A DNA stretch of 64,000 nt. Source: Mantamonas sphyraenae STR306 (lineage: Eukaryota > Protista > CRuMs). Both the position numbers and the translations under genes were made by a program. The notes below the pieces were generated by a model. The model saw only the letters and a program-made list of their open reading frames with translations. It ran no database searches and was not told where the DNA came from. Where the stretch lies: assembly GCA_026936335.1 (NCBI GenBank), contig JAPMXV010000013.1, positions 1 to 64,000 on the forward strand. The letters are read 5' to 3'. Positions 1 through 64,000 of the stretch are shown piece by piece; within the stretch, counting starts at the first letter, position 1, and every line of letters starts with the position of its first letter.

Positions 1-153
1 ACCCTAACCCTAACCCTAACCCTAACCCTAACCCTAACCCTAACCCTAACCCTAACCCTAACCCTAACCCTAACCCTAACCCTAACCCTAACCCTAACCC
101 TAACCCTAACGCTAACCCTAACCCTAACCCTAACCCTAACCCACTCTAACCCT
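1..153. repeat. Telomeric repeat (CCCTAA)n = TTAGGG type, left chromosome end
   Basis: Tandem CCCTAA from 1 to ~142, with one variant unit CGCTAA at 110-115 and a degenerate unit to 153; C-rich strand at the 5' end. Confidence 0.99.
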
Positions 154-813
154 TGTCCTATTCATAATTACCGTGTGTATGATGAATTCTGGTCTATGTC
201 GTGTGAGTTGTGCTTGTGTCTGCTGGCAGAGTGACTGAGTTGGGTGGTGACATGGGGCAGTGGGCAATGGGTGGGAGTGGAAATGTCGCTTGAGAGTGGC
301 CGTCGTCTTGCAACGCCGCGCAGTCAGCACTGCCCATCCGCCTTCAACCAAAATATCACCAACACCCACAACACCTCCAACAGTCCAACACAATCCACAT
401 ATACTCCAATACCACCACCACCATCATGGACAACGACTACTCAAGCACTCCGAAGCAACAACACACACCCAACATCTACCCAGCGTGCGTTCTGCCTTCC
501 ACTCCGTTTTTCTGACAACCCGCTCCCGCTTCCTTGCCTCCTCCATGCCTCCGTCGCTTCCCTGCACTCCTCCCCTGCATCTCCACTTCCCCAGCACCAC
601 CGCTGCTGCCTTCTCCGCTCTTCTCCGATCCCCTCTCCCCTGTCACTGCCCTCCCCGTTGCCAGTTTCCCCGTCTGCCTTTCTCCTCCGTTTTCCCTCTT
701 TGCTGGTTCCAGCCTCCCTTCATCCCGCTTCTGCGGTGACGGGGTCCACACCGGCTTCCGCTCACCGTTCCCACTCCGCCCATCCCCTCCGTCTCCCCCA
801 CAGCTACGGGTTC

Positions 814-3800
814 ATGGTCCCTCCCATGGCTGCCCAGCCGTTTCCGAACATGCTGCCCGTCTCTGGCGTACAAAACCCCTACCAGCACCCACAGCCACCA
901 ATCATCTGGGTTCCTGTCAACACCCACTCCCAGCAGCACCACGCATATGCTCATCAGGGTCATCCATACTACCCCTACCCTCCTCCCCCGCCTCCTCAGC
1001 CGCGACAAACCGCCCAGATGCACTTCGCTCAGACTCCGTCGCACCGTCCGCCTGCTCAACCCACCACAAACCACAACCGCGTCCCCAAACGCATCAGCCC
1101 TGCCTTTGTCGGTATCACACAGACCACATCCACCACCACATCGTCGTCGTCCTCCTACAAGGCCACACGGCAGGCTGGAGACAGCGACGACGACGAAGCA
1201 GACCAGGACACAGCCACACATGACCCCGGCGACGTGGAGGACCTGATGTTCCTGAACTTTGGCCACCGTGTACCACGGTCAACCTCCAGCAACTCAGATT
1301 GGATGACCAGCTCATGGATGGAGGCGTACGAGGAAGACGGCGAGGCAAACGACGCAATCCAGCACGTGGAAGACGAGATGGACACTCAGGGCTCACTCAC
1401 CAATGCAAACACTGCTGATGCCATGGATGAGGAGTACATGCCGCAAGACGACAGTGACGACGACGCAGATGACATGGAGCAGGAGTACACGGACGAATGG
1501 CAGCCGAGACGCACAAGTCGAGGCCATAGACGACGTCGCAGAGGCAGCACCAGCCGACGCAATGATACACAAAAGCTGAAAGGCAGCGGACAGCGCAGGC
1601 TCAGGGTCACGGCTGGCAGTGGCACAGAGACAGGAACGTCGAGCACACGGGCAAGGAGGGGCAAGAACGGAGACAACGGCACAGGGAAGAAATCAGGCGT
1701 GAACAATACGAACAAGTTGCCAGATGGTGTTGTGCGCAAAGGGTGGACAGCTGGACACAGCGACGAGCGCAGCCGCAGCAACAAGAAGGAGCACACGGCT
1801 CTGCTGAACCACATGCACACCCTGGTCAACGAGCATCCCATCGACGACATCTCCGACCACATGACCCTGCAGGCGCGTGTTGTGGTCTGCCATGGCACCC
1901 TGAGCACGCTGGTCCGACAGATTCAGCTCGCTCTGGGCAACATTCCCCTCTCCCAGGGCGACGTGGCCCTCTGCCTCACCCTTCTCGGCCGTGACATGGA
2001 TCAGAGCGCATGCAGTACTGCCATCCGTGACGCTGGTCTGGCCATGGGTGTGACAAAGACTGGGCTGAAGGTGTTTTGGCTGGAGGAGCCACACGACCAC
2101 GGCAACCCCAACTACGCCCTCCTCCACCTGCTCATGACAGAAATGGACACTCTCGGCAACAGGCCCCACCCCACCAGCTGGAAGGAGCACAAGCAGACCC
2201 AGCTGTGGCTGCAGGAAGCACGACGCCCTGCTGACAACGACAGCGACCCACACTGGACACAATGCGACTACGACCAACACCTCACCCCAAATAAGGTGGA
2301 AACATGGCATCCGGAATCTGTGCGCAGCGGCTGGGACGGTTCCAATCACGACGAGCGTGGCAGCTGCACGGCGCGGGAGTTCCAGACGCTGCTGGCACAC
2401 ATGAAGGCACGCGCAGCCAAGCACCCTCGCCATCAGCACGCACACGAGCACCAGGCACTGCGTGAGCTGATCAACAACGGCAGCTTGATGTCCCTGGTGC
2501 GACACATCATCTTGGCGCTGGGCAACGTTGGCGTGCCGCCTGTCGACCTGGCCTTCTTTGTCCGCCTCCTCAGGCCACAACTCACCTACAAGAAGATGCA
2601 AAATGCCATCAGCCATACCCTCACCCGTGGCGTTACCTCCCTCTCCCTCAAGATCGCCTGGCTCGACAACCCCAAACCCAGCGACGCCACACTGCACACC
2701 CTCCTCCACACCCTCATCGACCGCATCACACCCCACATCAACACCCGGCCCACCACTTTCGCACTCGTCAACGCCCTCGAGATCCCAGAGCTTGTTCTCC
2801 CCGACCCCACAGAGGAGGAGAAGGCGGCGGTGGAGGATGGACTGCCAGATGGCGTTGTGCGCAGTGGCTGGACAAAGTGGCGCAAGAGCGAGCGCAGCCA
2901 CAGCAACAAGAAGGAACACACGGCACTGCTGAACCACATGCACGCCCTGGCCAACGAGCATCGCATCGACGATATCCCTGACCTCGTGATCCTGCAGGCG
3001 CGTGTTCTGGTCTGCCATGGGACCCTGAACACGCTGGTCCGACAGATTCAGCTCGCTCTGGGCAACATTCCCCTCTCCCAGAGCGACATGGCCTTCTGCC
3101 TCACCCTTCTCGGCCGTGACATGGATCAGAGCGCATGCAGTACTGCCATCCGTGACGCTGGTCTGGCCACGGGTGTGACAAAGGCTGGGTTGAAGGTGTG
3201 CTGGCTGGAGGAGCCACACGACCACGGCGAGCCCAACTACGCCCTCCTCCACCTGCTCATGGCAGAGATGGACACACTTGGCGACAGGCCCCATCCCACC
3301 ACCTGGAAGGAGCACGAGCAGACCCAGCTGTGGCTGCAGAAAGCACGACGCCCTGCTAACAACGACAGCGACCCACACTGGACACAATGCGACTACGACC
3401 ACCACCTCGCCACCACCAACGTGGAAAAGTGGCATCCTGAGCCTGTACGCAGTGGCTGGAGCAGCCGTCTCAGCGATGAGCGTGGCAGCTGCACGGCGCG
3501 GGAGTTCCAGGCGCTGCTGGCACACATGAAGGCACGCGCAGCCAAGGACCCTCGCCATCAGCACACACACGAGCACCATGCACTGCGTGAGCTGATCAAC
3601 AACGGCAGCCTGATGTCCCTGGTGCGACACATCATCCTGGCGCTGGGCAATGTTGGCGTGCCGCCCGTCGACCTGGCCTTCTTTGTCCGCCTCCTCAGGC
3701 CACAACTCACCTACCAACAGGTTTTAATCGCCATCAGCGCCACGCTCACCCGCGGCGTCACCTCCCTCTCCCTCAAGATCGCCTGGCTCGACAAACCCAA

Positions 3801-3993
3801 ACCCAGCGACGCCACACTGCACACCCTCCTCCACACCCTCATCGACCGCATCACACCCCACATCACCACCCGGCCCACCACTGTCGCACTCGTCAACGCC
3901 TACCCCATCCCCTCCTTCACCCTCCCCAAGCGCAAAGACCTCTCCTCCTCTACCTCCTCCTCCTCCCCCTCTAAACGCCAGCGCATCGAATGA
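814..3993 (+). CDS. Subtelomeric hypothetical protein with an internally duplicated unknown domain (start uncertain; the ORF is open from 244)
   Basis: Long ORF with coding-like codon bias after ~814; Pro/Gln-rich, acidic and Arg-rich (NLS-like) N-terminal part, then two 375-aa repeats and a C-terminal PSKRQR. Confidence 0.8.
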   Translation: MVPPMAAQPFPNMLPVSGVQNPYQHPQPPIIWVPVNTHSQQHHAYAHQGHPYYPYPPPPPPQPRQTAQMHFAQTPSHRPPAQPTTNHNRVPKRISPAFVGITQTTSTTTSSSSSYKATRQAGDSDDDEADQDTATHDPGDVEDLMFLNFGHRVPRSTSSNSDWMTSSWMEAYEEDGEANDAIQHVEDEMDTQGSLTNANTADAMDEEYMPQDDSDDDADDMEQEYTDEWQPRRTSRGHRRRRRGSTSRRNDTQKLKGSGQRRLRVTAGSGTETGTSSTRARRGKNGDNGTGKKSGVNNTNKLPDGVVRKGWTAGHSDERSRSNKKEHTALLNHMHTLVNEHPIDDISDHMTLQARVVVCHGTLSTLVRQIQLALGNIPLSQGDVALCLTLLGRDMDQSACSTAIRDAGLAMGVTKTGLKVFWLEEPHDHGNPNYALLHLLMTEMDTLGNRPHPTSWKEHKQTQLWLQEARRPADNDSDPHWTQCDYDQHLTPNKVETWHPESVRSGWDGSNHDERGSCTAREFQTLLAHMKARAAKHPRHQHAHEHQALRELINNGSLMSLVRHIILALGNVGVPPVDLAFFVRLLRPQLTYKKMQNAISHTLTRGVTSLSLKIAWLDNPKPSDATLHTLLHTLIDRITPHINTRPTTFALVNALEIPELVLPDPTEEEKAAVEDGLPDGVVRSGWTKWRKSERSHSNKKEHTALLNHMHALANEHRIDDIPDLVILQARVLVCHGTLNTLVRQIQLALGNIPLSQSDMAFCLTLLGRDMDQSACSTAIRDAGLATGVTKAGLKVCWLEEPHDHGEPNYALLHLLMAEMDTLGDRPHPTTWKEHEQTQLWLQKARRPANNDSDPHWTQCDYDHHLATTNVEKWHPEPVRSGWSSRLSDERGSCTAREFQALLAHMKARAAKDPRHQHTHEHHALRELINNGSLMSLVRHIILALGNVGVPPVDLAFFVRLLRPQLTYQQVLIAISATLTRGVTSLSLKIAWLDKPKPSDATLHTLLHTLIDRITPHITTRPTTVALVNAYPIPSFTLPKRKDLSSSTSSSSPSKRQRIE
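1717..3900 (+). repeat. Intragenic tandem duplication with a 1125-nt period (1717-2775 vs 2842-3900)
   Basis: LPDGVVRKGW...TRPTTFALVNA recurs as LPDGVVRSGW...TRPTTVALVNA at exactly +1125 nt with high nucleotide identity. Confidence 0.97.
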
Positions 3994-4187
3994 ACCCCTT
4001 CATTCCCACACCCTCCCCTCTCACCCACCCTCATCCACCCCATCCGGCCCAGTGAAACGTGGATTCCCTCTGGTTTTCCTTGCGAATCTTCCACCACCTT
4101 CCAGCACACTCTCCGCGGACCTTTTACTCCTCACACCAAAATGCAAACGTGCACCCGCCCCCCACGCCAACACAACCCATTCCCATC

Positions 4188-5399
4188 ATGTTCACACGCC
4201 ACCTGCGTGCTTCATCACCGGCCACATCCCGGCTCACACCCGACGTAATTGAGATCATCAAAGCCACGGCTCCCGTCGTCGCTCCGGCCGCCTCGGAAAT
4301 CACACGCACGTTCTACCCTCTCATGTTCCAAAACAACCCCGAGGTTGCGCAGTTTTTCAACGCGTCAAACCAGCGCAAAGGTCGGCAGCCGCAGGCGCTC
4401 GCCGACGCAGTCGTCGGCTACGCCTCCAACATCGAAAACCTCTCCGTCCTTGGCCCTGCAGTCTCTCGTATGGTTGAAAAGCACTGTGCACTCAACGTGC
4501 ATGCCGAGCACTACGGCGTCGTGCACGAAAACCTCATGAAAGCCATCGGCCAGGTTCTCGGCGACGTCGTCACTCCCGAAATTGCCCACGCCTGGTCCGA
4601 GAGTGTCCTCGAGCTCGCCGATCTCCTCATTGCCGCCGAAAAGGCTCGCTACGATGAGGTGGCTGCCGCCCCTGGTGGATGGCGCGGCTCGAAAAACTTT
4701 GTCGTGTCTTCCGTCCAAGAGACCGCCGCCAACATCGTCAGCGTCCACTTCCGCCCTTCCGATGACTCTCCCCTGCCCACCTTTGCCAAGCCTGGCCAGT
4801 ATGTCAGCGTGGCTGCCAACCCCACCACCGAAAAGTGGATGGCGCCCCGCCACTACACCATCACGGGCATGGACCCTGAGCGCGGCATCCGCATCACCGT
4901 CCGCAAGCATCAAGCACATCAAGACACCCCTGCCGGTGTCATGAGCTCATACATCCACTCCTTGAAGGAGGGCGACCTCGTTCCGCTCAACCCTCCATTC
5001 GGCGCCGCCGTCTACGATCCGACTCTCGGCACAAAGGATGTCTTTGTCTCTGCCGGCATTGGCATCACCCCCACGCTTTCCATGCTCCCCGCTGCCATCA
5101 GTGCCGGCCGCGACGTGGCAGTCATCCACGGCTGCGAATCTCCATCACATTTTCCCCACCGTGACGAGATCGAAAGCTCTGGAGTCCCTCTCACCGTTGC
5201 CTACCCCGAGTCTGGTGACGAACCTCTCTCTGCAGACGATGTTGTTGCGCACATCGCAGATGCCGACCAGCAGACGACTCAAATCTACCTCACGGGCCCC
5301 GTCTCCTTTGTCACCTCGGTCCACCACGGCCTCGTCGACCTCAATATTCCCTCTGAAAACATCCACCACGAGACATTTGGTCCACACATCTCCCTGTAA
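4188..5399 (+). CDS. hmp: Flavohemoglobin (NO dioxygenase), possible mitochondrial presequence
   Basis: Globin domain (IIKATAP, FYPLMF, QPQALA, KHCAL, HYGVVHENLM), FAD domain (PGQYVSV, PRHYTIT, GVMSSYIH), NAD domain (SAGIGITP, HETFGP). Confidence 0.95.
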   Translation: MFTRHLRASSPATSRLTPDVIEIIKATAPVVAPAASEITRTFYPLMFQNNPEVAQFFNASNQRKGRQPQALADAVVGYASNIENLSVLGPAVSRMVEKHCALNVHAEHYGVVHENLMKAIGQVLGDVVTPEIAHAWSESVLELADLLIAAEKARYDEVAAAPGGWRGSKNFVVSSVQETAANIVSVHFRPSDDSPLPTFAKPGQYVSVAANPTTEKWMAPRHYTITGMDPERGIRITVRKHQAHQDTPAGVMSSYIHSLKEGDLVPLNPPFGAAVYDPTLGTKDVFVSAGIGITPTLSMLPAAISAGRDVAVIHGCESPSHFPHRDEIESSGVPLTVAYPESGDEPLSADDVVAHIADADQQTTQIYLTGPVSFVTSVHHGLVDLNIPSENIHHETFGPHISL

Positions 5400-5462
5400 C
5401 CAACCCCAAATGAACAGAACGCCCTCGCCACCACTCCTCCAACCCAAATCCTCCTCCCTCCA

Positions 5463-7888
5463 ATGCACTCCTCCACAACCTACACCCAACTCGCCACAGA
5501 CACACATGCAGACCCACAGCACGACATCGTCTCTTCCGTCGACCTCTTCCGCGCCCGCCGCGATCACCTTCAACGCCGCCGCCGCCTCTCTGCCCTCAGT
5601 GCACAGGGAAACTGGCTCACCAAGCTCTATGTTCTCTTTGACGCAGGCTCCGCATGGATCATCGTCTTTCTAATCGGAGCCGCCACTGCCATCAACGCGG
5701 GCATCATCGACATTGGCGTCCGCTGGCTCTCCGACATCCGCACTGGCTACTGCGACGGCCGCTTCTACCTCTCCAAGGAAATTTGCTGCCGCAACGCAGA
5801 CGTCGACTTTGTCGCACACTCCTGTGCACGTTGGATTCCCTGGGGCGCCGGCAACTACGCTGTCCAGTTTCTCATTTACGTCCTCCTCTCTGTCCTCTTT
5901 GCCATGCTTGCCGCCTTTCTAGTCCGTGTCTACGCCCCGTTTGCTGCCGGCAGCGGTCTCCCTGAATGCAAAGTCCTCACCGCCGGCTGGAACCTGCACG
6001 GGTAAGCACGTGATCCTCCTCCCCGCCCCTTTCCCTCCCCAAGCCCCTCAACCCCTCCCACCACCCCCCCTCCCAACCCTCACACCTCCCCACCACCCCT
6101 TTCACCCCACCACTCACCATCCCACCACCCCTCCCCTCCCGCAACTCCAGCTTTCTGGGCCTCTGGACCCTTCTCATCAAATCCATCGGCCTCATGCTCT
6201 CCGTCGGCAGCGGCCTCTCGTTAGGAAAAGAAGGACCCCTCGTCCACATTGCCGCTGCATTTGCCAACGTATTCACACGCATCCCCGCCTTCCACAAGTT
6301 CCTCAACCCGGACAAACGCCGCGAACTCCTCTCCGCTGCCGCCGCCGCTGGAGTCGCTGCCGCCTTTGGCGCCCCTGTCGGCGGCATTGCCTTTGTCATG
6401 GACGAAGTCGCCTCCTACTTTCCCAAAAAGACCATGTTCCGCGCATTCTTTGCCGCATGTGCCTCTGTCCTTGTCCAGCGCCTCGTTTCCTCCGGCTCGA
6501 CAATCCTCTTCCAGGTCAACTACCACAGCCCTTGGCGCTGGTTCGAGCTCCCTGTCTTTCTCCTCCTCGGTGCCCTCGGTGGCGCCCTCGGCGCTCTCTT
6601 CATCAAGGCCAATGCCGCCTGGTGCTCTGTCCGCACCCGCACGCGCCTTGGAAGTCACCCTGTCCTCGACGTCCTTGCCGTCGCCACCGCCACCGCCATC
6701 CTCAACTTTGTCAACCCGTTCACACGCAACATGAGCACCTCTGAACTCATTGCCGCCCTCTTTCGCGAATGCGACCCTCGCATCAACGCCGAGCTCTGCA
6801 GTTCCTCCGACATGGCGAACATCGCCCTCCTCCTCCTCCTTGCCGCCTTTGCCCGTTTCGTCCTCACCATCGTCACCTTTGGCCTCCGTGTCCCTGCAGG
6901 CCTGTTTGTCCCGTCCCTTGCCATTGGTGCATGCATCGGCCGCGTCGTTGGCCTCCTCATGGACTTTCTCACCCTCAACAATCCCGACGCCCCGTACTTT
7001 GCCGAATGCGACAACACCTCCGCTTGCGTCACTCCGGGCATCTATGCCCTAATCGGCGCCGCTGCCATGCTCGGCGGCGTCACACGCATGACCATCTCTC
7101 TCGTCATCATCATTGTCGAGCTCACAGGCAACATCGACAACGTCGCTCCCGTCATGTTTGCCATCATGACCAGCAAGTGGGTTGCCGACTTTGTCGGCGG
7201 TCCAGAGGGCATCTACGACGTCCACATCCGCCTCAAGCGCTACAGCTATCTCGACAACAAGGAACTCGACGTCCTCGACGAGGCCTACGACTGCCACGCA
7301 CGCGACCTCATGTCTGACCACAACCTCCAGGTCATCGAGAGCCACTCCAACACCGTCGCCTCCCTCCACAAGCTCCTCCGCGCCTGCTCTTTCAAGGGTG
7401 TTCCCGTCGTAAACTCCTTCACCGACATGGCCGTCGTCGGCTACGTCCGCGTCGACGAGCTCCGCACCTTTCTCCTCGACCACACCGCCGCCGGCAACTC
7501 CCGCGACACTCCAGTCACCTTTGACCACCATGAGCCCTCCAGCCCCTCCTCCTCATCCTCCTCATCCTCCAACCCAACCTCGCCTTCCCTCGACGCCAGC
7601 CACCTCCTCGACCGCCAGCCCATCTGCCTCGACCCCAGTCTCCCCGTCGAACGCCTCTACGACATGTTTGTCAAGCTCGGTCTCCAGTATGTCCTCATCA
7701 CACGTGTCGGCAAGCTCAAGGGCATCGTCACAAAAAAGGATCTTCTCCGCTGGGTCGACACCTACTCCAAACACAAGCAAGAATCCTACCACAGCGACAT
7801 TGGCTTCCTCTACTTTCTCTGGACCTCCATCCCATCTCTCACCGCCGCTTCCGAAGTCGACGATGACAACGACACGAAAACGCAATGA
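5463..7888 (+). CDS. CLC voltage-gated chloride channel / Cl-H+ exchanger (ClC-3/Gef1-like); intron 6002-6150
   Basis: GSGLPE, GKEGP and GLFVP motifs, two C-terminal CBS domains; the GT-AG intron joins the two ORFs in frame (HG|FLGLWTLLIK). Confidence 0.95.
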
Positions 7889-7942
7889 ACAATCCACCCA
7901 CCCGCGCGACACCACCCAAACACCCACCACCCTCCACCACCC

Positions 7943-9840
7943 ATGTCCACCGCTCCTCTCTCCTGGGCCCACAAGAAGCTCAAGGGCACCGTCGACGTTG
8001 ACCTCGACGCAACCACGGGTCTCGACCTCAAGAATCTCCTCCTTCCGTCTTTGCCCGACGACCTCACCCTCGACACCATCAAACTTCTCTGCGGCGGCCG
8101 GTGAGCGACCCCTGGCCCCTTCCCCTTCCCCACTCCACCCTCAATTCCCCTCCCACTCACGCACCATCCAACCCCCCAACCCCACACCCCCCCAACCCCG
8201 TTTCCGCCTTGAATTCCCTTTCCAGCATCCTCAAGGACTCCCCCACCCTCTCTGCACAAAAGGTCACCCCGACCAAAACCATCAAGGTCATGAAAACAGC
8301 CTCCAAGGCCTCCAAGGCCTCCACCAAGCAAGAGCAAGCCTCCCACGAGGCCCTTGCCCGCGTCTTTGAGGCAGCACAAGAACTCGCCAATCGCCACGAC
8401 GACGGAGGCGAACTCGACCAGCGCCAATTCCTCGAGCTCCAAGACGCAAACACAGGCCGCACCATCACCCTCCCGGAAGACGACAACCGCGCCCTCGTCC
8501 TCGGCCTCACTCTTCAGGAAAAGGGCAAACGATACCTCGACGACAACCAACTCGACATAGCCCTCGAGTTCTTCACAAAGGCCGAGCAAGCCTTTCTCCA
8601 ATGCGACCCCCAGTACTCCATGATGACCGACAACTACGGCTGCCTCTGCCTCGACATCTGCTGGCTCTACATGAAGCTTGGCGATCCGTCCTTCCTCGAC
8701 CAGGCCCAGGCCAAGCTCGATCTCGTCGTAGACAACTTTTCCAATGTCCACGGCCCCAACCTCGAGCGTCTCGTAAATCTCCGCGGCGGTTTCTGCCCAG
8801 AGATGGCCCTCTATGTGCGCCTTCACCTCCTCCAGGGCGCACTCGCCTGGTTCCGCGGCGACGCCACATCTGCACGCATGTTCTTCAACCTCACCCAGCA
8901 GGAACTCGCCTCCCTCCAACTCGACGACGACAAGCTCCTCCAGCTGTACAACATGGGCTTCTCCGAAACAGAGGCCCGCCGCGCTCTCCGCGCGACCAGC
9001 AACAACGTCGACAACGCCGCCACCTTTGCCCTCCAGAAGCGCGAACAGGAAGCCCAGCACCGCCGCCAACAGCGCGAACGCATCCAGAAGCGTAAGCAAC
9101 AACTCCGCCTCGGCAAAACCTCAAACGGTAGCCTGGTCGACCTCGACCTCCTCTACCAAATCAACTCCATGGGTTTCGACTACGACCTCGCCGCAGAGGC
9201 CCTCAAGCAGACCGACAACGACCTCGACGCAAGCATCAACCTCGTTGCCTCCCAGCCAGATGTCCTCCTTGCCGCCATGAACGATACCAGCCTCAGCAAC
9301 AGCGACGACACCGCCGACGAAGAATCCACTCCCGAGCAGGACTACATCCAGCACATGACCGACGGAGTCAACGAAGGCCACCTGGCCACCCTCGCCGACA
9401 TGGGTTTTGACCCAGAAGCCGCCCACCGGGCACTCCAGGCCACCCAGGGCGACCTCGATGCTGCCTCTGCGCTCCTTTCCGAAAAGCCAGACTTTGCCGC
9501 GGGCCTCTCCACCATGATGTCCTCCTTTGCCCAGCAGTACCCCACAGCCTCCGACGACCAGGCAGAGCCCCCGTCCACACCAAACATCGACATCGACGAC
9601 ATCATGGAAGGCCTCCAGGAAGCAAACACCCTTGCCGGCATGACCCCTGAGCAGCGTGCAGAGCAAGAACGTCGCCAGCAGCTCGACGACGTCATCGAAA
9701 ACGAACTCCTCGACGATCTCGACGACGACGCCGACGCCTACCTTGATCTCGACCTTCAAGACGAAACAAAAATGCTGAACGACTTTCTCGACAAGCTTGC
9801 CGCTCACGAAGCCGAGGCCGAACAACAGCATTCGACATGA
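7943..9840 (+). CDS. NUB1: NEDD8 ultimate buster 1-like protein (UBL + UBA domains); intron 8101-8225
   Basis: Ubiquitin-like KLLCGGR|ILKD, conserved DNYGCLCLDICWLY and LYVRLHLLQG, three UBA (MGF) motifs. Confidence 0.9.
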
Positions 9841-9858
9841 CGCTCTTCCATTCAGCAT

Positions 9859-12757
9859 TCAGCAATACATGTCCCCTTGCATCAATTCCAACACCGTCTC
9901 CGCATGCCGGAACCGCGCGGCCAGCATCAACGCACTCTGCCCGCGCGTGTTCAGGCACCATCGATCCACACCCGCTCGCAGCAGGATGCTCACGCTGTCC
10001 ACTTGACCTCGGTGTGAACTGCTCAACAACGCAGTCGACCCGTGGTAGTTGCACGCCTCCAGATTGGCGCCAAACTCAATCAGTGCCTGCAGACACTCCC
10101 AGTGGCCCTTGGCCGCGCACCGGATCACAGGGGTGTTCTGCTGCGAGTCCACAGAGTTCACGTCCACCTGTCCGTCCTCCAGAAGGATGCGCACAACCTC
10201 GGTCGTGCCACTCTGAGCCGCAAACAGCAGCGCGTTGATCCCCACCACTGTGCACACCCCGGGATCCGCTCCATGCTCCAACAGCAGCCGCAGCGACTCT
10301 GGTTGGCCCTCGTGCGCAGCCATGATCACAGGCGTGACTCCTTGGTTGTTGGCAAAATTCACGTCCGCACCAAACTTGATCAGCACCGATTGCACACGTG
10401 GAAACTTTGTGCACACCAGCAGCGGCGACGCGCTGCTCGTCACCTCGTTCATGCGCAAGCCATGCTTGGCCACGTGATTTGTGTCAGCTCCTCGTTCCAG
10501 CAGACGCATCACGCTCCCTACCTCCCCGTGCCCGGCCGCTGAAAACAATGGCGTGTGCCCGTTGTTGTCCGTGTCCTCCACACTCAAGCCCCACTCCATC
10601 AACAGATCCAACACCTCCTCCTGCCCGTGCGCCGCAGCTGTAAACAGGTACGTGTCGCCGTTTGTGCCCCGATGGTCCACCGCTGCCCCGGCCTCCTTCA
10701 GCACGTGCATCACGTCCACGTGCCCCTGCGACACTGCGTAGCTCATCGGCGTGTATGCGTTGCCGTCTCGCACGTCCACCTCTTCCAGCCCGTCTTCCAG
10801 CAGCCGTTTCACCACTGCCAGATTCCCGTGGTTCGTCGCCTGATGGATTGCATGCACCCCGGTCGCCTTGGCCATACGCACGTCAATGCCCCAATCGATC
10901 AGCGACAGCGCCGTCTCTGTGTGTCCGCTCTTGCATGCCTTGTGCAGCGCGTTCGACTGGTTCCCGTTTGCGTGATTGATGTTTGCCCCTGCTCGCAGGC
11001 ACAGCTCAATCACCTTCGTACACCCTTCCATCGCCGCCAGCAGAAGCGCCGTGTTGCCCGCATAATCCTCTGCGTTGACGTTTGCCCCTGCGTCCAACAG
11101 CAACTCCACAACCTCGTCCCGCCCATAGTACGCCGCCGCCTGGATCGCCGTGAATCCGTTGTTGTCCCGTGCCTCCAAGTCCGCATTTGCCTCCAGCAGC
11201 AGCCGCACAACCTCCACATGGCCCGACGCTGCCGCAAACCGCAGCGGCGACGATCCACTCGTCCGCACCGTATCCACGTGTGCTCCATGCGCCAACAGCA
11301 CTCGCACGCACTCTGTGTGGCCCTTCCCTGCCGCCTTCAGCAACGCCGTCGCCCCGCTTCGGTTTACCTGCCGCACGTTCGCTCCGGCTTCCAGCAGGTA
11401 CGCCACAACCTCGCTGAACCCTCCGTCCGCCGCCATGTGCAGTGCAGTCCAGCCTTTGTCGTCCGACTGGTTCAGGATCCGCCGCTCCACTTTGTCCGCT
11501 TTGCCCTGCTCCACAAACACTTTGCACATCTCCAGATGCCCGTGCTTGGCCGCCGTCATCAACGGCGTCCGTCCGCACGCTTCCTCATTGCTCCCGGAAG
11601 ACGACGACGACGCCCCGTGCGCGTTCTCCGGCGACACGGGAATGTCGTACCGCGCCCCAAACTCCAGAAGCAGTCGCACAATGCCCACGTACCCGTGCCG
11701 CACCGCCGTGTGCAAGGCACTGATTCCATTCTCGTCCACCGAGTCGATCATTTCGGTCGTGTGCTCCAGCAGCATCCGCACAATGGCCCCGTTCCCCTGC
11801 CGACACGCAAACATCAGCGCTGTTGCGCTGTTGCCCTTTGTCAAATACATGTTCGCCCCTTTGCTCAGCAGGTACTCCACCACGCGTGTGTGATTCTGCG
11901 ACGCAGCCTTCATCAGCGGCGTTGATCCCGACGACGTGCTCGCATCCACATTTGCCCCGGCCTCAACCAGGTACTTCACGCACGCCAGATGGTTGTTCAC
12001 CGCAGCGCTTAGCAACGGCGTCCACTCGCACTCGTCTCTGTGGTTCACCTTGGCTCCGCGCTCCAGCAGCACCTTGAGCACCTCTGCGTTGCCCACCCGA
12101 GCCGCTTCGGCCAGCGGAGACACTCCGTTCGGCTTGCACATGTTCACCATCTCGGGCTTCCAGTCCAACAGCACCTCCACCGTACGCACATGCCCATTCT
12201 TGCATGCCTTGGTCAGTGCCGTCGACCCTGTCGTTGTCTGGCACGTCCCGCTGAAACCGGCCTCGAGCAGGAGCCGCACCACCTCGCTGTGCCCATTCTG
12301 TGCCGCAAACAACACCGCGTTGCTCCCGTGCCGCCCCAATTCCTGCGCCCCGTGGTCCAGCAGCAGTTGCACCATCATACGATGACCTGGATGTCCACAC
12401 GCGAGCCCTCCCCACGTGTCAGTGCATCCATACGGAAAAGAGCAACTCTGGCCACAAACGCATCTCGAAGAAACGATTCAACGCCCGCCCATATCCACTC
12501 GCCCCCCGTGCTCCCAAGCTCCCCAACCGCCACCTTGCACACACAATCAAACATGCTTGACCTCCTCAAATCTCCATTCGTGCTCTTGCCCACCCTCCTG
12601 CCCCCTTACCTTGCATACTCGCCAGGTGAAGCGCTGTAAACTCTTTGGCGTCCCGCGCATTCACCAATTCGCCGTCTCCTTTGTCCCTCGCCTCCTCCAA
12701 CAGTTTGTGTGCATCGCCCAGCCGATTGTGCTTGGCTGCATGAAACAACGTCACCAT
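9859..12757 (-). CDS. Ankyrin-repeat protein (~25 repeats); intron 12387-12609
   Basis: Serial G-x-T-P/A-L-H/M-x-A-A-x-x-G-H repeats; splicing gives FTALHLASMQG|HRMMVQLLLDHGA. Confidence 0.93.
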
Positions 12758-12847
12758 CCAACCAAAAAAAAAGGCCCGCGTTTGTTCCTTGTTTTGCGTC
12801 CGGAGGCGTCTCCTCCTCCCTCCCAGGCCATCCCATCGCTCCTCATC

Positions 12848-13615
12848 TCATCCCTCCACCTCATCTTTCTTGTACACAATGTACCAGTTCTGGTGGTCAA
12901 ACTCCTCACGCACCACTGTGCACCCGCCCATCGTCTCCACCAGCTTGCTCAACTCTCCTTGCACAAACAAGTGGTAGAACCTTTGCAGCACATACGACCC
13001 AGCCTCCTCGTCAAATGTCGCGTGTTCGTCCAGCTCCCTACGGTCCACCGTTCCCAGATACTTGTTCGGCAGCCGCCACGGCACCATCTGATCCTGCCCT
13101 GTGTACCCGCGCAGCTCACTCATGCTTTCAAAGCTCCAGCAGTAGATCAGCCCCACGCCTCCAGGACGCATGATCCGTGTCATCTCCCGCACAGCCGCCA
13201 GACGCCTCTCTTCCGTGCTCAGATGGTGTAGCACCGCGATGCAGATTGCCGCGTCAAACACCCCGCTCCTGTACGGCAGCGCCAGACAGTCTGCCGTCAG
13301 CACCTCACATCCACGTGTGCGACAGATCTGTGCCAGTCCCACGCTCCGCTCCGCACCCACCATGTGCACCTCGTTGCCCTTGTGCACCAGATACTTCCCG
13401 TTCCCGCAGCCGACGTCGCACACAAACGCCCCCTCCTCCACCTCCTTGTCCAAGAACGACGCCACCAACGGCCATTCTTGGTGCCTTGTGTGCGAAAAGT
13501 GAGGCGCAATCAGGTTGTACACTGTGTTCACGTGTTCGTCTTCCAGCTCCTGCGCCTTCCCCTCCTCCACTTCCACCACGTTGTCCTGGTTCTTCTTGTT
13601 GCTTGTCGATGTCAT
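12848..13615 (-). CDS. Trm9/ALKBH8-like tRNA methyltransferase (SAM-dependent)
   Basis: EHVNTVYNLIAPHFSHTR, DVGCGNGKY, IAVLHHLST, QDQMVPW, RFYHLFVQGEL. Confidence 0.9.
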   Translation of the reverse strand: MTSTSNKKNQDNVVEVEEGKAQELEDEHVNTVYNLIAPHFSHTRHQEWPLVASFLDKEVEEGAFVCDVGCGNGKYLVHKGNEVHMVGAERSVGLAQICRTRGCEVLTADCLALPYRSGVFDAAICIAVLHHLSTEERRLAAVREMTRIMRPGGVGLIYCWSFESMSELRGYTGQDQMVPWRLPNKYLGTVDRRELDEHATFDEEAGSYVLQRFYHLFVQGELSKLVETMGGCTVVREEFDHQNWYIVYKKDEVEG

Positions 13616-13749
13616 CCTCTGCCCTCTCTTACCTGGTGCTGGTACAGTATGTACGTCTCCTACCCACCTAATTTCAGTGGACCACAAAGCGCAATCTCCA
13701 TTCCATCGCTTCACACGTACTTCACGTGTCCGCAGACACGTCCCCACGC

Positions 13750-15336
13750 TTACTCGGCAGCTTCTTCCTCTCCAGCCTCCTCCTTCTGCGAAGGGTGGTT
13801 TCCCAGAAGGCTCTCGCTCTGCTTGATCTCCCTGAGCAGCGCGTCGTCCGCGTTCAAACTCAAAAACAGGTCTTCGTTCAAGCTGCCGTCATCGTTGACC
13901 ATGTTCACACACATGCGGTCGATGCTCACCACAGAAAGCACCGTTTGGATGTACGCATCGATCAGGTCGTCGATGCCAATGCCCAGCTTGTTAAAGTCCT
14001 TGCGGTCCATCAGCAACAGGCGGTTCGTGTCTGTCGCCCACTTTCCGTTTTCGTCCTTGTACGACAGGTTGGTGCCAAGCATGTCCCACGACGAGTAACC
14101 CGGATTGTCCTCCAGGTCCTTGATCAGCGGCTTGGCCGCACGTCGCGCGTACACCGCAATCGGCCGGAAGCCCTCCTGGGTGCTCGCCACCATCATGCGC
14201 AGGTCTGCCACGTAGCTCAGGTTCTTCTTGTTCGGGATCGTACCCACGTGGAAGAACTTGCCCTTGGTCTGCTCGCTGCTCCAGCTGTGGTTGCCCACCA
14301 GGCTCTGCACAATGTACTTGTCGTAGTCAAAGTTCGTGCCCATAAACTCCTCCAGGTCCGCCTCGCTGGTGATCGTAAACACTCCCTGGCCTGCGTTCGA
14401 GTACGGCACCTTCACCACCGCGTGCCCGCCCATGCGTGCCACGTACAGCGGGATCTCGTTTTTGCGCACCTCGCGGATCGTCTCCGGCATGCGGATGGCC
14501 AGACCTGTTCCCTGCAGCTCACCGTTCAAAAAGTCGGCGCTCTTGTCCGACATCATCTTGTTGCGGCCGCCCGCAAGGCACGTCAGCAGCGGGTTCATCA
14601 CAATCGTCTTGGTCTGGATCGGGATGCGGTTCCACGGCTTCTGCGTCACATAGCGGAAGCACAGGCGAATGCTGTGCCACTCTCCATCCTTGTCACGCAC
14701 CTCCAGCACGCGGTCCTTCGTCCAGCGCACAGGCGGGTTCTTGTCCGTTTCGTAAAACTCGGCCAGGTACACCTTTTCGTCCGTCATGGTCGCGATTGTT
14801 GCCGCGTATCCGCTGGCCTCCATCGGGTTCTTGTCGTAGATGACTGCCAGTCCACCCAGCGACAGGTCGCTCTTGTCCAGCTGTGCCTTGTACGCGCTCT
14901 CCATCAGCGAGCCGTACCCTCCCTCCTCGTTTGTCTCCAGCAGCAGCGGCATCGACTTTTGGCCCGACGGGCACGAGTTGGTTTCGATCAGCACCGTGTT
15001 GCGCGTGCCCTTCGAGTCCGTCACGTTGAACAGGTCCGAGCCTGCCCAGTTGAAAAACTTGCAGTGCGTATCCAGCAGCGTGCGCAGCGTGTCCACGTCC
15101 ACCTGCGGGTTCAGGTGGCTGAACCGGTTGATGATGCGCTCGTTGCCCAGGTTGAAGAACGACGACACCATTGGGTGCACCTGTGCGTTCAGAGTGCGTG
15201 CGTAAAAGTGGTTCTCAGCCTCAAACGAGTCCGGTTCCACCACCGCCGCAAACCGTGTCTTTGTCGTGCCAGACGACGACGACGACGATGCGCCTGCGCC
15301 TGTATCCGTAGAGGGGGTCTTGTCCGTAGTGCTCAT
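13750..15336 (-). CDS. Circularly permuted ATP-grasp-fold ligase of unknown specificity
   Basis: VVKVPYSNAGQGVF, YIVQSLV and DLRMMV motifs; the GxD...ExN motif (GSDLF...LIETNS) lies N-terminal to them; intronless. Confidence 0.75.
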   Translation of the reverse strand: MSTTDKTPSTDTGAGASSSSSSGTTKTRFAAVVEPDSFEAENHFYARTLNAQVHPMVSSFFNLGNERIINRFSHLNPQVDVDTLRTLLDTHCKFFNWAGSDLFNVTDSKGTRNTVLIETNSCPSGQKSMPLLLETNEEGGYGSLMESAYKAQLDKSDLSLGGLAVIYDKNPMEASGYAATIATMTDEKVYLAEFYETDKNPPVRWTKDRVLEVRDKDGEWHSIRLCFRYVTQKPWNRIPIQTKTIVMNPLLTCLAGGRNKMMSDKSADFLNGELQGTGLAIRMPETIREVRKNEIPLYVARMGGHAVVKVPYSNAGQGVFTITSEADLEEFMGTNFDYDKYIVQSLVGNHSWSSEQTKGKFFHVGTIPNKKNLSYVADLRMMVASTQEGFRPIAVYARRAAKPLIKDLEDNPGYSSWDMLGTNLSYKDENGKWATDTNRLLLMDRKDFNKLGIGIDDLIDAYIQTVLSVVSIDRMCVNMVNDDGSLNEDLFLSLNADDALLREIKQSESLLGNHPSQKEEAGEEEAAE

Positions 15337-15695
15337 GTTGTTGTTCCTGCGTTGCTCTCTGTTGCGCAAGTTGTTGTGCACAGATGGGCGCACGTCCCGC
15401 ACCCCCTTTTTGTACCCGGCCGGAAACGTAGACGTCTCCTTTCGAACTTCACGTCCTTGGCCCCCCATTTCTTCCACAGATCGCCCATCCTCACGCATAC
15501 GCCACATTGCACGCATGCCAACCACCCCCACGCATACTTGCTGTGCACAAACCCAACCCCATGTGGCCGTGTAGATGCGCGTGCCCTCCGTGAACCGTGC
15601 GGCCGCCGGAAACCAAAAGGCGGACCGACGCGTTGAAAAGCAAAGGCGCCCAGCCTTCGCGCCCGTCGCCACCCCCAATTCCCGAAAACGTCCCC

Positions 15696-16943
15696 ATGTC
15701 GTCCACAGACACTGAACAGACGCTCGTCAAGGTCGGCTCCATTGCCTCCGCCGACCTCCTTAAGGATGTAGATATCTCTGAGCACGATCATCTCGTGCAC
15801 GCAAACGTGCCCGACCACGACGAGGCGGTCGTTGCCGAAGTCACGGTCGCTGTCCCGCTCTACGAACACCCGGAAGAGACCTCCGTCACTGCCACCTCGG
15901 CCGTCGAATTCGCCGAGGAGACATATCGCATGGTCAAGAAACTCAACATCGACGACCTCGAGCGCGGTGCCGTCCACAGGCTCTACGTCAAGCTCGTCGA
16001 GGACTCCATCTCCCGTCCAATCTCCGTTCCCGTTCTCGTCGCACGCGGTGCATCCGACGGGCCCGTGTTCGGCCTCACAGCAGCCCTCCACGGCAACGAA
16101 GTCGCTGGTATCCCCGTCATCCTCAACGTTATCAACTCCCTCGACATGTCCCTCCTCAAGGGCACCGTCGTCGCAGTCCTCATTGCAAACGTTCCGGGCT
16201 ACCTCCAGAACAAGCGCGAGTACGACGGCCAGGACCTCAACCGCATCATGCCCGGCAAGCCAAAGGGCTCTGCCACACAGCTCTGGTGCCACAACCTCCT
16301 CACAAAAATCATCAGCAAAATGGACTACCTCCTCGATCTCCACACCGCCTCTCTCGGACGCGTCAACTCCCTCTACGTCCGTGCCGACATGCGCAACGAC
16401 CTCATCAAGGAAATGGCTTTGTTGCTAAGCCCGCAAATCATCGTGCACAACTCTGGCATCGACGGCTCCCTGCGCAGCGCCTGCGCAAACATGGGCATCC
16501 CCTGTGTCGTCGTCGAGATCGGCAACCCGTCCCAGCTCAACCAGGAGTACATCCAGCACACCAGCGCTGGTATTGTGCGCATTATGCAACGCCTCAACAT
16601 GGTCTCTGAGGAGGATGACGCCCTCAGTGACCTCGAGGACGACGAAGGCCAGCCGTACGTCCCTGTCGTCTGCACTTCTTCCTTCTGGATGTTCACCACC
16701 CGTGGCGGCATCCTCGAAGTCTACCCGTCTCTTGGTGAGTGGGTCACCAAAGGCCACGTGATTGCACGTGTGTTTTCCATCTTTGGCGAGGTCATGCACG
16801 AGTACGAGGCCCCCAAAGACGGCATTGTTGTCGGCAAGAGCATCAACCCGTCCTGTGAGCAGGGTGGTCGCATCCTCCATCTCGGCATCATCGAGGGCTC
16901 TGGCAGCGACTTTGCAGACAAAACCGACGACGGCCACCAGTAG
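15696..16943 (+). CDS. Succinylglutamate desuccinylase/aspartoacylase (M14 zinc hydrolase) family protein
   Basis: LHGNE, DLNRIMPG, LDLHTA and VVEIG motifs, with a C-terminal biotinyl/lipoyl-like region (VTKGHVIA...APKDGIV). Confidence 0.9.
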   Translation: MSSTDTEQTLVKVGSIASADLLKDVDISEHDHLVHANVPDHDEAVVAEVTVAVPLYEHPEETSVTATSAVEFAEETYRMVKKLNIDDLERGAVHRLYVKLVEDSISRPISVPVLVARGASDGPVFGLTAALHGNEVAGIPVILNVINSLDMSLLKGTVVAVLIANVPGYLQNKREYDGQDLNRIMPGKPKGSATQLWCHNLLTKIISKMDYLLDLHTASLGRVNSLYVRADMRNDLIKEMALLLSPQIIVHNSGIDGSLRSACANMGIPCVVVEIGNPSQLNQEYIQHTSAGIVRIMQRLNMVSEEDDALSDLEDDEGQPYVPVVCTSSFWMFTTRGGILEVYPSLGEWVTKGHVIARVFSIFGEVMHEYEAPKDGIVVGKSINPSCEQGGRILHLGIIEGSGSDFADKTDDGHQ

Positions 16944-17083
16944 CAGCGCTCTGCTCTCCCACACCCACACACTCTCTCTCCCTCTATCCCTCCCGTACCT
17001 CCGAATGTACACACCACAACACAGTACTCACTCCTTTCCTTCCAACTGCCTGCATTTTCATCATTGCTGCATACAACACGCAC

Positions 17084-18569
17084 TCACCCAGACGCACTCG
17101 ACGTCGCCGAGCCCGCAGACCTACTGCTGGACGACAGATCCACAGTGCCCGTCGTCTGCAACTGCTTCTTTGATGACTGATCCGTGTCCAGCGCCGCTTC
17201 ATACCGTGCCACAAGCTGCCGCCACTGCTTGCTCTCTTGCTCCCGCTGGCTCCGCTCTGCAGCCAGCTGTTTCTTCAGATGCAGGTTCTCCTCAATTGCG
17301 TTCCACACAAGCTGGTCCTTCAGATGCAGCAGACGCACAAGCTCGTCGTGCGAACGGATAATCTCGATGCGCTCCCTGTTCTCCTGCTCAAAGTCGTCCG
17401 CCACCACATCCACCACCGCCTTGAACGGCTTTTCGATGATCCGTGCACACGAAGCCTGGATCTCTTCGTACCTCGCCAAGAACGACGCCATCGACGGCGT
17501 CTCCTCCTCCTGCAGTTGCGCTTCAAACTCGTCAATTTGCTTCACATCTGCCTTCAGCTCCTCCAGGTCCCGGTGCAGCACGCTCAGCTTTGCATTCTCT
17601 GTAAACGCCAGACGTGCAATCATAGCCTCCATGTCCGCTCGTGTTTCTGTGTGCCCGTGATTGTGTCAGCGGTTTTTCGTGTCAACGGTGAGCCCGCGCA
17701 ATCCGCAAAAAAATCCGTCAACTCCCATCCTCCTCCTCCCGCAACTCACCCGACTCGATCCACTTGCGATACATCTTGACTTCCTGCATGCGCCGCTCCA
17801 CCATGGCAATTTGCCGCAGCAGCCGGTCCTTCTTGGCCAGCACCGCTCCGCTGACGGCCCCTTGCAGCAACGCCGACGAATGACCACTTGCCCTTTTGCT
17901 GCCGCTGCTTGTTGTCTCCTTTGCCACGGGCTTCAACTCTCCGTTTGCATCCACCACAAACATCTGGCCCTCTTCCGCCACATCTGTGCCCACTGTGCTT
18001 GTGCTCCCGCGCCGCTTGTGCCGCTTTGACGAGCTTCGCCGCTTCTTGCTCCCGCTTTTGTCCGTTGATGACCCGTGGCGCGACGACTTGCTCCCCCCAC
18101 GCACCTCCATCTCGTCCTCTGTCGTCTCCACTTCCTCGTCGTCCGTCGCCTCGTCCGATGAGTGGTGCGATGGCCGTTGCGTGACCACTCGTACGTTTGA
18201 ACTCGATGCCGACGCCACACGCTTCTTGCGGCTGCCCGATTTCGACGACGACGACGACGATTTGCTGGAACTCTTTTTCACCCGCGACCGTCCAGACGAG
18301 CTGTGCTCGCCCTCGCGCACTCGCGACGAAGATTTGCTTCCTACCACTTCTGCCTCACTGCTCATCCTCCCTTTGCTCTCTTCTTTCTGTCCTCTCTGCG
18401 CTCCGTGTTGTTTCCACCTCCTTTGGATGGTTGCCGCTGCCTGGTTTCGCTTCCTTTCTTCTCGTTTACGCCGCCGAGTCGCCTGCTCTTTCAGTTGGGT
18501 GGATCGCGTGCGTGCCAAGTGTCCTCTGTACGAGTGTTGGATTCTTCGCGCCGCTGTGTCCGCGTCCAT
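17084..18569 (-). CDS. IQ-motif coiled-coil protein; intron 17647-17749
   Basis: IQHSYRGHLAR and IQRRWK motifs; in-frame GTGAGT..AG splice (WIES|ETRADM); coiled-coil C-terminus. Confidence 0.75.
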
Positions 18570-18695
18570 GCAGTGGTTGGTTCCGACCCCGCCCGCCTTA
18601 CCAATCCATCTCCACCCTCCCTCCCGCCTCTCACAGCCTCTCTCCGTATCCTCTCCTTACCAAACCCCTCTCCCTCCTCTTCCACAAACGCCACC

Positions 18696-21329
18696 ATGGA
18701 CGTCCGCCAGGCACTTCTCCTCGCTGCCGAAACAGGCGACTCACAGTCTCTCACATCCCTCTTGCAACGAGGTGATGCAGACCCAAACACCTCCGACGAC
18801 TATGATATCACCCTTCTCATGCTGGCTGTTGAAAATGGCCACACTCAAGCAGCCAGCGTTTTGCTCGAATTCGGCGCAAACGTCGACGCTGCCACAGACA
18901 ACGGCTGGGCTCCTCTCATCATCGCTGCCTCCCGAGGAGACGATACTACTCTCAAACTCCTTCTTGACCACGGAGCACACGCAGACGCCGCCACAGACGC
19001 AGGCAAGACCACACTCACCTGGGCCGCGGAAGCCGGCCACACCCACGTCGTCAACATCCTTCTAGACAACGCCTGCGCCGATCCAAACGCCCAATCCTCT
19101 CTCGGTGACACGCCCCTATCATCTGCAGCCTGCAACGGCCACGCAGACACTGTCCAGACCCTCCTTGAACATGGCGCCCTTCCAAACGGCGCCCCGGGCG
19201 CCACAAGCACCCCCCTACACCATGCAGCCACCATGGGGTATGCACGCATTGCGTCTCTCCTCATCCAGCATGGTGCAGACGTCGAAGCCTTCGACAGTTC
19301 CAACAGGACGCCCTTGATTCACGCTGCTCGACATTCACACCCAGAACTCATCGCCATCCTCATCGACCAGGGTCATGCCAACGTCGCTGTCGCAGTAGGC
19401 TCCTCTCAAGGCACAGCCCTTACTGTCGCCGCAGAAGAGGGCGACCAGGCCACCGTCGAGGCCCTCTTGCAACGCGGCGCAGATCCAAACATCGCCGCCA
19501 AGGAGGGATGGACACCCCTCCTTATTGCCGCAGACTATGGACACGCGCAGGTCGTTTACTCTCTCATCGACGCTGGCGCCGACTGCAATGCCGTGCTGCC
19601 CCACGGAGGCGACACCCCTCTCCTCCTCGCCGCCACAAACAACCACATTGACGCTGCCGTCGCCCTCCTCGACCATGGAAATGCCGACGTAAACGTGTGC
19701 GACTCTGATGACACCACTCCCCTCGGCAGGGCCACCATCAACCAGCATGCGCAGATGGTCGAGATCCTCCTCCAGCACGGCGCACGCATGGAGAACGCCT
19801 GTGCAGACCAATCTGCTCTCCTGATCGCCTCGGCCTTTGGTCTCCACCAGATTGTCCTTCTTCTCCTTCGCTCCGGTGCCGATGTCTCCTCCACAAACAC
19901 CCGAGACGAGACAGCACTCCTCCTCGCCGCTCGCACTTCCTCTGAAGACACCGTCAAGGCCCTCCTGCACGCCAACGCAGACATCGACCACTGCACTGGC
20001 TATGGCGAGACCGCTCTCGTTTCAGCAATCGATTTCGGAGTACGCAACGTTGCACGCTTGCTTCTGGACAAGGGCGCCAATCCAAACATCGCTCTCGATG
20101 ATGGCAACACGGCTCTCCACATGGCCACCGATCGTGGCTACGCAGACCTTGTCACTGCTTTGCTGGACGCTGGAGCAGACATCCACGCCCAATTCAACTC
20201 TGCAACACCCTTGGTCATCGCCGCATCACGAGGCTACGCTCACATCGGCCACGCCCTTCTCCTTCACGGCGCCGATGCCAACGCATGCGACGCAAACGGA
20301 AACACTGTGGCCAAACTCGCCAAGAGCAAAATGGACTTTCGCGAGCTTTTCTCTTCTTGGTGCATCTCTCACGCCACAATCACATGCATCCTGCCCCGTC
20401 CCGCACTCTCCACCTCGTACATCAAGCCCACTGCCCTCTCAAATCCGTCCACCCACGCCCGCGTATCAAACACCCCTCCAGGCGCCACCCGTGCCTTCCG
20501 AACGCGCTCTCGCAACACCGCATACGCCTCGCGGTTCTGTGCAAGCCGCACCGCGCTCTCCTCATACGCACGCATGTCCTTCGCCACAAGGTCGTCCAGC
20601 CCCAGGCTGCTCAGCACAGACCCGGCCACTCGTGTCGCCATCCTGTCACCCCACACCGTCAGCAGCGGCACTCCTGCCCACAGCACATCCGTTGCTGTCC
20701 CATGTGCGTTGTACAAAGGCGTGTCCAGAAACAGGTGTGCGTATGCCTTCACCTGCAGGTGGATCTTTGCCGGCATCGGATCTGTAAACAGCAGACGCGA
20801 CGCGTCCAACCCCTGTCGTGAGGCCTCTCGCTTCAGATGCGCCTCTGCTGCGTCTCCGCTCATCCGTTGCAACCACAGAATGGAGTTGGGCACCCGCTTC
20901 AGGATCGACACCCACACCGCAAACGTCTTCGGGTCAATCTTGTACAGCTGGTTGAAAGAGCAGTACACAAATGTGCCCGACTCCACACTCGGCAGGCCAT
21001 ACACCTCAGGTGCCTCTCTTTCAGCAAGCGACGCATCAAACTGCTCCAGTGGCCGTGCCTGCGCATCGTCGTTTGCGAAAAAGCACCCGGGCATATATGC
21101 CACATGCTCGCTCACCTGCTTCGTATGCTCAGGGGGGACCACATGCCGGTCCGTGATCATGTACCCTACGTACTGCGCGCCCAGCGAGCCCATAAACCCT
21201 TGGAACCCCGCTTGGATCGGCGCCGGCTCGAGCGCAAAGATCTCGTTTCTCTCGCCTTCCGTGTACCCGGCCGTGTTCACCAGCACCTGCACCTTGTCTG
21301 CGTGTATCACTGCAGCCGCTTGGCCGTGA
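18696..21329 (+). CDS. Ankyrin-repeat protein (repeats end ~20330; true 3' end uncertain because the ORF runs antisense into the OGT gene)
   Basis: About 16 ankyrin repeats from the ATG at 18696; no in-frame stop until 21327-21329. Confidence 0.8.
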   Translation: MDVRQALLLAAETGDSQSLTSLLQRGDADPNTSDDYDITLLMLAVENGHTQAASVLLEFGANVDAATDNGWAPLIIAASRGDDTTLKLLLDHGAHADAATDAGKTTLTWAAEAGHTHVVNILLDNACADPNAQSSLGDTPLSSAACNGHADTVQTLLEHGALPNGAPGATSTPLHHAATMGYARIASLLIQHGADVEAFDSSNRTPLIHAARHSHPELIAILIDQGHANVAVAVGSSQGTALTVAAEEGDQATVEALLQRGADPNIAAKEGWTPLLIAADYGHAQVVYSLIDAGADCNAVLPHGGDTPLLLAATNNHIDAAVALLDHGNADVNVCDSDDTTPLGRATINQHAQMVEILLQHGARMENACADQSALLIASAFGLHQIVLLLLRSGADVSSTNTRDETALLLAARTSSEDTVKALLHANADIDHCTGYGETALVSAIDFGVRNVARLLLDKGANPNIALDDGNTALHMATDRGYADLVTALLDAGADIHAQFNSATPLVIAASRGYAHIGHALLLHGADANACDANGNTVAKLAKSKMDFRELFSSWCISHATITCILPRPALSTSYIKPTALSNPSTHARVSNTPPGATRAFRTRSRNTAYASRFCASRTALSSYARMSFATRSSSPRLLSTDPATRVAILSPHTVSSGTPAHSTSVAVPCALYKGVSRNRCAYAFTCRWIFAGIGSVNSRRDASNPCREASRFRCASAASPLIRCNHRMELGTRFRIDTHTANVFGSILYSWLKEQYTNVPDSTLGRPYTSGASLSASDASNCSSGRACASSFAKKHPGIYATCSLTCFVCSGGTTCRSVIMYPTYCAPSEPINPWNPAWIGAGSSAKISFLSPSVYPAVFTSTCTLSACITAAAWP

Positions 21330-23071
21330 CCCATCGCAGACAGATCTCGAAACACGTCGCACGCATCCTCAGCCCCGCGTCGCCACACGCTCCCGTCACC
21401 TGCGTTCAGCGCGTAGCAGTGCACCTTGACGCGTGACCGGTCGTGCCATTTGTACGCACTCTGCATTGCCTTTGTAACAGGATGGTCCTTAAAGTCCGCC
21501 GAAATGTAGCCCATGTTTACACGCTTGGTTGTTCCCAGACACGACTTGCTCTCCAGCTTCTTCAGGCCGAGTTCCCGCACACGCAGCGACGCACGCTCTG
21601 CATGCGCCTTGGCAATGTCCAACAGCCGCCCAGGCGACAGTGGGTACGCCAGCGCCATGAACGGATGCACACACTCGTGTTGGTTCGCTGCCAGCGGTCC
21701 TGCAAGTTCCTTGGCCAAAATCTCGTCCAGCTCCGCAAACACCTCCTCCCGCTTGCTCCAATCGCCCGCAAATGTTTTCGTGTACACCAGATTGCACAGG
21801 GCATAGTCTGCACTCGGGTCCAATGTACGTGCCTTGGTGTACAGTGCCACCGCCTCATCGATCCGCTTTTCTTCCTTGGCCATGTCCGCAAGGTGCGAGT
21901 AGATGATGCCCACCTGGCTGTCCAGCGATTGTGCTTTTGCAAACATCTTGCGTGCCGTCTCGTAGTCCCCATCGCTCTTGTACGCTCGCCCCAGATTGAT
22001 CCACCCCGTGACAAAACTCGGATCCGCCTCCACAGACCGCTCGTACAGCTTCTTGGCCATCTTTTGCTGTTCGGGGTCTCCATACGACCCATGCGCATTT
22101 GCTTTGCTGTTCAAAAGGCCCACATGGTTCGGGTTTAGCTTTAGGCCTCGTTCAAAAAGCTCCAAAGCCGCCTGCAGCTGGCCACGTTGCGACAGCAAAT
22201 TGCCCAATGCATGCAGTCCCTCCACAAACGTCGGTTTGATCCGTATGGATTCGCGCAACAGTCCCTCCGCCTTGTCTGTGTTTCCCTCGTCCGATTCCAG
22301 CGTCGCCAGGTTGAACAGCGCCTCTGCAGACCCAGGTGCCACCTTGACAGCTCGCTCCAACAGAGGCCGTGCACGTTTGCGCCCGCGTGCGCTCCCATCC
22401 ACTTCTGTGTACGTCGTCCCTGCGTTGACAAGCAGCGCCACATCGTCTGGGTTGTGCTTCAGAGCCGCTTCAAACACCTTTAGGCTCTCGTGTGGACGTC
22501 CTTGCCGCTTCAGGATCAGTCCAATGTTGTTACTGCACTGTGCATGGTCGGGTTTCACCTTGACACACAACCGGAAGCGCTCCAGAGCGTCCACCGCCTG
22601 GCCCAGCTGCTGCATCACCACTCCCAGTCGAAAGTTTACGTCTGGCGACTGTGGCATGATCCGCGACATCTGCATGTACAGTTGCAGTGCGTCTTTCCAC
22701 AGTCCCATCCCCTCCTTTGCCATGGCCAGATTGAAATGTGCCAGAGGCTGCGTCCCGTCCAGCACCAGCGCCGCCTCAAAGCAAGCCGCCGCCTCACGCG
22801 GATCGCCCCGGTTGCCGTGAAACACCCCTCGGTTCATCAGCGACGTGTATGACGGCTCCGGCGTCGGGTCGTCGCACTCCCCTCGTCGAGCCTGCGTCTC
22901 CATCGGCTTCACCTCAAAGCGCAGCGGCTCGGGAGTCGCTTGCTTCGGCTCCGCTCGCTTTCGCACCGGTTTGCCTCGCGTACTCGGTTTGGCCTCACTC
23001 ACAGCACAGTGCAAAAGCACACATACCAGCATCACAAGCGCCACCTCGGCTCGTCTGCCCGCCTTCATCAC
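20369..23071 (-). CDS. TPR + GT41 O-GlcNAc transferase-like protein with an N-terminal signal-peptide-like sequence
   Basis: TPR array; GYISADFKDHPV, GYTEGERNEIFALEPAPIQ, FNQLYKIDP, FLDTPLYNAHGTATDVLWAGVP. Confidence 0.92.
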   Translation of the reverse strand: MMKAGRRAEVALVMLVCVLLHCAVSEAKPSTRGKPVRKRAEPKQATPEPLRFEVKPMETQARRGECDDPTPEPSYTSLMNRGVFHGNRGDPREAAACFEAALVLDGTQPLAHFNLAMAKEGMGLWKDALQLYMQMSRIMPQSPDVNFRLGVVMQQLGQAVDALERFRLCVKVKPDHAQCSNNIGLILKRQGRPHESLKVFEAALKHNPDDVALLVNAGTTYTEVDGSARGRKRARPLLERAVKVAPGSAEALFNLATLESDEGNTDKAEGLLRESIRIKPTFVEGLHALGNLLSQRGQLQAALELFERGLKLNPNHVGLLNSKANAHGSYGDPEQQKMAKKLYERSVEADPSFVTGWINLGRAYKSDGDYETARKMFAKAQSLDSQVGIIYSHLADMAKEEKRIDEAVALYTKARTLDPSADYALCNLVYTKTFAGDWSKREEVFAELDEILAKELAGPLAANQHECVHPFMALAYPLSPGRLLDIAKAHAERASLRVRELGLKKLESKSCLGTTKRVNMGYISADFKDHPVTKAMQSAYKWHDRSRVKVHCYALNAGDGSVWRRGAEDACDVFRDLSAMGHGQAAAVIHADKVQVLVNTAGYTEGERNEIFALEPAPIQAGFQGFMGSLGAQYVGYMITDRHVVPPEHTKQVSEHVAYMPGCFFANDDAQARPLEQFDASLAEREAPEVYGLPSVESGTFVYCSFNQLYKIDPKTFAVWVSILKRVPNSILWLQRMSGDAAEAHLKREASRQGLDASRLLFTDPMPAKIHLQVKAYAHLFLDTPLYNAHGTATDVLWAGVPLLTVWGDRMATRVAGSVLSSLGLDDLVAKDMRAYEESAVRLAQNREAYAVLRERVRKARVAPGGVFDTRAWVDGFERAVGLMYEVESAGRGRMHVIVA

Positions 23072-23115
23072 ACAACATGCAGTGGCACACGCCGCGCACC
23101 CCGGCCCATCCTCAC

Positions 23116-23577
23116 ATGAGCACCAAGGGCAACAAGGGCAAAGCCAAGGGCAAGGGCAAAAAGGAACGATTCGACGACTCTCTGGATGAAGCCACCAAGT
23201 ATGAACTGGAGGTGCAGTGGTGCATCGACCAGCTCGAACTCGGCCTCCAGCGCCCGCATGACAAGGACCAAGAAAAGCAATCCAAGAGCGTCATCAAGAA
23301 GCTCAACAACCCCAAACTGTTCAAACCCAAGAAGCGCCAGCTCATGCACGTCGTCTTTGGCGACTACAAGGGCATGATGCGAAGTGAGGACGCCTACAGG
23401 CAAATGCTTGTCGCCCAAGGCAAGCTCGCTCCCTCCGACGACGCAGAAGACGAATCGAGCTCCACTGCAGACACGACAGACGATGACAAACAAACCACAC
23501 AGTCCTCCAATGATGCCAGCGAGTCGGTTTCCGACTCACAAGACGACACGCAAGAGGCGTCCTCCAGCAACGAATGA
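23116..23577 (+). CDS. UPF0488 (C8orf33-like) protein
   Basis: ELEVQWCIDQLELGL and KKRQLMHVVFGDYKGMM motifs. Confidence 0.8.
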   Translation: MSTKGNKGKAKGKGKKERFDDSLDEATKYELEVQWCIDQLELGLQRPHDKDQEKQSKSVIKKLNNPKLFKPKKRQLMHVVFGDYKGMMRSEDAYRQMLVAQGKLAPSDDAEDESSSTADTTDDDKQTTQSSNDASESVSDSQDDTQEASSSNE

Positions 23578-23619
23578 ACTGAACTCCTCAGAACACCAAA
23601 ACTCTCCTCCATTGCCCCA

Positions 23620-26600
23620 TCACTCGTCCTTGTTCTTCCACCACAACGCGATAAATGCTACAATGCGCACAGCCACGCCCATCAGCGCCAGGGCAAGCAA
23701 ACACTCGTGGATCGCCGGCAATTCGTTCTCGTCGCCCAGAACATACCCGACATGACGCAGGATCGGATCCACTGGCACAGCTTCTGGGAACCGAATCAGC
23801 TCAATTCGGATAAGGGCTTCCATCATCCAGCGTGCAAACGAGGCGTATGTGGCCATTTCCGCCACTGGTCCCATGTCCACCAGTTCCCTCAGCGTCGGCG
23901 AACTGCCCGCAAACATCGTCGCGATCAGCGCAACCACCACCCCGCTCAGCTGCGCCTGAGTGGGCTTCAGAAGAATGCTCACCAGCTGTCCCATACCACT
24001 GGCACACCAGAATCCAGCCAGAAGGACCAGGTAAAAGTCGCCAAGCGAACTGCGAGGGCTCACCAAAGGATACTGCACGCTCAAAAACACCAGCGGCGCA
24101 AATACCATCTGCGGCATTGCTGCAGAGATTTTGGCCATAAAGTAAGCGCTGACGCTCAACCCTGCCCTTGCGTCCCTGCGCAGCGTCACCTTTTCGTTGC
24201 CAAAGTGCTTCAGACTCGCCTGCATCGCACACATCCCCACCGCCATCGACGTCAAACTGGCACGCGCAATCAGCGTCGTCACGTCGCCATTGAAATAGAT
24301 GGAGCCCAGCACGGCCCCGGCAATCCACATCAGCGCATTGTCCAGCAGCACGCTGCGCACATCACGCGCTTGTTGCACCAACGAGCGCCACGTGCACAAC
24401 GCGTACTGCACATGCCACGGTGCAATCTGGCGCCCGCTTTTGTCTTCTGACTTTGACACCACCATCGATGGCAACGACGAAAGTGACGACGACAGCGTCG
24501 ACGTAAACGACGACTCGCGCTCCCTGCCCTCGCTCCTTTCGCTCTCCTCCATTTCCAGCGAGCTCGTCGAGCGGTATCGTGTGTCCCTTTCCCTCCATTC
24601 GCTCACGAGGTCCACATCGCCGCTGTCTGTGATCACGTCCAGGAAAAAGTCGGCAGGGTTCTCGTGCAGCGGCAGCTGAAAGCCCAGCTCCTGAAAGTAC
24701 GGCAGTGCACTGTTTGTTGGCCCAAGGTATACGGGTTTGCCTCCTTTGGCCAGCAGCAGCACATCGTCCAGCATCTGAAAGATGCTGAACCGTGGCTGGT
24801 GGATCACACAAACGATCGTCAGACCCTTGGACGCCATTGCCCGCAGCGCTTCCATCACAGCCATGCTCGACGTCGCATCCAGTCCACTGGTGGGTTCGTC
24901 CAGAAACAACACCGTCGGGTCACTCACCAGCTCCATGCCGATGTTGCATCGTTTGCGCTGCCCACCCGAAATCCCTCGCACATCTTCGTCGCCGATCCGC
25001 GAGTGCCGCACCCCGTACAAGTCCAGCAGCTCGATCACATTGCGCACAAGCATCCGTTTGTCCGCATAGCTCTTCTTCTTGCTCAGACGTACAAACGCGT
25101 TGAAGCGCAGCAGCTCCTTGACGGTTTGGTCTCGCAGCATGATGTCCTCCTGCGGCACAAATCCAAACAGCCGCGAGTAGTTGCGCATACTATCCTCTTC
25201 CCCGTTGATGTGGATGCTCCCACTTGTCGGTTGCACCTTGCCACTCAGCAGCGACATGAACGTCGATTTGCCCGCTCCGGACGGACCCATGATGGCCGTC
25301 AACCGCCCATGCCGAATGCTCCCGGAGACACGATCCATGATCTTGCGTCCGCTCGGCAAACGCAGCGTCAGGTTTTGGAACGTGAAATCAATTGTGAAAT
25401 CCTTCTCTTTGATGCCTTGGATGCCGGTCTGGCCCTTGAACGTGCGGATCTCCTCGTCCATCAGCAGCGGCTGCTCCAAGTCCGCCCCCGTGGCGCTGGA
25501 CGTAGATTCAGACCTCTTTTGAGCCAATTTGCTCATGCGAATCAGGTCGCGGCGCACACGGTCACGCTGAGCACGTCGCTCCTCGCGAAGCTTGCGCACC
25601 AGCCGACGTATTCCGTAGCCGCCCACCAACACAATGAGGAGCAGCAAATGGCCGCTGTAGGCGCCCGCTTGGCTCTTTGTCCCTGGTGGGCAAAGGCTCA
25701 GGAACCCACAGGTACGTGGCTTCAGCGAGCCCTCTCGGCAAAAAAACCCGCGCGGACAGATCTCCTTGGCCGCAGGCGAGCGGCAAAAGTAGCCTGCAGG
25801 ACACTGCTGCGGGATTTGGGTGCCTGCGGGGCAATATGTGCGCGACGGGCACTCCTGCTTGCCTGTGGGGAGGGCGCAAAAGTGGCCAGCTGGACACGGA
25901 TCTGCGCGCACAGACCCAGTCGGGCAGAAGGACGTCTGGTCGTTGATCTTCTTGCGCGCACGGTCGAACATGGTGGGACACACCGTGGGTTCCATCACGT
26001 CGGGTGTGGGGCAGTATGCGCCCGCAGGACAGCGCATGTCCACGTTGGTCGTGATGACACTCAATGTCGTGCGGTTGAATCCGGTGATGGTCGTGTTGGA
26101 ACGCGCCAGCGGACAAAAGTCACCGGCAGAGCAGTTGAAGAGGACGTCGCGTTGGCCACTCACGGAGTACAGGCCCTGGGGCACAGGGAACGGAAGCAGA
26201 TCCGGCAACGCGCAGATCAAGCCACTCGGGCAAGGCACAGGTGCCACAAGCCCCTTTGACATGCATGTCGTTGCTTTGCTGTCATCAATGGGACAGCGCA
26301 GGGGAAATGCCAGACCTTCAATGGGACACATGTACCCCTCGGGGCACTCCAGCAGGATGCCCCCGGGAGAAAAGAAGCCAGGCGGAGTCTTGCGCTTGGC
26401 CAGCGGGTACGGAGCATACTCACCAAAGCCCAACCGGTAGGTGTTGGGCAGGGTCATGGCCGGACAATGCACAGACGTGTGGCACGACGAGCGGTAGTCG
26501 ACAAAGTCGAGCAACTGCAACGGCTTGTCTCGCCCTGCACCCAGTGCACAGGCACTCTTGAACGGAAGCAAAGCAGGGTGCGCACCAGGATCCTCGCGCA

Positions 26601-28490
26601 GGAGCTTACAGATTGTGACAAAGCGGCGATGCGCACGCACATGAATGGCCGGCTTTCGCCGCACCGAAAACAGGTGCTGCGAGTTGGACGACATCGTCAT
26701 GATGCTCAGTTGGTCCACACTCGTTGTGCTTTGCAGCGGATCCACCACAATCAACCCGCCACCCATGAGGTCACACTGCTCCTGCAGGGCAAACATCTTT
26801 TGCTCCAGACCGTAGTTCAGTGCCAGCACGTAGTACAGAGCGTGTGATCGTGGGTTTGTGGCCGGCGACGGGTTCTCACCGTTCGCCAACACCATGGCTA
26901 GAGAAGGCTCCTTGAATCCAACGTCGATTTCGTGCGGGTAGCCATCGCTCAGCGGCTGTTCCGCCTGCACAACCGACAATGGCGCGTTGAGGCATGGTCC
27001 TCCCGCCACAGCGCGATACTGCGTTGCCGAGGCACAGGGAGCCCAGGTGGCTTGACGACACACGGGATTGTCCACTTGCTTGCCGCACGGAGACTGGAGA
27101 ATGTCCATCCGAGACAACTCGGGCACTCCCTGCACCACAACCGACGACGTTTGCCGTGTTGGATGCACCAGCACCAGCACCAGCCAGCCCATCTGCGACG
27201 GGTAAGCAAAATCTGCGGAGAAGCAGGCTGTGATCAGTCGCACGCTGCTGATCGCAAGCTCTGGCTGTCCCGTGGTGTACAAAGTACTCAGCGCCGTGCG
27301 CTCCAGCGTGTACGTGGCATCTCCAGATACCACAGAGAGGTCAAACGCAGACACGGTAGCATCGTCGTGGACCAACAGAAGCGAACGCCACTTGCTGGCC
27401 CAGCTGCAGCGTGAATCCGGGCGCAGCACAAAGTCCACGGGATTCAACGCCGTCGCGTGGTGTTCCACTTGCACATACAGGCGCTTGTTGTCTGCAAACG
27501 GCACACCACCCGGAGCGAGGAAGCGCAACACTGTCGGCGTGTCTTCAATGTTGTCGCAGCTCCAGACCCTTCGCATTTCAAAGCGAAATTGCACCTGCCC
27601 ATTGCCCAGGTACTCTTTGATGAGCAGGCCCCACGTCGTGTTGCGTCCATTGGGCATGTCCAGGTACAACACGCTCTGCACAAACTCCTCCTGTTTCACA
27701 TGGTCGTTGCTGGGCGGTTTCGCACGCACTTGAGTTTGCGATCATTTCACGTTCCCGTGTGAGAGGGCCGCACGTTTTCTCCTGTGACGGGTCACATCAC
27801 GCTCCACTTACATGTTTTGCACACGCGCAGCGATTCGATGTCATCAATGACGCTCAAACGCACGATCATGATCTCCCTGGAGATGAGGTACGCTGGGGAA
27901 CCTCGCAGGGACTGAAGAGCAGGCGGAGTGACAGAGTTGTTGCTCTCAACTGTGAAGCGCCTGTTGTTGTACGTCGAAAGACGCACGCGATGGATGCCAC
28001 TGTTGTCGTAGTCATACTGTGGTGGAATGGGCTCTGTGTGTAGCGGGTACGGCTTGCTGGACTGACTCGTCGAAAAGTCGACAATCTGCACGCTGCCGTC
28101 GCCCGTGGCCAGTGCCACGAGGGCAGGGTAGCCAAAGGTTTGGCCCAACGGACGTACACTGTCGTATGTGAGCGTATCGTTTGGTCCAAAGTATGGCACA
28201 GGCACCATCGACGTCACGTGCTCGCAGTGTCCCGTGGCAGCCATCTCCTGCTCCGAACACAGCGTGTAGTTGCCTCGCTCGCTGTCAATCACCAACGACG
28301 ACAAATTCTTCATCTCGGCCGAGAACGGGTTGGAACCAGCACACCACTCAGACTCTGTGCTCGACGATAGACCCACACGGCCCAGACAAGGCAGCGTTGC
28401 GTTTCCAGGACAACCCAGACCATGCACCTGAATAGCCACCACCAGACACCATACGCATGCAAGGAGAAACGATGCAACGCCACGTCGCAT
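23620..28490 (-). CDS. ABCG half-transporter with a large signal-peptide-led, Cys-rich extracellular N-terminus; intron ~27729-27811
   Basis: Walker A GPSGAGKS, signature ISGGQRKR, Walker B FLDEPTSGLD, C-terminal TM domain, upstream CPAGxxC repeats and one TM helix. Confidence 0.92.
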
Positions 28491-28572
28491 TGCTCTCTGT
28501 CGCTGATTTAAGATTCTGGGTCGGCCCGCGCACACGCACGCGCACCCAATCCCAACTCCACTACGCGACGAC

Positions 28573-29853
28573 ATGTTTGCACGCCGTTCTCGCACACTCA
28601 TGCAGGGTTCGCTGCCCAAAGCGGCTTCGACCGAGTTTAGCCGTGCGTTGGGCATCGACACCCCCATCATCTGTGGCGCCATGTATCCGTGCAGCAACCC
28701 GGAGCTTGTCGCGGCCGCTTCGGAGGCCGGAGGGTAGGTCCGCGCCCGACCCGCCTCACAATGCCATCATGATGCCCGTCTGACCCCACACACACATGCT
28801 GCGTCGCACACACTTCCCTTCCGCTTATTTTGTGACACACAGCATCGGCGTCATCCAACCCATCAGCATGATGTTTGTGCACGGTCGCGACCTTCGAGAG
28901 GGCATCCGAGAGATCCAGAGCCTGACGGACAAGCCCATCGGGTTCAACGCCCTCATCGAAAAGTCGTCCAAGGTGTACGAAGATCGCATGCGCAAATGGG
29001 TGGACATTGCCCTCGAGGAAGGCGTGCGGTTTTTCATTTCGGCGCTCGGCAATCCGCGTTGGGTCGTTGACAAAGTCCACGCCGTCGGCGGCATTGTCTA
29101 CCACGACGTCACCGAACGCAAATGGGCCGAAAAGGCCCTTGCTGCAGACGTCGATGGGCTCATCTGCGTCAACAAGTGAGTTGCCGTTTGCGCCCCACCT
29201 CGCGCTCAGGAGTGTGCGGAGCCGCTGACACACACGAGACACTACTCCCTCGCCACAGCCAAGCTGGAGGCCATTTGGGCACTCTGTCTCCCGAGGAATG
29301 TTATGAGACCATGCACGACTTGGGCGTGCCGCTCGTCTGTGCCGGAGGGGTCATCCAGGACAGCGACTTTGCCCGTCTTTTGGACATGGGTTACTCGGGC
29401 ATCCAGCTGGGCACACGCTTCATTGCCACCAACGAGTGCAATGCACACCCCACCTACAAGCAGGCCATCATCGACGCAACCAGTGCTGACATTGTGTCTA
29501 CAGACCGCATTTCGGGCGTCAACGTCTCTGTGATCAAAACCCCCGAACTCGAAAAGGCTGGCTACCGCGCCGGTCCTGTGGCCAGTTGGATGCTGCGCCA
29601 CCCCAAGTTCAAACACTACATGCGCATGTACTACAGCCTCAGCAGTGTGTTCAGCATGAAAAAGGCCAACCAGAAGGGCAGTGGCTATGCTGACTTTTGG
29701 CAAGCTGGCAAGAGTGTGGACGGCATCCACGCCATTGAGGACGTCAAGACCATTGTCGACCGCCTCACCAACGAGCTGTGGGCCCTCGAGAAGGAGATGG
29801 AGCGCGACATGCAAGACGGCAAGCTCAAGGAGAAGGTGGTGGCAAAGGTGTAG
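28573..29853 (+). CDS. Nitronate monooxygenase / 2-nitropropane dioxygenase family flavoprotein; introns 28734-28842 and 29176-29258
   Basis: PIICGAMYPCSNPELVAAASEAGG, AGGHLG, PLVCAGGV, QLGTRFIATNEC, WQAGKSV. Confidence 0.9.
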
Positions 29854-29871
29854 TTGCAAATGGCTTTCCAT

Positions 29872-31226
29872 TCATCTCTCCACGTCCATCCCTCCATCGT
29901 TTGAGCTGTGTGCTGGTCGTGTGCGCGCTCGTGCTGCCGGGACATGAGTGCTGTGCAATTTCTTCCCTGTGCGCCAGGCCACGTATTCGTCCATTGCAAT
30001 CGGCCAGCTGCCCGTGACGTCGTAGTCGGTGCAGTCAGGCGGCATCTCCACGCAAAATTCCAGGATGTTGCGCCATAGGTCGTAGTTGATCACACTGCGC
30101 GTGGAGTGCTTGCTCAGGTACTCCAACAGCGTTTCCATGTGTTCGGGGAAGCGATCCAGCAAAATACGATCCAGCATGGCCACAGCCAGATCCAGGTCGA
30201 TGTTGCGCCGCAGTCCGGCATCCTTGCAGTAGTAAAAGACAAACTTGTAGAAGCTGCGATACTGCTGCTCCTCGTCCAGTTCCTCCACCATCAGCGGTAG
30301 GACTTCCACGACCTCCTCCAGCGTCTTGCAGCCCACACACTCCATTCCGTGCATCCATTCGTCGTATGGGATGCAGCTCATCCGGGTCAGCTCCATGTTC
30401 CATGCCAGAGCGAGCATGGGCAAGTCGTATGGCTCGCAACCCAGGTCACGACTCAGCCGTTCGTAGCCGTCAGGCCCAATCACGTCAGAGTCACCTCCGT
30501 AGCGCTCAAACACATGCGACACGGGTTTGTACATGTATGTGTCGTCCTGTGAGAAGCTTCGTGTCCTTCCACATGTCTCGTAGCTGCACACGTCGCCGTC
30601 ACCCTGTGTCAGTTCTCGAGAATGGGCGCGCGTCTCACCTTGCCTCGCCCTCTGCCTCCACACACGCCTCCACACCCAACACGTACTCAATGTCCACGTT
30701 GCACGCATCGTTTTCTCGGCTCCCGCCCTCCTCCTGCAATACCCAGCTGCCGCTGCGGCCCTTGACGAACCGTTTCGGCTTGGCCAGCCGGTAGCTTTTA
30801 CGCGCCGAGCTCCCCGTCGACGACGACGACGACGACGACCCAAAGCTGCTGTTCTGCGCATCCCACTCCGACTCTTTGGTCTTGGCTGCCTTTCGGCGCC
30901 GTACTCGCCTCCCTGTGGACAATGCACGTGTGGTGGCGGCGTGTCAGAGCACTCGGGTTCAGATTCCGGCCAATCTCCACCCACCTGTCACCCGTCCTCA
31001 ACTCGACAGACTGCAACCTCGTCGCACAAGTGTCTACACCTCCTTCCACCCGGTCTCGTCTCATGTGCGACGGCTCACATGCATGCATGTGCACAAACTT
31101 ACGGAAAGGCTCCTGATTCCAGGTCTCGATGTCTTCCTGCGCCGCCACGTCGTCAGCACAGCCCACCACGGCGTCACCATCCTCGTACACATCCTCCAGC
31201 TTCCTTCGGCGACCGGAGCTGGACAT
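29872..31226 (-). CDS. DCN1-like cullin neddylation (PONY-domain) protein, multi-exon (5' exons uncertain)
   Basis: IGPDGYERLSRDLG, LALAWNM, FYKFVFYY, VINYDLWRNILEF, YDVTGSWPIAMDEYV. Confidence 0.85.
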
Positions 31227-31295
31227 CGAGGACTGTGAGGTTGGATGGCGAGGCGCAACCTGGTCAAACCCAACACCAACCTTCCCGCCCACCAA

Positions 31296-34277
31296 ATGCG
31301 CTCTGGAAGCAGACCACGCACGTCGTACAGACAACATCGCGTGGTAAGAACCAGTGCTGCAGCATCTGCCTCGGCGCACAGGAGCGAGCTGGAACAGGAG
31401 TATGGCGTCAGCAGCAACCGGCGGATGGTGACCTCGGCCAGCAAGGACGTCCACGATTCCGAGCTCGTGCTCCCGGACCAGCTCGATGTGCCAGAGGCTC
31501 CATTGCAGGTCGCTGTGCGTCTGCGTCCCCCCAACAAGACTCAAGTTCAGCTCAGTCAAGCCTCAACACCGTCCTCCTCCTCTTCCTCCTCTTCCTCCTC
31601 GGCCCTTGCTCGAGGTTCGGCAAAGGGCAAGCAGCGATGGAACGCCCTCGTGGGTGGTAAGGATGACACACGTCTGTTGGCGCCGCAGCTGGAATCGGAA
31701 AACGCCGTCGAGCTGCGCGACCCCATGTTTGGCCAGCTTCCAGGCCGCACCTCGCAGTACCGCGAGTTTGTCCTCGATCACTTTTACGACGCAGACTCTT
31801 CTTTGGACGCCTTGTTTGACTCGGTACGCTTTGTGGCTTGCGCACATGCTCGCTTTACAGTGGCCAACCCACGTTTCGGCCGTTGTCAATCCCCCACGCC
31901 CCACCGCGTTTCCTCCGGCTCACACTGCATCCCTGCACCCTCCTTGCCCCATGCTGCACTGCCCACAGAGCATCAAACCTCTGTGCAACAACGTGGTCCT
32001 CGGCCACGACGCAAATGTGCTCGTGTTTGGTCCCACAGCCAGCGGCAAGAGTCACAGGTAACGTTCAGAAATCCGTCGGCCGCTCCGCAGCCCTTTGTCG
32101 CTCACGCCCCTTCCCCCCCACGCCTCACACACAAACAAACAATTCCATACGCACAGCCTGATGGGCAAAGAAGGTGAAAGTGCAGGCATCATCACAAAGT
32201 GTGCCAAGTACTTGCGCGACACCGCCGACAAGCATATGCTGGGCCGCTATGCCAGCAGCAAGCTCTTTCTCGGGTGAGTGCCGTCTGCTGTGGCACCAAA
32301 GTCGACCTTGGCTGACGTCCCCACCCCACACCTCTTCCTTCCCTTCCACAGAATCATGGATGTGTGCCAGCACGTGTGTGTGGATATGCTGAGTGACAGG
32401 CGGAGCTCGAGCCGCTCCGACACAGCCTCACCGATGCATGCCTTCTCCAGTCTGCCTGTGTCTGAATCGCTGCATGACACAGGCAAACGCACACGTGGCA
32501 CGTCCTCGCGTCCCATCAGTGCGTCCTCGCTGTCTACCGTGTCCTCTGGCGAGTCGGATGGAGGTGGTGGCAGCAGCAGTCGCAACACCACCAGCTCACG
32601 CGCTGCCATGCGCAAGCAGGAGCAACCCGAACGCAAGGCATACGAGTCGCAAGGCCTCACTGTGGTGGAGCTGGTGGAGACGCAGCAAGGTCTGCATGTG
32701 CCCAGCAGCTTGACGACGACGCAGCTCACTTCGACGGCGGCGCTGGCCGAGCTGCTTGAAGACACACAGACAAACCGACTTGCGTGTGTGGACGCAGGGC
32801 TGGACATGGACACGGTGCACACTGTGTACACGCTGACCCTGGTGCGTGTGGACATGATGGGCAACACCACGTCGGCCACCCTCAATCTGGTCGAGTGTGC
32901 TGCATACAATGCGCAACCCCACCACAGCACCCAATCCGCAACGCTGGCCATGCAAAAGTCCTTTGGCAACCTCAAGCAGTGTCTGCGCACTGTGGACGCC
33001 GGGCAAAATCTGGCCGACACCTCCTTCCGCGAGTCGTTGTTGTCTCGCGTCCTCTTCAACAGTCTGTACAAGGCCAGTACGCGCTCGCTGCTCCTTGTCA
33101 CCCTCGATGGCAGCAAGAACAGATTCGAAGACACCCTCCATGGCCTGAAGTTTATGGCCACGTGTCGCACGCCGGCCAAACGTGCTCGCGACGAGGTCAA
33201 CGAGAGCACCGCCCACTCGCGCATCATTGAACTCATGCGCCTCGTCACGGAGCTCAAGAGTGAGAATGCACGGCTGCAGAAACAGGTCAGCTCCTCCACA
33301 AACATCTTTTCGGCCGTCATGGACCAAATGGCACGCGGCGAGCTCCCTGTGGAGCAGCTGGCCGAGCTGCGCGACGCGGACACACCCATTCCGGGCGGCG
33401 CACGTCGCTCTGCAGGCTCCGGCTCTGGGGCAGGCAGTCGCACACGAGCGAGCAGTGCCAACAACGACGACGACGGCGAAAGCCAACGGCAACAGGCCGC
33501 GCTGGCACGCGCGCTGAAGGAGAACATGCAATTGAAAGCCAGGCTGGCGCAAGAGGCGGACGTGTTCAAGAGCGTGCAGGAGGACAGGCGCAAGGAAGGC
33601 GAGAAGCAAACCTTGCAGTCGTTTGGGTACCAACGCCAGGTGCGCGAGCTGGAGCATCGACTCAAGGAGGCCGAGGAGGAACACAAGAGCGAGATGGCCG
33701 CCATGCAACGCAGCCACGCAGAAGCCATCGAGGCCGTGCACGACCACTACCAGCGCGTGCTGGGAGACCAAAGCAATCTCATCAAAGCCAACACGGCTGC
33801 TCTGAAGGAGCAGACCAAGGAGACAAACAGGGCGCACAGGGAGTTTGCCCGCACGATGACGGGAAAGGAACGCCAGTTTCGGGACAAGTTGGAAACACTG
33901 CTCACGGTCAAGGACGAGGAACTGGTGCATGTGGAAAAAACCTACCACGGTATGCTGAACGACAAGAGCCGCGACATGGAGGAGCAGCGAGCTCGCATGC
34001 GTGTCAAGGAGGCCTCGTACAAAAAGACCATCGCACGCCGCGAGCGCGAAATCGAGTATCTGTTTGACTATGTGGAGAAGCTCAGCACCATTGTGTACAA
34101 CATGGAACACGGCAGGTACAACTTGTACCAGCGCATGGGCATCCAACGCTTCCAAATCCCCTACGCCGACCGACCGGACGACGAGCTCGACCTGGACATT
34201 TGCACACACGTGGGCAAGCTCATCAAGAAGGCGGACAACTTTCTGCAACGGACAAACACATCGGTGCGCAGCGTAAT

Positions 34278-34309
<32 letters not shown>

Positions 34310-35112
34310 ATCAGGCATCACATGAGAGTCCCGCCACACAACGGCCATCCACTACTGCAGGCAACAGCAAACGAGGGCAGTCGGATGCCAGCCGACGCGA
34401 AACACGGCTGCTGGACAAGCTGGACAGGGATTTCGAGGCCATGCAGACGGAGATGGGACTGGACAGCGCAGGAACACCAGGGACACCGTCGTTCTGGAAC
34501 AGCACCATGCGCGACAGCACGGCGGGGCGCAGCGACTTTGACAACTGGGGTCTGGAGGCGCCTGTGGAGCAGATGAGCATGGAGGAATTGCAGGATCTGG
34601 TCATGCAGCTGCGTTCCCTGCTGATGGTCAGCAACGCACCCATTGTCGGCCTTGGCAACAGCGAAGGCGACGCAGATGTGGACGAAGACGAGCAAGAGCT
34701 CGCCGTGCCAGCCGCGACGACCACGACCGCCTCGTCTACGTCTTCTTCCTCCTCTGCGCTTGACGCAGGCAGTGTACGGCGGCAGCTGGAGGAGGAGCTG
34801 CTGCAACAGCTCGCCTCTCACGAGACAGCCATGTACATTCGCGAGCTGGAGTACGATCTGGAAGAGTACAAGCGTCTGTACAAGGAGGAAGTCAAGCATC
34901 GCAAGCAGCTTCAGGTGGCCGTGGCCAGCAGCCAACGCATCATCGACCGTGGTGTGTCGCGCGGAAGCAACCGCCACGGCACTTCCACGCGTCCATCCAC
35001 CCGTGCTACTTCCCGCCAGTCCGGCTCATCCCTATCCTCTTCCTCACGGCGCAAGCGCTCCACTGTCGACACACTTGCCCAAGACTTGCACCGCATTGCA
35101 GCGCACAAATGA
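31296..35112 (+). CDS. Divergent kinesin-like protein with a coiled-coil tail; introns ~31824-31968, 32058-32156 and 32274-32351
   Basis: QVAVRLRP, FVLDHFYD, P-loop GPTASGKS, FRESLLSRVL, TLHGLKF; switch motifs degenerate. Confidence 0.8.
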
Positions 35113-35147
35113 ACTTGAGCTGAACTGCAACCACTGACCTTTGTTCC

Positions 35148-37877
35148 TCACGGAATGATCGGCGCCGCCAACTCGTTCACATACGGATTCTCCTCCACCT
35201 GACTCTGTCGCTGAGGCCTCCTGTCGGGTGTGTTTCGCTGCATGCCGAGCCTCTCAACCGGCGCACGTCGCTTGCGGCTGCTCCTGCGCTTGCCGAACCC
35301 ATCGTCTTCGCTCTCGCTTTCACTCTCCTCCTCGCCCTCCTCCTCGCTCTCCTCCTCACTTTCTCCATCTTCATACTCTTCACTGTCGCTGCCGCTGTCG
35401 TCGTTCTCCATGAGAGACACAGCCTGCCGGGCGCTGCGTCTCTGTCGAAGGTGAGTGGCCACGCCAAGCGGCGACGCCAGGCCCATGCGCTGCAGGGTTG
35501 CCCTCCTTTCGGCAGCCAACTGCCTGTGTCTGCGTTCCATGTGCCTGCCCAGCCAGTGTTGCCGTTCCGAAAGCGCTTGATGCAGCGCATTCTCGTCGCG
35601 GCCGCGCACATCCAGCCACAGCAGTAGCAAGTGCAGGTTGCGTTTGCCTGTCATTTCGTACCACACCGGTTCCCCGTCGTTCACCTCCGGGTCGGGCACA
35701 TCCTCCACAAACAAGGCCCCCGGTCGCCATGACAAGTTCCAGTACCTGCGTCCGCTGCGATCGCACCCAAGTGGCTCGCCTCGGATCTCCACTGAGCTCA
35801 TCTTGGTCATCACCGCGTCCAACTCACTCTGTGCCTCCTTTACCTGCGCTTCCAAGTTGTCTTCGCTCTTGTTCGCCTCGCGTGCGTCGTCGCTGCCTTC
35901 GGGTGCAGCCTCACGCCTTGCCGTGGCCGCCTGCAGGTGCTTCTTCAGCAGCGCCAGATGCTTGCGTGCCGACTTGCGCTGCAGCATCAACGATCGCTGC
36001 TTTGCAATGGCTGTGTCCAGGTTTGCACGCATGTGCTGCGTGTCAAGCACCGAATCAATAAGATACTCCAGCAGAACCAGCTTGTCCGTCAGCTCCAGGG
36101 CGTTCAAGCCGTCTTCCTCCACCGCCTTGGCCACCTCCTTCAGCTCCGACAGGTTCAGGGTTTCATCGTCGATGCCTTCCTCCACCTCGTCTCGCATCAG
36201 GCGCACCAGCAACGATTCCAGCGAGCTGGGGCGCACGTTGCGCCGTGCCAATGGGTGGTCGTCCACCAGACTGTGCAGTACAATGTGCAACAGACGCTGG
36301 TGGATGTTGCGCGTGAGTGACAGCATGTGTTCGCCTTCGTGCAGCAGGGACTCGACAAAATCGTCAAAGTCAAACGGCGACAGGCCGACCTCGGGTCCAA
36401 ACCGGTGCAGAAACGAGTAGCACATGATGATGGAGGCCACACACGATGCATCCACATCCTCCATAAAGTCTGCTTCCATCTCGGGGTAAATGGGCACCAA
36501 CTCTGTGGTTTGCAGCTCCTCGTCGTCCATCTCGGCCACGCCTTCATACACCATGCGTAGTCCAGCCTCCTTCACTGCCGCTGCCTTGACTTTGTGTGCC
36601 GGAAGTGTTCCCTTTTGCACACGCGACGCCACTTCGGCGTCAGCCAGCAGCGTGGGTTTGCGACGCCGTTTGCGCGTGTCAGCGGTGCTGATGGTCCCGT
36701 TGCTGCCGTTGCTGCCGTTGCTGCCGTTGGCCTCGCCTGACTTGGCCTCGCCCACACGGCTGCGTTTCCCTCCTGTTGGCTTTGCCTGGTGTCCAGCCTT
36801 GCGCTTGCGTGTCGCCGTCTGGATGACGTTGCGCGAGGCGCGAGCGATCTCCTTTTCCACAACCTTGCTCGCGTGCACATCATCCAGCTCATACTTGTCC
36901 ACAAACTCCGGGTGGCACACCCAAGGCGTCTTGTTTGACTTGGACGCCACGCTGCGGATGGCATCCACGACCTGGGGCCGCTTCAGGTGCGGCCTGCGAA
37001 GTGAGCCCTGTTGTCGCAGCTCCGATTCGCCTGTGTCCGTCTCCACGGTGTAAACCAGGTGGTCGCCACACGGCACCTCGTCCTCCAGGTCCTTGATCGA
37101 CAGCATGTCGCGTCGTGCTCGCACAGACGTGTCCACCTCCACCGATTTGATTGTTCCCAGCCTGGTGTGTGTGCGTGTGTGTGGGCGCGCGTGAGTGTCA
37201 GCTGCCCAGGTGTCACGTCCTGATCACTGGTTCCCGTTCGCTCGAAAACCACCACCTACACGTTGCTTGGCTTCAGCAGGACCTCCTCGCCCACCACATA
37301 TCGGTCCTCCAGATAGGAGTGCACCATCTTGGACAGTGAATCCATGGCCAGGTCACCTGTGTGATCCCCACATCGCGTGTGAGTTCCTTCCCGCCCACAA
37401 CACTTCCAACTTCCAAACACCGGACCGTTCCGCCTGCCACACGAGACGTACTATGATGCACCAGATGGCACACAGCCTCCTGCAAGCGAATGGGCACAAT
37501 TTTCCACACCTCCTCGCGAGCACGGGCCTCCACCGCCTGGGCGGCCTCAAAGTGCAACCGTGTTGTGCGGCTGCCCAAATCTGGCACCCACTGTCGCTGG
37601 CGATATGCAGACAGCACCGTCATGTAATCTCTGTGGGCACAATGATTCGGAGGCGGGAAAGCAGTGGAGGTGCACATATGTATGCACGTTGCACGAATGT
37701 GAGCGCAGGCAAAGGCGGAACTGCGCTGGTGATTTGTCTGACAGCTCGGACTTACTCGTAGTGCTGGAACGCCTCGTTGGTGAAGCGGACCACATACAAC
37801 GGCGTGTCGTCTTCAAGCTTGTCCAGGTCATCGCCTGCTCCTTGTGGGAAGAACTGGAGTTTGCCGAGAGTGGGCAT
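35148..37877 (-). CDS. ACF1/BAZ1A/Itc1-like ISWI accessory subunit (WAC-DDT-WHIM), multi-exon
   Basis: WAC-like MPTLGK...YVVRFTNEAFQHY and YRQRQW...VHHS; DDT YSFLHRFGPEVGLSPFDFDDF; WHIM PLGCDRSGRRYW and LDVRGRDENAL. Confidence 0.85.
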
Positions 37878-37913
37878 GATGAATGTGCCCCGGCCGCCGC
37901 ACAGGAACAGAGA

Positions 37914-39889
37914 ATGTCGACCTCGACGCTCAACTCGCCTACAGGGCTAGAAAAGGCTGGGGATGGCCAGCAGCTATCCGACAGCGACAACCATGTGGAG
38001 GAGGCGCAGGTGTTACAACAGGGGAACACCAGCAACAGCACCGAGGAGGTGCAGCCGACCGTCACCAAGTGGAAGCCCCGACGACAGCGCAACGAGAATC
38101 TGTCGCCGCACGACAAGCTCGTGCGGGAGCTGCAAGCGTAAGTTGTTGCCATGTGTGCTCTGCATACATTCTCAGCTGTCGATCTTCTCCTGTGCCCGTA
38201 CAGCGTGCGGTGCACGTCGTTTGGGGCCTGCGCTTCTCGGAAATCTCTAGATGCGACTGCCCTTGGCCCAACCGAGCGCCACCACAGCCACTTGGCCACT
38301 CGATACTGGCACGTACGCATGCAACACGTAGCTTACACGCACGGGCGCCATTGCACAGGCTTCTGAACAAGCTGACGGTGGAGAATTTCGAGGTGGTCAG
38401 CGAGAAAATTCTGGACCAGCGCGCTGATATCAACACGCCGGAGCTCTTCAACGATTTTATTGACCTGATCTTTGACAAGGCTGTGGACGAGCCCAAGTAC
38501 CTGACTGTGTATGCGGAGCTGATGCAGAAGCTGGCAGACAATGTCGAGGTGGACACCGACGACGGTGTGCTGGTGAGTATTCAATTTTGTGGCGGGGCCT
38601 TTTGTGGGGTCGCGTTTGCAGCCTGCTGCAGCCTGGCACACACGCGCGCAGACCCAAGGACAGGTGCCACACAGGAAATTGCACACGTGCGAATACAGTG
38701 GGACGCCGTGCTGACACGCCGTATGCACACACAGAGCTTCAAGAAGCACCTGAAGAGCAAGTGTGGCGCCGACTTTGGCCAATGGGTGGCCTTGGACGCG
38801 GAACAGAATCAACTGCTGACAGTGAAACAGCGGCGACGAATGTTGGGCATGATGCGGCTCATTGGGGAGCTGTACCATCGCAAGTTCTTTAAAATCGACC
38901 GCATTCTGGCGTGTGTGGATGCGTTGTTGCCCTCGCCACAGGTCCTAGAGGAGTACAATGAGGAGCATGTGGAGTGTATGACCACGTTGTTGACCAGTGT
39001 TGGGTCCCAGCTGGACAACGAGGCGTACCGGGACAAGTGCGACCAGTACTTTGGGGTGGTGCTGCAACTGAGCAAGGACACGCGCCTGAGCCTGCGTTTG
39101 CGTTTCCAACTCATGGATCTGCTGGACCTGCGCAACGCCAATTGGGTGCCCCGGCACGAGGAGGACACACCACGCAGCAAGGAGAGCATCCGCAAGGAGG
39201 CACAGATTGAGGAGTTGGCCAGCAAGGCCAACGCAGAGGAATTCGAACGGCGCAACGCAGGCGTGGCGGCAGAGAACAACAGGCAGAAAAAGGACAGCAG
39301 TGTCAACTTGGGTGCCTTTAAAGTGTACACAGATGGCAAACATAGCCCGTCGTCGACCGGTGGGGCCGGGCACGGCCAGTCGGACAATGCCAGCCCTAGC
39401 CATTCGGGCAGCAAGAGCCCAAGCAGCACGGTGTCCAGCACAAGCACAAGCACAAGCACAAACTCAAACGCAACAAGCAAGGCGACATCATCATCAGCAT
39501 CATCATCCTCAACAACAACTGCCGCGAGCACAGCAGGCGACACAAACACAACTTCCTCCAACGCCGGCAGTGCGTCGACGTTGGACAGTAGCGATGACAG
39601 CGACAGTGACGACGACTTTGGCATGGGAAGCACAGCCTCGTTTGCCTGGGGGGCCAAGGGAGCAGCCGGAGGAGGCACCAAAGGCCCAGGAAGCAGTGGA
39701 GGAGGGAAAAAGGGAGGCAGTGGCGGTGCGGGAGGAGGTGGCAAAAAGTCGAGCAGCGGCGGTGGTGGGAGCGGAGGCGGAGGAGGAGGACGTGGCGGAC
39801 GCACAGGACGAGGAGGACGAGGTGGAAGGGGAGGGCGTGGAGGAGGTCGCAGGGGACGGGGAGGGGGTGGAGGAGCAGGGCAAAGGTGA
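37914..39889 (+). CDS. MIF4G-domain (short eIF4G-like) protein with an RGG tail; introns ~38138-38358 and 38573-38734
   Basis: LLNKLTVENFE, IFDKAVDEP, LGMMRLIGELY, RLRFQLMDLLDLRNANW; Gly/Arg-rich C-terminus. Confidence 0.88.
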
Positions 39890-39915
39890 AGAAAAATGGA
39901 TTGATCTGATCACGT

Positions 39916-40917
39916 TCATGATGATGACGATGATGATGACGATGACGATGACGATGACGATGCATCGGCACGTCCATACGCAACCATGAGCGGTTTGTCA
40001 CCGAGGCAAACGGCATGGGTGGCGTTGAGGGCGTGTTGGGCAGTGTGTGCATCGGCGAGGGTGACAAATGCTTGACCACGCATCCTTCCCTTTGTCATCA
40101 ACCTAATGTCCTCTGAAGTGGCCCCGTAGCGAGCATACAACCACAGAAGATCCTGGGTGGTCACCGTCTTGGCCAGATTCTTCAGGTACAGTACGCGGGA
40201 CGGGTCGCCGGCCTTGTGCTTGGGAAACAATTCCCTCCATTGGCTTTCATCCATACGAAGTGCTTGCAGTTCGTCCTCTGTGGCCATGACAATGTCCACA
40301 CGTTGTCGCTTGGCTGCTGGCAGCTTCTGGGACGTTGTGTCTGCATCGTCTCTCAGGCCTTCGTCTTCCTCCACACGCTTGCGCTTGCCATGTGCGTGCT
40401 TGTCCGTGTCCAGGTGTTCCTTCAGCAGGGTGGACACCTCGACAAAGGTGAGCGGTGTTGCCAGGGGCTGGGCAGAGTCGGGCTCAAACGGCGCCGGCAG
40501 GTTCATGCGGTTCATCAGGTGCAGCACCTGCGTGTAGAAGGAGGGCACACTTAACATGCACTGTGTGATGCGCTGCAGCGTAGCCATTGTGGCTGCCGGG
40601 TAGCGATAGGCTGACACGCGTCGTTTGTGCACGGCTCGACCACCTTCTGCTTTGACACGCACGCGTTCGCAACGCAGACGTCTGTCGAGACCTTGTGTGC
40701 CATGCAGCGCAGCCACGGCTGCTTCTGCGTCCTCCTGTGCCTCAAAGCTCAGCAGTGCATTGCCACGCATGGCACTGAAGCGCGAAAACAACCTGATCTT
40801 GGTTGGTTGGCAGCTTGCCGATAGCTTCTCCTTCAGGAACGCCTCCAGCTCGTCCTTCTGCACGGCCTCGGGCAGGTTACGCAGAAAGACGGCACAACCA
40901 GGGTCCAATGGCTCCAT
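39916..40917 (-). CDS. RNPC3: U11/U12 snRNP 65K protein (two RRMs)
   Basis: YRYP...PSFYTQVLHLMNRMNLPAPF and GDPSRVLYLKNLAK...RLMTKGRMRGQAFV. Confidence 0.88.
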   Translation of the reverse strand: MEPLDPGCAVFLRNLPEAVQKDELEAFLKEKLSASCQPTKIRLFSRFSAMRGNALLSFEAQEDAEAAVAALHGTQGLDRRLRCERVRVKAEGGRAVHKRRVSAYRYPAATMATLQRITQCMLSVPSFYTQVLHLMNRMNLPAPFEPDSAQPLATPLTFVEVSTLLKEHLDTDKHAHGKRKRVEEDEGLRDDADTTSQKLPAAKRQRVDIVMATEDELQALRMDESQWRELFPKHKAGDPSRVLYLKNLAKTVTTQDLLWLYARYGATSEDIRLMTKGRMRGQAFVTLADAHTAQHALNATHAVCLGDKPLMVAYGRADASSSSSSSSSSSSSS

Positions 40918-40972
40918 GGGGTTGGGTGAGTGTGCGCAGGCGGAGGCACCGAGAGCACACACGGACGCAACG

Positions 40973-42254
40973 ATGAGCAGTGCAGGCAACGATCCCATGG
41001 CCATGATGGCGCAAGGCAAGCGGGAGCTGTCTGCAGCCATGCGCAAAAAGACAAAGGCAGCACGTGACGAGGCCATGGAAACGGCCATCGATATGCTTGG
41101 CCAGGCATTGCAGTGTGGTGTTGAGAAGCATGGCGAACAGAGCACTGCCAACGCACCGCTGTTTTTCGAGTATGGCAACGCCCTGCTGCTCAAGGTCGAG
41201 TTGGACGATTCGCTGCTTGCTGCTGGGGGCGCTGGGGACGATGATGCAGCAGAGGACGATGCCGAAGACGAGATGACGACCACCACGACAAGCACCACGT
41301 CCACCACGTCCACCACCACCACCACCACCACCACCACCACCACCACCTCATCCTTTGAGCAGGACGAGGAGGGTGGCGAGGAGGACGACGGACAAGGAGA
41401 GGAAGGGGACGACATGCTGGCGTGGGAGATGCTGGAGATGGCGCGTGTGTTGTACGGAGCGTCCACGGACGAGGCTGATCAGAAGGAGCTTGCGCGCGTG
41501 CTCGAGCGTTTGGGCGACCTGGGCGTCGAATCAGGTGAGTTTGCACACACGTGGATGCATGCAAAGCACGGAAACTGACACGTCGATGCCATTGCACCTC
41601 TTCCACACAGGCATGGTTGACCAGGCCGTGCAGGACTACAGCCAAGCACTGGAATTGCGCCAAAAATTGTTTTCTGTGCACCACCCCAGCGTGTCGGCCT
41701 GCCACTATTCCATCGGCCTTGCACTGCAGACAGCAAAGGAGTACGTACGTGCAGAACAGGCGTTCAAGGACGCCGTCACTGCAATGCGTGCACACATCGA
41801 GCACCTGCAGGCAAACAATGGCGACGACAAGGAGATTGCCGAGGCCCAGGCAAACCTTACCGATCTGCAGGCCAAGCTGGCAGAAGCCACAGAGACTGCC
41901 CAGAGTGCAGATGAGGTCAAGCAAGCTGCCCAGGAAGCTGTTCAGGCTGCACAGGCCATGGCCAAGGGCAACGCTGCTGGGACAACCACAACAACCACGA
42001 CCACAACCTCCTCCTCAGCCTTTGACGCTCCCACCATGTCCACCACGGGAGCCAATGCTGTTGTTGGTGTCAAGCGCAAGGAAACAAAGACCAGCCGTGT
42101 CTCTGCAGACGACGAAGAAGACGGCGAGAAGCTCGCAAAGCACTTTGAAAGCAGCAGCACAACCACAACCACAACCACCACTGTGGTGCCCAAGAAGCGC
42201 AAGACGGATGCGGATCAGCCCCAAGGTGCAACCAGCAGCTCCACAGGCGATTGA
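40973..42254 (+). CDS. NASP: NASP/Hif1/Sim3 histone chaperone (SHNi-TPR); intron 41535-41610
   Basis: FFEYGNALL, acidic insert, LAWEMLEMARVLY, RLGDLGVES|GMVDQAVQDYSQALELR. Confidence 0.88.
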
Positions 42255-42358
42255 CGTGTGTGCAGTGCACAGGCAACACGGCAAAACTTCTCCCCTCTCT
42301 TCATCGATCTTCTTGTGTGCCATTCAACCACCTCTTCACTCTTCATTATGTCTCATTC

Positions 42359-42853
42359 TCACGTTGCCGCGTCCACACTCTTGCGCAGAAACTCCTCGAT
42401 GTGTTCCGTCTTCCAGGTGCTGATGGCGACCGTGCGCTTGACCTGGCCGTCTCCATCCAACATCCTCAGCGTTGGGAGAATGCCCTGCACCTGTGTCGAC
42501 GTGACCCCCTTCATTCCGTGGATCTTCTTGTCCAGAAACTCCTTCACAGTGGGGAAGTTGGCAATGTTGCAGTTGCAAAATTCCAAGCGCGCTCCTACAA
42601 ATGTCTGCGCCTGTTCACGCACCGTGTCCGCGTGGCAGCACATCATGCACTCTGCGTACAGCTCCGAGTCCTTCACAGCCTCGCGCAGCTGTTCGCAGCG
42701 CTCACACAGAAGGAACGCACCAAACCCTTTGCTGGCACATTCCGCCGCCTGCGCCTGCGAGCGCAGCGCCTGGGCTCCACTCACTGCTAGCAGCAGCACA
42801 GTCACAGCCAACCATACGAACGACACCAATGTATATGCACGCTGTTGGACCAT
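42359..42853 (-). CDS. Sep15/SELENOF-family thioredoxin-like ER protein, Cys form
   Basis: Signal peptide, CASKGF..LLCERC..ECMMCC, ARLEFCNCNIANFPTVKEF, ISTWKTEHIEEFL. Confidence 0.85.
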   Translation of the reverse strand: MVQQRAYTLVSFVWLAVTVLLLAVSGAQALRSQAQAAECASKGFGAFLLCERCEQLREAVKDSELYAECMMCCHADTVREQAQTFVGARLEFCNCNIANFPTVKEFLDKKIHGMKGVTSTQVQGILPTLRMLDGDGQVKRTVAISTWKTEHIEEFLRKSVDAAT

Positions 42854-42906
42854 TTTCCACAATGCAGAACAGTTTTTTGTTTCCGGCGACCCCGCACGCT
42901 CGAGGA

Positions 42907-45900
42907 TCACGTCACCACTCGCATGATGCTCACAATAGGCTTCTCGATCAGCTGCTTGGCCGGTCCAAACGCACTCACGACAGCAAAGATCATACTGAGG
43001 ACGACGACAAGTCCCATGAGCTCCCAGGGAAACTCAAAGGCAATGGGCAGCTGAGTAAACAGCTGACGCTGCAGCGTCATGGTCCAGCCCACCAGAGTCC
43101 CGATCACCATGCCCAACAAGGAGGAGGAAAACACAAGCACGTATGCCTCGTAGATGTACAGTCGCACAATCCACCACTTGCCCACGCCCAAAGCACGCAT
43201 GACCCCGATCTCCTTGCTTTGCTCAAAGATGTTGGTGTACATCGATGCCATGAGGGAGAAGAAGCACACCGTCATGGCCACCACCGTTGTGAACCCAAAG
43301 AATGCGTTCAGAATCAGCCGTGCTGTTTCCAACGGACGCACACTTTCGCGATAATCCCACAGCCTCACAAAGCCCTTGACAGTGACGCCCTTGAGGTTGC
43401 TGATCAGAGCGTCCCTCTGTGCATCGCCCAGGCTTGGGTCGATCTGCACATACAGTAGCCGAAGCGGCACAGAGTCCATCGAATCCAGCAGGCCTTTGGA
43501 AAGGCGAAACCAGGTCGGGATGCTCACCAGCACATCCTGGCGCGCTCGCGAAGGAAACGCAGAGAAGCGATGCGCAGGCGCAGCGTCCAGAAATGCGTCT
43601 GCGTGCACGCGTGTGTAGTTGATGACAGGCAGCAGCGGAGACTGCTGGGTCAGCTGCGAGCGCAACAGCAGGTGTGAATTCATGCTCAGGCCCAGCCGCT
43701 CCTTGTACAGCGTGCCAATCATGCCTCCCGACGATCCGTTCACTGTGTACAATTGCTCCTCGATGTCAAATTTGCTGCTTGTGTCCTCCTCGTTGACCAC
43801 CAGGAAGCCCGGGATGGTCACGTTGAACATATGCGGCGAGATGCCGTAGTACGTGGCCACATCCGAGTATGACTTGCCCAGGTTTGTGTTTTGTGTCGTG
43901 TCCATGCTTGGTAGCGAGCTGAGCGGCCAGGTTTCCCACGCCCAGCCCTTGACGTTCTTGTCGGCCTTGAGCACCTCTTCGTACAATGTGGGTGTCGGCA
44001 GCGTGTTGGGCAGGCCTTGGGCATCCCTACCGCGTGCCTCCACGCGCAAGTACACGCCTCGGCTTTGTTGGCGGTCGTATGTGATGCTGGTGATGCTCGT
44101 GTTGAACGCCACGGCAATGAAGATAATGAAGCCCAGTGCGAGCGCGTACATGATTGTGGTCTTGCGGTTGCGCGAGCGGTGTGCAATCAAGTTCTTGACC
44201 ACCACGCTCTGCACGGCCGGCGCCTCCCAAAAGAAGAAGATGCGCGTGACGAGGCGCTCCAGCAGATGCTGCAGGTTCAACGACAGCATGACGAGACCCA
44301 GCAGCATGCCCAGGATGAGCACAAAGAAGATGTTGAGCAGAAGGCCCAGGTCGAAGCTCAACAGCGCCAGAGGGAACATGTAGTAGATGAAGAAGCCAAA
44401 GGCAGAGAGGAGCAGGCCGATGCCAATCACGCTGAAATCCAGACGCGACGAGGCGCTGCGTTCGATGTTGTACTTGACGCCCGACGTTTTGGAACGCTTG
44501 ACGTCCAGGGCATCGTGGAGATTGAGCCCCAGGGCGTTGCGGATGGGCAGGATGGAGGCTGCGATGGGGATGAGCACGCCAAGCAGGGTTGCGTTGAGGA
44601 CGGCGCTGGCACTGAGCCAGGGCGACACTTCGACACCCGTGGCGGTGCGAAAGGCATCTGCAATTGCAAAAGCACCCGCTTGTGCGGCCACAAGACCCAG
44701 GGCGTATGCGGGCAGACTGTACGAAAAGGCCTGGACCATGAGGAGCTCGACGACACCGCGGCGAGTCATTCCCACCATGCGCATGACGCCCATTTCAAAG
44801 GTGCGTGTTTCGACGCTGATCATCAGCAGGGAGTAGATGAGGATGATGGAGAGGGCGGTGAGAATGGTGACGATAATGTTGAGCAGGAGGCCAAGAAAGA
44901 GGTTGAAGAACTGGGTGCCTGCCAGACCGGACAGCAGCGGCATGCTTGGGTTCAGCTGGTTGTAACCCAGCTGGTACAGAATGAGAGAGCCAAACTTGAC
45001 GAGTCTGCCCTGGATCACGTCAAAGTTGGGCTCCAGGTACTCCTCGAGACGGTTGGGCAGGTTGAAGTAGACATCCTGTGCAAACTCGGCGGTGCTGTGC
45101 TGCTTGAGGATGCGGTAAAAGTCTGGGTGGAACACTTGGTCGTTGACATACCCTGCCATCCATGGCAGCCACGAGTCAAAGTCGGCAATGATGGCATCGG
45201 TGGTGCTGGTGCCAAACTTGCCGTAGGGGAAGTCAAAGAGCTTGACCACCTTGAGGGGCACCCACACTGTGTCTGTGTGCAGCCGCAGCGCAGCAGTGGT
45301 CAGATTCACCTGTGGGCTGTACCCGGCCAGTTCAAACAAAGGACGGAAGCGTGCGTATCCGTTGACCTGCAGCAGGATGATGTCGCCCACCTGTACGCCT
45401 GCACCGCGTGCCACACGTTCGTGCATGTATGCTTCGCCCGTTTTCAGATTCGTGTTGTACGGCCAGCTGCGGCCAAACTTGATCTTTGCTTCGCGCTCCA
45501 GATCCATCAAGAACAGCGTGCCTTCCACAGGCGAAGCTCCCAGAGCACCCAGCTTCTCGGCCACGCAACTGCAAGTGAGAGGAGGCACAGGTGGAGTTGT
45601 AGGGTGGGTTGTGTGTGAGTGGAAACGGAAACGGGGAGGTGGGAATGAGGTTGGCTGGGCAAAACGCACTTTGCGGTGAACGAGTTTGGGGTCCTGGCAC
45701 ACGCATCTGAGGTTGCATCGCCATACATCCACGTCTGGTTGTATGGATCGACATTGAGGTTGGCAGGCAGCTTGTAGAAGGGCAGCTGGAACTCATGGCG
45801 TGGAGTGTGGAGCTGAAACTCTGGATTGTCTATGGCCGCGAGCTCGGTTGCCACACGTGTGTAGTTGACAAGCGTATTGCCGGTCCTGGAGGCACCATGT

Positions 45901-46474
45901 GGAGTGTGCACAATGGCGTGAGTGGACATGTGTGGGCAATGGGCAGTGGCCAAGGCGTGGGGCACTCACCATGTGCCGGCGCTGACTTTGAGGTCGTTTT
46001 CACCGGCGTCCGCTTCGGCCAGCGAAAGAAACACCACGGGCGCCTGGTACAGGGCAGTCACGGTCAGAGAGACGACGGCAACGACAATGAAACAGGACAT
46101 GGCGCCTGTAGGGAAGGATGGAGAAGAGGCACAGGCACACGTGTCAGTCCAGGGGCCACTTTCACACGGGGGAGGTTGGGAGCAGCCAAGCCGGAAAGGG
46201 GCCGATCGAGGCGGCACACAGGCAGGCACAAGGAGACAGGGTCGTCCCGTCACAACGCACCCAGGCAAAAGTTGAGCTTGCGTTGCATGATTTCGTTGAA
46301 AGTGTGTCTCAAGTACAGGGCCCATCGCTCCCGCCGAGCCTTGGGCAAGACGGGCTTGTCCTTGCCCGACGGCAGCGAGCTGATCGGCACGTGTTGGTGC
46401 TGCACATTGTGCTCCCGATGCACCGACTGCACACTTAGGTCACGCGACCGCTCGCTCTTTCCACTGTCACCCAT
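42907..46474 (-). CDS. FtsX/MacB-like ABC permease-family membrane protein (two permease modules), multi-exon
   Basis: Two permease motifs (ETRTFEMGVMRMVG, EQSKEIGVMRALG), many TM helices; 5' exons in ORFs 46250-46609, 45966-46325 and 45507-45965. Confidence 0.85.
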
Positions 46475-46676
46475 GGACCAAGAGAGAGAGGGATAGGACC
46501 GCGTTGCACCCACCCGCGATGACGAAGAAATCCGCCCATTGTACATCGATGATCCATCTATCCTTCCCTCTGCACTTGCCCACGTCCTCAAATGTCCTCC
46601 CGGTGCCACAGCATCTGCGCTACCAACTCAAGTTGATGTCCAGTCTCGAACCAACACGAATGGTGGCCATTTCCAG

Positions 46677-46983
46677 CCGGGTAGCGCTTACTCAGAACGT
46701 GAACACAAGAGAATTGCGGCCGCGTATATCAACAACCCTGCGATGACCATGGACGACGTCGCTGAGCAGATGCAGGCCGCACAGTCCTCGGTCAGCAAGT
46801 TTGTGAAGTTGAGCCGCACTGGGAATCTCGCACCCAAACATTGCGGTGGTGCACGCGTACCCCGCAAAATCACACCGCACCACGAACGTCGCGTTCAACA
46901 ATGGATATAACAAGATCCGCTGCTGAGTCTGGATCAGATTCGTGGCCTACTGCATGCAGAAGGCGTGGACGTGTCGCACAAGG
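46677..46983 (+). pseudogene. Tc1/IS630-type transposase N-terminal HTH module, interrupted by an in-frame TAA (46908-46910); no DDE domain
   Basis: GSAYSEREHKRIAAAY...DDVAEQMQAAQSSVSKFVK..RTGNLAPK..GG..PRKIT...WI*QDPLLSLDQIRGLLHAEGVDVS, followed by a GTGAG donor at 46984. Confidence 0.75.
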
Positions 46984-47121
46984 GTGAGCTGTACCTGGAA
47001 CGGTCGTCAGGGACACACACAATGAACACATAACCCTGACCCTCTGTTTTCGTTTCGCACATGCCGCACACCTCAAAAGGTGGAGGGCCCACCTGCCCAA
47101 CGGGAACCAACGAAATCACCC

Positions 47122-47955
47122 ATGTCCTCCAGCTGCTCAACGCTCGCTGAGCAGCCGGAGGAGGGGTTGCTGGACCCATCTGGGATCATTGCAACACGCT
47201 CAGCATACATCCTTGGATGTGGCAAGGAGTCTGGGTATGATTATGTGGATTTGATCCAACCACCTGACGACTTGACGCTCGCGAAGACTCCGAAGTGGAA
47301 TGGCAATCCGAAGTCATCCTTGCGCGACTACGTGCTCAAGTTCAACAAGGCAGAGGTTGCGCCAGCCATCCCCAGAAGCACGAAGGGTCGCAGGGACGCC
47401 ATCAAGCGGCAGATGGTCGAGATCATGACGAGCTTCAGGGAGAGCAGGCCAACGCAGCAGCGGATCAGAGTCGATCTAGGATTCGCAGGTGAGTTTTGTG
47501 GAGGTGTGAGGACTCTATTTGCTTGCTCACACCGTCAAAACATTAGTGAACGTCAATGTGACACGTGCAACCGGGTGCACACGGACGTCATGGGAGAAAG
47601 AGGGCCGCCAAGAGGCGCAGCGGATTATCAAACGCACCGTGGAATCTCTCCTCACGCTCTGCTCGGACGTCAAAATCAAAGGCGCCTTTGCCACCGAGGG
47701 CGTCCTAGGCTCCACAGACATTCTGCACAACACCAAGCCCTATGTGAAACGTGATCGACACATGTTTGGCCTCTTGTCGAGCATGATGCGGCACCTGGAG
47801 GCTGGAGAGGATGAGTTTGTGAGTTACCGTTACAATTGCGCGGCACGTGTCAACGAGAATGACGTTACTTTTGCGCGCCAAGTTGACAGGTGTCAGAAGG
47901 GCCAACCGTTACTTTTGCGCGCGACGATGCTGACACAGATCGCGCGGCGCACACA

Positions 47956-48007
<52 letters not shown>

Positions 48008-51000
48008 CATGCCACCAGCATGCTGGGGGCGAGTACTACAACGAAGTGGTCATACCATGCGTCCGAGATGCCGTCGGCACCGAGGGCGTTCTGATCATCG
48101 ATGAACACGATTGTGGCGGCGGAGAAGCCGAGCATCTGCTGCAAGATTGCGCCGGCAAGGGCACTGTGATCGTCGTGTCCAGCGACATTGACGTTCTCAC
48201 TTTGTTTCTCGACGTTCCCGAAGTCGTGGTGCTGGTGTCTCCAGTCAATGGCCAGGTCCTGCAGATGGCACAGGCACAGCGCAAGCTCATCTCGGCCTTT
48301 GCCATCTGCACCTATCTGGATGACCGCGATCGTGGTCAGCTCAAAGCCAAGGTCGCCAAGCTGCGCAAGGGTCTCTGGGCGTACGTGGACTCGGTGATGT
48401 ACGCGGAGGATTTTGATGCGACGGCATTCACCACAACCTACTGGTCGCTGGACATCGTTAAATCGCTGAGCACAGACGAGAAGAAGAAGGAGCAAGCTTT
48501 GCTGATGGAGGGTGCCACCTACCATGGGCATAAGGAGCTGCTGCAAGCCCTCCAGCAGTCGCAGCCGCAGGAGGACCCTCAGCAGTCGCAGCCGCAGGAG
48601 GACCCTCAGCAGGACCAGCCAATGCAGCTGACGGTGCATCAAGTCTACCATGAGTTGAGGCATGCCGGGCCCCTGGGACCGATGGCAGTCCGCTGTTGCA
48701 TGCAGCTCTTGGTTGAGCGCAAGCAATTTGGGATCACGGAGGTACTCGAGCGTCTGAAGCAGGCATCTGTGGAGCGGTACATGGTTCGACAACTGGAACG
48801 TGCAACACTGGTGTTCCGTGCTCACGACGGGGGGCTTGGTGAACTGGTGAGGGCTGTGGTTTCGCAAGACAAACCGTTTTCTGGATTCGCCCACCTGGGC
48901 GACGTGCGTGCGCCGTTGGTTCGCTTTTTCTTAGCCGAGCTGGCCATCAAGGTACCCTCGTTTCTTCCTGCCCACGGACACAACATCCTGGCAACGCCTG
49001 ACGACATGCGTCTGCGCCTCAAGCAGTGGGAAGACGCAGTGGAGGGGTTCCACCCGGATGTGGCAACCCTGCAACGCCGTGTCGACATCAGCATCATTGA
49101 CGACTGTCCCAACTTTGTCAACGTAACATTCAAGGGACCGCACACGCGGCAGACAGCGTTTATCGAAGCGTTGTTTCTGCAGTTCGTCTCCGAGTACTTT
49201 CAGCAGCCAAACGGGATCGCACTGCCCCGGTATGAGCTGCCCGAACACGCCAACCTGCGCAGGGGCAGCTTCACGGAGTGGATGGGCGACACGACCGAGG
49301 AGGAATTGCGCATCTCGCTGGAGCTACTCGCTGGCACACCGAAGCTGCTGGGCAAGCTTGGCCAGGGCAAGTCAGGCAACGACCTGAGCAGCCTGCTGGT
49401 ACAACGTACCTTCAAGCTGGAACGGCTTCGGCCGAGCAACGCAGCATCGCGGGCTGCGTTTGCACTGGAAGGGCTGTGGCGAGGCGTTGCGCTGGCCAGG
49501 GCGATGGTCATGGACGCGTTCTTTCGGCTTGTTTCGTCCGCCACAGATGGACGCATGTGGATTCGTACACAAGAAGCGAAGCAAGAAGAGTGTGGCGACG
49601 ATGCAGCAGAGCCGAAAAAGGCAGAGCCGAAAAAGGCAGAGCCGAAAAAGGCAGAGCCGAAAAAGGCAGAACCGAATGTGCTCGTGTGCGACAAAGTGAT
49701 GCAGAAGCTGCTGAAGCTCATTGGGATCCATGTGTACAACGCTGTGGTTGACAAGCGGGCCAGTGTGGGCATGGTGGTCGAACAAGGAGGTCTGGCGGCG
49801 CCCTGGGGGTCATGCCAGCGATTCTCCAAGCTGTGCAAGATCGGGGCCGTGCAGGATGTTCCGATCGAGGTGTTGGTGCACTCGTGCGAACCAGGGTCGG
49901 AAGCGCTGGTCGAGGTTGACCTGTGCCCGCTACACGAGTGTGGCGAGGTCGTTGCGGCCGCAGCGGCCCACGTTGCAGTCTCCACAGTCGAGTCGCTGCG
50001 TCAAAAGGTCCACGGGATGATTCGGTCGACCGTGAGCAACTTTAGGCGAAGGAGCAAGGCTGGAAGGGTGGTCGGCAGGATCGCAGCGCTGAACTGCAGC
50101 AAGGCCGTTTTCGTCGCGGCGTGTGCGCAGGTGCTGGACGTCGAGCGACCGATCATGTGGTCCGTGGTGAACAAGTTGCAGCTGGCAGTGAAGTGGCCGA
50201 GGGGCAACAAGGAGGTCGACTTTGACCAGGCAGTGCAACAGGTCGCCGGCGCGAGGGGGTTTGCAACGATTACCAAGGCGCTGGGCGTGAAACAAGGAGC
50301 TGACGAGTCAACTGCTGTGAGAGATCTGGCAGAGGATGTGAACAACTGGGTGCAAGAACACACGAGCGCCAAGGGTGAGGTGCCCTTTCAGTTTCCCAGC
50401 GGTGTGTCGCTGCAGAGTGAGTACCAGGTCAGCACCACAGACCTGTGCTTTGGCGCACGGGCAGCTGTACAAGTGCTTGAACGAGTACCCGGTGCTGACG
50501 CCACCAACGCCATCAAGCTTCTGAACAAGTTCACAAGCAAAGATCGTGTGTACGAAACACAGGAATCGCTGCTAAAGAGCGGGGACTCCAGCGCATGGCC
50601 GAAGTACGTGCAGGATCTCGTCGCAACTGGCGAGAAGCGTTTCGGGGATGGCTCTGAAATCGTTGACGCGCAGTTGCAACGCAAGAGGCGGTGTGCACTA
50701 CCGCTCTTGTTGTACGTCATGTTTCCACGGCTTTCAACCAGCACAAAGACGCTGATCGGGCAGGCGAGTGGCATGACAGTGAGCAAGACATGGGTGAAGG
50801 GGAGGAGGACGCGGCAGCGCACAGCCGTCGAACTGTACAACGGTCCTCGGGGGGGCAAGTACATGGAGGTGGAGAAAGTATTCACTCAGGAACATCGTGA
50901 AGTGGACGATTTTCCTGCGTTGAAGGCACAGGGCGAGAAGGCGTCGGCAGTGCAACTTGCACAGCGCCTGTTGGTGGCATGGAGCGTGTTTGGGGTCCCA

Positions 51001-51819
51001 GAGCAGTCTGACGACAGGCTGTCCTATCTCAAGCGCATGGTCTCCGTCCCACAGCAGGCTGTGGCGAAAGGCAATCTGCGTGGCTTCCTGCCAAGCGCGA
51101 ATCCCCGAGCTGCGATGGCAGCTCTGCGACATGCAGGACCCATCATCAACGGAGACCCAGGTGCATACAAAGACAACTTGCAGGTGGTGAGACTGTTGGA
51201 CCAGGGTGAGCTTGTGATCGAGCGTGGCATGGTGAGGTACGCACTGGTGGAGCACATTCCCACGACCCCTCACCACACGCAGCGGCAAAAGTCGCACGCA
51301 GACAGCGCCAGTGGGAAAGGCACACGCCCTGTAGCTCGAGAGCGACGCAACCAGGAGACGAGACGCATTGTGCAGCGGAGTGGAGCGCAGCTGTGTTTGG
51401 ACGGAAGGAGGACATGGGGCAGCAAAGGACAGACGGCATCGCAATCGGTGATGGGCATGCACATGGTGCATGTGGCAAGTGACGAGTATGGCCAGTCACA
51501 ACGGTGCATCTATGGCGGGCATCAACAGCAGTTTGTGCCGTCCATGGGCAGTGTGGCATGGAAGGGCAGGTGGAAAGTTTGCACCGAGTGCCGGTTCCAC
51601 CTCGCCAACACGACATCGGACCGGACGCTGTGGTCTGCGCTTGGGTACATGATTCAGGATCAGAGAGGTGCAGTGGTGCATCGGGACCGGACCGGAATGC
51701 TGAACCAGCTGCACTGCACCCTGAGCGTTGCGATTTGCGGCAAGCTGGCGATGTGGTTTGATCGAGAGTGCAAATGGGATGGCTGGGAGGAGGAGTGGGA
51801 AACGTGGGCTTTTGGATAG
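47122..51819 (+). CDS. Large Fanzor (eukaryotic TnpB-like RuvC nuclease) with an N-terminal FEN/XPG-like PIN domain; predicted exons 47122-47488, 47547-47818 and 48007-51819 (possible extra in-frame intron 51232-51282)
   Basis: RuvC-I INGDPG (D 51154), RuvC-II DEYGQSQRC (E 51484), CTEC Zn ligands, RuvC-III HRDRTGMLN (D 51685); PIN-like RVDLG, FATEG, GEAEH and VVSSDIDVL; splice phases match. Confidence 0.82.
47828..47921 (+). repeat. Three 15-nt direct repeats CGTTACWWTTGCGCG with unique 20- and 29-nt spacers (intronic)
   Basis: Copies at 47828-47842, 47863-47877 and 47907-47921. Confidence 0.85.
47950..48005. repeat. (CA)n microsatellite at an intron 3' end
   Basis: Near-perfect AC run ending in the CAG acceptor at 48006. 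Confidence 0.95.
49606..49674 (+). repeat. Coding minisatellite (GCAGAGCCGAAAAAG)x4+ encoding AEPKK repeats
   Basis: Perfect 15-nt tandem units in the Fanzor ORF; a 27-nt duplication (QQSQPQEDP) also occurs at 48553-48606. Confidence 0.95.
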
Positions 51820-52000
51820 GCAACATGGTGGCATTACTGAGTGCGCACACTATCCATTTGGCTAGCGCCAGCTCGATTTCACAGAGATCGCAGTTGGTTG
51901 AAACCGAATGTAGGACCGTGCAGAGTCGAGGGATTGCTGGTGGAGCTGCCGCGGCACGTTTTCATTTTCGTCTCCTCCCAAACACTGGGAGCAGAGCGTG
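51820..52000 (+). ncRNA. Candidate omegaRNA (Fanzor guide-RNA scaffold)
   Basis: Directly 3' of the Fanzor stop; hairpins CCAGCT-CGATTTC/GAGATCG-C-AGTTGG (51868-51897), alternative CGCCAGCTCGA/TCGAG..GCTGGTG (51866-51942), CTCCCA/TGGGAG (51975-51991). Confidence 0.55.
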
Positions 52001-52041
52001 TGTTTGTATGTTGTTCATGTCTCTGTGTGTTTGGTCCCACC

Positions 52042-53333
52042 TCAATACAGCGACGTCTTGCGCATGATGCGCAGGAACTCGTCCTCGCTGATCTCTCCGT
52101 CGCCGTCGCGGTCGGCCTCGTCGATCATCTCCTGCAGCTCCTCGTCGGTCAGGTTCTCACCGAGCTCCTTGGACACCCTGTGTGATGGAGATGCCGCAAC
52201 GAAAAACACACACGCGCACGAGTTAGCACACACTCACAGACACCACAGAGACACAAAAGCAAACCGCAACTCAAAACTCACCTCTTCAGGTTGCGGAAGG
52301 AGATCTTGCCCGTGTTGTCGTCGTCAAACAGACGGAAGGCCTTGAGGATTTCCTCACGCGAGTCCTTCTCGCTCATCTTGGAGGTCATCATCTCCAGAAA
52401 CTCGGAAAAGTCGATGGTTCCGTTGCCGTCCTTGTCGATGTCGGAAATCATCTTCTTGATCTCCTCCTTCTTCGGCTCAAAGCCCAGGGCGCGCATGGCC
52501 ACCTTCAGCTCCTTGGCGTCGATGGTGCCTGTACACACACGCGTGTGGTTGGTGTCACATCAACATGCCCTTTTGTGTCAGCGTGGCCACGTGCAGGCGC
52601 TCAAGAAGTGTGATGCCACAAGAGGGTCCATGTGGCGTACCCTTGCAAGGTACGCCCGGCGCCACGTGGGCCCTGTACACGCGCAGGTACAACCTCGCTG
52701 TCGCATAAAGGGGAGCTCATGCATGCTGCGCACACGTTGCATGCATGTGTCTTTCCGTTACATCCGTGTTCTGGTGTACAGAGGCGGAGAAACGCAGACA
52801 AATTGCGCGCGCGCCACATTGCCCGCAGTTGACAAAATGGCCTCGTGCACGCTCAGCACATGCACTCAGTGTGGCACAGTGTGTCCATGCATGCAAACGT
52901 GGCTCTGTGTGACATGGCTTGCTCGCATGGGCTACCGTTGTGCCTGGATGCCTCTTGAGGCGTGTGCCAACGCCTGTGGCTGGCGGCAAAAAAGCGCTCG
53001 TCTCAACGGTTGGCCCGTTGACCAAAAGGCGCAAAAACTCACCCGATCCGTCGGTATCGAACAGCTCAAACGCCTCACGAATCTCCGAGCGTTGCTCCTC
53101 GGTCAGATCCGGCTTGTTCTTGCTCTTGCCTCCACGCGTGGAAGACCCCAGGCCGCTGCGCTTGAAACCCGACTGCGGATGGAAAAACGCGCGCCACCCT
53201 TGTGTCAGCCTCGTTGGTTTTCTGGCCACTGCTCCTCCTCGACACCCTCACTGCACCGACCACACACATCATCGTGTGCACCCTATCCATTCACTCATCC
53301 GTGCAGCCCCGCTGTTTTCCCGACACCTACCAT
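52042..53333 (-). CDS. CETN: Centrin (caltractin); exons 53333-53331 (ATG only), 53172-53043, 52528-52282 and 52177-52042
   Basis: [44 protein letters not shown]...MRKTSLY; four EF-hands; all splice phases consistent. Confidence 0.97.
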
Positions 53334-53410
53334 AGTGTGTGTGTGTGTGTGTTCGTGTGTTGGCGCCACCCGCGCTCTCCCAACGCAAAATCGACACGCC
53401 TCCTGGCATC

Positions 53411-55663
53411 ATGGAAGAGGAAGACGATCGCACCCTTCTCGAAAAGGCAGACGATGCGTTCTGGTGGCTGTTTGGTGTCTGTGTCGATCTCAGCACCCCG
53501 TTCCTGTGTACGTGCCCACCTCTCCCATCTCATCACACAGTCTTTGCCCATGCGATGCTCTCCCACCACCCCAGCCCTGCCCCCCTTTCTCGTGTGCCAC
53601 GTGCTGACCCCTCTCCCGCCACCCTTCTTGTTTGGCAACCGTTCATGGCTGGCTCCTGAAAACCACGCAGACGTCGCGGACATCGTCACCGATCTCATCG
53701 TCGTGCTTGAGTGGTATGAAAAGGGCTATTCCGACGTAAGTGATCCACGCAGGCAGGCCGTCAAACACACCCCCCCCCCCCCCCTCCCCCCCCCCCCACC
53801 CAATGCACATACGCACGTGCAGACAATGCCGCAGCAGAAGTGACCTCTGCGCGTCTGGGTAAAAGCCCTCTTCCCGCGAATTCGCTTGCGCGTGGCACTG
53901 ACTCTGAGTTGCGTGGCGCACACGTGCATGCACAGTGGTTTGACATTGGTCTCACCTTCTTCCTCCTGACGCCTGGTTTCTCGGCCTTGCTCGTGTTCTT
54001 CTTTACGCTCATGGAGGGGGCCGAGATGTACGATAGCTGGAAGTACGAAGCCAACTGGGGAGTACCTGCACCTGGCAGCAGCTGCTTCACGTATGCACCC
54101 AACTTGCCACGCATGGCCAAGCTAATTGTGGTCATCATTTCCTTCCCCGTGCTGCCTTTGTACATCTGGGTGGTGAACTACCTGGAGTTGGAGAACTGGC
54201 CCTTCAGTGGCGGCGAGGCCGAGACCGATGTGGTCAACAGCCAGGTGAGAGCCAATCTGCAGGCATTGGGCAAGGTGACAGGACAGAAGAAGAAGGTGAA
54301 GAAGAAGGATCTGTTCAAGTCGCTGATGAAGCGTGCCATCCGCGAGAGTGGCCTGTTTGTGGAGACGGTCTTTGAGAGCATCCCACAGTCCATCCTGCAG
54401 TTCTACGTCATGCTTCAGCTGCGCGAGTGGTCCACCGTCAGCGTGGTGAGTATCTTCATCAGTCTGCTCACCATCCTGACCAAGACGTACGTGCTGGGCA
54501 TCGACAAGTTTGACCGCTTCAAGGTCTTCTTGGGCATCGTGGCCATGTCCACCGACGTCATGTATATGTTCATTGTCTCCTTTGTGTTCTACCTGGACAC
54601 GTCTGGTGCCTACTTTTGGTGGTTCATGAGCCCCTACATCGCCCGCTTTGCCTGGAACCTCTTCAGCATGCTCATCTCCTTCGTGGCCGTCCTGGTCGTA
54701 TTTTGGATCGAACAGGAACGCAGGGGTGTGTGCACATGGAACGACATGTGCAAGGTCCCGTGCCGCCGGTGTGGGGACGATATTTTGGACTGCTGCGACG
54801 ATGGCTGCGAAACCATGGCCAAGGCGTCCACCTACACGCTGAGCAACCTGTGCAAGTGTATCTTCTACCCCATCTTTGCGGCCATTGTGGCTGCGTGTTG
54901 GATCACCTTTGCAGCCATCTGCTTCCTGGGCGCGAATTGGTTTGATGCCTTCTTCTCCACCGAGCTCGCCACCGTGTTCTTCCGCTTTGTGTTCTTCCGC
55001 GACGACTCGCGTCGCACCGAAGTGGAAATCCTCAGTTCAGTCAACCTGAACAACTCGAAGCCACGCCACATCGGTGCGTTCCAAGCAAAGGTCACCACGG
55101 GTGTGTACAGCGCGTTCAAGAACGCCAATCCGCGTGTGGAGCCGCTGGGTACAATCAAAGCGGCCCTCAAGGACATTTTCAATGTGCGACCGCAAGATCA
55201 CCAGGGCTTGTACACGTTCACCATGGTGTTTGCCACCATCTGGTCGTTCCTGGGCGTGTTTCTTCGCTGTGCCTACCAGGGCATCTTTCTGGTCATGTTT
55301 GTGGTGTTGTACGATTCCACGTACGGCACCGAGGTGGGCATCAACCCTGTGCTGGACAGCCTGCCGCCGGGGGCAGTCTTTGTGAAGGATGCGTTTGGGT
55401 ACGGCACCCTGGTGCTGTTTGCCTCCTACTGGTGGGCGTTGTACATGACCATTAAGCGCACCAACAAGATGGTGGATGCAAACAACCTGCAGCTGGATCT
55501 GGTGCAGAAGCTCAAGACGCGTCGCTCCAACCACCAGACCTACGTCGACTTGGACCCTGCCTTCCAACGCACACGCCAAGCATTGCCAGACACCAATACG
55601 TCGGCCCATTACGTGCACACCAACGATCTGTACAACTATGGCGAAAACTTCTACTTCTACTGA
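53411..55663 (+). CDS. XK-related-like multi-pass membrane protein, multi-exon at the 5' end
   Basis: ETVFESIPQSILQFY resembles the XK-family ExxxESxPQxxLQ motif; many hydrophobic segments; Cys-rich loop. Confidence 0.65.
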
Positions 55664-55790
55664 CGCAGCTGCGCACGCACAAACAATCAAATCCAATCTC
55701 CCCATCCTCCGCCTGCAACTCCCTCCCTCCACGTCCTTCCTTGCCCAAGGATCACCCATCCCATCCCATCACACATCACACCAGGCGGCC

Positions 55791-57104
55791 ATGGAGTTTG
55801 CACAGTGTTCGAATTGGTATGTGTCAAACAAAACCGCCATGCAGGTGTTTGACAAGAACCGTTTCACGGCTCGAATTCTCCAAACCTGACACCCCCCCCC
55901 CACACACACACACACGCATGCTTGGCACACCCAACAACCCTCCAGCGGACGCAATGTGCCCAAGGCCAACCTGTTGACACACGAACCGTTCTGTGTGCGC
56001 AACCTGAAGCTGTGCACACACTGCGGATATAATGTGCCACAGGCCGAGTTTGATGCACACTACGAAACCTGCGTCAGCGGCAAGCTGGAGGCAGCACAGG
56101 AGGGCACCGAGGACGACATGTCGTCTGAAGACCAGAAGGGCGACCAAGCAGGCGCAGCCGAGAACTCCATCGACGACACACCAGCCAGGGTACAGACGGC
56201 AGACATGAGTGTTGGCACGGACGGATCGTTGATCTTTGCGCGCGCCGCACGCGATTTGGCGCTGGAGGAGAGCACAGAGGGCACACAGACAGCGAGTGTG
56301 GGCACGTCGACTTCGCCGTCGCCACGTCCACCCAGTGGCGCCTCTACGGGTTCTGGCAAGTCACGCAGACGAGGCACAGGGCCCACTCCGTCGCCGCCGC
56401 CTGTGGGCAACAGCAACAGCGCAGGCAGCCAAACGGGCTCTGCAGGGGCAGCGCCGCCGCGACGCAGGCCAACACGTCCCAGCGGAGGGTCGGGCACAAC
56501 AACAAACACCGACACAGACGCAAACGGTAAACAGTACAACACACGCGTGGCAGCGTCCAAGACGCGGCGGAAACGAGGGGGTCAGCACAAGCCACCCACC
56601 ACGCCCCCTGTGGTCCACACCACAGCCTTGGTTGACGGAGACGAGGAGGAAGAGGAGTTGGCACGTGCCATGAGCGAGTCACTGTCGCTGTCTCTGTCCG
56701 AGGGCAGCCAGGGGGCGGTGTACGCTCGGCTGGCACAGAACAGCGCCCAGTTGGACACGGACACACACGCTGCTGCTTCCCACTCACCCTCGTCCTCGTA
56801 CGACGACGATGAGGATGAGGACGACGAGGATGGCAATGACGACGACGACGACGACGGTGACGACGACGACGATGCAGTCGGCAAGGGGCCGCTGCGTCCG
56901 TTGGTGCGCAACGCCCTCAATGCACACACCCCACTCCAGGCCAAACAGCCCAACAGCAGACACACACGGCCCTACCGTCCTTCCGGTGCCGCCACCTCTG
57001 GCTCCACAAATGTGCGTGCACGTCCCCCGTCCCGTGATCTCGTCCACGAGGAGTACTTGGGCTTCGAACAGGGTTTCCGCGTTCGTCGCTTTGACGACGA
57101 GTGA
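55791..57104 (+). CDS. TRAFD1/XAF1-like zinc-finger protein with a UIM; intron 55817-55945
   Basis: CSNC|GRNVPKANLLTHEPFCVRNLKLCTHC...H; EEEELARAMSESL. Confidence 0.78.
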
Positions 57105-57232
57105 ACACACACACACACACACACAAGAGACACAATGTAAAGGGCAGTTTCCACCAGTTCCATTTGTGGGCAGGGCATTTTCCCACCACCTTCGCTGCGC
57201 TCGCTCTCTCTTGTCATCATCGTCATCATCCC

Positions 57233-60200
57233 TCAAGCATCGGCATGAACAAACTCAAGAAACTCTTCGATCTCCTTGAGTGTGTGCTGCTTGCCTCCGG
57301 GTTCTTCGCGCGAGTCGTTGACCCAGGCGTCGATGGCGTCGACCTCGTAGATCAGCTCGGCCTCGTAGAGGTTGGTAAACATGCGGTTGGCCCATCCCTT
57401 GGGGTAGGCACGCTTGTTGGCAATGGCTTGCACGCCGTAGCATGCTCCCACCTGCTTCTGCAGCTGGTCGTCGCCGTCGCCCAGGAATCGCTTCAGCAGA
57501 CGCGCATACTCGTTCGTCCACTTCTTCTCGTTTTCCTTCACCTCGGGCTTGGGCTCCTTCATCGCCGCAAACACAGACTTGGGCAGGCACTCGATGGCCA
57601 GAAAGTCCACAAACACACTCGTGAGCTGTTCGGCAAACTCCACCGAGGACCATTCCTCCTCGTCCAGCGTGTTCTGGATCCACTGGATCAGCTCGTCGTT
57701 CGACTCGTGCGCCTCCAGCTTGGCCAGCAACTCCTTGGACACGTCCACCTCGTCCTCCTCCTCCTCCCCCGTGTTGGCGGCCATCATCTCCTCGTCCCAT
57801 GCGTTCTGCACGTACGACAGCTCGTTGTTCGTCAGCAACGAGTCCAGTTCGCCTGTGCCCCGGTCCATGATCGGCATAAACTCCTCCAGGTCCGTCACAT
57901 CCTTCATGCCCAGCTCACGGATAAACTTGCACGCAGCCGCCTGGTTGCGAGCGTCTTCGATCGACATGGTGATCTGCACAATCATCTTGATGGCCAGGCC
58001 ACCCTCGACCACGTCTGTGACTGCCTCGGCCACAAAGCTTGCCGGCAGCGCACCGGCCATGATACACTCGGCCATGAGCTTGGCCAGCGAGCGCCACGCG
58101 TTGGGCGCATCCACCATAATCTCTTCCAGCGAGTCCATCACCGCCTCAAAGCCCTTGCGGAACACGGACGGTTCGATGTCCTTCTCCTTGCGCATGGCCA
58201 CCAGCAGGCGACCCACAAGCATCACATCCTTGGCCTTGCCCTCCAACGCCTGGTTGATCATCGTCTCCACCGTCACGTGCAGCAGATCCGGCGCCTCCAG
58301 CTCGTCGATGCACAACAGTGCCTCCTTGATGTCTTCGATGTTCAGATACTCCGACAGCAGGTTGCCACTCTTGCGCTTGACCTCCTCCACACGCTCCTCC
58401 TCCGATCCCTGCTGGCCCTTGTTGTCCTCCTCTCCACTTCCCTCCTCCTCGCTCTCGTGCTCCTCCTCGCTTCCCTCGCTGTTTTCCAGCTCCACACGCT
58501 TGCCACGACGGCCACCCTTGCCGTACGTGCGCTTGCCTCCCGGGCCCATTCCCCCGTGGTCCCGGCCCCCACCGTGGCCCCACTGCTTTCCGCCGCCGCC
58601 GCCTCCGCCTCCGCGGTTCCCGCTGCTGCGTCGGTCTTCCTTGCGTCCCCCCTTGCGCGGGCGTCCGCCGCTGCCTCCGGGTCCACCACGTCGGCCAAAC
58701 CGTCCGCCTGTGCTTGCGCGTGCCAGCTCCGCCAACTCCTTGCGTTTGGCTTCGGCCGCCTCGCGGTGCACCTCGGCAATGGTTTTGGGTGCGTTGTCGT
58801 TGCGACGGGGCACCCACTTGTTGCGACGCAGGTCCACCACGTCCTCCAGCATGAAGCGCACACGCGAGGGCAGTCGCTTGTCCTTGGACAGAGCCACCAC
58901 CTTGGCAAAGTACTGGTTCATCGGCGTCTGGTGCTCCTGGATGTCCATGCTCTTGCCAATCGTCGTCAGCAGCTTGGCCAGACACTCCAGATCCGCCTCG
59001 TCCGGCACATCGTTGCTGTCCGGCGATCCCAGCAGCTTCTGCACACACTCGTGCATGATGTTGCTCGTCAGCATCTCCAGTTTGAACAGTTCGCCAATGA
59101 AGCGGATGTTGCCCAGCATCTGGCGCTTGACCTTGGTCCGTGCCAGCTCCTGGTCCTCCTCGTTCATCTCTGCGTACCCTTCAATGTCCTCCACGTCCTC
59201 GCGCTGCTCAAACGCCTGCTGGCAACGCATCAGCAGCAGTCGCTTGAACGTAACCTGTCGCGTGGCCTCCGGATCCTCCTCGGTGGGTTCCTCCACCTCA
59301 AATGCAGGGATGTCGATGCGCAGGCGTGCACACAGCTCCGCATACAGCGGGCCCCACGTCGGCTCGTCCAGAGCCTTGATGAAAATCTCCGCAATGACAC
59401 CCTCCAGTGTGGCCGCGTCCTCGATGCCCACGTCTCGGATCTGTTCGTACAGGGCGTCGAAGCGTTCCCAGGTCAGCTTGTTCAACAGGCCCTTGGTCTT
59501 GCGCAGCACCAGTTGCAACTCCTCCTCTTCGTTCGTTGCCTTCTTGGGCGGTGCCTTCCACGCATTGTCGCTCTTGACCAGCGGCGCCACAGGCTCCAGA
59601 TTCTCGTGCCTGTTGCGTCGTCCTCCCTTGCGTCCCCCCTTGCGTCCCCCGTGGTGCTTGTAGTCGCCCTCGTGACGCCGTCCGCCACGTCGGTCTCCGC
59701 GCTCTCCACGGTCGTGTTCGTAGCGATCGTTGCGCTTGCCTCGGCCGTCGCGCATCTTGCCGTTGCGGTGGCCGCCGTGGCCGTCGTGGCGTCGTCCGCC
59801 ACGGTGCGGGTCGTTCGATGCCTGCTTGATGAACCCGATGTCCAGGCCTTCCGGCTTGTCTGTGCACAGGTCCTTGAAGCTCATGAGGAAGGTGCGGTCG
59901 TACTGCTTCTTGCCCTCCGGGTTGGCCGGCGAGAATTGGTCTTCGTTGTACGAAATCGTCGAGCCGTTGGCCAACTCCACCTGCAAGCCATCGGTCGACA
60001 CCGAATGCACCAGCGACGATCCCGATCCCACGCCCAGACGAAGCTGCGTCTTGCCCAGCGCCATCGCCGATGACGATTGTTGCATCTTTGTGTTGCTGTC
60101 TCCTGCAGCACTAGCTGCCGCAGCAGTCGCCGCCTGCTGTTTGTCGTCCCCTTCCAGACTGTTTGTCGACAGGCTCTTCACAGCCGCTGCAGCTGCCTGC

Positions 60201-61782
60201 TGCGCCGCCTTTTGCTTCCTCTCCTCCTCCTCACGCAGGCGATCCGCCTCATCTTCCGCCTCCTCGTTGTACTCCACATCGGTGCGTGCCTTGAACCCTT
60301 TGGTGGCCAGCGCCGTCGACGCCGCTCCCGACGCCGCCGCCGCCGCTGCGCTTGCGTTGTTTGCCTTGCTGGCCTCGGCCCCCTTGCGCTGGGCAGGCGG
60401 CACGTAGCCACCCTTGCTCTTGGCCATCAGCTTTGCAAACTCCTTCTCATCCGCCTCCTTCTGTTGTTTGGCGGCCTCCTCTTCTGCCTTGGCATCGGCG
60501 TTGGCATCGCTGTCGCCCGTTGTCGTCGTCATCGTCGTCGTCTCACCTGCTCCTGCTGCCTTGTTGTCGTCCTGATCCTTGTCCGAGGTGGACGACGACG
60601 TGCTGCCGCCCTTTGGCTTGGCACTGTCATCGTCTGCCTTGCCTGCAGGCTCCACTGTGGGTGCGTTCTTTGCGTCGTTCGCCTCCGTGCTGTTCGTGCT
60701 CGTGCTCGTGCTGGCGCCGGGATCGGCAGGTGTCTGGGCCTTGGGCGAGTCGTTGGTGTGAATCACCTCCTTTGTGTCTGGGTTCGACAGTGTCACCTTC
60801 ACCGACTGTGCCTTTTCAATCGTGAACTTGGGTGTGTAGGCGCTGGCGTTGGGGTTGAACGCAGGGGACGTCATGCCTCCGCCGCCCATGTTCCCAAAGC
60901 CTCCCTGCCCTCCACCATTCGAGCCGCCGCCGTACCCATACATGGCACGCTGTCCTCCATAGCCCATATTGCCTCCTCCGTTGTACGTTGTGCTGGGGTT
61001 GCCATAGAAGCTGGACTGTCCGCCCGGCTGCTGCCCTTGCTGGTTGTTGTACCCCCTCCACGCTCCCGCCGTGCCCATGGTGCTGTTCCCATTGCCATGG
61101 TACCCCGACGTGGTCGTTGTCTGCTGCGTTTGTTGCGCCTGCATGCTTTTCTGCTGCGCCTCCAGCAACGGGGGAGCCGACTGCGTGCGAATGGGCTCTC
61201 CGCCTCCGCCTGGCTGGACCCCGCTGCTCGAAACGCTGCTCTGCATCGACGTTTTGCCACGCGGGTTCACTGTGCCATTGCACGCACACGTGTGTCCCAT
61301 CATCACACGTCATTCCCCGCCACGTGTGTGTCCCCATGTCCATTGTGTCCGTGTCAGTGGGCCGGTCCGGCGTCCCGCATGCGAAAAAAACCAGGCCCAG
61401 AAACTCTGCTGTGCAATTCGCTTCGGCGGCCCCACGTTGGCCGGGCAACAAAACACAGCCTGCACACGCACACACACACACACTTACCGCCCACATTCGA
61501 CTGCTGGTTGTATCGGTTCTGCGTGTTGCCACCCTGCGAACGGTTGCCACTGGCAAACGTGCGTTGGGTCGTTCCCACGCGCTGCGAGTTGCTGTTGTTC
61601 AGATTGTACGGCTTCGACCCGCCTCCGTTTCCGCCGCCGTTGCTGCTCCCTCGCTGCGTCTGCTGTCCTCCCGACGTGTTCTTTGTCTCCTCCTTCGTTG
61701 TGTCCTCCTCATTCTCCTGTGACTTGTCCTCTTTGCGCTCCTGCGCATTGATTTTCGGCCTTTGACTCCACACTCCCGACAT
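57233..61782 (-). CDS. EIF4G: Translation initiation factor eIF4G (4E-binding motif, MIF4G, MA3, W2); 5' exon 61782-61488
   Basis: YDRTFLM (YxxxxLphi), KGLLNKLT, LGNIRFIGELFK, RVRFMLEDVVDLR, MA3 EYLNIEDIKEA, W2 LYEAELIYEVDAIDAW. Confidence 0.93.
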
Positions 61783-62278
61783 GGTTGATTCTGAGAAAGT
61801 GCTGTGCAAATGAACCTCGTTTGTCCCGTGCGACCTTGCTCAGATCTGTCTGCTGTCCGTCTCTGTTGCTTGACTACGCCGCCGATCGATCTGCTCGCTT
61901 TGTACTCGTCTCCAATGTGTTCCTTGTGCTTGTTATTCGCTTCAGGCCAGCGGGGTATCCGGATCGATTGTTTGTACGTTCTTCGTTCCGGTCTTCTCGA
62001 TGGTCTGTCCTTTCCTCTTGCAGCAATCCTGTGTGTATTGACTTGCTGCTGTATGTAGGTGAAAAGAAATAAAAAAAAAGGGGTTTGGTAAAGTTGTTTC
62101 TGTGTGTTGTTGTTTTTGGATGGCATGGGCGGCGCAGAGTGCCGTCAGTCCCAATGTGGTTTGCACACACAAGATGGGAAGAAAGGAGGTCACCCCTTGC
62201 ACTCTCCCCCCACACACACACACTCACACACACACACACACATTGCCCCTTGCGCACACACATCCAACTCGTTCGCAC

Positions 62279-63097
62279 ATGGACACAGAACCGGCGTCCA
62301 GTGCGCCACCGCCAACACAGACCCAACCAGCAGCGGCCAATGGTGGCACCGAGGGGCCCAATGGGACGTCGAATGTGCCTGTGCCACCCATGCTGGTGGA
62401 CAGGGAGCAGCTTGTGCGCGATCCACTCCTCCTGCTGCGCCCCACCACCGTGTCACTGTCCCGCAGGAATGCCCGCTTCGATGTCATGAAGCTCTTTGAC
62501 ATGGAGAACCTGTTTGAAGAGGCGCGCAAGAAAATCAAAAAGTTTGGCTTCGAGGCGTACGTGCAGGAGTTGCCGGAACCGTACATGCCCAGGCACCAGA
62601 CGCTCAACCTGGACACGGACGACTTGGAGCTTGCGCTGGCGCCCGAATCGGTCATGGATGGACTGGAGGGCACGCAGCTGATGCCTCTGTTGCATCGCGC
62701 TGCGTTTGGTGAGGACTACGACGTGCGTGAGTTTCACAAGGCGGTGGACACCGGGGCACTGTCGCTTGCACCGGGGGCGGTGGACTATGTGCCCTTCAAC
62801 AACACCACCATCGACCCCACTGTGTCTCGGTACGTGAAGAAGGCCAAGAAGGAGAAGAAGAAGAAGGAGAAACATGCGGGGGAGACGGAGGAGGAACGCG
62901 CTGCACGCAAGGCACGCAAGCGGGAGAAGAAGAAGCGCAAGCGGGAGGAAGCCATGCTGGACGACGACGCACAAGACACAACACCCGACCTCATGGCAAC
63001 CTCACCACAGGGGGCATCCAATGCAAACAACGACCATGCTGCATCACGCGTCGTCGTCACCCTCCCCAGCAAGAAGCAGCGTGTGGACGACCAATGA
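62279..63097 (+). CDS. Hypothetical nuclear protein, possibly Mediator subunit Med19-like
   Basis: DVMKLFDMENLF...KKFGFEAYVQELP followed by a Lys-rich tail, the layout of Med19/Rox3; similarity is weak. Confidence 0.5.
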   Translation: MDTEPASSAPPPTQTQPAAANGGTEGPNGTSNVPVPPMLVDREQLVRDPLLLLRPTTVSLSRRNARFDVMKLFDMENLFEEARKKIKKFGFEAYVQELPEPYMPRHQTLNLDTDDLELALAPESVMDGLEGTQLMPLLHRAAFGEDYDVREFHKAVDTGALSLAPGAVDYVPFNNTTIDPTVSRYVKKAKKEKKKKEKHAGETEEERAARKARKREKKKRKREEAMLDDDAQDTTPDLMATSPQGASNANNDHAASRVVVTLPSKKQRVDDQ

Positions 63098-63163
63098 CCA
63101 CCCACCACCCACCCACCACCAATGTACATTCCCATTCCCATTCCCCCTCACTCACTCACTCAC

Positions 63164-64000
63164 TCACTCCTCCTCCTCCTTCCCCGCCCCCTTTGCCTTG
63201 GCCTTGGCCGCATCCTGCTTGGCTGCCAACACCTCCGCCTTGCAGTATACCCGCAACGGGATGTCCTCGCCCAGCTGTGCCTGTTTGCGAAGGTATCGCA
63301 CACGAAAGTGGTCGTTGCACCGGTGGGCATCCGGCAGCAGTGTCGAACTGTCTGCCACCGTGCGCCAATCCACGTCGTGCGACGTTTCAATCTTCCGCTG
63401 CGCAAGGATGCCCTTGTACAGCGCCAAACGCACCTCGGGTTTGTTCCACTGCGCTTTGGACATGGACACACGTGGCAAAGGCGTCCCATCCCTTGTCGAC
63501 GACGACCGCACAGCCAGCGTGCCCTCCTTGGCATCGTCCAGCTCCTCCGCCTGCTGCAGCTGCTTGTGTGCCGCATGCACAAAGTTGCCAAAGTGCGTGC
63601 GGCATGCCACGTGCGACCTCGTGCCCATCTTCTCCGCAATCTTTGCCCAGGGCATTGTCACGTCGTGAAAGTCCACCTCCTCCACGCGTTCAAACACAAA
63701 GCCCTGCCGCCTCAGTTCCGCACTCACCAGCTTCACCAGCTTCCGATCCTCCTCCTTCGACCACTTGCCATGCTTCCTCGAGTGTTCCTTGCTCAACACA
63801 CGCCACTTGTCCCTGCAATTGTCCCCGTACCTGCCCAACTCCTCCCCAATCGTCACCCACACCCCTGCCGCCGCCTCCCCATCCACCCCCACCCCATGTT
63901 TCGCCACAAGCTCCCTCAGCTGTTCCTCCTCCGCTTTGGTCCACCGTCCCTTCTTCCCCGGGTGGAATGCACGGATGAACCACCCTCGCACCGCCTTTCG
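63164..64000 (-). CDS. Myb-repeat protein, Reb1/TTF1/DMTF1-like (5' end outside the window)
   Basis: KGRWTKAEEEQL..WVTIGEELGR...CRDKWR; GKWSKEED..PWAKIAEKMGTRSHVAC; DVDW. Confidence 0.85.
   Translation of the reverse strand, partial: RKAVRGWFIRAFHPGKKGRWTKAEEEQLRELVAKHGVGVDGEAAAGVWVTIGEELGRYGDNCRDKWRVLSKEHSRKHGKWSKEEDRKLVKLVSAELRRQGFVFERVEEVDFHDVTMPWAKIAEKMGTRSHVACRTHFGNFVHAAHKQLQQAEELDDAKEGTLAVRSSSTRDGTPLPRVSMSKAQWNKPEVRLALYKGILAQRKIETSHDVDWRTVADSSTLLPDAHRCNDHFRVRYLRKQAQLGEDIPLRVYCKAEVLAAKQDAAKAKAKGAGKEEEE

Follow-up and report, generated by a model that had tools for sequence, protein, structure and literature searches.

The gene at 47122-51819 on the forward strand of a 64,000-nucleotide stretch of Mantamonas sphyraenae STR306 (contig JAPMXV010000013.1, positions 1 to 64,000; hereafter the window) is predicted to encode one polypeptide of about 1,480 aa, in which an N-terminal 5′ nuclease of the FEN/Exo1/Xrn1 type is joined to a C-terminal Fanzor RuvC. 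We propose that IS630/Tc1-like DNA transposons radiated in M. sphyraenae and that the gene derives from the cargo gene they carried, that mobile siblings home by cutting and trimming, and that the focal copy has been immobilised through loss of its transposase and recognisable ends; this is the best explanation as a whole, and we favour it with moderate confidence. The two-domain architecture, first suggested by a sequence-only reading of the locus, is supported by a sibling-derived profile match (E 1e-12), by the predicted fold of one sibling (locus L013) and by shared introns.

Gene structure and the two predicted nuclease domains

The predicted splice model and the features around it, all on the forward strand, are as follows:

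47122..47488, +, exon 1: N-terminal extension plus the first strand of the PIN domain, which carries Asp 47473; 8 siblings have the same donor context
47489..47546, +, intron 1: 58 nt, phase 1; position kept in 9/9 copies
47547..47818, +, exon 2: long helix, PIN acidic site 2 (Glu 47696) and a K-R-x-x-H gateway-like motif
47819..48006, +, intron 2: 188 nt, phase 0, containing a CA repeat; site common to the siblings
48007..48500, +, head of exon 3: second half of the PIN domain and a helical H3TH-like part
48501..51099, +, middle region: about 870 aa with two coding minisatellites and no family match
51100..51819, +, Fanzor-type RuvC and zinc-finger region: stop TAG at 51817-51819
46984..47079, +, possible extra upstream intron: has a GTGAGC donor, a branch-like CTGAC and an AAG acceptor

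The three exons give 1,483 codons from ATG 47122, in line with the ~1470-1480 aa estimated earlier. A stop-free frame of 1,310 codons runs from 47887 to 51816 (chance about 5e-18), and GC3 is 0.69-0.71 in all three exons, which is host-like. Both introns predicted by the sequence-only reading are supported: they are GT-AG, their phases are compatible and their positions are common to eight siblings. The intron-1 donor falls at D-x-G-x-x plus 1 nt, directly before GTRAG, in 9/9 copies examined (the focal gene and 8 siblings), where GTRAG has a frequency of 0.0009 per site, and the siblings carry a phase-0 intron where the focal gene has intron 2, for which there is an alternative in-frame acceptor at 48018. 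Because the first donor lies at the same base and the second intron at the same place in eight siblings, the splice model is supported and the exons are tied into one gene. In L013 both introns are stop-free, so that PIN and RuvC share a single genomic frame of 2,087 codons; the PIN half and RuvC lie in one uninterrupted frame in the focal gene and 15 other loci. The candidate upstream intron would add 24 codons from ATG 46954 and leaves an upstream helix-turn-helix (HTH) frame unjoined to the gene. The middle region is presumed to hold REC/WED with insertions and is weakly similar to the siblings near 50600-50800. We rejected a non-standard genetic code, as a centrin-like neighbour and the siblings end in TGA and the frames are clean.

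At the C-terminus, the RuvC triad named earlier is present as D 51154 (in DPG), E 51484 and D 51685 (in RD), is invariant across nine copies, and lies in a protein that a profile built from eight siblings, with the focal protein left out, finds at E 1e-12. PF07282 matches the siblings weakly, and ESM Atlas features place the RuvC region with Cas12f1-like TNB at 0.95. Fanzor1 proteins are marked by a TDG motif in WED and by kinked REC2 helices; the possible counterpart of TDG here is T-G-T/S about 145 aa upstream of DPG in the siblings and S-G in the focal copy. Of the zinc-finger claim, the placement of the Glu stands (E 51484 lies seven codons ahead of the first zinc-finger Cys), and the full ligand set does not, the finger being degenerate (C-x-x-G ... 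C-x-x-C) with Gly in place of the second Cys. The strict 2013 motif, D-X(125,275)-[TS][TS]-XX-C4-X(5,50)-RD, is not matched by the focal copy, which has 110 aa from RuvC-I to the Glu (versus 126-129 in siblings), Q-S for T-S and the missing Cys; in siblings L015, L028, L030 and L031 the spacing, the T-S pair and the four Cys are all intact. This failure marks the focal protein as a divergent Fanzor homologue rather than a textbook member. The evidence supports a Fanzor-type RuvC, whose guided cleavage is predicted.

These same deviations could mean that the copy was recently disabled, with the protein drifting and the guided nuclease dead though the frame is open: a zinc ligand is lost, the RuvC insert is shortened, Q-S replaces T-S, a broken transposase lies adjacent and the coding minisatellites are expanding. 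We consider this very unlikely, since a gene with about 22% identity to the siblings still has the triad, every PIN acidic site and both introns, the 1,483 codons contain no stop or frameshift, and the first zinc pair is altered in siblings L013 and L027 too.

At the N-terminus, seven acidic sites, assigned by alignment to the siblings and numbered as in FEN1, follow in order: D 47473, E 47696, E 48124, E 48130, D 48184, D 48190 and D 48322. The FEN1/XPG/Xrn1-like motifs of the sequence-only reading (D 47473, E 47696, E-A-E at 48124/48130, D-I-D at 48184/48190) are confirmed, in register with the siblings. Site 2 is Glu at codon 51 in the focal gene and Asp at codon 50-56 in the siblings, which have Ser at one of the seven FEN-type sites; the focal gene is acidic at 7/7. 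An SGND at 49372, put forward as H3TH-like, had to be abandoned, lying 350 codons too distant and unconserved in the siblings; the H3TH Asp aligns instead to 48322, where the siblings have R-G-D and the focal copy retains Asp alone.

The focal PIN domain is split over three exons, the spliced model being searched and folded one exon at a time. Sequence searches with the focal exons gave no significant match in Pfam, NCBIfam, PHROGs or PDB. In a leave-one-out profile test the head of exon 3 ranks best of 1,023 window pieces, yet at E 0.24, and exon 2 by itself is not significant (E 3.1); Atlas leads for the head of exon 3 are XRN_N and 5_3_exonuc_N at 0.84-0.89. For the sibling L013, not the focal protein, the top rows of Foldseek, VIA and Atlas are 5′ nucleases over residues 1-351, and the N-terminus folds like T5 D15, Exo1 or XRN1 with modest scores (Z 7.0, about 200 aligned, Foldseek E 0.007, model pLDDT 52). 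The focal PIN motifs are in register with L013 and split by the same introns. The fold evidence for the PIN part is modest and comes from L013; the AlphaFold model of the RuvC part, at pLDDT 36, was not used. The L013 fold and the motifs and introns shared with it support a FEN/XPG/Xrn1-type PIN domain, a predicted 5′ nuclease.

That the focal acidic motifs are chance and the RuvC alone is real, as the lack of Pfam, NCBIfam or PDB matches and the leave-one-out values of 0.24 and 3.1 might suggest, is barely credible given that eight siblings with a 5′-nuclease-like PIN fold show the motifs in the same order and spacing, with both introns in matching positions. The domain might instead act on RNA, trimming the omegaRNA from the mRNA 3′ end or turning over the element transcript, with no DNA processing. 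PIN-fold enzymes act on RNA too, XRN1/Rat1 and NYN folds are also among the matches, and the omegaRNA needs release from the end of the spliced mRNA, as is established for TnpB and Fanzor. However, the highest-ranking folds belong to DNA 5′ nucleases, with the match extending over the H3TH-like helical part, and a TnpB-family RuvC is able to process its own RNA, which makes an RNA-acting PIN quite improbable.

The sibling transposons and the focal locus

M. sphyraenae is a deep-branching single-celled eukaryote. A search for paralogous copies, as the sequence-only reading had advised, found about 48 giant paralogues in its genome, 18 of them with PIN by profile; the sequences of 8 of about 50 siblings were compared. 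At sixteen giant-RuvC loci an IS630/Tc1-like transposase match lies upstream in the same orientation, and siblings L027, L030 and L031 retain an intact HTH and DDE transposase. Siblings fall into pairs that are 96% identical and end sharply 112-251 nt beyond the stop, and many families count 1-3 copies only; the ends are imperfect inverted, with flank duplications of 8-14 nt or none and no constant TA duplication. Most sibling 3′ regions are structured (z -3 to -7), and dN/dS is 0.14-0.4, PIN part included. Purifying selection acts on the siblings, which are young copies of IS630/Tc1-like transposons.

The focal gene is single-copy, is the most divergent among the copies sampled, and appears to be immobilised. 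Around it lie:

46503..46630, +, possible left-end relic: one 77% identical copy elsewhere (C63:4177-4290)
46632..46983, +, IS630/Tc1-like transposase remnant: paired-like HTH only, no DDE domain
51812..51900, +, two hairpins, candidate omegaRNA scaffold: directly 3′ of the stop, the siblings' end motif missing
52042..52526, -, centrin-like EF-hand host gene: convergent with the focal gene

The remnant (PAX E 0.0026; GC3 0.59) has no in-frame ATG at the expected start and an in-frame TAA at 46908, and is 33% identical over 80 aa (E 3e-6) to the intact sibling transposase at L030:362-1384. As a coding first exon it was rejected, because the one strong donor lies downstream of the stop at 46908 and the spliced frame ends at 47151. 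No terminal inverted repeats or TA target duplication were found around the focal copy, where the siblings' end motif scores 4 or less versus 11-23 in siblings. The hairpin region has z -2.7 for an 89-nt stretch chosen post hoc and z -1.7 for 211 nt, with no Rfam match. No omegaRNA boundary was found, the gene being single-copy, and no guide target was found. Only about 220 nt separate the focal stop from that of the centrin-like gene.

The locus may have gone further and become a host gene that no longer serves a transposon and acts as an RNA-aimed 5′ nuclease, perhaps with guides of sibling elements in trans, e.g., policing or repairing related insertions. Consistent with this, the focal gene is a single copy on a long branch outside the sampled siblings, the transposase remnant is dead and the end motif absent, codon use is host-like with the 1,310-codon frame intact, and the FEN-type acidic sites are complete, unlike those of the siblings. 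We nevertheless judge domestication rather unlikely: with the remnant still recognisable beside the gene, immobilisation may be recent, families of just 1-3 copies are common among the siblings too, and the comparison covers 8 of about 50 siblings. The fuller claim, that this is an undescribed eukaryotic class of RNA-guided effectors with a built-in 5′ resection nuclease and that the host has domesticated one member, the focal locus, in which neither active site is damaged, is tentative and rather unlikely.

Relation to known systems

The nearest characterised proteins are Fanzor1 members, SpuFz1 and GtFz1; DPG in RuvC-I (Yoon 2023 PMC10711439) and an alternative catalytic Glu adjoining the zinc finger (Jiang 2023 PMC10530073; Yoon 2023 PMC10711439) are Fanzor features (see also Saito 2023 PMC10432273). 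The M. sphyraenae proteins share with Fanzor1 this C-terminal RuvC, introns, eukaryotic DNA transposons as carriers and a conserved structured 3′ end (here in siblings). They differ in being giant, about 1,480-2,200 aa with the additional predicted N-terminal 5′ nuclease, and the focal copy departs from the strict motif and lacks transposon ends. According to Bao and Jurka (2013 PMC3627910), the Mariner/Tc1 elements PGv-1 and PUl-1 likewise carry a transposase gene followed by Fanzor1 within one element, and PGv-1 also has a second nuclease; there it is a separate GIY-YIG protein, whereas here a PIN domain is fused, and their target-site duplications are TA, unlike the sibling flanks described above. 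Among FEN-like PIN 5′ nucleases (T5 D15, Exo1, FEN1, XPG, GEN1, XRN1), the likeness lies in the predicted fold of the sibling N-terminus, the order and spacing of the seven acidic sites and the basic gateway-like motif; the differences are 10-16% identity, below Pfam detection, fusion to a Fanzor and, in the focal copy, Glu instead of Asp at site 2 and an H3TH site lacking Gly-x-Asp.

Among 1.84 billion representatives, HMMER found 23 weak matches on the RuvC tail, none close, and the contigs of three of these contained no PIN family. Word-index protein searches found no relative, a result of little weight at their coverage of 0.55-1.75 times query length, and scans of viral and metagenome contigs found nothing. 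No PIN-Fanzor fusion was found in the literature searched, where supplements of Fanzor papers are incompletely represented, and the passages and supplements available from those papers contain no mention of PIN or exonuclease. Fungal proteins (Mucoromycota, Mortierellomycota, chytrids) combining PF00867/PF00752 with PF07282 may exist.

Proposed mechanism and meaning

To our knowledge, characterised Fanzors have one nuclease each. In the mobile siblings, an omegaRNA from the right end of the element would guide RuvC to the empty site left after excision, RuvC would cleave that site, the tethered 5′ nuclease would trim 5′ ends or flaps, and gene conversion would repair the trimmed break with the element-bearing chromatid or homologue as donor, as in OMEGA restorative homing (PMC13565253). 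We extrapolate guided cutting and homing from characterised TnpB and Fanzor, and the resection step from the PIN fold. Either homing in the absence of transposition or selection by the host may have kept the focal copy intact.

If the fuller claim about a host-domesticated effector is true, a single protein makes the cut and also steers it into homology-directed repair, and no earlier natural gene of a eukaryotic host would be an RNA-guided cut-and-resect gene. PIN-Fanzors would be natural versions of the nuclease-exonuclease fusions engineered for genome editing, and the focal copy is in addition a candidate case of domestication. Homing is directly testable in the host, which is diploid, can be cultured and has about 50 copies. 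That purifying selection has maintained a PIN-Fanzor fusion throughout a transposon radiation suggests a coupling of end processing to guided cutting, and so bears on the role of Fanzors for eukaryotic transposons under the homing model.

The RuvC and PIN parts of the gene

The predicted PIN-Fanzor gene at this locus is a real feature. Its RuvC assignment is solid because a profile of eight paralogues from the same genome (the siblings L013, L015, L026, L027, L028, L029, L030 and L031), with the focal protein left out, finds the focal frame at E 1e-12 among 1,023 window pieces (next best, E 2.8); ESM Atlas features of its C-terminus are Cas12f1-like TNB clusters (0.95); the top PDB match of the sibling-family RuvC profile, a weak one, is mimivirus Fanzor2; and the gene carries both 2023 Fanzor signatures, DPG and a Glu adjoining the zinc finger, as described in Yoon 2023 (PMC10711439) and Jiang 2023 (PMC10530073). 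An AlphaFold model of the focal RuvC part (pLDDT 36) was not used as evidence. The RuvC residues lie where the sequence-only reading had placed them, at Asp 51154 (in DPG), Glu 51484 and Asp 51685; its zinc finger holds up in part, with the Glu beside it but the second Cys replaced by Gly. RuvC-I lies 110 aa from the Glu, versus 126-129 in the siblings, which have clear Fanzor-like C-terminal tails and weak PF07282 matches. The strict 2013 Fanzor motif (PMC3627910) is absent from the focal gene; four siblings retain its spacing, its T-S and all four Cys. Since the 2023 signatures are present and the 2013 motif is not, the focal protein is, judged by sequence, a divergent Fanzor homologue.

Sequence-library searches left the PIN domain unnamed in the focal gene and the siblings. 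The top PDB match of its profile is a mycobacterial flap endonuclease, exactly at the A-D...D-x-D motif (E 0.45). In sibling L013 both introns lack stops, so that PIN and RuvC share one genomic frame, and this uninterrupted frame was the input for folding the PIN (pLDDT 52, pTM 0.47). With the L013 model, the leading Foldseek matches are T5 D15, FenA, T4 RNase H and Exo1, reaching E 0.007 at best with a probability of 0.97. VIA puts T5 exonuclease and Exo1 (Z 7.0, ~200 residues) ahead of FenA, Pol I, XRN1, XPG, FEN1 and GEN1, and Atlas returns the 5_3_exonuc and XRN_N families (TM 0.42-0.49). Individual scores are modest, and the modelled fold points to a PIN domain because the searches agree, span the full length and match in motifs. 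XRN1 stands in this list behind T5 exonuclease and Exo1, and action of the PIN in RNA processing is improbable.

The N-terminal PIN of the sequence-only reading is supported by the sibling fold and by the focal exon-3 head, which aligns in register with the sibling PIN, but the head alone, although it ranks best in the window with the sibling profile, reaches E 0.24, not significant by itself; its Atlas features, XRN_N and 5_3_exonuc_N, are leads only. The focal gene has seven acidic PIN sites and the siblings six (Ser at one). The H3TH Asp aligns at 48322; the SGND at 49372, earlier suggested as H3TH-like, is unconserved in siblings. Across the genome the PIN profile matches 18 loci, each upstream of a same-strand RuvC match and 16 of them in the same open frame. 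A chance origin of the focal acidic motifs is barely credible. Two loci of the host assembly, G000:C68:191902-196866 and C4:296734-301285, split the matches over separate open frames and are probably broken family copies.

Frame and splicing

The frame at 47887-51816 (+) runs 1,310 codons without stops (chance at window composition ~5e-18). Recent decay of the focal copy is unlikely, despite the zinc-finger substitution. The two GT-AG introns proposed earlier (47489-47546 and 47819-48006) are compatible in phase and, by arithmetic only, give 1,483 codons from ATG 47122; the gene was searched and folded exon by exon. The predicted splicing is supported because siblings share donor context and intron placement: a GTRAG donor lies exactly one base past D-x-G-x-x (first PIN strand) in 9/9 copies, the focal gene included; the second acidic site falls at exon 2 codon 51 (50-56 in siblings); a phase-0 intron follows 41 codons on (34-37 in siblings); and that intron ends ~9-13 codons ahead of a conserved Tyr. 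An extra upstream intron (46984-47079) may lengthen the N-terminus by 24 codons. All three exons are host-like in GC3 (0.69-0.71; host genes 0.72-0.79, the neighbouring transposase remnant 0.59). Three 23-nt imperfect repeats lie within intron 2 (47828-47929), and coding minisatellites occur at 48536-48600 (27 nt) and 49606-49680 (15 nt); siblings have their own elsewhere.

The paralogue family and its mobility

The paralogues that the reading proposed to seek exist: the focal C-terminus matches copies in the same genome (Mantamonas sphyraenae, a CRuMs protist; 25,061,354 bases, 78 contigs, ~59% GC). A nine-copy profile, itself built from nine of the loci, finds at least 53, a lower bound, of which 48 lie in open frames of 1,175-2,252 codons; statements on siblings rest on the eight read. 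About 30 giant-RuvC loci without a PIN-profile match (frames of 1,500-2,050 codons) may hold diverged PIN or other domains. L013 (G000:C43:67500-69500) has a 400-aa beta-rich insertion in its middle region, resembling repeated OB/S1-type strands, with no Pfam match.

The siblings are mobile elements. They occur as pairs 96-97% identical across 7.2-8.4 kb with sharp ends; right ends lie 112-251 nt beyond the stop and contain a common GCGCGCTG motif, and left ends are imperfect inverted versions of these. Intact IS630/Tc1-like transposases lie upstream in L027, L030 and L031 (DDE_3 E 1e-25), and at 16 giant-RuvC loci a transposase match is likewise located upstream. In 3/4 sibling families the 3' regions include stretches that fold strongly (z -3.1 to -6.8), as expected of a candidate omegaRNA. 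Sibling dN/dS is 0.14 for RuvC, ~0.1-0.4 for the PIN part and 0.24-0.4 for exon 3 overall.

Transposase and Fanzor modules seem to have been swapped between sibling families, because the L030/L031 transposase (L030:362-1384) is 96-99% identical to that of L027/L029 while their Fanzors are only about one third alike; the comparison also takes in G000:C2:226603-227625. Direct flank duplications occur in L015 (8 nt), L028 (14 nt), L029 (13 nt) and L030 (10 nt), and none at the ends of L013, L026, L027 and L031; variable, unlike the fixed TA of Tc1/mariner, they recall the variable TSDs of the CRe-1,2,3 Fanzor elements (PMC3627910). Integration into guided cuts with staggered ends may account for them. 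Five further IS630/Tc1-like transposases, 45% to L030 (G000:C11:189603, C43:172587, C46:163137, C59:146190 and C29:71036), have no giant-RuvC profile match nearby and are either Fanzor-free elements or ones whose Fanzors the profile missed.

A stranded copy and its possible working

Features around the focal gene
42910-46100, -: divergent host gene upstream of the focal gene; its product has FtsX-like permease domains (E 1e-29)
46632-46983, +: transposase remnant, HTH part only, upstream; 33% over 80 aa to a sibling transposase
3' of the focal stop: two hairpins, z -2.7 (chosen 89 nt) and z -1.7 (211 nt)

The permease gene looks unusual in a eukaryote and is probably ordinary. The remnant lacks a start codon in place and the DDE domain, and has a TAA at 46908. 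Around the focal gene we found neither the siblings' end motif nor any inverted repeat or flank duplication. The hairpins fall inside the 220 nt separating it from a convergent centrin-like gene, and a search for a guide target of the candidate omegaRNA found none. The gene is single-copy, 21-23% identical to siblings over the C-terminal 450 aa, and forms a long branch outside those sampled, its placement unsure; by sequence it is the most divergent of the sampled copies. Domestication of this lone copy, which has host-like GC3 and keeps its nuclease sites, is a minority reading, though the weightiest of the alternatives.

In its way of working the gene may be likened to a Fanzor1 carried as cargo by a Tc1-like element. 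Fanzors are omegaRNA-guided nucleases. OMEGA systems cut the empty site, restoring excised transposons (PMC13565253). We lean slightly towards a fused 5' nuclease that, as the modelled fold suggests, would trim the ends left by the Fanzor cut, the trimmed ends favouring gene conversion.

Literature searches, which also covered parts of the Fanzor papers, returned no PIN-Fanzor fusion; because Jiang 2023 (PMC10530073) describes extra domains as frequent in Fanzors and sets them out in a figure, the fusion may already be catalogued there. No outside relative with this architecture appeared in HMMER (1.84 billion representatives), viral and metagenome contigs, or word-index searches limited to proteins of 0.55-1.75x query length. 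For the family, domain order, motifs and conserved gene structure are shown, as are transposon context and selection in the siblings; to these the focal locus adds a stranded copy, the most divergent of those sampled, with the full set of sites.
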